DNA of 64,000 nucleotides, taken from the NCBI RefSeq assembly GCF_009914755.1, contig NC_060934.1. One strand, 5' to 3'. Each line of letters begins with the position of its first letter. Position 1 is the stretch's first letter. The position numbers and the translations under genes are program-made. The notes beneath the pieces are model-generated. The model did not search any database. It was not told where the DNA came from and worked only from the letters and a program-made list of their open reading frames with translations. Shown in pieces: positions 1-64,000 of the stretch. This DNA comes from the human T2T-CHM13v2.0 reference genome, Homo sapiens.

Positions 1-177
1 ATGACCTAGACTTAAGAATTCTGGGAATTACTTTTGCCGTATTCTGCTGGCCAAGCAAGTCAAGCTAGCCCAGATTCAGGCAGAGGAGCATACACTCCAT
101 CTCAGTGTGAGGAGCAGCATGCATGTGCAGAGAGGGAAGGAACTGATGGTGGCCATTTTTGGAAATTACCTATCACA
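1..177. mobile_element. MLT1-type (MaLR) LTR fragment
   Basis: GCCCAGATTCA...GATGGTGGCCATTTTTGG...TCACA end typical of old MLT1 LTRs. Confidence 0.5.
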
Positions 178-364
178 TGTGAAACAGAAGAGGATTTCAA
201 TGCTGAAAGGAACCTGAAAGATCATCTTATACGTTTTCTCATTTTAATGGAGAAAAATCCAATTACTAAAAGTATGAATGCTATTTCATAAATGCTATTC
301 AAGTATGAATAGTATTCATATTTCTAGTATGGGAAATAATCATCTCTCCAGTATATGCATGTTC

Positions 365-1525
365 TTCGCCTGTTTTAAAATTGTATTATTTGGTGTTGTT
401 TTGCAATTGAGTTGTAGGAACTCTTTGTGTATTTAGAGTACTAACTCCTTATGAGATAATGTTTTGCAAATATTTTTTCCCACTCCATAAGTTGGTTTCT
501 GCTCTGTTGATTATTTCCTTGGCTGTGCAGAAATATTTTAGTTTGGTATAGTCCCACTTACCTATTTTCACTTTTGCTACTTGTGTTTTTATGTTATATC
601 CATGAAATCATTGCAACTCAATAGCAAAACCAAATGAAACAAACAAAAACAATTAAAAACTGGGAAAAGGGCTTGAATTTACATTTGTTCAAAGAAGAGA
701 TACAAATGGCAACAGGTATATATAAATATTATCAATATCACTAATTATCAGAGAAATGCAAATTAAAACTGCAAGGAGATATCACTTCACATCTATTAGG
801 ATAGCTAACATAAAAAATACACATATATTAATTTAAATATATATTTAAAACAAGTGTTAGCAAGGATGTGGAAAAATTGGAACACATACACTGTTGGTAG
901 GAATGTAAAATCGTGCAACTGCAATAAAAAATAGTATAGAGTTTCCTCAAAAAAGTAAAAATAGAACTACCATATGATTTGCCCATCCCATCTTTAGGTA
1001 TATATTCAATAGAATTGAAATCCAGATCTGGAAGATATATATGTACTCCCATGCAACACTATTCACAATAGCTAAGTTCCGGAAACAACCTAAATGTTCA
1101 TTGACAGATGAATGGTGAAAGAAAATGTGATATGTACATATGATGGAATATTATTCAGACTTACAAAAAGAAGGAAGTACTGCCATATGCGATAATATGG
1201 ATGAACCTGGAAGACGTTATGCTAAGTGAAACAAGCCAGTCACACAAATGCAGAGTAATTCCACTTATATGAAGTATCTAAAATAATTAGACACATAGAA
1301 ATAGAGAGTAGAATGGTGGTTGCCAGAGGGTAGGGGAAGGAGGGAAATGAGGAATTGCTGTTTAACAGGTATAAGGTTTTAGTTTGCAAGATAAATTCTA
1401 GCGATATGTTGTATAGTAATGTGCCAATAGTTAATAATACTGTATTGTGCACTTAAAAATCTGTTCAGACGGTAGGTCTCATGTTAAGTGTTCTTACCAC
1501 AATAAAAAAATAATAAAATAAAATA
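365..1525. mobile_element. L1MA-type 3' fragments (about 365-600 minus, 610-1525 plus with A-rich tail)
   Basis: L1 ORF2 C-terminal and 3'UTR motifs (ATGCAAATTAAAAC, GGAAACAACCTAAATG, AAGTGTTCTTACCACAATAAAAAA). Confidence 0.75.
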
Positions 1526-1550
1526 AGAGCAAACATTTCTACATATAACG

Positions 1551-1973
1551 TGTATTAGTTCATTCTCACACTGCTATAAAGAAATATATGAGACTGGGTA
1601 ATTTATAAAGAAAAGAGGTTTAAGTAGCCCTTGGTTCTACACAGGCTGTACAGGAAGTCTGCTTCTGGGGATGCCTGTGGGGATGCCTTGAGAAGTTTTT
1701 GCTCATGGTGGAAGGCAAAGGGGGAGCCAGCATCTTACATGGCAGGATCAGGAGGAACAGAGGGAACAGGGAGGTTCTACACGCTTTTAAACAACCAGAT
1801 CTTGTGAGAACTCTCTCTCTATTACAATGACAGTACCAAGGGGGATGGTGTTGAGAAACCATGAGAAGCCACCCCCATGATCAAATTACCTTCCATTAGG
1901 CCCCACTTCCAACATTGGGGATTACAATTGGATACGAGATCTGGGGGTGGGAACACAGATCCAAACCATATCA
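1551..1973. mobile_element. MSTA-type MaLR solo LTR
   Basis: TGTATTAGTTCATTCTCACACTGCTATAAAG...ATCCAAACCATATCA termini. Confidence 0.85.
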
Positions 1974-2030
1974 ATACATAACAGGAAAAATGAAAGAATA
2001 ACAACTTTAAAAATAATAATTAAAAAAATA

Positions 2031-2400
<370 letters not shown>

Positions 2401-2745
2401 TCATTTGCCCCAAATAAAATATATACATTTATCTCTCTTCCCTTCATGAACTACATGCTTGACAATGTGGTAGGATTGTTCTCAATAAGTGCAATAGTTT
2501 GTATACAACTTAGCAAAGGACCATGTATAAATTACACAAACAAGCATTTCCTAAAATCAATAAAGTATATTACAGAAAATAAATTTAGCTGTCCTGTATC
2601 TCATTTTAGGGAGTAAGAAAAAAGGTGAGGTTTTCTATTTTGGCTGTACATCTTATAACATGTATATAGTTTTGACTTGATTAAACTATTGTTCTGTGCT
2701 GTGAAATCAACTTAGGTATAATTTTAAAAAATAGATTCCCAGAGT

Positions 2746-5700
2746 GTCAGGGAAAATGGCAGAATAGGAGAAAGGACAAATTTGCAGCTCCCACTCAGAC
2801 CAACAGAGCAGCGTGGAGATCACATCGAGAATTTTTGTTCCAAGAACTACCACAGGAACATACCAGGAAAGCTGAGAGAATCCACATACCCTTTGAAGGA
2901 GGTGGATGGCCGCAACAGGCTCCATGGGACAGCTGAGGAACCGTGCGTCAGCTTGCTCTCTCAGCCGGAAGGCTGGTAGCCTGGGGTAAATTCTCAGCTC
3001 TGCACCGGCTGCCTGGAAATAAATTCAGTGCCGTTAGGGGGCACAGTGGGAGTGAGACCCGTCTTTCAGGCTGTGGGCTACATGGGAGCTGGGTAAGGCC
3101 TATGGCTACCAGCTTTCTCCCACTTCCCTGGCAACCTGTGTGAGGTACCAGAGGCAGCCATAATGCCCCTGGGAACATAACTCCATTGGCCTGGGAACTA
3201 CACTCCCATCCTCCACAGAAGCTGCAGCAAGCCCTGCCCAAGGAGAGTCTGAGCTCAGACACGCCTAAGCCTGCCCCCATTTGATGGTCTTTCTCTACCC
3301 ACTCTGGTAGCCAAAGACAAAAGACATAATTTCTTGGAAGCACTATCCCCTGCAACCCCTTACCCCCACCCCCACCCCCCACCGCCTGATCTTCCCTCTA
3401 CTACTGCAACTGATGCACTCTTGAAAGCATCGCCTTCTGACTGGAGGCTAACCAACACTAAACCGGTGCACTTAACAAATATAAAACTGAGAACTCTCGC
3501 AGAGTCCACTTCACTCCCCTACTACCACCGGAGTAGGTGCTGGTATCCACAGTTGAGAGAACTGAAGATGGTTCACATCACAAGACTCTTTGCAGACACT
3601 CACCAGTACCAGCCCAGAGCCGGGTAGCTCTGCTGGGTGGCTAGTTCCAGAAGAGAAATGACAACCACTGCAGTTCAGCCGTCAGGAAGTCCCATCTTTA
3701 CGGGAAGGGGAGAGCACTGCATCAAGGGAGCCCCCCACAGGACATAAAAAACTGAACAGCAGCCCTTGAGTTCCAGATCTTCCCTCTGACATAGTCTACC
3801 CAAATGAGAAGGAACCAGAAAAACAATTCTGGTAACATGACAAAACAAGATTGTTTAAAACCCCTAAAAAATCACACTAGCTCACCAGCAATAGATCCAA
3901 ACCAAGATGAAATCTCTGAATTGCCAGAAAAAGAATTCAGAAGGTCGACTATTGAGCCATTTGAGGAGGCACCAGAGAAAGGTAAAGTCCAAATTAAAGA
4001 AAAAAAAAAAAAAAAAGATAAAGGATATAAAAGGAAAAATCTCCAGTGAAGTAAATAGCATTTACTTCTATTCACAACTTCTGGAAATGAAGGACACACT
4101 TAGAGAATCACAAAATGCACTGGAAAGACTCTGCAATAGAAATGAACAAATAGAAGGAAGAACTTAACCCAATCTGACAAAGACAAAGAGAAAAGAATTT
4201 AAAAAAATGAAAAAAGCATCCAAGAAGTTTGGGATTACGTTAAATGATCAAACTTAAACAGTAATTGGTGTTCCCAAAGAAAAAGAGAAATCTAAAAGTT
4301 TGGAAAACATATTTGAAGGAATAGTTGACCAAGATGAGAATAAAATCAAGAACTCTACCCCTTTTACAGGAGCTGAAAAAAAATACTTAGGAATATACTT
4401 AACCAAGGAGGTCAAAGACCTCTACAAAACTACAAAACACTGCTGAAAGAAATCATAGATGACACAAACAAATGGAAACACATCCCATGCTCATGGATGG
4501 GTAGAATCATTATGGTGAAAATGACCATACTGCCAAAAGCAATCTACAAATTCAATGCAATTCTCATCAAAATACCACCGTCATTCCTCACAGAACTTGT
4601 AAAAACAATCCTAAAATTCATATGGAACCAAAAAAGAGCCAGCATAGCCAAAGCAAGACTAAGCACAAAGAAAAAATCTGGAGGCACTACATTACCCTAC
4701 TTCGAATTATACTATAAGGTCATAGTCAGCAAAACAGCATGGCACTGGTATAAAAATAAGCACATAGACCAATGGAACAGAATAGTGAACCCAGAAATAA
4801 ACCCAAATACTTACAGCCAACTGATCTTTGACAAGGCAAACAAAAACATAAAGTGGGAAAAGGATACCTTTCAACAAATGGTGCTGGGATAATTGGCTAG
4901 CCTCATGTAGGAGAATGAAACTGGATCCTCATCTCTCACCTTATACAAAAATCAACTCAAGATGGATCAAGGACTTAAATCTAAGACCTGAAACCATAAA
5001 AATTCTGGAAGATAACATCGGAAAAACCTTTCTAGACATTGGCTTAGGCAAAGACTTCGTGACCAAGAACCCAAAACCAAATGCAACAAAAACAAAAATA
5101 AATAGATGGGACTTAACTAAACTAAAAAGTTTCTGCACAGTAATAGAAATAATCAGCAGAATAAACAGACAGCACACAGAATGGAAGAAAATCTGCACAA
5201 TCTATACATCTGACAAAGCACTAATATCCAGAATCTACAACAAACTCAAACAAATCAACAAGAAACAACAACAGTCCCCTCAAAAAAGTGGGCTTAGACA
5301 TGAATAGACAGTTCTCAAAAGAAGATATACAAATGGTTAATGAACATATGAAAAAAATGCCCAGCATCACTAATTATCAGGGAAATGCAAATCAAAACCA
5401 CATCTGATACTACCTTACTCCTGCAAGAATGGCCATGATAAAAAAAAATAATAGTAATAGATGTTGGAGTGGATGTGGTAAAAAGAGAATATTTTTACGC
5501 TGTTGGTTGGAATGTAAACTAGTCCAACCACTATGGAAGACAGTGAGAGATTTCTTAAAGAACTATAAGTAAATCTACGATTTGATCCAGCAATCTCACT
5601 ATGGGGTATCTACCCAGAGGAGAAGAAGTCATTATACAAAAAGGATACTTGCACATGCATGTTCGTAGCAGCACTATTTGTAATTGCAAAAATATGGAAC

Positions 5701-6220
5701 CATCTGAAATAGCCATCAATCAACAAGTGGATAAAGAAAATTATATATATATAAATTATACATAATTATATTTATATTTTATATGTCTAAATCATACATA
5801 AATTATATATAATTATATTTTATATGTATAAATCATATATATATAAATACACACACACACCATGGAATACTACTTAACCATAAAAAAGAATAAAATAATG
5901 GCATTTGCAGGAACCTGGATGGAATGGCAGACCATTATTCTAAGTGAAGTAACTCAGGAACGGAAAATCAAACATCATATGTTCTCACTCATAAATGGGA
6001 GCTAAGCTATGAGAACCCAAAGGCATAAGAATGATACAGTGGACTTTGGGGACTAGGGGAGAAGGGTAGGATGGGGGTGAGAGATAAAAGACTACACATT
6101 GAATATAGTGTACACTTCTCGGGTGATGTGTGCACCAAAATCTCAGAAATCACCACTAACGAACTTATTCGGGTAACCAAACACCACCTGTTCCCCAAAA
6201 ACCTATTGAAATAAAAAAAA
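2746..6220 (+). mobile_element. L1PB-type LINE-1 with intact 5' end and a large internal deletion
   Basis: 5'UTR GGGAAAATGGCAGAATAGG; ORF1 remnants 3804-4330; ORF2 C-terminal ORFs 4497-5307; 3' end CCAAAAACCTATTGAAATAAAA; degenerate TSD AAAAATAGATTCCCAGAGT / AAAAATAGTTTCCCACAGT. Confidence 0.9.
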
Positions 6221-6457
6221 TAGTTTCCCACAGTTGTTTTGTAAATTTGACTATGAAACAATGAATATATGTAATTACAAAATAAGATTACATCAAAATG
6301 AATATTAAAAATTTCCTAAAAATAGCAAAATGAAACAAAAAAATATAGCTCCGTATTGAGTTGTTGGATTAACCACATACACGTAAACAGGAATTCTTTC
6401 AGGTTACTTTAAAGCAGGGTAATTTGACAAGTTGTATACTTTAGTGAAATATATCTT

Positions 6458-6688
6458 TTTTTTTTTTTTTTTTTTTTGAGACGAAGTCTTGCTCTGTTGC
6501 CCAGGCTGGAGTGCAGTGGCACGATCTCTGCTCACTGCAAGCTCCACCTGGCTAATTTTTTGTATTTTTAGTAGAGGTGGGGTTTCACCTCATTAGCCAG
6601 GATGGTCTCGATCTCCTGACCTCGTGATCCGCCGGCCTCAGCCTCCCAAAGTGCTGGGATTACAGGCATGAGCCACCGGGCCTGGCCT
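6458..6688 (-). mobile_element. AluY/Sc-like element with internal deletion
   Basis: Poly-T plus Alu; TSD TGAAATATATCTT on both sides; jumps from CAAGCTCCACC to TGGCTAATTTT. Confidence 0.9.
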
Positions 6689-6699
6689 GAAATATATCT

Positions 6700-8370
6700 T
6701 AAGATCAAATAACTGCAAACCAACACTCCCCCAAAAACCTAAGAAATGTTTTCACTGGTTATATCATTAGTAATAATTTTGTATTGTTATTTTGAAACTG
6801 GTTTTCAGTGTAGCAAGACAAAACTATAAGTAATGCTATTATCATTACATTAGGAATTAAGATTTTCATAATAAAAAGGGATATAACCATAAAATCAGGG
6901 AAGTTAACCTGAAATTTTGTATTTGTAAATTTGAACTTGAAATTATTGGTGTAAACTCATGATATATATGTTAAAAATATGCATTTCTTAGCTCTATTCA
7001 CTAAGACATCCTGGACACAATGACCAATGATTATTCAGTAGCAATGAATAACATTAATGCACAGATGATTCTGGTCTTTCCATACCATTTCCCACTAAAT
7101 CAAGACAAAGGTTATTGGAAAATGATTGAATCCAGTACTGGAAGAGGAAATGTACAAGATAAACTGGGAATATTTTGTGATAACAGAAAGCTACTAAAGA
7201 TTACTGGGGTCATGGTCATGTGTAAAGAAATCAGGAGACAGCATGAAATGCATCCCAATAGTGAAAGATGAGACAAACTGAGAATTGGCAAGAATAACAA
7301 CTGTGATAAATTAAAACTATCAAGTATTTTTAAAATCCCATGAGTTCATAATTACACCTCAAAAGCAAACAAATGAAGTCTTTAAGGAAACTTTGTAACA
7401 TACTTTGAGAACCCAATCAAACTGGTTAAAAAAAGGTATGGAAGTTAAAATTGTATCCTATATTTTCTGTATGAATTTTAGCTCAAATACAATAAAATTG
7501 TAGGTAAGAAAAATTTTTCTCTTCATACAATTATCTAAGTTAATAAAAGAAGAAAGGATGATAGAATTAGCATATCACTATTTTGAAAACCCTTAATAAA
7601 TTACTAGGCAAAGGCAGTAGTCATCAATGGCTGATAACAATCATAAAAAGATATAAAACTAGACACTGTTCTCCTCCCAGTAAAAGTACACAAAAACTTA
7701 GGATGTAATTCTGCCAGGAAATTAAACTTGAACCGTATCAATCCTCTAGGCTTGATAACAGTTAACTGAAAATAAAGAGAGGAAAATGCAAAATGACTTT
7801 ACAGAGTTGCAATCTGCAAAAATCCAGACTGTAAGAAACTACAGGAATGCTTATCAAACTTTAACATGAACATAAATTGCCCAAGGATCTTGTAAAAATA
7901 GAGATTCTGATTTAGTAATGCAGGGTGGTGCTTGAAATTCTATATATTTGTAACAATCTCTCAGTAGTTGTCGATACTGCTGGTCCATGAACCACACTTT
8001 TGAGTAGCAAGCCTCAACGAAGTAAAATTAAGGCAAGGAAAACAAAGAGAAGTGTTCTATAAAGTAAAAGTGACTCTAGAGACATAATAGTCAAGTGTAA
8101 TGTGTGTACATTTTTTTCCTAGATTCATTGAACTAAGCGTGAAAAATTATGAGAAAGTGATAACTTGATATTTGAAAGTATTCTTATCGTTTTGAGATAC
8201 ACACACAATTTATGGCAGGATTGAATATGATGGTTAGAACTGGGTTCAAAATCATCCAGTGTATATTGGGGGACAGGGGAGAGAAAATATTGGAGAAGTG
8301 ACAGGGGTTATTGAGCTCATCATGTTATTTTTCTCTACTTTTTATGTTTCAAACTTTCCAAAAGAAAAAC
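6700..8370 (+). mobile_element. Old L1M (L1MC-like) 3' fragments, interrupted by MER5-type DNA transposon at ~7841-8010
   Basis: AT-rich degenerate L1 3' motifs; MER5 signature GATTCTGATTTAGTA...CTGCTGGTCCATGAACCACACTTTTGAGTAGCAAG. Confidence 0.55.
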
Positions 8371-8994
8371 TGTTTCAACTGGCTCCGCAAAATCATTTGG
8401 CATATTTTAGTAAGATTTCAGTTGACTTTTTACGTTTCTCCTTACAGTCTTTACCAATTTGCTATGTGTATGCGAAGAGATTTTCTTGGAAGGTCTGTAG
8501 CTTTCATTATGTTTTCAAAGATGATTGAATAAACAGGAATACAACTAATAATACTTACATTCAGGAAATGACCTCCTTGGAAAACCAACAAATTGAATAA
8601 AATCGTAAATATGGTAATTTTATTAAAACACGTTTCTTGCTGCCCAGTGAACATCTTACATAGATCGCTTAGAGTGTAATATCTTAATAGAAGAGCACCC
8701 TCTGCTGTCTTGACAAGAAATATCACCACAAATGGGGAGACAATTGCATTTTCGATTTTTCCAGTAATCAGTTATGGCAAATTAAAATCAAGGTATGACA
8801 GCATAGTCAACTTTTCATTTAAACCCAGTATCATGGGGATTATGGAGATAAAATATACATGGTCTTTGTGCTTACATCTTATTTTTCTCTTCCGATTTTT
8901 CTCTCCCCTGAGGCCTTTGTGTGGAATCAATACAGTTCCTATGATTCTATAACCTGATTAAAAACACTCTCTGAGACTCTCAAAAATAATTACT

Positions 8995-9192
8995 CAACCT
9001 GGGCAACATAAGGAGACCCTGTCTCTGCAAATAATTAAAAAGTTAGCCAGGCGTGGTGGCTTGCATCTGTGGTCCCAGCTACTCTGAGGTGGGAGGATCA
9101 CTTGAGGTTGGGAGGTCGAGGCTGCAGGGAGCCATGATCATGACACGACACTTCAGCCTGGGCAACAGAACGAGGCTCTGTATTAAAAAACA
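8995..9192 (+). mobile_element. Truncated AluJ fragment
   Basis: CCTGGGCAACATAAGGAGACCCTGTCTCT...GGTCCCAGCTACT...AGCCTGGGCAACAG plus A tail. Confidence 0.85.
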
Positions 9193-9350
9193 AATTACTT
9201 CCCTCAAAAAAAATTTTATATGGCAAGCATAATTTTATTTTATTTTATTTTTATTTTTGAGAGTCATTTTATTTTATTGTAGGTGTTGAGAGCTTGGGAT
9301 ATTTTGAAAGAAATAGTGCATTTAAAATGTAGACATTCATTCAATGAGTA

Positions 9351-15524
<6,174 letters not shown>

Positions 15525-15899
15525 ATGGCAAGCATAATTTTAAAAAAGATTACATGATAGACCCCTGAATTTTAGTCCTATTTCTTTTTTCTAGTTTTTT
15601 CTAATTCACCCCTACAATTTTAATAAATATTTATTAATGTCTGCTGTCTACTTGAGCCTCTAAAGAATAGACATAATCTGAAGGGACAGGACTTAGATAT
15701 TTTCCAACAATTTAGTAGTGATAAAAACTATTTTTCTAAAATGATCATTTTGGAGAATCCAATATATAAACTAGATTAAGGTTGCTCTAGTTCATGAGGT
15801 GGAAAACCACAGTCCACACAGCAAATCCAGTCCACCACCAGTTTTGGTAAAAAGAAAAAGTTTATTTGTACACAACCACTACGGTTCATTGACAACTGA

Positions 15900-17335
15900 A
15901 ACTATAAGATAAATGAAATGATGGTTTTTAAGACATTGAACATTAGGCAAAAGAGAATGGAGAGACTAGAAACAAACTAAGGGAGCCCTAAGACACCCCC
16001 AGCTCACTTCCCTGAGAGAGTTTTCAGGTTAAAGTTTAGGGGCAGAAAATGAGGTGAAGTGCATTGGATGCCCTGAGTTGAGGGAATAGAGCTGAGAGAT
16101 CCTGGAGACATGGACATTTAGAGTTTATAGGAAAGAGTGCCAAATCAGAGAGCACTACACAGAGAGAGGATCCGAGAGATCTTTGAGTATTCAAAACTCT
16201 TCGAGCAGGTTTGTGAAAATTTTGTCCAAAGTAAGAACAAAAAAAGTCTGAAAAGATTAGAGTGAATAGTGTCCAGCAATCACACAAGGCTGAGAACCGT
16301 GCCTTTACCAACGAACCAGCTAGAAAAACTCTTAATTCATGGAGCTTTGGGGAAACTGCTCAATAGAGGGGAAGCATGAGCTCTAGACAGAGCAGTGCTC
16401 TGGATCTCCACATAAAAGCAAGACCTGAGAAAAAACCAACTACTTCCAAGTAACTTAACTGGGTGCCAGGATGATATTTTTCACATTTAAGCAAGTCACT
16501 TGTAGAAAACCCACAAAGAGGTCATGGGAGAAATTAGAAATTATTTTTATCTGAGTCATAATGAAAACTAAATGTTTAAATTTTGGTGATAGGCATAGCT
16601 AAAGCAGTTCTTATAAGAAAATTTATAGCTTTAAATGTTTATATTAGAGTGGAATAAAGACATGAAATAAATTATCTAATTATTCCTTTTATAAAACTAG
16701 AAAAATATGCTTCAATTAAAATAAGTAGAAGAAAGGAAATAAAGATCAGAGCAAAATTAATGGTATACAAAGCTGAAAAAAATGAGAAAATAAAGCCAAA
16801 AGTTGTTTTTGTGAACATTAATACAATTTTTAAATATCTAGCAAGACACATCAAGAAAACATGAAAAAATGCAAATTAGCAATATCAAGAATTAAAAGGG
16901 ACTATCACAACTGATCCTAATAGATATCAAAAACATAAAAAAAGATTGTGAACAACTTTCTCAACAAATTTGTGAAGTTAAATTCCTTAAAAATTAAAAT
17001 ATAATGAATATGATACAAGATTGAGTAGACAATTCTCGAATAGACAAGATCGAATAGACAATCGAATAACCCTCTACCTACCAAAGAAAATTAATTTGTT
17101 ATCAAAACTTGCCCCGCAAAGAAAATTCTAGGCTCAGATGGGGTTTCACTGGTGAATTCTATTAAATATGTAGAAAGAAAGAAAGTAAATCCTATGTAAA
17201 CTCTTTCAGGAAGAAGGAATAAGGAACACTTTCTAATTCATTAATGAAGGCAGTATAATCCTGACATTAAAATCTGAAAATGATACTCCAAGAAAATACC
17301 GTAATAAACATGTTGGTAAAAATTCTTAACAAGTC
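15900..17335 (+). mobile_element. Old L1M fragments (5'/ORF1-like and ORF2-like)
   Basis: Degenerate ORF2 motifs (GCTAAAGCAGTTCTTATAAGAAAATTTATAGC, GGCTCAGATGGGGTTTCACTGGTGAATTCTA). Confidence 0.7.
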
Positions 17336-17406
17336 TAGACAAAATCTAGACTACTCAGGCTCTCTGCACACAACAAAAACGGACAACAGGCCCCGCTCCT
17401 AGCTGG

Positions 17407-18825
17407 CATGAGCAAGTGCTGCTTCTCTACTAAATACAGATCTAGCCCTCTCTGTTCCTCCCCAGTTCTAGAAAAAGGTAATGACATCCAATCCTATTAC
17501 CCCTGCTTCCTGACAGCACCTGGACCAGATCAGACTCATATATTCGTGAGTCTCCCCAACCTGAAAATCACAAAGCACAAGTACAAATTCCATGCACATT
17601 TCCTCCTGACAAACTGACTGAGCGATCCTATGGTTCCTCCAGTAGTACAATCTTCCTTGATACAAGTACCAGGAAAATAAACTTTGCCTCATGACAGTTG
17701 TGTTCCTGGTGGTTTTTGACTAAAGATCTTTGATTGATGGTTTCATGTTCTCTGTCTTTATCTTCCTCACAACATTTCTGGGGAAGTAGCGTGGGACTAC
17801 AAAACTTATTTGATGCCAGTATAAGTGGTTTGTTCAAATTCACATAGATACCAAATTCACAGTTAAGAGTCAAAGTCTCTCAATCTCCAGCTGTTTCTTC
17901 AAGATGGAGCAGTCCACAAAGGCTGCATCCCAGAGTAAGAAGAAATAGAGATAATTGCAACTGAGGCCAGCGGACTCAGAATGGAGTGGAGACCATGAAA
18001 ATCCTGCAGGAAAGAGTTGTGCGAGGGGGCAGAAACAGGCCAGGCGGTGAAAAACGGGCCACAAGTGGGGCAGGCACTCATCTTATAGGTCAGAGAGGCA
18101 ACTGATTCTGCAGGGAGGTGGATGAGTTGAATGAGGTGGATGTCTGGGAGGAAGAAGCAGTGGACAAGGCTCAAGGTCCTAGAAACTCTGACAATGACTA
18201 TAGGGGTGGTGTGAAGGTGCTCAGAGATGCTAAATGACAACCATTTAGCAGAGTTTGTTGTACCTGTTAGGAGCCTAGCATTGTGACTACGAGCATTTAG
18301 ATGACCATTGCTCAGCATTTTAATAATTACAGAACCAGAAGTCAATATTTTCTGGAGAGAAATTGGTACTTGCCTCTTGAAATGCAAAGTTCACATTTCC
18401 CTGGTGGAGGCTCTTGGGTCAGAGGTGTTAACAGGATGGAGAAGAGTTTTGTGGTCTCAGGCTTGTGGGGGGGTTGTGGGCTGCCCTGGCCTGAGGACAG
18501 CAGGAGGTCCAGGTCAGTATATGCTGAATGGGTCTAGGCAGGATGGAAGGATGGGGTGGTCTTGAGAAAGTTCATTTTACCCTTGGCCATCAGAGAGCAG
18601 GGCTCCTCTCCTTACCCCTGGCTGGTGGGGAGCATTCTCCAGATTTTCAAGAGTCCCCACAGAATGGCTCTGGGGCTCAGAAGCCTGGGAGGCATCCCCA
18701 TCTTCCAGACAGAGTTGCAAATGCTGAGCCAGTCATGGCTTCTCAATTGGACCAGAATTCCTTCCATGTGTATGTTATTCACATCCCCATGTCATGAATA
18801 AGGAAACTGAGGGTCAGCCAAATGA
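17407..18825 (+). repeat. Inverted segmental duplication, arm A
   Basis: Reverse complement of 25190-26611; the ORF track shows mirrored translations (18301+ MTIAQHFNNYRTRSQYFLERNWY vs 25711- MTIAQHFNNYSTRSQHFLERNWY; 17408+ MSKCCFSTKY vs 26611- MSNICFSTNY). Confidence 0.95.
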
Positions 18826-19720
18826 GGTCACTTGTGAAGTGAGCACTTAGTAAAGAGCAGAAGCAGAGCCTCTCGTTAGGCAGGTGAGGTCACTTGTGAA
18901 AGTCACTGAGCTCAGGAGAGAGTAGACCCTTGCCTGGCTCCTATGTCTGCCAAGCAGATGCTGATCTTGTGTTTCCCATTGCCTCTCTGGTTTGGAGCCT
19001 TGAATCACCACCTTTGTCTCAAATTTAATCACCCCGTTTTCCTTCCCTCAGCAGGATTCCTTCAGCATTAAGCAAAACTAAGATCTCTGGGGCCAGCATG
19101 GAACCCCAAAGTCAGACTAGAGTACTCACATCCCGAACTTACAGCATGGGATCCAAGACACCTCTTTGCCCAGAGGACAGGAATGGAATCATGTTTTTCA
19201 TCAATGACCAGTAAATAGCCCAAAGACTCAGCAACATGGGCAGAGCTGGAGCCTGGAGCCCACAGCCCAGTGCCCAAAGCCTGAATGAGGAAACTGCAAG
19301 GAGAAGACAAGATTTAGGGGCTCAGTTAAGCTTGTAGCACTACAGCCCTGCAGATCACCAAAGTAAGGCCCAGAAATATAAGGTCAGTTCTTGGAACCCA
19401 AATGCCAGATGCCAAGCGAGGGCCCAGAGCCAGAGGCCCAGGCCTCAAGCAGAGCCCATGACCCCTAGTTCAGGATCCAACACACAGAGCCTGGAGCTTC
19501 CTCTTCTTCGGAAAACTGAGATCACTGCCCAAGCACAGTACAGGGTCAATCCCACCCACTGGAACCAAGACCCAGGGCCTAGACTGCAGAGTCCAGGGTC
19601 AGAAGTTCAGTGACCAGAGCAGAGGGAGCAGATTTAGAATCCTAATTCTCTTTTCTGAGCTCAAATACCCAATCACTAAGGGTGTGACCACTGCCCAGAG
19701 CCTGCAGCTGAGACCCCAGG

Positions 19721-19770
19721 ACCCTGAGATCCAGAGACCAGAACCCTGAGATCCAGAGACCAGAACCCTG
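19721..19770 (+). repeat. 22-bp tandem repeat, about 2.3 copies
   Basis: ACCCTGAGATCCAGAGACCAGA twice, then ACCCTG. Confidence 0.9.
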
Positions 19771-21271
19771 TACCTGGGAGGAGAGTGCCCTAAAGAAGGG
19801 ACAGCTGGGAGCTGCACGTAATTCTCATGTTGATTCTCAATGCTAGAGAGGATGCAGACCTTTGATCTACTTGCAGATCATCACAAAAGCCAGGCTCTTT
19901 CCCTTCCCTGAGCATGTCTACATGGTGTTCCCCAGGTCTCATGTTAGATGTCATGTGCGGTCCTCAAAAAGGCCTCCTAGATCTTTGTGCCCATCCCCTT
20001 GGCCCAATGCAGTTCTTAACACTGCCAGCAGAGGGCAGAACTGTTACATGCTTTTCCTACTGGTTGTTGAAGGGGCTGCCTCTCAGGGGCTTCTGCTTAT
20101 CCTACAGGGTCCCTGAGGGTTCAGCATTTCCCATGCCTCACGTTGGCTCCAAGAGGCCATCGGAGAAGCTTTTTTCATCATTCCATCTCTGTGAAGAGGA
20201 AAGTCTTGTTGGAGAGGTATTTCTGGTTAGTCTAACCACCTTTCTCAGGGCTTCTGAGTATCTGCAGCTTCCTATATTGCAGGGCAATGCTTTTTCCTGC
20301 TCAGATCTTAGGGAAGACCTGTTTTTTCAGGCTAAGGGAACAAACACTCGAATGCTATCTCAAAGATGCTCACAGCAAACATTCTACTGGCCAGTGCTGT
20401 CCACATGCCAGTTTCATAGGGTTGAGAGCTGAGGCCCAGCAAGTTGTGGTCAGTGGGAAGTAACTGCTCTGTTAAGGGCAGAGCACGCATGTGGCATGCA
20501 GTGGCATCTGGTCTATGCACATCTGCTGTCTTCCCCTCTTCCTGCTATCAGACCAGTGCCTGGTACTCTGGAAAAATATGTGGGAGGTATGGGGGAAATT
20601 AGTGACTGCATCAGCCTCATCTGGACTAGGAGCTAGTTCTCTGGGGTCTCAAATGCATTTCTTGCTTGAGGAGGATTGCAAACCATCCCCTGGATGGAGC
20701 CTCCCAGGACACAGCTGCTGAGGATCCTCGATCATGCCCTGCCATAGTTTCATCCAACCTCCCCATCTTTATATTCTTGTTCAGCAGCACCCTAATATAG
20801 TGCCCAGTGCTGTTCCTTCATCCTGTTTCTTATGAGAGGATGAGGAGGGTTCAGGGATGCCAGTTCTCTTCCTATTGCCTCTTGGCAAGGAAAAACCCCA
20901 AAGCTGCCCTCGGGCCAGACAGGGGCTTTATAGGCCTGAACCTCATAAGTTATAGATCATCCTCATCTTATACATCTATGCACATCCGCATATTTCCCCA
21001 ATACCAGTGAATAGACACACATACATACACAACCACCTGCAAACACTTGGACATGCTTCACACAGACAGGAATACACAGGGCAAGCACAGACATGCAAGA
21101 ATCATAGAGACATAAATAGACCTACACCTGATGTATAAAGAAGCACAAGTATGCACCACTCTGTGACACTTGGTGAGGGCAAAGCATATCTGTATTTTCA
21201 CTACTCCCATTGGAATTAACTTCTACTAAGTTGGGGCTGGGTAGAGGTCAGTCTCAGCAATTTATGCATGC

Positions 21272-21578
21272 TTTTTTTTTTTTTTTTTTTTTTTTCTGGA
21301 GACAAAGTCTCGCTCTGTCGCCCAGGCTGGAATGCAGTGGGCGATGTTTGCTTATTGCCACTTCTGCCTCCCGGGGTTTTAAGCGATTCTCCTGCCTCAG
21401 CCTCCCTAGTAACTGGGACTACAGACACCCACCACCATGTCCAGCTAATTTTTTTGTATTTTTAGTAGAGATAGGGTTTCGTCATGTTGGCCAGGCTGGT
21501 CTCGAACTCCTAACCTAAATGATCCACTCTCAGCCTCCCAAAGTGCTAGGATTACAGATGTGAGCCACCGTGCCTGGC
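21272..21578 (-). mobile_element. AluS
   Basis: Poly-T followed by a full Alu dimer in reverse orientation. Confidence 0.95.
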
Positions 21579-21759
21579 TGTTTATTTTCATAGATAAATA
21601 GTTGCTGAAAGAAAACTAACTTCTATGAATTCTAGTCTCCTTATTGGCTATTTAGTAGCTAGACACAGCTTTCCCTCGGGATTCAGAAATATGTGTATGA
21701 TTTACAAGTTCTCAGAAAAGCCATCAAGTATAGTCTCAGTCACTGTTGTGGATGCTGCC

Positions 21760-22131
21760 TGTGTCGATTAAGGTCCTAAAGAGAAACAGACAAATAATTG
21801 TGTGTATGTATGAAGTGACTCAACTGCCAGTGAGGGCTGGCAAGTCTGCAGTCTGCATGGCTGGTGGGCTGGAAATTCAGGTCACGGTTGCTACTGCAGC
21901 CTTGAGGCAGAGTTTCTCCTTCTACAGGAAACCTATTTTCCCTCTTCAAGCCTCAACTGTTAGATGAGGTCTAACCACGTGATGGAGGCTCATCTCCTTT
22001 ACCTAAGATCAACTGATTGTGGATGCTAACCATATGTACAAAGTACCTTCACAGCAGCACCTAGGTCAGTGTTGGATTCAATAGCTGGATAGTGTAGCTA
22101 GACCATGTTGATGTGAAAAATTAATCATCAC
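21760..22131. mobile_element. MLT2-type (ERVL) LTR
   Basis: GGCCTCAACTG...GATGAGG...CACAGCAGCACCTAG...AAAATTAATCATCACA terminus. Confidence 0.7.
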
Positions 22132-22164
22132 ATTCCCTGATTGTGGGATACACAAAGATTGACC

Positions 22165-22482
22165 CTCTAGGTGTTCGCTGCCCAAATAGAAAACTACTAG
22201 CCACATGTGAACACTTGAAATAGGCTTATTCCAAATCGAGACGTGCTCTGCATGCAAATGTACATTGGATTTTAAAGATTTCATGAGGAACAAATGGCTC
22301 TACTGAATCAGGTGAATAATGCATTTACATGATTACATGTTGAAATGATAATGTTTTGAATATGCTGGGTTAAATTTTATTTAAATTAATTTTACATATT
22401 TTTACCCTTTTAATGTGGCTGCTAGAAAATTTAAAATTAGATGTGTTTCTAACTCCATATTTCTATTGGACAGCAATGCTCT
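22165..22482. mobile_element. MER33/MER3-type hAT-Charlie DNA transposon
   Basis: CCAAATAGAAA...CTAGCCACATGTG...GTGGCTGCTAGAAAATTT...TTTCTATTGGACAGC inverted termini. Confidence 0.7.
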
Positions 22483-24272
22483 AAAACACATTGTCCCTGG
22501 GCATCACTGGTAGACTCACTGCCCAGGTCATTCGGCCTCTTGAGGGCTACGGTTCCACAACCTAGTGATGAGGATGAGAGCAAGCCTCCTCACTGAGGGC
22601 CATGACTCCAGCGCCCGAGGCTCACCCTGCACCACAGGATGCCCTGAGAGAGCAAGGTGGGCTGTGTTGTGACCTCCTTCCTTATCCCATTTTTTGGGAG
22701 AGTTTTCCAGGTGTCCTCACTTTAAGCCGAAATTTCAACAGACTCATACGTTGTTGGATATTCAGAACTTTTAGAATCTGAACCCAGTGTCATGGCCCCT
22801 ATCAAACTGAAAAACCGGGCCTCAGGAGATGTTGCTTCGACTTCACAGAACACTGAAGACAAGGTTTATGGGCCTTTATCAGGGAGGCCTTGGGCTCCTG
22901 AAATGTTTTCAAAAGTCCTCAGAGTGTGTTCATCTATGAATACAGTATTAGCAACTAATTAAATACAGGAAAATGCATAGAAAGGCATTCCACTAAGGGG
23001 GAATAGAGTATGTCTGTGCTCTGGGACTAGGATGGGGCAGCCCATCTAGAGAACTTCATGGAGCTTCATGTGGCTGACTCGGAGACGTTCAGGGACTGAG
23101 CTCCAGGGGAGGCTGGGCAGGAGGACAGACCGGGCTGACACCGGAGGGTTGTGTGTATCGGCCTCTTGCTCAAAGCATCTCTGAGGGTAAAGGGATCCTT
23201 GGGATGGTTATAAGAAGAAAAATGTCCTGGTGAATATTTCTCAGTTACAGGTGGGTCCTCAGCATCTGTCAAGAAACTGTGTGTCTGGTATTTGGTCCTC
23301 AGCTGAGAACTCCCTGCCACTGCCTTGGTCATGCCAGTAGGAACCTAGCCCACACCACAGTGACTCTCCTGAAGGGATTGTGGTGAATTCAAGAGAAAAG
23401 GCTGTGTTCTGTGTATGGGTTCCTGTGGGCCTAGGGATTCTAGAAATATGAGAGGTGTTCAGAATGTCAGTAATAAAACAGGAAACTAAAAGTGACTGAA
23501 AGCTTAAGAATATAGAAAACTTTTCAGAACAGGTACTTAGACTACATCCAGTATGTGGATGTGGATATCAATCATAACTGTCACATGTGACTCATAGGAC
23601 AGGATGAAGCCATCAGTGAGTGATGTTGGCTGAACATATCTGAGCACATAGGAGAAAAACTCTGTGTTCTGCTCTCTGCTCCTCACCCTGGGGCAGGAGT
23701 GTGGGCCTGGAGAGGTGGAAGGACCATTTCCTTCATGTTCCATGGTGTGCTGTGGAGTCCCACCCTCTGGTCATGGTGGAGAAACTTGGTCAGTCCCACC
23801 TTCCCACAGACATCAACAGAAAAAAATTATTTTAAGAATGCAATTAATATTGAAATATTAGACTTTGAAATCCATCATATTTCCAAATCAAAGGGACATA
23901 GCTAAGAGTGAATTTGATGGATTCTGAAAAATCAATTTAGAACTCATCACACATTCATTATTTTAAAAAAAATCAGCAAATTTCCCTCCACGTGATAAAG
24001 TATGTCTAAGAACAACCTCGCGCTCACATGATCTTTAATGGTGAAAGAAAAAAAAAACTGCTCCCTGTGATTGAAAACAAGACAAAGATATCAGCTGTAG
24101 CTGCCACTGTTCTATTCAACATTAGTTAGAGAATCCAAAAAAAGTCACTATGCACATGACAAAAATGGCCAATAGGCCCCTTTTTTGGCTGGCATAAGCA
24201 ACTACTGCTTCTCTAGTAAACATCGATTTAGCCCTCTCTGTTCCTCCCCAGTTCTGGAAAAAAGTTTACATC

Positions 24273-24696
24273 TGTTAAAGCAAACTAAAAATGGCCTGAG
24301 AAGGACTCCGTACTTCTCTATTTGAGTGTGGACAAACTGTAACCTAACTTGAGAGGTAGATGAGATTGAAAACCAAACTTAGGAGTATGCACCTGTAACA
24401 ATAGCTGAGTCTTGGCCAATCCCAGCAGCCATACTTCAACCACTCATACACTGCTGAGTGTTCAAACTCTGTTCATATAAGGCAAACACCAAACTGTAAC
24501 CAGTCCAGCTGTTTCTGTACCTTAATTCTGATTTCTGTACAACGCTTCCTTTTTTTGTCCTTAAATTTGTTCTGACCATAAGGCATTCCCAGAATCCCTG
24601 AATCTGCTGTGATTCTGGGGGCTGCTCCATTCTTGAATCGTTCATTGCTCAATTAAACTCCTTTGAATTTAATTCAGCTGAAATTTTTCTTTACCA
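24273..24696 (+). mobile_element. MER57A-like ERV1 solo LTR
   Basis: TGTTAAAGCAAACTAAAAATGGCCTGAGAAGGACTCC...CA termini; 4 bp TSD CATC at 24269-24272 and 24697-24700. Confidence 0.85.
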
Positions 24697-24801
24697 CATC
24701 CAGTAGTATTACCCCTACTTCCTGACAGCACCCACACCAGATCAGACTCCCACTTTCTTTTTTTTTTTTCCTCTTAGAATAACCCTTGTTTGAAAGTCTA
24801 C

Positions 24802-25169
24802 TTTTTTTTTTACTATTATTTAATTTTATTTTAAGTTCCGGGATACATAGGCAGGATGTGCAGGTTTGTTGCGTAGGTAAACGTGTGCCATGGTGGTTTG
24901 CTGCACCTATCAACCCTTCACCTAGATATTACGCACCACGTGCATTAGCTATTTATCCTGATGTTCTCCCTCTTCCCACCCCCTTGACAGACCCCACTGT
25001 GTGTTGTTCCCCTTCCTGTGTCCATGTGTTCTTGTTGTTCAGCTCCCACTTATAAGTGAGAACATGTGGTGTTTGGTTTTCTGTTCCTGTGTTAGTTTGC
25101 TGTGGATAATGGCTTTCAGCTCCATTCATGCCCCTGCAAAGGACATGATCTTGTTTCTTTTTAGAGCTG
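24802..25169 (-). mobile_element. 5'-truncated L1PA (about PA7-10) 3' end
   Basis: Poly-T then TTTTAAGTTCCGGGATACATAGGCAGGATGTGCAGG...GCTCCCACTTATAAGTGAGAACATG. Confidence 0.9.
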
Positions 25170-25189
25170 ACCCTAGCCCTAACCCTAAC

Positions 25190-26611
25190 TTTATTTGTCG
25201 TAGCCTCAGTTTCCTTATTGATGACATGGGGATCTGAATAACACACACACAAGGAATTCCGGTCTAATTGAGAAGCTATGACTGGTTCAGCATTTGCAAC
25301 TCTGTATGGAAGATGGAGACTCCTCCCGGGCTTCTGAGTCCTGGAGCCATCTAGTGAGGACTCCTGAAAACAATCTGGAGAATGCTCCGCACCAACCAGG
25401 GGCAAAGAGAGGAGCCCTGCTCTCAGATGGCCAAGGGTAGAAATAAACTTTCTCAACCCCATTCTTCCCTCCCACCTTGACCCATTCAGCACATACTGAC
25501 CTGGCCCTCCTGCTATCCTCAGGCCGGGGCAACCCACCCCACCTGACAGGCCTAAGAGCACAAAACTCTGTTCCATCTTGTTAGTACCTCTGACCCAAGA
25601 GCCCCCACCAGGCAATTGTGAACTTTGCATTTCAAGAAGAAAGTACCAATTTCTTTCCAGAAAGTGTTGACTTCTGGTACTGTAATTATTAAAATGCTGA
25701 GCAATGGTCATCTAAATGCTCATAGTCACAATGCTAAGCTCCTAGCAGGTACAACAAACAAACTCTGTGAAATGGTTGTCATTTAGCATCTCTGAGCACC
25801 TTCACGCCACCCCTATAGTCATTGTCAAGGCTTCTAGGACCTTGAGCCTTGCCCACTGCTTCTTCCTCCCAGAAATCCACCCCATATAACTCATCCACCT
25901 CCCTGCAGAATCATTTGCCTCTCCAACCTATAAGATGACTACCTGCTCCTCCCATGGCCCATTTTTCACAGCCTGGCCTGTTTCTGCTCCCCTCCCACAA
26001 CGCTTTCTTGCAGGATTTTCATGGTCCCCACTCCATTCTGAGTCTGCTGGTCTCAGTTGCAATTATCTCTACTTCCTTTTACTCTGGGATGCAGCCTTTG
26101 TGGACTGGCCCATCCTGAAGAAACAGCTGGAGATTGAGAGATTTTGATTCATAACTGTGAATTTGGTATCTATGTGAATTTGAACAAACCACTTGTACTG
26201 GCATAAAATAGGTTTTCTAGCTCCATGCTTCTTCCCCAGAAATGTTGTGAGGAAGATAAAGACAGTGAAATTGGGACCATCAATCAAACACCTTCAGTTG
26301 AAAACCACCAGGAACACACCTGTCATGAAGCAAAGTTTATTTTCCTGGTACTTGCATCAAGGCAGACTGTACCACAGGAGGAACCACAGGACCACACAGT
26401 CATAGTTAGTTAGGAGGGAATTTGTATGGAATTTTGGCTTTTGCTCTGTGATTTTCATTGTGGGGGCACTCAAGAAAGTGTGAGTCTGATCTGGTCTGGG
26501 TGCTGTCAGGAAGCAGGGGTAATAGGATTGAATGTCATTTCCTTTTTCTAGAACCGGGGAGGAAAACAGAGGACTAAAGCTATAATTAGTAGAGAAGCAG
26601 ATGTTGCTCAT
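25190..26611 (-). repeat. Inverted segmental duplication, arm B
   Basis: Colinear reverse complement of 17407-18825, roughly 85% identical by eye. Confidence 0.95.
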
Positions 26612-27209
26612 GGTTTTCTGATGTTCACCATTAGTTCATGCTTTTCAAATACATTACTCTGTTTGTTTGCTTCCACTGGAATGAAGTTTTTCTAGTAAGC
26701 TGTTTGCTGGGTCTGCAGAGCATTAGGTGTAACTTTCCAGAGAAGACAAAGGATAACTTTGGCCTTCGTCCGTTGATTCCATTGCTTGTTCATTGATTCT
26801 GTCCACAAGTATGCATGGAGCACTGTGAACCTCATCATGGCCGGGCCCAACCGAGGCCACTGGAGCTGCTAGAGTGAGAGAACTGTGGTCACAAGACAGG
26901 GGTGTGCCCCACATAGGACAAATGGAATGAGCAGCTTTCCAGACTGAGTAAACAGTGTGAATAATATATTAGAGTCCTTGTTAGGCTCCAGATAAAGAAG
27001 GTGAAGTAAAAGAGCCAAGGATATGAGGGAGGATATGAGAGTTCTTGATTGCTTTGAGCCTGCCGACCCACCCTCAGCAGACATGATTTGCCCTGGTTTC
27101 CCAGTGCAGGTTTGGTTCTGAGTGAAAACCAGAAGCATCATTTTCATGGTGTGGTGTGGGCCTACTGGCCAGGGTGGCCCTAGGTAGCTCTGCATCAGAC
27201 TGGGCCTTT

Positions 27210-28580
27210 ATGGAGAAGCTTCATTCTGCTAGGGATGTGTACTCTTGTCCAACCCATGAGACACTGGAGGATTTCATGGCAGAAGCCCCTGATGATGTGA
27301 GAGCAAATCTCACTGTCCCCGTATATCAGTGGGAGAGGGAAGAGTGTATTTTGACAGTCCAGGTATTCCTAGTTCTCTTGTTTATAGGCAAAATTGTTTA
27401 GTCATTCAAAGAAAGTCTTTCTTGATCAAGAGACAAGGGACCTGCCAGTAGCAATTTAGCACTAGCAGTAGTCAAATGTAATGCTCTTGGCAAGTTTCAT
27501 CCTAGGGTGGAGGAAAAGGAAGAGTCAGAAGTGGCTGATGACTTGGATGGGTTCAAGCCTATGAGGAGGAACTTCATATGCATTGTGGCAAGACACAGGG
27601 GAAGAGTAAACCCTCATTGTTCAGAACTAAAACAGCTGATGTCTGAGACAGCAAGAAAGATCCAGTCTCTACACCAAAAAGCCATTGAGCCATATGTGCA
27701 AGAAGCTAAAGCACACTTCAAACTAACAGGAGAAACTGAAAAAAGATTCAAGCTCACCAGAGCCACGTTTATGTCTTCTATGAAGAGTCAGGCTATGTCT
27801 TGGCAGGAAGACAGACTCAAGATCAATGAAGCAGCAGCTTTTTCCTGAAAGAAGGACTTGAGTGAGAAATTGGGATTAGGAGAACCAAGAAATGGAGATC
27901 ATATTCTTAAGGAGGCAAAAGGATCCAGGAAAAGATCAAAGGATGCTGTCAGGTCACATGCCCATTTCAACATTCAAGAGAAAGAGAAAGAACCAATTTC
28001 ACATCAGTATTGCCAAAGAAAAGAAGAAAGCTCACTGAGAGGTCAACACAAGATCATCTAGAAGCCTCCATGGAATGATCAGATTGACATATTGAGGAGA
28101 GAGAAAATGAAATGATTAAATGACAGCAGCCTAAAAGAAGTGGAGTGTGTGGGGATGCTACTTGTCAAGGCAGATCTTGACTTCGAGCAATAGGTAGAAA
28201 GTTCTGAAGCCAATGACCTGATGAGCCATGAAATAAAGAGTTGGAGAACTCCCAAGAGCTATTTCCTGATCTCACATGACAGCTGGAAGGAACCATTTTT
28301 TTCTAGGCAGTGCCAGATTCTGTCAATCAGGTGTCAAGCCCCCAATGATTGGCTGAGAGCTCAGGAGGTTGAAGGAAACCTCATCATCACCAGACAGGAA
28401 GTTGCGGACCTGGGACAAAGAAGAAGGGAAAGAGCCATTCAGCTCCAGCTTCTGCATGTGGATCTTCATGGATTTGATCATCCCAGTGGAGCATGTGGTT
28501 GAGATTAGGATTTGTGCCCTGATCCCTGGCCATGAAGTGCTGCTTTCTCAGAGATCGCAGAGTCTCTGGCCCATCCACTC
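27210..28580 (+). pseudogene. Intronless cTAGE5/MIA2-family (TANGO1-like) processed pseudogene, copy 1
   Basis: From ATG 27210: MEKLHSARDVY...APDDVRANLTVPVYQWEREECILTVQVFLVLLFIGKIV aligns with recalled cTAGE5 MEEPGATPQPY...[55 protein letters not shown] vs [42 protein letters not shown] vs QGQIISHEKKAHDNWLAARNAERNL. Several stops and frameshifts; no introns. Confidence 0.8.
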
Positions 28581-29068
28581 TGACCCTTCCCTTGATGACC
28601 CTCTCCTCACTCCCCCTCCTCTGTCTCCAGTACCTTCACTTTTTCTTTCCTCTTTCCTTTTCCTCAATAAGATGTTTACTGAGTCTTAATAGGGAGTTCC
28701 TGGCAAGAAGCTATCTTCTTCCACTACCTCCTTCAAGAAGGCTTGTTGCACCCATGCCAGGCTTCTTCATCCTCAAAGTAGGGTTCTCCTCTTTTGCATC
28801 TACCATAGCCTGTTTTTTCCCCTGGATATTTGAATTTAGAAAATGGTTGTGTTATCTCTCGGTTTCATTCAACCTCCATGGGACCTTTGTCCTCCAAATT
28901 CCGAAACCACACAGTGGTCTTCAGTCATGAGTTTTCATATTTGATCCTTAAAATGTCTTTCAGTTCTCCCTCTATGTTTATATTTATGGTAGAGTCTTTT
29001 ACACAAGTGGTTTGTTTTTTGTAGAATCTTGATAGTCATATAGATTTCAGGATAAATTTAGAAAATAG

Positions 29069-29491
<423 letters not shown>

Positions 29492-32399
29492 TGATTTTTG
29501 AGCACTTTAGCTTTAAGAGACATTTGAAAGAGAAAACCATTTCTCTATTTTAATGTTTCTATCTAGCAGGGTAAAAGAGAAGGGTGAACTTTACTTCTGA
29601 GTTTCAATACATTAGACTTCAATTTAAGATTGGCTCCCATCTGTTCATTGAGTGGAGAGGGCAGTCTGTAAAGTGGGGAGTCCAGTAGGGCTGGACCTGT
29701 TCATAACTATTGCCTTCTGGTACTATAGGTCTCTGAAAGGGGCTGGACTCAGGGCTAGAGATTCAGTGAAGAGGGAGGTGGGCCAGCCTATAACTCCTCA
29801 CCTTTATCCCACACCCCTAGGAGACCTGGGCTACTGCAGCCTTCAAACTCTTCATGTAGATGGATGAACCTATGCCCATGTCAACCCCTCTTGACAATAC
29901 CATTTAGATGTTCCTATGTTAATGTCCTGGATGGCATCATGTGCCAAATCCTTGGGTGTCTGAAAATATGGCCTATGGAACAGATCTGACGAGCAGCTGA
30001 TTTGACAGAGGTCAAGAATATCTTCAGGTTTGGCAGTGAGGAATGTCAGTGTGGGTATAAGAATGTGGCTGTGAGGTTCTTAGGCCAAGAGTTTTGGGTC
30101 TCAGCCCAGGCAAGTCCTACCACACAGAAAAATAGAAAAGGCTTTGCTCACCTAGATCCTGGTTCAAAGTCACAACTCTACTTGGTAAAGCATCTGTCAG
30201 AGTCTTCAACGGAGTCATGTCCTAGTTCTGTGGTGTCAGCATGACCAAGGTATGTAACAGAATTCCGGTTCCTGCAGGCTCTCTGACTACCACCAAGTCT
30301 CAGGCTTTCTTGCTCTACATAGGTCCAACATTCACGACTGCCTACCAAGAGTCCTTGAAAGATTCCAATAGGAGTAAAGGGTCTCCCTGATCCCTCACCC
30401 CCAGCACATGCCCAGGAATAGACAGGAGTTATTACTAAGACTTCCCCAAGGATGCAATTGTGAGCCAGGCCTCAGTGGCAAAAAGGCATGGGACAAGTAC
30501 CAAGGCATTCCCAGAAGCCAGGAACCATCATGAGTGCTGACTCATTCTGTATTGATCAGATCATCCAGTGAGGGAAACAGAGAATTTAGATAGGCGCAGG
30601 GATTCAGGGGACTCAGACTTGGAAGCCCAGGATTGAAGTGGGTCTTGTACCTGCACACTCTATAGATGTATTTCTGCCTGAAAGCCCACCCTTAGGGAGC
30701 ACCCTTCAGAGTCAACTCTGGGCAAAAGCATTGACTGGAGGAGGGGAACTGTTCTGCTCTCCTCTCCATCCCCAGACAGGGACTCTAGGCTTTGTTTTAG
30801 TTCCTGTCATTCTCATGTCCTTGTTCTTCTCTGATTTGGCTGTTTCTATCTGTGTGGCAGAGACACTCATCTCTAGTTTCAAATCATCCCTGGGCAGGTC
30901 ACAGGCCTTGTGTTCCAACCTTCTGATATAGGTACCTAGTGAGCTGTGGGTACAGATTTAGCCCATGGCTCTGGGCCATGGAACATGGTCATGAGAGCTG
31001 TGAGGATGATGGTGAAACTGTGCCACATGCCCTGTGGCCATGTGGGGGTTGGCACTGGGCTGACCAGCCTCCATATGTCCTGTCAGTAAGCCAACGTATG
31101 AGCAGTGTGGCTTACAGGTGTCCACTTCTTTTTCACTGTCCTTCAGCTTCTTGGAAGGTCTAGGTGAAGGTCAAGAGTCAACAGAGCTGCTGGAGAAACC
31201 AAAGTATAGGGAAGGACATGGGCTGGGCTCTATCCTTGACTTAGCCATTGCCTAGGTGTGCCTTGCCTCCTGATCCTCTGTTCCCTCATTTTGAGAAGAC
31301 CACTCTGTTATGGGCAATCATGACCATTTGCTCTGAATATGGTCTGCCAGGGGAAACATTCACCAGGTGCCCAAAAAAGGCCTGTCCTGAATGCCCCTCA
31401 TGGAACTTTCCTCTGCCTGGCAGAAGTCATTAGGACATTGGACAGCTCACTGCCCCTGGCTTCTTTGCCCTTCTCGCCTTTCTTCCTCTCTCTTTTACCT
31501 TAACAAGTGTCTTGCCATTTTTCTTTCTTCATTGCTATTTGAATACATTTGATAAAGGTGGTCTCCAGGCCCTGTGAGGGCCTGGCCTTGTGCAGGATGT
31601 CTGCAGGGGATGGGCATGGTGGGCCAGGATGGCTCAGTGCACACTGTGTCAAACACTGGCTTCCATGTCTGTGTGTGGATGTGGCAACTCATAGACATCC
31701 AAGAAAGGTAGGGCCTTCCTCTCTTCTGGACATGTATCTGAAACTTTGTTCCTAGTAGAAGAAATCTGAGAACTGGCCAGGTGATCAAGGGCAGGTGGTG
31801 AGGAATAAAGGACTTGTGAGACACTTCACCTCTTTCACCTCCTGGTGCGGTCCTGCTGCACGCCTCACCTTTTCATGGTCTGCAAGTTTTGCTAACTGAG
31901 ATCAGGATAATGGCGTGGGATTGAAATCATGATGCACCAGCAGTCTAGCCCTGCTCACTGCTCCTCACTCTGGGGCAGAAGCTGTGGGCTTGGACAGGAG
32001 AAGGGTAGCCTTTTCCTTTCTCTTCCATGGGGTGCTGGGGAGTTCCACCTTCTGGTCATTGTGGAGGAGGCTGATCAGTGCCACCTTCCTACAGACACCA
32101 ATGATTCAGCATGGGCAAATGATTTCTGAGAAAGCACCTCACAGAAGGTGCTGAAGAATCACCCAAATCAGGCAGATTCTGGAGGACAAATCTATGAAGG
32201 AAGAGGAACTGCTGGAGATGTGGTCTCTAAGTGTGCAGCTTTTCAGACAAGGGAAAGCCCGGATGCTCAGTAAATATTGAACTTCACCACAATGACACAG
32301 GCTCAAACAGAAAATCTGAAAAGTCCCACATTTGTATGACAAAATGAACTTATTCACATAGAGTCAATCTCAAGTTCAAATGGCTTTCTTGGTGAATTT

Positions 32400-34230
32400 T
32401 ATCAACTCCAAAGAAGAAACAAACTTATGGAAACTCCATCAGAACATACAGGAAGAAGGAACACTTGATGTGAAATTGTGAGATACCAGCAATACCCTGC
32501 TACCCATAATAGAAAACAGTATCCCAAATAAAATGACAGACTAATATAGCCCATGATCTTGTTCACAAAATTGATTATAAAATATAAACATGTCAAACCA
32601 GTAACCTATGACAAATATAGGACATCATGGCCAAGTGACATTTATGCAGAATTACAAGTTCATACTTCAGTGTGTAACTTTGAAATGCACAATGGAATAA
32701 TTAAATCAGGAAGACATAGTTGAGTCAGTTCAATACATTTGAAACATTAATTCACAAATTTCATCACCTATTTATTTTATTTAAAAATCCCAGCAAATTT
32801 GAAATAGAGGGGAATTTTCTCCACGTGATAAGTTACATCAATGAAGAAAATTAACCTAATATAATGTGTGAGACGTGGAAATCATTTCTCCCTGTGATTG
32901 CGAACAAGGCAAAGATATCAGCTCTCATCATTCTCTTCAATTTTAGATAGAATATTTAGCAAATGCGGCAAACAAAAGAGAAAACAGGCAGAATGTTGCA
33001 AAGAAAACAGTAGGACTTCCTTATTTACCAAAGACATGAATTGATACGAAAACATTTAAATGAATGTATTTTTAGACCCATGGAACTAATGAATGTGATT
33101 AGCATGGTTTTACATTTAAGGGTAATGTACACATTCATTTTTATTTCTATATTTTTAGCAACAGTTCATTGGAACATAGATGAATCAGTATTGTACAATG
33201 TCAGTTCTCAACACCGTGATCTCAAGAGTCAACTCCATTTTAATCAAAATTCCAGAGAAATTAACCAGCTTATTCTACAATTGATATAGCATGTATTATC
33301 TGAGGAATTATACTCATATTTTCAGACTTAAACTATAAGACATAGCAATTAAAACAGTGTTGAATTGGCATGGGATGCATCAATAAACCAGTGGAATAGA
33401 ATAGATAATTCATGCATACATTTGTACATATAAGTGGTCTTTTAAACTTCCATATAGATATAAATGATCTTTAATGGAGACTGGAAATACTTTTGTACAA
33501 ATATTGCTTAGATCACTGTAGATTTATTAAAAGAGATAATCTGCCTTGAATACTCCCACACACCATCAATGCAAATTAACTCAGTATTAATATAAGAGCA
33601 TAATGTAAAAGTTAAGTCAAGAAATGTAAAAGCTAAGTCAAAATGTGAAAAGCTGAGTCATTTAAGAGAAAACAGAAGAATAGCTTCATGAAATAGGAGT
33701 AGTCAAGAATGTTTTGGGTAGCAAATTAAAATGCTAATGAAAAAAGAAAAAAAGTGTAGATTACTTTTCATTAAACATGAAAACTCTGCTCATCAAAAGA
33801 CACCAGTGATAAAATGAGGAGACTGTTCAAAATTATTAATAACATTCAACTGAAAAAAACTTGCCTCTAGTTTATATAGAAATGCTCACAACATTAAGCA
33901 TTTCATTAAGCATTAAAATGCTTACATTTTATTTATCAATAAAAATGTAAAGAAATTTTTAAAAGTAGGCATAGGACTTGAATAGAAAATACACAAGAGA
34001 AGAAACACAAAAGTTTGATGAAGAAACTCTAAAGTATTTGATATCATTTTTCATGAGGGAAATAGGAAATCATGCTGAAATACCACTCGCACCTTCCAGA
34101 AGAAGGCTAAAATTAAAATGACTGAAAACAACAGGAATTGGCAGGAAGAGGGAACAACCAAAGCTGCCATTTTCTGTCAGAGAGAAAGCAAACAAGTACC
34201 ATCACTTTAGCAAAGGACAAGGCAAAACAA
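32400..34230 (+). mobile_element. Old L1M ORF2/3' remnant
   Basis: Degenerate ORF2 motifs (GAACAAGGCAAAGATATC, CTCTGCTCATCAAAAGACACC, GGACTTGAATAGA). Confidence 0.7.
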
Positions 34231-35899
34231 AATATCTTCTTTGACCGGTGGAACTAAAGGTTGGAGGTAACAGCTGGAGAGAAATGTGGGTACCTGCCTC
34301 CCAAGCGAGTGGATTAACCTGTCCTGGCCTCTTCTGAGAACCACAGCACTGCAAATCCAGTGGTTAAGAAAGCAACGTCGCCTCTTCTGTCTGAGCTTCA
34401 GTTTTCATATCAGTACACTGGGCCTTCAGCCTTGCATGGCCAGAGCCCTCCTCCTTGGGTGTGTGGGTTTCCCTTTATGTCCCCCCAAGTGTATCAGGAG
34501 CATGTGGCTTTTCCACTGTGGTTTTAAGCGCTATTTACAGGAACCATCTGCAGAGTCTGCAGAGTTCACTGTGCATGCATACAGTTGTGCAACAGTGGCT
34601 TTGTCTGAGTCACTGATTCCACTCATTCATCCTACAGATAGGAACAGGAACATTCCAGAAGGAAGGTCTATGATCCTCTTAGTCTCTGTAGCAATCTTCT
34701 CAGAGATACCTATAGGCATTATGTATCATTTCTCATTCTAAATTAACTTCATTAATTTTTTTGACACAGGAAAGTATTATAAAAACAAGGCTACAGGGGT
34801 GGCCCCAGCTTTCTTATACAAATCTTTTCTGCATGGTCATCTCAGTCTGTGCTTTTTCACACTGCACATCCTCCATGCTTCGGTCTGGGCTGAGCCACCT
34901 GGCCAGGCTTGATGGGAATTGTCTTGGAGGAAATGGGCTACTAGGCTAGCATGAACTTTGCTTCTTATGTGAAGTGATGGGGTTGGGGTAACAGGTTGTG
35001 GTAATAGGGTGACCGGGAGTCCAGACATGGCTGTTACCAGCTCCTCTTCTCTACATCTTTCTACAGATTTCACAAAGGTAGGTTCCAAAATTATTTTTCC
35101 CTATATCTTTGTTGTTCCAATCTTTTTTATTTTTAATCTCTGCCTTCTCTACTTAAGAGACAGACAGACAGACATATCTCGTGATAGCTGCAGGATGGTT
35201 CTTTGGGAGGCCTTGAACTGACCCAGTTTTCCAACCTTTCTCACTTGTAGTTCTCAGGAATAACTTTGGAATGCTCTGGTAATGCAGCAACCTGAGATAT
35301 GTCAGAACTGGTCATGGCAGCCCAGGCTCTGCTCCTGTCCCACTTAGGAACGGAATGTCCTTCAAACCGTAGTTTATATCAAGAGGTCCTTGAAAATGAA
35401 ACACTAAGACAAGCTTCTACTGATGAGTAGGAATGGAGCAAGCAGCCAAGCATTCTCAAAACAAAAGAAGCAACTGCATCCTGCATCCCAGGATGACTCA
35501 TCTAGGATCTCTCTATCTCTGTCTGAAGTCCACCATTACAGAGCACGCTTTTAGGTCCGTGACTGATGAAAAGCCTTTCTCTATGACTCCTTCTTCTCCA
35601 CAGCTCCTGCTAAGGCAAACCTATCTGATAGTTCCGCTTTCACACATGTGGTTCTTACACTCAGGTGGGAGATAAAAAAGGATGGATTAGGCACTAGAGA
35701 TACCTAATGGCCATGGATGGAATGTGTTACATCACTTTTGCTCACATTTGCATTCCTAGAGCCAGATCACTTAGTCCCAACCCAACAAAACTGCAAAGGA
35801 TTCTGAGAAATACTGCTTCCTGTGCTCCCAAGGAAAAGAAATGGTGCTGGAAATGAAGCCCGATTTCTGCCATAGTGTATGAGAAGATACCACTCAGGG

Positions 35900-36760
35900 G
35901 ATTTTGCTCTTTGGGGACAGTGATCATAGAAATGGGGGATAGCTGAAGAGTTACTGGGTGGAGGGTACATTATTTTTCAGATGAGATATCTTATACCATG
36001 TCTGCGTCCAGTTGAGAAGGATGAAATAGAGAAAGAAAACTGGTAAAGCAAACTGAGTTACTTGCTGAAGAGATATCCTTGAGTCACTGAGAGGAGGGTA
36101 AGATTGAGAACATGAGTAACTTGTTTGGCCTTAGAAGAGAACACAGACAGTTCATCCACGAAAAGAGGAGGAAGGCCAGAGTTTGTGGTCACTGATGGAG
36201 GCAAATTGGGACATTTGGTTGTGAGAAAGGAAGTTATTTTCTGATCGTTTTCAATTTTGCAGCGAAGTAAAAAGCAAGATCTTTAGGCAAGAGTGAAGAC
36301 TGGAAAGTGTGGAAGGCTTAAGGAAAGAGGATAAGGTTTAAAGTTAGTTATTATCTGGAGGCATGGCAGAGTAAGGGAGAGAAAACGCAGCAGGATTACT
36401 GGGTAGCACTTGGGGTTACTTGATGTTAGAAGTCATTAATTTACAGTGAGAGAGGCATCATGATTGTGTATTTTTCTATAAGCAAGGCCAGTTTTTGAGG
36501 TGCGGGTAAAGAGTAAATTGAGAGTAGAATTTTGACACGGTTGAAATTTTTGACCCCCAGGACACTTAAAAGAGGGAGGGAATTATTAAAGGAAGTGGAA
36601 ATTGCAAAAGAGTGATTATAATAATTAGCCTCACCATCTAAGTATGCAGGAAAAAAGTGAAGACATGAGGACAGTGAGAGGCAGTGACACAATAATTGGC
36701 TCAAGGGTTACACGGTCCTAGGAAGTTCAAGAAGTGTTGTTGTCTGGTTCCAGAAGGAAA
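35900..36760. mobile_element. L2 LINE fragment
   Basis: Purine-rich degenerate L2-like sequence (TTGGCCTTAGAAGAGAACACAGACAGTTCATCC, CTGATCGTTTTCAATTTTGCAGCGAAGTA). Confidence 0.55.
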
Positions 36761-39024
36761 CGAGGTGAAGAGAACAAAATTACCCCCACAGATTTATCTG
36801 TGCATTTGAATTTCCAAAAAAGTGTACCAGAAAGTTCATCATTACACTGGTGACTTTATAAATTCAGCATTGTAAATTCCATTCCCTATCTGTGGTTCAA
36901 GTCAGTTCAGTGCTGTGAACTCAGGCTGAGCTCACTTAAATACCACACAAGGCTACGGCAAGTCCACTCCATGCCTGCCAGTTCCTGTGTTTGTCGTGAT
37001 CCGAACAGTCAAGTGAAACCATAACATTAGAAGCATGTTTATATCGTGTCATATGTCATTTTCAATTTATTTTAAGCTTGGATTCTTTTTTTTCTTTTTT
37101 AGAACAGCTTGATACCAGAAGAGTTTTGGAAATGATACTGTGTGAATAAAGCGTTAGCAAAACCCTTTCTCCTATTCATGAAATTTGACCTTGGGTTAAC
37201 TTTCTAGTTCTGTTTGCCTGGAACCCTGATCAGGGTGGAAATCCAGCAGTGTTCATGAGCAATATTGCTTATAAAAATGACCTGTGATTGAATCATGAAC
37301 TGCTTCAAACTGGGAGGACAGAATCAAGTAAAATATCAGTTTTGGAACCATAGTTTTGGACTTTCTGAAGTGCGGTGATTCTTGTGTCTCATATGTCCCT
37401 TGTGGAGACCTGGAAACTTTGCCTATGGAGCTATTGTCATAACATATATTGGTTCCTATCAGGAATGAGGGAATTTTAAGCCAGGGTCAGTTCTAAGCCA
37501 TTACTGTACCTACTTGTGTAGGTCTAACTCGGTCACACCTGAAGTTTCCCTGGAGGGGCAGAGAGCAGCCCCTAGACTGCTGTGTGACTCCTGTCAGGCC
37601 TCCTCTCACTGCAGAACAATGTTTGGTGCTGTCCTAATGGCAGGCTGTGTTCCCTCTCCTATCTTTCTATCCTTCTAAATGAGTCCAGGGCTAAGTGTGG
37701 CCTATGATGAGTCTAAATGCATAGTTGTACTAATAAGATGGCAGACTGCACATTGCCCCTGGCTGTCATTTGTAAGTATATATGCACGTCACTCAGTATT
37801 CTGACATTGTGCAACCCAAACCCAATATGAAAAGGTAAACTGAATTCGAGGGTTTACATGAGACTATAGTTATCATCAATGACTGGATTTCCAAAATTTT
37901 TATGTTTATTAGAGCGCTCTGTCTCGTGTAAAGGAATAAATTTGAATTAAACAATTACTTTTTGATGAAATTGTTCTTTAACCTCTTCTATGTATTTGTG
38001 TTCCCTGTAAGATTTTGATTGAAATAAAATTGTCTTTACTTTTGCCAAGTAGAAACATCCGCTGCTCTGTAGCTGTCACATAGAAGATGCTCCTGAACCT
38101 ACCTGCATGCTGACAGTGTCAGGGAGCTCAGCACCCAGAGGCAGGATACTCCACTCCCCACAGCGTCATTGCCTGGGTGTCAGCTCTGGAATGTATTTGA
38201 AATTGTGCCTTGCCTCTGCTGCTACTGGAAGATTTAGTGGTTGCATTATAAAATATTCCTTCTAATGGGAGGGGTCAGAAGCAGGAAGGGGAGCTTAGTA
38301 TTATGCAAGAAGTTTTAACTGGACTATCTATCTGCCAAATGTAGCATGGGAGGGGTGTGTGTGCATGTGCGGGTGTGTGTATCCATTTCCAGCCCCACTC
38401 CACAAGTTATCTCATCATTCATGAGTACTTCCTGTCATTCTTCCCGTTGGCACTCTCCAGCTGAGACCTCTGACACAGACCACATCATGGATAGGAACAG
38501 AGAGACCCACTGAGATCCTGGGTTAACAAATGTAGGAAGAGAAGCCACTCTTGGTAGGAGGGAGGTTGAAATCAACTGATTGCAGACATGGGTGGGAAAC
38601 AGACCCTTAGTGCATGTAATTGATAAAGATGCTGTTATGAAAGACCCAGAATTGGGCATAGACATCCACAGCTGCAGAGTTTAAGGGGCCAGCATCAAAA
38701 TGACCACATCTTAGAGCAGACAGGAGTGGGACAAAGATACTAAAGGACACAGAGAAGGATCAGCCTTTCAAGGGCCTCCAGGAATGAGAGAATTCTGGTG
38801 CTCATGATTTCAAGACATTCTTCATTCTCCAGGAAAAGGTGATCCCATGGATCCTGAAAGAGGAGCAACTGGAGTTTGCCTCATAACCCGCAGACACACT
38901 TTATAGGAGAGGGGTGCTACTATTTGTGGTGGCCACTGCATAGAGATTGTCCAAAGGACAGGCTCATGCCTCCTTCAGGAGCCTGTAGTTTTTCATGAGT
39001 CCTGAGCAAAAACTCCTGTGCATA

Positions 39025-39895
39025 CTTGTTTTAGTTTCCTAGGATGACTGTAGTAAATTAACACAAGCTAGGTGGATTAAAACAACAAAAATTCATTTGC
39101 TCCAATTTCTGGAGTCCAGAAGTCTGAAATCAAAGTGTTGGCAGGGCTACACTCCCTTTAGACACTGTAGGGGAGGATCTCTTTCTTGCCTCTTTCAGCC
39201 TCAGCTTTCTTCTTCCTTCCTTCAGTGTTTGCAGATGTTTCTTTGCTTGTGGCTGCATTGCTCCAATCTCTGCTTCCTCATTCCTTCCTCTTCTTCTTCT
39301 GGACATCTGTCTCCAAACTCCCCCTGCCCATCTTGATACATGTGATTTTATTTAGGGCCTGCAATGGACTGAATGTTTGTTTCCTCTCGAAATTCCTATC
39401 TTGAAATCCTAACTGTCAATATGATGGTATTAGAAGTTGTGGCCTTTGGAGGTGATTAGGTCATGAGGGTGGAGCTCTGCTAAATGAGTTTGTGCCATTA
39501 TGGAGTCTGTGACTCTAGAGAGCTCTACCAGTCTCTTTCTACCATGTGAGAGCACAAGGAGCAGTCAGCTGTCTAGAACCTGGAAGAGGTCCACAACCTC
39601 ATCGGAACCCGGCCATGGTAGCATGCTGATCTTGGACTTCCATCTTCCAGGACTGTGAGAAATAAATTTGTTATTTATAAGTCACCCAGTCTACAATACT
39701 TTGTTACAGCAATCTGAAATGGCTAAAAAAGAGCCCAACCAAATAATCCAGGGTAATTCCTCCTTGCAAGATCCTTAATTTAATCATATCACATATAAGA
39801 TAGTATGCACTATTTTGCCCTGTAAAGTAATATTCACGGATCCCAGAGATTAGAATATGAATATATCATTGGAGGTTACCTTTCAGCTAACAACA
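39025..39895. mobile_element. MLT1C-like LTR with a nested, oppositely oriented MLT1A/MST-like LTR (about 39360-39728)
   Basis: TGTTTTAGTTTCCTAGG...TTTAGGGCC resumes at GAGCCCAACCAAATAATCCAGG after an inserted TGCAATGGACTGAATGTTTG...GGCTAAAA unit. Confidence 0.75.
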
Positions 39896-41464
39896 GTAGT
39901 TTTCATACAAAATTTGGCAAACTGGTAGGCCCAAACTAACCATTACTATTCAGATATTGGTGCCCAGAAGGGTGCTGTGAGGGAGCAATCCCGTTTCTGG
40001 AACAAGCATTAATCTTCCTGACTTTCCTGGTGATGCATGTGGAACTCACATAGTGAGATAGGACTGCACAAAGTTTATGTTATTCCATTTCCTATCCCGT
40101 TCATCTCCACGCACTTTCCTCTGTCTTGTCCATCAGGCTCCTCTGGGTAGCAAATGTACAGTTACAGGGGTCTCATTCAGGTAGCGCAATTTCCTGGGAC
40201 TGGGGCCTCCCTTAGGCCCAGGTAGGTGTGTTACTTTCCTCATGAGACATACTAGGCCTGTGTTCTTCAGGTCCATGAGGGTGGTGATGGACTCATGGAC
40301 ACAGAGTTCACAGTGGGCGGCCAAATGACTGCCTGTTGCTGGCAAAGGTCCTATTTCCCTCCATGATCATGGATTCCTGCAAGATCAGAGCTGGAGAAGA
40401 GAGAGATCACAGTCAGGCCTTTGATTAGAGTCTGGCTTCTATGCATCTATGAGTGTTTGTATGTTTGCTGTATACATGTTTATTTTGTGTGTCTCTTGGG
40501 TGTTTCTTGTATGTGTGCTTGTGTGTGTGTAAGGAAGGGTATGGTACTGCCTCATCATCTTTGTTTTATGTATCATTCTGTCCTTCCATGTGAAAGTGGT
40601 TGCCTGTCCTCAGCAGTTTCTTCTTTTGGCATCTCTAAGTGATGCCTCTTGAGGTGGGATGATAAGGGGAGGCAAGTCTGAAAGGAAGAGCTAGGTTATG
40701 TAACACTGGCCAGAAACTGGGAGAGAAGAACAAGAGGAATTGCTTGAACCAATTTATGACCTAGAGTATGGATTAACACATGGAGAATATGCTTGATGAC
40801 ATGAGTTTTGAGTGAGACAGTTGTGAATTTTCAACTTTCTAAAGCTACCTCACGTGAACTGTGAGCTCGCTGCGAGTGTCCCAACCTCTTAGATTCTCTT
40901 TTCCTCTTTTGTAAAATGATGTTTTATGAGGTCATGGTGCAAAGTTTCTAAGTACAAAATATGGCACATAAAAGGTACTCAGAAACCCCTTCTACAAGTT
41001 TTTCTTCACCTCTTGTTCCACTCTGATTCTCCTGTAAAGATTTAAATCACATGGCACCCAACCTGTACACACACCTAGCTCACTCCTGGTCCTCTCCCAG
41101 CCAGCTCCCCGCTACTCACTTTGGTTGCAGTGACAAAGTCCTGCTGTGGGTTACATGGGCTCATTGGGCTCCGAAGTTCCCCCTCACCCTTAGCTAAAAG
41201 CCTGGTGTCTGCCTGAGGGTGGCCTGCAGCTCCTTGCCCAGATTGGCCTTCAGTACTGTGGAGACACCTTCCTGTGAGGTCAACGTCGAAGCCATCATTA
41301 TTCTCATAAATGTAGCAGGACCCAGCCTTTGAATCACACACACTACAGTAGCCCACTCCCTCCTCATGAATCCCCCAGTGGGGATGTGAGCCCAGACCGC
41401 AGAGTGACTTTTTATGGAGGTCCTGGAAAGCACATGAAAATATCTCAATTCATTCATTCATTCA

Positions 41465-41496
<32 letters not shown>

Positions 41497-41588
41497 TCCC
41501 AATCATAAGACTGAAGCTCAGAAGGATGTTTTCCAGGGAACAATTCAGTCTACTGTAGTATACACAACAGGAGTCTCCACTGCCAAGT

Positions 41589-42222
41589 GTATTTGTTTTC
41601 TAGGGCTTCCATAATAAACTACCACAAACTGGGTGGCTTAAAACAACATAAATTTATTCTTACACAGTGCTGGAGGCTAGAAGTCTGAGAGCAAGGTGTC
41701 ACTAGGGTTGGTTCCTACTGGAGGCTCTGAGGAATATTATTCTATGCCTCACTCCTAGCTTCTGATATAGGCCATCATAGGTAAACAGCCCTGAGGAATT
41801 AGCAGCAGTTTCCTGGCTGAATGGTTCATCATATTCTGTGTTTTCTCATAGAATGGACGATTTTAGTAGAAAACAAGTTTGTAGGCAGACGTTTCAGAAG
41901 AAGTTGGCAGAAGTTTCTGATACCAGTATTGTCCACAATCTTTGGCAGTCTTTGTCTTAAAGATGTGTCACTCCACTCTCTGCCTTCTTCATCACACAGC
42001 ATTCTCCTTGTGTGACTGCGTGTCCAAATTTCCCTCTTCTTAGAAGGACACCAGTCAGTGGATTAGGGCCTGCTCTAATCCAGTGTGGCCTCGCCTTGTC
42101 TTTATTATAACTGTAAAGACCCTAATTCCACATAAGGGTGCATTCATAAGTCCTGGTGGTTAGGACTTGCATAGATTTTTTTTTTTTTTTTTTTTTTTTT
42201 GCGACACTATTTAGCCCACAAC
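41589..42222. mobile_element. MLT1B/C-like LTR with internal insertion and poly-T
   Basis: TGTATTTGTTTTCTAGGGCT...ACCACAAACTGGGTGGCTTAAAACAAC...TTAGCCCACAACA. Confidence 0.75.
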
Positions 42223-42369
42223 ATTAAGGAATGGGAATTCCTGACCAAGGACACTGAAGGTGGTCTATCCTGTGTTTCATTTCTTCTCCTTTGGTCCCTG
42301 GCCATCCCTTCCCAGTTCTGTCTTTTTATTGCTGGCTTATAGCAGTTGTTTCTGTATCCTATGTATCCT

Positions 42370-46640
<4,271 letters not shown>

Positions 46641-47121
46641 ATAGAGAAAGTTACAAAATAGATTTTCTTAATACCTGAAACTTGGTAAAAAGCTGTGGTA
46701 TTAAACTGTGGTGATGTCATTAGGGGAGCCCTCTACCCAAACAGAAAGGAAGGCTCAACAGAGCACAGGTGTTTGTTGTAAATGGAAAAATAAATCCGTC
46801 TTATTTTCATACTGCAGCAAGTTAACACTATCGAAAGCATTACAGATTAATTAAACTAGATAATTAATGTAGGATGCAAAAGATAGGGCCTCATAGTATA
46901 TATTAAAAATATTATATAATTAGCATGACTACTACTGCTGCTGCTAACTACTACTACTACTATTATTGCTTTGTTGGTGCTGTTAGTGATCATTTTTAGT
47001 GATTGCCCACAAAAGGAACAATACTGGATATGAGGAAATTGATATAATTTATCTTTTCAAGCATACTGTGGGCCTGTGGGTTGCAGTAAAAAGACAAGGA
47101 GGGCCTGAGTGATATGACCCT

Positions 47122-47495
47122 TCAGATAGGGAACTCACAGACGGCCAGATGGGAGGTGGAGCAGGGGACGTCATTCCACTGGCCATTTTTCAGTAGCAAT
47201 ACACAATCTTCATCAGAACCAGCATTGTTGGGTTCACCCTCGTTCCAGTTTGTGTAGGTCAGTCTATTTCCTGTCAGATCCACAAACTGCCCTTCTGTCT
47301 TCTCATCAGTGATGCCCAGGAAGGCTTCCTCCTTGATGAGATTCTGAATGGCTCCATTCTCTGCAGCATTCCTGGGGGTGGCCACAGAGGCCTGGAACTT
47401 GACACACAAGGCCTTCACTTTTTCAAAGGTCATTATTTCACCATTGGTCAGGAAGAACTTGTTCCCAACTTGTTTGCCCAGAGAGAAGGTCAGCC
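47122..47495 (-). CDS. MBL2: MBL2 coding exon 4 (C-type lectin carbohydrate recognition domain)
   Basis: Acceptor TTTTAG|GGCTG; [15 protein letters not shown]...EPN...WND...CEFPI then TGA at 47122-47124; EPN and WND are the mannose-type CTLD motifs; the four exons total 747 nt (248 aa). Confidence 0.99.
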
Positions 47496-47575
47496 CTAAA
47501 ATGTGAAAAAGTGGGTGAAACTCACTCATCCTTAAGCCCAACTCAAGGTATTTCTCAAGAAAAAGTCTTCTAGAG

Positions 47576-47752
47576 TAGAGTTGCCGGATAAAATATAGTA
47601 TGTCCAGTTAAATTTGAATTTCAGACAAACAATGAATATTTTAGTATATCTCCCATATAATTTTTCAGACACACTTATACTAAAAATGTTTTTCAGCTGA
47701 AATCCAATTTAACTGGTGCTTTGTCTTTTTATTTGTTAAATATGGCAACCCA
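47576..47752. mobile_element. MER53 palindromic hAT MITE in MBL2 intron 3
   Basis: TAGAGTTGCCGGATAAAAT...CCAGTTAAATTTGAATTTCAG...TTTAACTGG...ATGGCAACCC terminal inverted repeats. Confidence 0.8.
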
Positions 47753-47959
47753 AATGTGAACAGACAGACTGGTACAAAGGCCTCTCTGTGCTTTCAGATC
47801 AGAATTCTAAAAGACATATAATTTGGACTTCTGAATTCTAAATTGTTAACTTGAGACCAAACAAAAAATGTCTGAAAATATTTGCCCCAGGCAGGTTAGA
47901 CCCCACGGCCAGGTCTCAATACCAGTGCAACAAAGGGATATAAGTCCCATTTTCAGTGA

Positions 47960-48178
47960 GCAATATCAGACGGTAAAGGATTAGGGTCTCTCGAGTCAGA
48001 CTGACTTCCATCTATAAACCACCCCTGCCATTTATTAGCTCTGTGCATTTGAACAAGTAATTTAACTTCCCTTTGCCTCCATTTCTACCAAAATGTTGTG
48101 AGAATTTCATGAGGTAAGAATATGAGAAATGCCTAGCAGGGTACAGAAAATTATATGCATTCAACAAATATTTGTTGC
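47960..48178. mobile_element. MIR SINE in MBL2 intron 3
   Basis: TGAACAAGTAATTTAACTTCCCTTTGCCTCCATTTC core. Confidence 0.7.
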
Positions 48179-48231
48179 ATTCTATTTTTCCCAAACTTCA
48201 AGCTGCCTGGAGAGTAAGAGAAAAAGCTTAC

Positions 48232-48300
48232 ACTTTTTGATACGTGCCATTTCTGTTTGCAGAGCTTTTCTTTCTGAGGCAGCCAGGCTACTATCACCAT
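48232..48300 (-). CDS. MBL2: MBL2 coding exon 3 (neck coiled coil)
   Basis: Acceptor TTTTCTAG|ATGGTG; DGDSSLAASERKALQTEMARIKK; donor AAGT|GTAAGC; 69 nt. Confidence 0.99.
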
Positions 48301-48840
48301 CTAGAAAATTAGAACAAAGTAAAGAAGCATTGTTGAGAAGGAGCCTCAGAACTGTGCATATACAAGGGAGTGGAGTATCTTTTTCAAACTGAAAAAAAAA
48401 GCTTATTTTACATTGATGTTTACACTTTGAAGGAAAATAAAAAATACTGAAAAGCCCAAAGAATGAAAAATCGCTATTTCCATCCAACCCCAAATGTCCC
48501 TCTTTGTCTGTTTACTGTATCCCAAAGTACGCATACATATCACATGCACACATATACTCCCTGATTACCTAGCAATCCATATGCCAGGTTCTTCACAGAT
48601 TTTTTTTTCAAATAAATTGTTCTATCAAAACTAAAAAGAAATCTCTTGAGGCGTTACTCTATTATGACCTGGTGAAGAGTGACGAAAAAGATTGCAGAGT
48701 TTTTGTCTTTGGAGAGGTTTTGCTTTTGATGTCTTTTGTTTTGTTTTTGTTTTTTCCAGGTTTGTTCTGTTAGTCAGGAAACCAAGATTTTTGTGAGTTG
48801 CCCATTATCCAAGTGGGGAGGGCATGAGCAAATCACTTGT

Positions 48841-49292
48841 TGTAGTAGATGGCAAAAATGGCCTCAATAGGGTACAGCTCCTCGCATTAAGACATGAGTC
48901 TTACCCCACTCCTTGAATCTGGGCTGGCCTTGTGACTTGTTTTGACCAATACAGTCTGACAGAAATGATAATGTGCTCTGAGTCTTCAAGAAGCCTAAAG
49001 CCTATCTTATTTCTACTCTTGGGAATCCTGTAATCACTGCTATGTGAACAAGCCCTGTTGGATGATGAGAGATGTGGTTCAATTACCCTCATCACTCCAG
49101 CTAACATTCAGACAACAGCCAGACACATGAGTGAGACTATTGGCCATCAGTTGACCACAGACATGTGGGTAAGCCCAGCTTAAACCAGCAGAGAAATCAC
49201 ATGGCCGACCCACAGACTTGTGATTTAAATTGACGGCTATGTTTTTAAGCTATTAAGCTTTGGCTTGGTTTCTTATGAAGTAAAATATGACA
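48841..49292. mobile_element. MLT1-type LTR in MBL2 intron 2
   Basis: CTTGAATCTGGGCTGGCCTTGTGACTTG...TTTTAAGCTATTAAGCTTTGG. Confidence 0.7.
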
Positions 49293-49652
49293 TACCATGG
49301 TTACATGCTTTTGTAAAAATAGGTATAATAAGCCCACACTTAGATGGCCTGTTTTCTCCCTCTAGGACCAGGGCCTCACATTAGACTGTTTCAGCTGATG
49401 GAGAATCCAGGCTCAGCTCTTACAGGGAGTGCCTGATGAGGGAGTTGTCTTGAAAAGTTTGTAAGTCTGTACTCAGGCACTTATAGGAATTCCCTAAGGC
49501 TCTAAGAATGAAGAGAGGGCTGAGGGCACTGGGTCAGAAAGCAAATTTGGGTATCTTCCTTTGAAGGAACAGGAGAAGGGGCACCTCTTACCAGATACTC
49601 AAGGTCTCAGAACCCTGGGTGAAGTCAGCTCAGACCTTGCTGGGGTCCTTAC

Positions 49653-49769
49653 CCGGACTTTTTCCAGGGTCTCCTTTTTGGCCCTTTGGTCCTGGTGACC
49701 CAGAAGGCCCTGGATTTCCTGGAGGCCCCAACTTTCCAGGGGGGCCCTGTAAGCCTCTGAGCCCTTGGC
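49653..49769 (-). CDS. MBL2: MBL2 coding exon 2 (collagen-like Gly-X-Y repeats)
   Basis: Acceptor CCAACAG|GCCAAG; [39 protein letters not shown]; donor CCGG|GTAAGG; 117 nt, phase 1-1. Confidence 0.99.
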
Positions 49770-50431
49770 CTGTTGGAAGACAAAGGAAATGTGACTTAAT
49801 ATCTATGTTCTTGCTCTCTCTCTTCAAGAGTTTGATGCCCAATCCCTTCTCAGGAGAAAGGAGACCTTGACCCAGGACTGACCTTTCTGAGCACTGCTCT
49901 CAATAACTGTATGGTGTGCACCTGAGAGCAATAACTTAAGAAATAAAGTTGCCACGTGGAGGTTGCTGCAGGGAGGGTGCAAAGTGAAAATTAACTGCAT
50001 TTGTTTTTACAAGTAGTTGTTGTTCTCCTGTCCAGCCCACTGCTGCTGGATCTCCCTGTAAACAGGTTCCCCCAGTAAAACCTATGTTTGTTTGCTGACT
50101 CCATCTCTTCTTTGGCCTCTTGAACCTGGTGCCATCCCTACTGAAGTGAATAGGGGTCTGACATGACAATGACCCAGAGAAGAAAAATTCATCCTGTGTC
50201 CCATGGGATGGCCTGACCTGTGGGCCACTTTCCTGGGCTGGCAAGACAACTATTAGTCACAAACTGCTGTGTGGAATTCTGAGATGCCAGAGAATGAGAG
50301 CTGAATCTCTGTTTTGAGTTATAGTATAGTTGAGAAAAATATACTCAAATAGGACATCAGTCTCCTCATATCCCCAGGCAGTTTCCTCTGGAAGGTAAAG
50401 AATTGCAGAGACAGAACAGCCCAACACGTAC

Positions 50432-50618
50432 CTGGTTCCCCCTTTTCTCCCTTGGTGCCATCACGCCCATCTTTGCCTGGGAAGCCGTTGATGCCTGGAG
50501 AGCTACAGGCAATCACTGCAGGGCAGGTCTTTTGGGCATCCTCACAGGTCACAGTTTCTGAGTAAGACGCTGCCACCATACTCAGGAGAAGGAGAGGGAG
50601 TGATGGAAACAGGGACAT
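50432..50618 (-). CDS. MBL2: MBL2 coding exon 1 (signal peptide, Cys-rich N-terminus, start of collagen-like region)
   Basis: ATG at 50618 in ACCATG context; translation [62 protein letters not shown]; donor CCAG|GTACGT at 50432/50431; 187 nt. Confidence 0.99.
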
Positions 50619-51350
50619 GGTCCTCACCTTGGTGTGAGAAAACTCAGGGAAGGTTAATCTCAGTTAATGAACACATATTTACCAAGCATGCCCTCTGTCC
50701 TACAATCTGGGTGCAGGCTATATAGAAATAGATGACCCATCCCTGGCCTCTAGCTGAGGATTTGGAAAAGTAAACATTCCTTGTGACACTGCGTGACTAG
50801 TACTTTAACAAAGGTAGGCACTATGATGAGCAGTGGGGATCCTAAGGAGGGGTTCATCTGTGCCTAGACACCTGGCGTTGCTGCTGGAAGACTATAAACA
50901 TGCTTTCCGTGGCAGTGAGAACAAATGGGACCGTGCATTGCCAGCTGGCTTATGCCTGTTAGCTTAGGGAATGAGAATGAGTGGAAACCCAGGTGTCTGT
51001 AGGAGCTTCCTCTCCACGTCCTCTTCGGGCCCATCTGCCACCTGAATCCCATCTTTGTATCTGGGCAGCTGATTCCCCTCCAGGACCTGTTAACTATCAT
51101 TTACTCAGTGGCAGGCCCTGAGCTGAAAGCTGGTGATCCAAAGAGGAAGGTCTCAACCTCAGATCAACCTCAACCTTAGTCACCAACCCAGCCCAGAATT
51201 AACTGGAGTTTGCTTCCCCTTGGTGTTTTAGACAGGCTTGCCTGGGTAAGCATTTTCTCTGGAAATTTCTTACTACGTTGGCCCTGGCAGAGTGCTAAAT
51301 ACCTCTCTACTTTCTGGCAGGAATTCCCCATGTTCTGTGAGTCAAAAACC
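50619..51350 (-). promoter_or_regulatory. MBL2: MBL2 exon-1 promoter and 5'UTR with TATA box, FoxA/HNF3-type motifs and the H/L, X/Y, P/Q sites
   Basis: TATATA at 50719-50724; forkhead motifs GTAAACA 50770-50776, TATTTAC 50676-50682, ATAAACA ~50894-50900; gene-strand alleles C at 51231 (L), G at 50908 (Y), T at 50684 (Q). Confidence 0.85.
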
Positions 51351-51713
51351 ACTGGCAATTAGAAAACTTGCCTTGAATCCTCCTCCCATTTCTCAGTATT
51401 AACCTTTCATTTGTTCTTCAGAGCTTTCTTCCAGCTATTGCCCCCTAAGAAACCTCAGCAGCCTAGCCCCATAGGTCTAAGCCTCCAAGTTTCCCTTTGA
51501 AAACAAAGACAGTCTCCACTGCAGATGAACAGATAATGGAGGAAAGTCACAGATGCTCCAGCACAAGCAGAAAAAGAGACATCCTCAACCTGATTTCTGC
51601 TTTCCATCCCACTCCCCCCACCCCTAGAAAGCCTCCTCCATGCCTCCAGGGTCATGTCAGCTCCCCAAACCCTTGATCCGGAAACCCAGATTTATTCACC
51701 AGAAATGACTTAC

Positions 51714-51760
51714 TGGTGTTTCTGCAGAGCAGGGACTCAGTGACAAGGACGCTGGCCCTC
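51714..51760 (-). other. MBL2: MBL2 non-coding exon 0 (alternative first exon; 5' end approximate)
   Basis: Strong donor CACCA|GTAAGT at 51714/51713, about 1.1 kb upstream of the ATG; matching acceptor CACCAAG|GTGAGGACCATG at 50628/50627; MBL2 is known to have an exon 0. Confidence 0.75.
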
Positions 51761-52404
51761 TAGCCTGGGGCTCTGGCAGATGCCTCAGAGTGAGGGAGGA
51801 GGCTGGGCTCAGCAATGTAGGGCCCAATCAACCTTGTGAACAAGGATATCCTGGGCCTGGCCTTCAACTCCAGATTAATAAACAGCTCTTCTCAGAACTA
51901 TGAGAAATTTAGGAGCCTCCAATACAGTGCTCGGCAGCTGTCTGCTTTAATACAGCACAATTCCTCTTTCAATTGCCATCCATTTTGGCAAATCTCATTG
52001 CTGAACTACCACAGCTAGGTTCACCTAGTTAGTCCTGTTGACATCCTTGTTTCCAACAGAAAAACAAAGATACTCACAAATGCATACACATGCTCATGCA
52101 CACCAACTATACACACAGACACGTGCATGCACGCACACACCCATCCATGAAACCACATAGACCTCTTGCTGCCATTAATGCATTAAGGCCATTCCTGCCT
52201 CAGACTCTTCACTTGATGTCTCCATGCCTGGACCCCTTACGGGCATCGCCAGCTAGCTCTTTCTCTTCTATTCAAATATTCCAATTTCAGAGAAATCAGT
52301 ACCTTGATCACTTATTCTAAAATAGTCCTACCTAGCAGTCTCTATCCTCTTAGCCTGAATTATTTTCTCTCATGTTACTTACACTTTATGATATTATAGT
52401 CATT

Positions 52405-52750
52405 GTCTTTACTTTTCCAGTTTTTCATTGTGGTAAAATAGACATAAAATTTACCATTTTGACCATTATTATTAAGCACACAACTCAGTAGCATTAAGTA
52501 CATTCACACTGTTGTGCTATCATCACCACATCATGGGATGATTTTCATCATCCCAAACTGAAACTCTCAACTCATTAAACTAGAATTCTCCATTTACCCC
52601 TACCCACAGCCACTGGTAACTTCTGTTTTACTTTCTGTCTCTCTGAATTCATCTATCCTAGGTACCTCATATATGTGAAATCATACAATAGCCCCCTTGT
52701 ATCTGGCTTATTTCACTTAGCACAATGTCTTCAAGTTTCATCCTCATAAC
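52405..52750 (-). mobile_element. L1MB-type 3' end
   Basis: TTGTGGTAAAATAGACATAAAATTTACC...CTGGCTTATTTCACTTAGCACAATG. Confidence 0.75.
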
Positions 52751-53990
52751 AAGAATTGTAAACTGTGTTAAAGACTTTGGGTTTCCTTCCAGGGGGCACT
52801 AGAGGGACTGCAATAGTGGAGAGGTGATCACATTTGAATTTTGCAAGGCTTGTTCTGGCTATGATGTTTAGGGGAACAGGACTGGAGAAAAGCAGATCTA
52901 AAAGGAAGTGCTTGCCATGATCTAAGCAGCAGAAGACAGTGGCCTGGGTCAGGGTAATGGCAGCTAGATTAAGAAGGTAGGCACACTTGAGAAACAGGAG
53001 GTACTGATTGCACTTGAGAATTAGCTAGAATAGTGAGTGATAATAAGAAGTTTTCATGGGCACACACATTTATGACTTGACTATCTAGGGGCCACTCAAC
53101 TGAGATAAGAAGCAAAAGAACAGCACTTGGCACTATAAGATCATGGGTATCGTGTGTGTTAATGGCTTGAACCATCTTCCTGTGGTTAATGGGGACAATC
53201 TAGAAGGGATGGAAGAATACTTTTACGAACATAGTTCATTTGATTCTCAACTACATTACTGATATGGCTTTCAGAAAAATGCCATGTAGCTTGGGGTGTT
53301 GGGGAGCCCATCCAGAGAAGTTCAGAGGCTGCGGGGCCATGTGGTGGGGGTACTATGGAGGCCTCCAAACACCAAAAGAAATGTGAGTAAGATGCATTTC
53401 CAGGTCCCTTCCAATTGAAGTCTTCTTGGCTTGTGGAGGGACTGGCTTCCTTACTTCCTGCTGACCTGTCTGCTGTGCCTGGAAAAATGTCCAGGATGGT
53501 ACAGAGCCACATGCCTAAAGCCATCAGTGGATATCAGGAGATCCAGGGCCTAAAGAAGACAGGGCCTGAGAAGACTTGTTTCCCTTCTTATTCTTTAGCA
53601 GCCAGAGCTTCCCCCTGCTCCTGCTCCAGTGGCAGAAGGTGAGGTGAGGTAGTTGACTCCAGGTCACTGGCGGTGCTGGCTTTAATCACAGTGCTTGCTT
53701 TCATTGTTTACCTAGTCCAGAGGTCAGGAAACTGCTCTCCAGACCCTGAAATTTCCTAGAACTGGGTTCAGAGGGTGTGGGTATCTGGGGGAAAGTCAAT
53801 CTAGCAATTGATCTGGAGATTGGAGTGTCGCCCAGTTACATCCTGCTCTCCAGAAGGCCTTTCCCAAAAGGAGAGGCCACTCTCCACATGCCGCAGCCTG
53901 AATGTCTCTCTCCACACGAATGCCCACTCTGCACTCCACCCCATAGATAAGGCCACTGTGTGCATTTGTTCTGGACTTTAAAACCCTTCC

Positions 53991-54415
<425 letters not shown>

Positions 54416-54874
54416 CTACATCCCCTTTTTTGTAGACTAGGGTGAAATCCCAGCTCTCCCACTTCCCAACAGTGTGACCTTATTCAAGTTCCACTGCCTT
54501 CATGTCCTCAGTTTCCTCATCTGGGAAAGAGGGCACCGCTGCCTTGGCTGTGGAGTGGTGTGTCCTTAACTGGTCCACATTCAGAGTGCATGGCACGTGG
54601 CTCACCATGACAGCCTGCTTAAGAAAGGCCTTCATTCCCTCCAGGGTGACTGTTCAAGAGTCTTCTCAGCTTGGGAAGCAGTGTTCTTGGGTGGCTCCAT
54701 GTGAGAGGCATGGTTTGAGATTGGAAACCAGAAGGCTTGGTTTTGTCTCATGAATATGAGCTTAGATAGACCCCATATTCTGGCCGAACCTCAGTTTTAC
54801 ATCTTTCAAATCAGATTTTGAACCTCATTCCCTTTTCCACAGAGCTGCTGTGAGTAGGACAATAGCAATGAGAA

Positions 54875-55450
54875 TGTTATTGCTCTCCAAGTGAGGACCA
54901 TCAGGAATATGCTTATAGTCAGATAAAATGGATTTATTATTTTTAGTTTCTTTTAACTGTTTGTTCCAACAGGGATATTGAGCACAATGGTGTACCCTAG
55001 GATTTCTCAGTAACAGGGTGTCGGGAGGGGATTTCTATAAGACTTGTTTTGTTTTAGGTGGTTTTGGGGGAAGGGGTTTGAGAAGCAGGAGTCTGTTCTG
55101 GATAGGGTGCTGTCCGTAAGCTGGGCAATTCTGTGATTGTGCATCTTAACTTTTATTTAGGAGATAAGTAGAACAGAGCAAGGCGAAGCTGTATTTTGTA
55201 AAAGAGTGGCAGATGTTTATATTAAGCAGGAGAGGGGCATGTTTTTCGTTTTTGTGGTTCACAGAGCAACCTTTTCTGTCTATATGAAGACATGATTTTG
55301 CAATGATTTGGGATCTCACAACAGAGTAATATTGTTGTACACCGGTATTCTGTGGAAGTGTTTAGGGTCAGCAGGGAATACCATGGTCTGGCCATGAGAG
55401 ACAGGCTGTGAGAGACAGCTGACAGCGGTAGGCTGCTTTCTTGTTGTCAG
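54875..55450. mobile_element. ERVL-type LTR (MER76-like); same family as the LTR portion of arms A/B (about 17350-17780 and 26240-26611)
   Basis: GAGGACCATCAGGAAT...TCTGGATAGGGTGCTGTCCGTAAGC resembles arm B ACCACCAGGAACACACC...TCTGGTCTGGGTGCTGTCAGGAAGC. Confidence 0.5.
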
Positions 55451-57469
55451 CAGTGTCCTTTGTAACCCTAAGGCCTGACCTTCCCATACTTTTCATCCTG
55501 TACTGTCCTGTGTTCCAGTCCTGCTATTTTTTCTTTGCTTGTTTTTGCTCATGAACTCTCTGAGAATGTGTAAATGTCACAGGCCTTCTTTTTAACCAAC
55601 ACAAATACACAGGCCCACTGCATCTGGCAAGGACTACCTTAGGCCCCTATAGCCATGGGGTGGGTGGTCAGAGGGTGTCATATCTGCCCATGTGATAGAG
55701 ACATGCTTATCTGTGACATGGCCTTGAACACAGGGTGGCTGCAGTGAAAGGCAGCTCAGTAGTTAGGACAGCAAAGACCTGCTCTTTTGCCACAGAAATC
55801 AGAACACATGTGGCTTTCAGACTCTCCTCAGACATTCCTTACTGCCATTCTTCCTTCTGCCCCTTCACTCCCAGGCCTGGTATATTCCTTCCACCAGCGT
55901 CCTCCCTCTGGGGCAGCTTCCCTCTCTAAAAAAAAAAAACAAGAATTTCCTAGTGGGTGACCATCATTGATAGGTTTCTGGGGCCAGGGACACTTCTTGT
56001 CCAGGCCCATTCTCTGCCTCTGCTTTGGCTCACCTGGTGACCTAGAGCAGCATGTGGCAGAGGTGACCAGACAGGCCACACCCCCAAAAGGAGGTTGCTC
56101 ACTGCTAAGATAAAGAGCAGGCTGAGAGGGGCACGATCAGCACAATGGAAAGATAAGGACCAGAAGCACACACTACTGGCTGCAAAATTATTGGAAAGGA
56201 ATACCAGTAATTTAAAATAAGTATAATCAATATCCATAGAGAAATCAGTGAAGATACTGCCCATATGACACAAGCAAGAGGCAGTAGAAAAGCAATGAAG
56301 TAGAAACATTAACATGGACATTAGCCATTAGAATAATAAACACGATAGAAAGTGCAAACCATCAGGGTGCATATTGCTGAAGAACACACGGAGAAACTGC
56401 AAGAGCAGAGCAAAGGACTCTTGCAGGACTGGGAAACTGGAGAGATGGAAGTCAGGGGGTTAGAAACAGGAGATTTGGCGTATTAAAGACAAACAAGCAA
56501 AGCTTTCTGACACACAAAACGGAGTTGGAGAGATGGTACTCCTGCATCTAAACCAACCAGTCCCACAGATACCAGCAAGGAGGAGTGGAAGAGACAGAGA
56601 TGGCAGCTCCCCAGGCCTGAAACTGGGAACATAGGGAGGATACCGCAGAGAGGTGCTCACCTTTCGAGGCTTACCAAAAGCCATGGCACAGTGAGTGCTT
56701 GGGCTCTAACCAATTAGATCACCAAACCGCCTTCCCTGTGATGGTTAAAAATCTAGATATTTAGGGTAGGATCAGAAATGTAGGGAGTTGGGCAGAAACA
56801 CTCTTCTTCCCAACACCATCTCACTTGATTCTTGTGATTAGCTGCATGTAAGAGCCAAGCCTGGGTACAACAGGGAAAAAATCATAAGTGACCCCAAAGA
56901 GCTTCCAATATCATGAGGCAGCTTTCCTGGTACCCTTCCTGCTCTTTTCTACCTTCCTGGGACCAGAGACACAGAAAGCTCAGATGTAGATTAATGATAG
57001 ATTAATTGCATTATTAACGGATTAATTGCATCATTAATTTACCTAAGATCCCACACTGTACGCTTCGACAAAAATTCACCCTGTATGTATCCATGTGTGT
57101 GCGTGTGCATGCACTTGTGTACATATACTTGTGTATGTGCTTGGGAGAGGGGGAGTATCTGAATGGGAGTCTGTGCCATTTCTTAAAGTCTGTCTCCCCA
57201 CCTGCGATTAAATGAGCTCACCTGTAGCTTTGCGAGGATGAAAAGGTTTAGCACTCTGGAGCCAATCAGGAAACAGACATCACACAGTGATCTAAACAGG
57301 GGTAGTTTAATATAAAGAATTATTAAACCCTGATTAAAAAGTATAGAATGTAAGACATTCTGTATGGTTCAGACCTCACTGGAGAAAGGGTAGTTGAACC
57401 CACTGGGTGGCTGTGCTAATTTTTTGGGCCAGAGCTTCTCTGCAGTTCTGGGACAAGCAGGCATCAGCC

Positions 57470-58150
57470 CCCCTCCGGAGCACAGGTGGGCCAGGCAAGC
57501 CGCAGGTCCTGGCCGCAGTGGTCGCGCAGCGGGAGTGGGTCGTAGGTGCAACAGGCGGCCCGGAGCGCGGTGTCCCTGTTGGGAGGGCCACCGCTTCCCT
57601 AAGATTGCGGGAGACACACCTGGGGGAAGATGGAGGGACGAGCAGAGGCAGCACAACAGAGGTGCAGGCAGGAGGCTTCGTGCCTCGGTGTCCCTGTCGC
57701 GAGGGCTGCAGGGGGTTGGTGGCGAGGCCAGGGCGCAACTGCAAGCCCCCGGATTCGTGGCCAGACTGCGCGTTCCAACCGCGGTGCCCCCAGATGTTCC
57801 CACCCGCCAGGCCGACTCCCGAGGGGGCCTCCCGAAACTGCAGGAGCCCCCTTCTTCTTGCCATGTCTCTCTAGCGCCCTCTACTGAGAAGCTTTGCATC
57901 GTGCTCACTCGAAAAACGCTGAAAGGAATTCTGTGGTTTAATCACAGAGCATGTTTTGAAGGGTAAATTGGGAGCTGAGAGTCCTTTGATGCCTGGCACA
58001 GTAGGTGTGTCCGCATCGTCGTGCACACGGTAAGTCCACAGGCCCTGTGTGCTCCCTTTGTCTGCAGCTGTGACATCAAGGGTCCCTCCAGCCCGGCCTC
58101 GCGGCAAAGCTGAGCAGCAAAGGAAGGCAGAGGGGTGGGCCTTGCCGGCT
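57470..58150. promoter_or_regulatory. CpG-rich island-like segment within an old LTR-like element, with a CTCF-like motif at 57871-57888
   Basis: Dense CG/CGCG dinucleotides in an otherwise CpG-poor window; the minus strand reads TCAGTAGAGGGCGCTAG, close to the CTCF consensus CCASYAGRKGGCRCY. Confidence 0.6.
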
Positions 58151-58175
58151 TTGGGCCCAGAGGCTGGAGGCTGGG

Positions 58176-58402
58176 CTCCCTCTTTCTTCCCTTCCTCCTT
58201 TCCTCTTTCCCTCCTTCCTTTCTTCCTTGCTTCTCCCTCCTCCCCTCCCTGCCTCCCTCCTCCCATCTCTGTCTCCCTCTTCCCCTCCCTGCTTCCCTCC
58301 TCCCCACCTTCCCTCCCTCTTCCCCTCCTTCCCTCCCTCTTCCCCTCCTTCCCTCCCTCTTCCCCTCCTTCCCTCCCTCTTCCCCTCCTTCCCTCCCTCC
58401 TC
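58176..58402 (+). repeat. Polypyrimidine tract containing a 20-bp minisatellite
   Basis: CCCTCCCTCTTCCCCTCCTT repeated about 4.5 times at 58311-58400, with degenerate copies upstream. Confidence 0.95.
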
Positions 58403-60519
58403 AAGCACAACACATCCACATCGGCCCCCAGCCCAGCGCAGCTTTAAGAGACCCACTTACCTCAGAGGAACCCAATCAATCCCCACAAACACCTCTCTAG
58501 AATAGGAAGATGGAGATACAGGTGAGTCTGTCCTGGACAGAAAAGTGGAGACCCTGGAGGAGAGTGCGTTGAATTGATTGAGAGTGAACTGCCTATTGAA
58601 TTGGAGGTGGGGGACGGTCGGGGAGGGTTAAGGGAGACCTTCTCTTCCAGAAGGGCCAAGGAAAGGCTGGTTCCACAGGGCTGGCTGGGCTACAGACCAG
58701 CTGCCTCTCCCCTCTGCATACAGTTGGGTACCCAGTCACCAGACCCCCCAAGTGAGGGGGTCAGGAAGGTGTCACGGACAGATGTACACATATCTCATTT
58801 TCATTCCACTCCATCCTGACCTGAGGGTTGTGACTTAGACAAGCGCCCTCATCTTGTTGAGCCTCAGTTATTCAGCTGTAAATGGGCGGAAGGAGAGCAT
58901 TTAGTAATGGTAAATATGTAAGAGTGCTAATCGGGAAGCTCTACCCACTGAGAAAACAAGAAAAAAAATTCTTGGCGCTGAAAGAGGACCAAGAAGGATT
59001 GCTTTCTGAGATAGGTGCGGACAGACACACGCAGACCTAGAATAACGAGGTCAGACTCACCCAGGAATACTTGGCCCCAAGTTGACTCCCCTGTTTAAAG
59101 AGCGATAGAATGGTGGAGAGGGAGGATTGTCTTCTCAGGCGGCTCTGTATGGCCTCCAGGGGCCATGGTGAGGGATGGGGGTATCCTGGCCCTGAAGGCC
59201 CAGGGCACTTGAGGGAAGAACAAACTTTGCTGTGTCCCACAGGGAAAGTATGGGTCAGCCCTGCCATCTTGTGGCCATGCTTAGGACTGCAGGGGGCCAA
59301 GGGATACCCTGAGAGATCAGAGTACATTTCAAGGAGAAAGAAAAGCATTGCAAATGTTAGGTGTAGTAAAGATCTTGGCATTTGAAAGACTAAATCCAGA
59401 CTCGGGTCTCTGGAACTTCCCAGGGTGCCAGGCATCTCGCAAATAGTAGTGCTGTCTCTCCTCTCCTCCCTTTCCAAGATGTGAGCTCTGGGCTGCAGAT
59501 TCTGGGCCTGGATTCTGGTCTCCTCGTTCTGGGAGCTGCTCTCTGGGCTGACCCCAGGGCCTTGATCTAATTTTTTTCTTTGAAACTTGAGTTCTAAATT
59601 TGGGGTCTGGTCCCTGTCCTGACTGTCTAGCCTCAGTCCATCTATCTCTGGGCTTGGTTGTTTGAGATCATGGCTGAAGGTTAGGAGATCAGAGCTCCTG
59701 GTCTCTGCTCTGGTCTCTGAACTTAGACCTCGGGAATCAGGACACCAAGCCCTTGGTCATGGCTCATGCTACGTGGATGAACTCTGGGCTCCATTTGACT
59801 TTGTGGTCTCTACCCTCTGGATAGGCAGGAGTCTATGTTGTAAGCCCTGAACAACCAGTCACTGGATCTGCTCCAGGTCAGGTGGCTCTGGGGTCTGCTG
59901 GCTGGTGCTTCATTTGAGGCTACTCCTCCTCGAGGTTGTTGCTCTGGGCTGTGGGGTTAGGATTTTAGCCAGATTCTTCATGCCAGGCTGGAAACACAGG
60001 CAGCAGGTTTTGCATCTTGTAAAGGATAAAAGAGGCTCTTGCAGATACACAGGGAGCTGGGCCTGCCTGGACACTTCCTCCTCAGGAACTGCCCTAGGAA
60101 ACATGGACCTGGCCAAAGATTTGTCCTGGGAGGATTGAGGGCCCACAGGCACATCCTGAAGAGATGCAGAAACTTGCCCATCCCTGATGTCTCAAGCCAG
60201 CCCAGATATAAACACAGAAATGGAGACAGACAACTTCAGACATTGGACTGTGAGATGAGGAGAGAGGGTCGGGCTCACTGTGGACATCCTATCCTGTATC
60301 TTTCACACTGCCTGAAACATGGGACCACAGCAAACATTTGTTAATCAATAAAAGCAATGAGCTATGAGAGAAAAATTAGAAAGATGTAGAAGGACAAAGG
60401 GAGGGAGAAGGAACAGGCATTTGTTGACTAACTGATATGTGCTTCTGTGTGCTAGTTGCTTTATAGGTAATACCTCACTTAATTCACACAACGCCTTGAG
60501 TTGGTATACAGTATGTCAT

Positions 60520-61385
<866 letters not shown>

Positions 61386-62149
61386 TGAGTATGACTGGTA
61401 CTCCGCCTTTGGACTGTGAACCCAGTGTCTCCTCACCAGAGGGTGTCCTCTCATCAACAGCCTCCAGGGTGTCAGTTTGAAGAAATCACAGAAGGAGGGC
61501 TGGACCCTGTGGGGGCCTGGAAGGAAGATAAATTTGGGGAAGATTAATATTTAAAGGTTTGAAAAAACCCACCAAGGCTAACCAAAAGTGCTTAAGACCT
61601 GCAGAATCTGTATGAATCTTAGCACTGGATATCCCCCTGTGATGTGGGGTGCAGGGTCAGACCCAAGCACTTTACAGACTGTATGGCATTTAATCTCTCC
61701 AGGCATCCTGTGGGTGTCAGAGTAAATGTCCCCATTTCTCAGATGAGGGAAGAACTGCAAATACAACCCAAAGTCTGCTAGCCTTTAAAGCCATTATTTG
61801 CTCCTCAGTCCAATCAATATTCTGTGTGACCATGGCTCCAACTGACAACATCTGCCTTTTTATGTCATCACTAGAGTGTGACTGGTCCACTGTGAGTTCC
61901 TAAACTCCCCTCACATCCTTTTCTTGCAGAAAACCTCCGCTTCCGCCTTCCCAGGCCTACTGCTCTGCCTTTGTTCTTTCACTTCTTCAACATGTCAAAC
62001 TCTGTTCCTGCTTCTGCCTCAGTGCAGTCTGGCCCACTGCCTGGGATGCTATACCTTCTTCTTTCTCATGGTTTCTTTCCCCTACTACAGGACACACATA
62101 TCTCAGAATGGTGGATGATTTGTGAGTATTTCGTGTTCCTCCACCAGAG

Positions 62150-63290
62150 GTAAACTCTTGAGGACTGGCAACCACTCTGTAACACATGAAATGTCAACCT
62201 ATGATCAGAGAATATGAAAATCCAGAAGTGCTTGGTATTCTGGGCAAATTGAGCTCTGTGAATAATATAGAATTGCATTCGCATCCTAGTCAACCATGGG
62301 ATAAGAGAAGCCTCAATGTTCAGACCAAGGACAATCAGTGTCTGATCCTAAAAGAAAGTTACAGGCTCTAGAAAAAGAAATCTAATTCATCACAACACAA
62401 GTGGAATATGCCAAGACACACATGCTTGAACCTATCACAGAAAACTGAAAAAATTCTCATCATTTCCATACAGAGATCCAGCACTTGTGTGAAGAGTAAG
62501 TTCAAGTTTCTGCAGGATTGTTAGCGCAAAACCGAAGAACTGGCAGCCTCCCTGGGAGAGGAGAACATTGGTGATAATGTCCAATCAGAGAATGGAGATC
62601 ATGTTGAAACTAGGCAAAAGGATCCTAGAGGAAACTGAAGGGTTTTGTAGGGAAGTTGGACATTTAAACATTGAAAATAGAGGAAAATTCAATCTATGCC
62701 AACGTTGCTGAAGAAGAGTACAGAAAAGCTGAACGGACAAGTCCTCTGAAAGGGGCTCAAACTGAAGAAGCTGAATGAAAAGGTCAGATCCGCATCTTAG
62801 AGGAGAGAGGAAATGAAATGAGTGAACTCTATCAGCAGAAAGAAATGGAGTCTGTGTCTCAGTTATTACCTGTCAGGGTAGATTATGACTAACAGAAAGA
62901 GGTGGGAAGTTTTGAAGCCAAAGACCTGGTGAGTCGTAAAAATGAACTAGAGATCTACAGAATAGATTGTAAGATATCAAAGAAAAGCTGGAAATACCAT
63001 TTCTTCTTCTCAGGGACAGATTCTGTCCTTAGAACTAAAAGTTAATGGTAATTGGTTGAGAGCTTGGGAGGCTGAACAAAATCTCATCCTCACCAGACAG
63101 GAGGTTGCAGATCTGAGGTAAAGAATAAGGGAAAGATAAATTCAACTCCAGCTTCTGGCAGTGGATCCTCTTGTATTTGTTGATTGTGATGGAACATTTG
63201 GCTGGGAGCATTTGCTTCTCAGCCCATAGGCATGGGATGCCGCTTCGTCTGGGATGGAACGGCTCCATGCCCCTCTGCTCAGCTTCCAGG
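62150..63290 (+). pseudogene. Intronless cTAGE5/MIA2-family processed pseudogene, copy 2 (5' end not recognisable)
   Basis: VSDPKRKLQALEKEI*FITTQVEYAK vs cTAGE5 [34 protein letters not shown]...QSENGDH vs WAAMLGED...ESENGAY; MSELYQQKEM vs MTELYQENEM; NELEIYR vs EELETYR; SSQGQILSLELKVNGNWLRAWEAEQNL vs SYQGQIISHEKKAHDNWLAARNAERNL. DNA is clearly similar to copy 1. Confidence 0.8.
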
Positions 63291-63370
63291 ATGTCCTGTA
63301 CCTTCACTTTACCTTTCAGAAAGAAGAAAGGTGTTTGTCTCAATACATTTTAGTTGATTTAGAGAATGGC

Positions 63371-63738
63371 TGTCCTAGTCAGTCTGGGCTGCTATAACAG
63401 AAAAACACGGACTGGGTGACTTAAACAACAGACAATTATTTCTCACAGTTCTTGGGGCTGGGAAGTATAAAAACAAGGCACTGGCAGTCTGATGTTTGGT
63501 AAGGGCACTGCTCTTGGTTTGCAGAAGGCCATTTTGTCATTGTATCCTCATATAGTGGAGACAGAAAGAGATTATCTCTTTCTTGTCTCTTCTTATAAGG
63601 GCACTAATCCCCTTGTTCAGGGCTCCACCCTTATGATCTAATTACTTGCCAAAGGCCCCATCTCCTAATACTATCACCTTGGGAATTTAGGCTTCAACAT
63701 ATGAATTTTAGGCAGACACAAACATTCAGTACATAGCA
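63371..63738. mobile_element. MLT1A-type MaLR LTR
   Basis: TGTCCTAGTCAGTCTGGGCTGCTATAAC...CATTCAGTACATAGCA. Confidence 0.8.
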
Positions 63739-64000
63739 ATGGCTTAACCCCCAGAATTCACTAGAGGGAGAAGTGTGTGTAGTGATGACTCCAGCAGGGC
63801 CCAGAGAACTCTGATCCCATGCAGGTCTGGTGCCCTGGATGCTCTGGCTTTGCAGGGTCCTGAGTGGGGCTGGATGAGGCTCAGCTGTGAAAGCCACAGG
63901 AAGGTAGCTCTGGCTGTGATTCCTCAGCTTTGCCTTCCTTACAAGGGGGACCAGACCCTTAGGGTCACCAGGCTCTTCATCTGGCTTTGTGGGACTGCCC

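What the first reader, a model, noticed from the sequence alone, without database searches (positions are those of the whole stretch)
62150..63290. Second cTAGE-like copy on the other side of MBL2: a possible lost local gene family
Seen: this region is homologous to 27.4-28.6 kb in the same orientation. The two copies share features absent from recalled cTAGE5: NGDH, WLRAxExExNLIxTRQEVADL, IQLQLLxVD and an apparent ~40-aa shortening of the first coiled coil. In TRQEVADL (28389-28412 vs 63092-63115) all three nucleotide differences are synonymous third-position changes (GAA/GAG, GCG/GCA, GAC/GAT), and nearby AAC/AAT, CTG/TTG and CAG/CAA are also silent. Inference: a cTAGE5 retrocopy diverged, duplicated locally, stayed under coding constraint for a time and later decayed. 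cTAGE5/TANGO1 proteins export bulky cargo such as collagens from the ER, so the position beside a collagenous lectin is notable, but any functional link is speculation.
Basis: partly seen in the sequence, partly recalled or inferred. Interest (0 to 1): 0.85.

Follow-up and report, generated by a model that had tools for sequence, protein, structure and literature searches.

The report
Dead MIA2-like gene pair flanking MBL2
The two stretches either side of human MBL2 are decayed remains of an old, intronless offshoot of the ER-export gene MIA2/cTAGE5 that still has an open reading frame in reindeer and a few other mammals but is dead in people.

Summary
Window 62178-63317 (+) is homologous to 27492-28649 (+): 70.4% over 456 nt (E 4e-47) and 63.3% over 930 columns (E 3e-70).

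Both copies are intronless, MIA2/cTAGE5-derived and dead. Copy 1 (27174-28568) has 11 stops and 6 frameshifts. Copy 2 (62178-63272) has 13 stops and 11 frameshifts, and the first ~100 codons are not detectable.

They are not ordinary cTAGE pseudogenes. They belong to a distinct subfamily that is 81 residues shorter than CTAGE9 and has no proline-rich tail. Open ORFs of 471-483 aa exist in reindeer and in three unnamed sources. This clade has 100/100 support and sits with mammalian MIA2, far from MIA3.

Copy 1 groups with the intact genes and a squirrel protein, which suggests a unitary pseudogene. Copy 2 branches below them as an older paralogue.

Four more relics lie on chr10, 11, 12 and 18. 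A functional link to MBL2 is untested. Interest is moderate.

The parts
62178..63272 (+). Copy 2: decayed pseudogene matching residues 103-470 of the intact relative P0003. The N-terminal ~100 codons, including the membrane segment, are not detectable.
   Evidence: Frameshift-aware alignment scores 593, with 11 frameshifts and 13 stops. tblastn with P0003-P0009 hits 62305-63283. Upstream alignments score no better than shuffled queries.
63273..63317 (+). Short 3' tail of copy 2 that is still homologous to the sequence after the family's stop codon in copy 1 (28595-28649).
   Evidence: Local alignment score 21 vs a shuffled maximum of 14.
27174..28568 (+). Copy 1: full-length decayed pseudogene collinear with residues 2-469 of P0003. 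It is the likely human orthologue (unitary pseudogene) of the intact gene.
   Evidence: Alignment score 1000, with 6 frameshifts and 11 stops. It is the best human match of P0003: 47% identity, E 3e-108. It groups with the intact ORFs in the trees.
28060..28504 (+). Best-conserved block of copy 1, the second coiled coil (WLRAQE...RQEVADL...IQLQLL). It pairs with 62766-63207.
   Evidence: 70.4% identity over 456 columns. pN here is 0.245 vs 0.401 in the 5' part, while pS is 0.309 vs 0.337. The homologous helix is the only confidently predicted part of P0003.
62766..63207 (+). Best-conserved block of copy 2 (second coiled coil), including TRQEVADL at 63092-63115.
   Evidence: and a direct reading.
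44365..51761 (-). MBL2, the gene lying between the two copies. It is context only and no link is shown.
   Evidence: Hub annotation. The C-terminal coding exon ORF was read and used as the query.
63094..63312 (-). Exon of the predicted lncRNA LOC105378307, overlapping the 3' end of copy 2 in antisense.
   Evidence: Hub annotation table. The overlap follows from the coordinates.

Best explanation
Both stretches are non-functional relics of an ancient, intronless gene that arose by retroposition of a cTAGE5-type (short-isoform) MIA2 mRNA in early mammals, and then diverged quickly. The gene kept the hydrophobic membrane segment and the coiled coils, lost 81 residues of coiled coil, and ends about 40 residues after the second coiled coil, so it has no proline-rich Sec23/24-binding tail.

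The gene still has an open ORF in reindeer and in several unnamed sources. Copy 1 (27174-28568) is the human remnant of that gene. Copy 2 (62178-63317) is an older paralogue that split off before the human and ruminant lineages diverged. It most likely arose by a local DNA duplication about 35 kb away, and it has decayed further.

Shown: homology, decay, clade membership, and the existence of intact relatives.
Inferred: orthology (no synteny data), local duplication (from proximity alone), and any activity of the intact protein. My guess is a membrane-anchored coiled-coil partner of TANGO1/MIA2 at ER exit sites that cannot bind the COPII inner coat.
For: - Homology between the copies: E 4e-47 and 3e-70.
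- Decay: 11 stops and 6 frameshifts in copy 1; 13 stops and 11 frameshifts in copy 2.
- Intact relatives: 2 of 4200 scored candidates and 7 of 7999 pass E<=0.001. Four are full-length ORFs (P0003 472 aa, P0004 483 aa from Rangifer tarandus, P0005 478 aa, P0006 471 aa). They are 59-61% and 81-86% identical to one another.
- Exhaustive HMMER search: 132 hits. Subfamily members score 817-190 bits and MIA2-like long proteins at most 147 bits.
- The best human matches of P0003 are copy 1 (E 3e-108), then copy 2. No intact subfamily ORF turned up among the 27 human matches.
- Careful tree of 32 rows: the subfamily clade has 100/100 support. Copy 1 plus the intact ORFs has 86/99. Copy 1 plus the squirrel protein P0010 has 86/96, which agrees with the species tree.
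- With human MIA3 exon cores as outgroup, the subfamily sits in a 97* clade with mammalian MIA2/cTAGE, and MIA3 attaches far away.
- Intronless origin: the parent's exons are spread over chr14:33.46-33.54M, yet they are contiguous in copy 1.
- The alignment runs from the cTAGE start Met.
- The hydrophobic segment is kept: KD19 1.9-2.25.
- No proline-rich tail: proline is 1.7-3.2% vs 8.6% in CTAGE9, and no remnant lies downstream.
Against: - No synteny data. I could not see where the reindeer or squirrel genes lie relative to MBL2, so orthology rests on trees and reciprocal best hits.
- The node that excludes copy 2 from the orthologue group has only 86% bootstrap, and the AU test does not formally reject a copy 1 + copy 2 clade (p 0.056).
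- No flank homology supports a DNA-level duplication.
- Copy 2 keeps its 3' end and lacks its 5' end, as the dispersed relics on chr18, chr11 and chr10:81M do. That pattern is typical of retrocopies.
- dN/dS between the copies is about 1, so nothing shows that copy 2 was ever functional.
- All but two of the subfamily proteins are unnamed (reindeer and ground squirrel). They are gene-caller predictions with no expression evidence, and no DNA was available for a dN/dS test among them.
- The squirrel protein is only 351 aa and lacks the second coiled coil.
Confidence: 0.8

Rival explanations
1. Copy 2 is an independent, 5'-truncated L1-mediated retrocopy of the subfamily gene's mRNA, and it merely landed near its source. 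It is not a DNA-level local duplicate.
For: Copy 2 keeps the 3' end and lacks the first ~100 codons. Three of the four dispersed relics do the same: chr18 starts at residue 43, chr11 at 218 and chr10:81M at 353. Homology stops at the transcript-like unit and no flank similarity is found.
Against: A random insertion within about 40 kb of its source has a chance of roughly 3e-5 per event (my arithmetic: 80 kb in 3.1 Gb). A partial DNA duplication gives the same truncated shape. At this age (about 37% nucleotide difference) duplicated neutral flanks would no longer be detectable anyway.
Confidence: 0.12
2. The two stretches are just two of the many ordinary processed pseudogenes of MIA2/cTAGE5. 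No distinct gene ever stood behind them.
For: The human genome holds many old cTAGE-like fragments. One search gave 59 matches, about 25 of them at 26-42% identity. dN/dS between the two copies is about 1.
Against: The copies share 8 gaps and diagnostic motifs with intact ORFs from other mammals. They form a 100/100 clade apart from MIA2-type relics such as chr4:179.97M and chr21:36.59M. P0003 is only 24% identical to CTAGE9, whereas the other MIA2-like proteins scored in the same comparison are 25-75% identical to it.
Confidence: 0.03
3. The position beside MBL2 is functional. The ancestral protein served ER export of collectins (collagen-like cargo) and was co-duplicated or co-regulated with collectin genes.
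For: Two relics flank MBL2. A third subfamily relic lies at chr10:81.133M, about 326 kb from the SFTPD exon hit at 80.807M in the SFTPA/MBL1P/SFTPD cluster. By my arithmetic, one of four dispersed relics falling that near by chance is of the order of 1e-3. cTAGE5 and TANGO1 act in export of bulky cargo (passages of PMC13601593).
Against: There is no luminal cargo-binding domain and no proline-rich tail. The other relics on chr11, chr12 and chr18 were not checked for collectin neighbours. 326 kb is not adjacency. Humans secrete MBL without this gene. No expression or interaction data exist.
Confidence: 0.05

Closest known systems
cTAGE5, the short isoform of MIA2 (TALI locus, chr14)
   Same: It has the same architecture from the start Met through the hydrophobic membrane segment and both coiled coils. 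The tree places the subfamily with mammalian MIA2/cTAGE. Its known role is to pair with TANGO1 through a coiled coil, hold SEC12 at ER exit sites and bind SEC23-SEC24 through its proline-rich domain (passages of PMC13601593).
   Different: Identity is only 24-32%. The subfamily has 81 fewer coiled-coil residues, no proline-rich domain and no introns.
Primate-specific CTAGE retrogenes (CTAGE1/2/4/6/8/9/15 type)
   Same: They are also intronless copies of the cTAGE5 mRNA. Nine loci in this genome hold open frames of 803-863 codons without stops. A CTAGE5 retrogene is described as intact and primate-specific in PMC2394760 (passages), and the family list is in PMC7829582 (passage).
   Different: They are young (74-98% identical to one another), keep the proline-rich tail and are intact in human. 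The MBL2-flanking copies are old, lack the tail, are dead in human and have intact relatives outside primates.
MIA3 / TANGO1 (and TANGO1-short)
   Same: It is in the same superfamily, with a membrane segment followed by two coiled coils. Exon cores were recovered at chr1:221.879-221.894M.
   Different: MIA3 attaches far from the subfamily when used as the outgroup. It has a luminal SH3 domain and a proline-rich domain (passages of PMC13601593).
Unitary pseudogenes of human (genes lost in primates, intact in other mammals)
   Same: Copy 1 is a disabled single-copy remnant. Its nearest relatives are intact ORFs in other mammals, and no intact human paralogue of the subfamily was found.
   Different: Synteny, the usual defining evidence, could not be checked here. 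The parent was itself a retrogene.

Membership tests
MIA/cTAGE (TANGO1) family | Sequence homology to the membrane-segment and coiled-coil region of MIA2/cTAGE5 | tested here: met
   BLASTP of copy 1 vs the CTAGE9-type ORF gives E 3e-7 and 7e-5. The family profile hits MIA2-like long proteins at 1e-38 and weaker. Trees agree.
MIA/cTAGE (TANGO1) family | Hydrophobic membrane segment before the coiled coils | tested here: met
   KD19 maxima of 1.94-2.25 lie at the homologous position in P0003-P0006, vs 2.66 in CTAGE9. Copy 1 keeps the segment. In copy 2 this part is missing.
MIA/cTAGE (TANGO1) family | C-terminal proline-rich domain that binds SEC23-SEC24 | tested here: not met
   The intact ORFs stop about 40 residues after the second coiled coil. 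Proline is 1.7-3.2% vs 8.6% in CTAGE9. No remnant lies downstream of either copy: score 53 and 38 vs shuffled 39-54.
MIA/cTAGE (TANGO1) family | Coiled-coil binding to TANGO1 and SEC12 at ER exit sites | not testable with these tools
   The only evidence is a helix prediction: residues ~360-435 of P0003 have pLDDT 70-86, while the whole model is poor (mean 41.9).
Processed (retroposed) copy | Collinear with the spliced parent mRNA, without introns | tested here: met
   The parent's exons are spread over chr14:33.46-33.54M. Copy 1 aligns contiguously to residues 2-469 of P0003 and to CTAGE9 from Met1.
Processed (retroposed) copy | Poly(A) tract and target-site duplications | not tested
   I did not look for these systematically. 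At about 37% divergence they are not expected to survive.
Primate-specific CTAGE retrogenes | High identity to cTAGE5 with the full-length ORF including the proline-rich tail | tested here: not met
   Identity to CTAGE9 is 23-32% for the copies, vs 74-98% among the young copies.
Unitary pseudogene | Intact orthologue in other species, disabled here, no functional paralogue | tested here: inconclusive
   Reciprocal best hits and a species-congruent tree favour it. Synteny could not be examined.
Tandem (local DNA) duplicate | Shared non-coding flanks or duplication junctions | tested here: not met
   No collinear flank homology at the 34.7-kb offset. Upstream flank score is 14 vs a shuffled maximum of 17. 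The test is weak at this age.

The most novel reading that the evidence does not exclude
A previously undescribed member of the TANGO1/MIA2 family survives as a working gene in non-primate mammals, possibly still next to MBL2, and was lost in the primate lineage. It would be an early-mammalian, fast-evolving retrogene encoding a membrane-anchored coiled-coil protein without the COPII-binding tail. Such a protein could act as a natural tail-less competitor or modulator of TANGO1/cTAGE5 rings at ER exit sites.
Probability: 0.45. Interest if true: 0.65.

Novelty: new variant of a known kind. Interest (0 to 1): 0.45.

Why it matters
The human MIA/cTAGE family as listed in print comprises TANGO1, TALI/MIA2/cTAGE5, MIA, OTOR and the young CTAGE retrogenes (passage of PMC7829582). 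The relics flanking MBL2 point to a further, older branch. It is dead in human, open in at least one ruminant, and has no proline-rich tail.

If the intact gene is expressed, it offers a natural tail-less variant for testing how cTAGE5-type proteins tune ER exit sites. It would also add a gene to the list of human and primate losses.

For the MBL2 locus itself, it explains two unannotated conserved-looking stretches as pseudogenes. One of them is partly used by a predicted antisense lncRNA exon.

Tried and rejected
- **Chance or repeat origin:** rejected by the E-values and by the protein relatives.
- **MIA3 as parent:** rejected by the outgroup tree.
- **Pfam:** no family for P0003-5, CTAGE9 or copy 1, apart from a sub-threshold FAM184 hit.
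- **ESM Atlas:** the nearest cluster is auto-named 'melanoma inhibitory activity protein 2-like' (score 0.92, 166 shared features, below the 170 guide). I treat it as a lead only.
- **AlphaFold2 of P0003 with a 16-row alignment:** mean pLDDT 41.9 and pTM 0.20, too poor for a fold search, so none was run.
- **Remnants of the proline-rich domain downstream of both copies:** none above shuffled level.
- **5' part of copy 2:** none above shuffled level.
- **Flank homology:** none.
- **Copy-2-type intact proteins:** of the 70 proteins under 440 aa compared, none matched copy 2 best at more than 43% identity.
- **Protein-guided dN/dS (0.72):** set aside as biased by the alignment method, because dead dispersed pairs give similar values.
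- **Literature:** no paper holds CTAGE + MBL2 + pseudogene. Searches for cTAGE + retrogene, cTAGE + retrocopies, 'CTAGE family' + primate, and MIA2-like / cTAGE5-like / CTAGE-like found nothing on this subfamily.
- **Complex prediction:** not sent, because I make no firm binding claim.

Full report
**1. The observation**

The window is human chr10 around MBL2.
- blastn gives 28060-28504 vs 62766-63207 at 70.4% over 456 columns (E 3.6e-47), plus a short block at the NGDH motif.
- A nucleotide-only alignment with gentler scoring joins these into one HSP, 27596-28504 vs 62295-63207, at 63.3% over 930 columns (E 2.7e-70).
- Homology continues about 80 nt past the family's stop position, to 28649/63317 (score 21 vs shuffled maximum 14).
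- It is absent from the flanks and upstream of about 62178.

**2. What the two stretches are**

The whole genome is held here, so I could compare within it. A CTAGE9-type intact ORF at chr6:132.9M (P0002) is only 32% identical over 82 residues and 23% over 205 residues to the read-through of copy 1. These are therefore not ordinary young cTAGE copies.

Searching the large protein collection with copy 1 (X at stops) gave an unexpected result: full-length open ORFs.
- P0003 (472 aa, unnamed source) is 46% identical over 95% of the query.
- P0004 (483 aa) is an 'unnamed protein product' of Rangifer tarandus platyrhynchus. These two were the only hits at E<=0.001 among 4200 candidates.
- A profile search added P0005 (478 aa), P0006 (471 aa) and three partial ORFs, making 7 of 7999 candidates.
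- The exhaustive HMMER search found 132 proteins at E<=0.001. Subfamily members score 817-190 bits, and MIA2-like long proteins start only at 147 bits.
- P0010 (351 aa) is a hypothetical protein of the ground squirrel Ictidomys tridecemlineatus.

A frameshift-aware alignment to P0003 gives the state of each human copy (upstream search).

| | Copy 1 | Copy 2 |
|---|---|---|
| Window coordinates | 27174-28568 | 62178-63272 |
| P0003 residues covered | 2-469 | 103-470 |
| Frameshifts | 6 | 11 |
| Stops | 11 | 13 |
| Upstream part | present | not detectable |

Relative to CTAGE9, the intact proteins and copy 1 share eight gaps totalling 81 residues. They keep the hydrophobic segment. They stop about 40 residues after the second coiled coil, so there is no proline-rich tail, and no remnant of one lies downstream.

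**3. Relationships**

*Rows used.* Of 68 proteins of 440 aa or more in hand, I used 38 in a first quick tree of 46 rows. I used 18 in the later trees of 32-33 rows. The rest were left out to save time.

*Careful tree.*
- The subfamily forms a 100/100 clade on a long stem (0.78). It holds the intact ORFs, copy 1, copy 2 and four further human relics.
- Inside it, copy 1 groups with the intact ORFs (86/99) and is sister to the squirrel protein (86/96). The reindeer-like proteins form their own group. This arrangement matches the species tree.
- Copy 2 and the relics at chr12:63.87M, chr18:11.73M, chr11:73.57M and chr10:81.13M are unresolved below that group.
- Forcing copy 1 and copy 2 together costs 27.6 log-likelihood units, AU p 0.056. 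This is disfavoured but not formally rejected.

*Outgroup tree (quick tree; exon cores located).* With human MIA3 exon cores as outgroup, the subfamily falls in a 97* clade with mammalian MIA2/cTAGE and two MIA2-type relics (chr4, chr21). That clade is nested among longer MIA2-like proteins of unnamed origin. MIA3 attaches far away.

The parent was therefore MIA2. The alignment starts at the cTAGE Met, which points to its short cTAGE5-type transcript. The parent's exons lie spread over chr14:33.46-33.54M but are contiguous here, so the origin was retroposition.

**4. Was there coding constraint between the two copies?**

| Region (nucleotide-only alignment) | Codons | dN/dS | 95% bootstrap CI |
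|---|---|---|---|
| Whole | 269 | 1.01 | 0.72-1.45 |
| 5' part | 141 | 1.28 | 0.87-2.07 |
| 3' part (from 28060) | 128 | 0.74 | 0.46-1.29 |

- Differences by codon position are 0.370, 0.338 and 0.314 (p 0.35).
- A protein-guided alignment gives 0.72. The same method gives 0.2-0.85 for pairs of dispersed dead copies, so that value reflects the method.
- One signal remains. Nonsynonymous divergence differs between the halves (pN 0.401 vs 0.245; z about 4.2 by my arithmetic's counts), while synonymous divergence does not (0.337 vs 0.309).
- That fits the second coiled coil having been protected for part of the time in at least one lineage. This is expected for the copy-1 lineage while it was a working gene. 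It says nothing certain about copy 2.

The real evidence for constraint is that ORFs of about 475 codons stay open in lineages that differ by 40% at the protein level. The human copy of the same gene has meanwhile collected 11 stops and 6 frameshifts. No DNA of the intact genes was available to me, so no dN/dS among them could be computed.

**5. Origin of copy 2**

Proximity argues for a local DNA duplication. The copies lie 34.7 kb apart in the same orientation, and a random retro-insertion that near its source has odds of about 3e-5 (my arithmetic).

Against this, no flank homology survives. Copy 2 also has the 3'-complete, 5'-truncated shape that three of the four dispersed relics share. 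I put local duplication at about 0.7 and an independent retrocopy at about 0.12.

**6. How it works**

In human, it does not work as a protein-coding gene. Both copies are dead as coding sequence. Part of copy 2 (63094-63272) is overlapped in antisense by a predicted lncRNA exon (hub table).

For the intact gene in other mammals I infer, from homology alone, a membrane-anchored coiled-coil protein of ER exit sites. It could still pair with TANGO1/MIA2-type partners through the conserved second coiled coil. That helix is the only confidently predicted part of the model (pLDDT 70-86). Without a proline-rich tail it cannot bind SEC23-SEC24. The roles of these parts in cTAGE5 and TANGO1 are taken from passages of PMC13601593. 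This mechanism is a guess, at perhaps 40%.

**7. Known or new**

- RefSeq lists nothing at either interval (hub table). I could not see GENCODE.
- The human family list in PMC7829582 (passage) has no such member.
- PMC2394760 (passages) describes a CTAGE5 retrogene as primate-specific, which is a different and younger class.
- Five literature searches found nothing on this subfamily.
- Databases do hold predicted proteins of it without informative names. An Atlas cluster auto-named 'melanoma inhibitory activity protein 2-like' may be the same family (lead only).

I rate it a new variant of a known kind.

**8. The MBL2 link**

This was not tested. One oddity is that the chr10:81.133M relic lies about 326 kb from the SFTPD hit of the SFTPA/MBL1P/SFTPD cluster. 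I record it as a lead and not as evidence.

**Verdict**

The stretches are a pseudogene pair of an undescribed, tail-less, MIA2-derived retrogene family that is lost in human and has an open reading frame in some other mammals. Interest is moderate (0.45).

Noticed in passing
G000 chr12:63866466-63867501 (L003, - strand); chr18:11730425-11731441 (L050, -); chr11:73569697-73570215 (L004, +); chr10:81133193-81133401 (L005, -): Four further dead relics of the same tail-less subfamily. They score better against P0003 than against CTAGE9 (481 vs 267, 373 vs 125, 254 vs 195); chr10:81M is ambiguous at 119 vs 123. All keep the 3' part, and three of the four have 5' ends truncated to different extents.
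   Followed up: partly
G000 chr10:81133193-81133401 vs collectin hits at chr10:80426346-80807453: One subfamily relic lies about 326 kb distal of the SFTPD exon hit in the SFTPA/MBL1P/SFTPD cluster. Three of the six human relics are therefore on chr10, near collectin genes. This could be chance or an old linkage.
   Followed up: partly
Whole genome, e.g. chr4:179970706-179971659 (L032), chr21:36588628-36589515 (L035): A separate class of about 25 old, diverged MIA2-type retro-fragments (26-42% identical to CTAGE9) is scattered over many chromosomes. They are distinct from both the young CTAGE retrogenes and the subfamily described here.
   Followed up: partly
window 27146-27268 (frame 2) vs 27174 onward (frame 3): The reindeer protein's first 41 residues match the human sequence in a different frame from the N-termini of P0003, P0005 and P0006. 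The true start of the gene may therefore be the internal Met that corresponds to the cTAGE5 start.
   Followed up: no
window 28570-28680: P0014, a 174-aa fragment from an unnamed source, reads through the usual stop into a proline-rich stretch. That stretch matches human copy 1 in another frame (SLWPIHSDPSLDDP...), so the sequence after the stop is conserved between species.
   Followed up: no
window 39360-39691 vs 63410-63738: An inverted pair of similar segments (74-81% identity) lies just downstream of copy 2 and between copy 1 and MBL2. It is probably an interspersed repeat.
   Followed up: no
window 63094-63312 (- strand): An exon of the predicted lncRNA LOC105378307 is built partly from the 3' end of copy 2, read in antisense.
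   Followed up: no
P0019, P0025, P0027, P0035, P0051 (protein fragments): Short ORF fragments 82-99% identical to human copy 1 exist in the protein collections. They are presumably pieces of the same pseudogene in human and other primates. One of them, P0027, keeps two codons that human copy 1 has lost.
   Followed up: no
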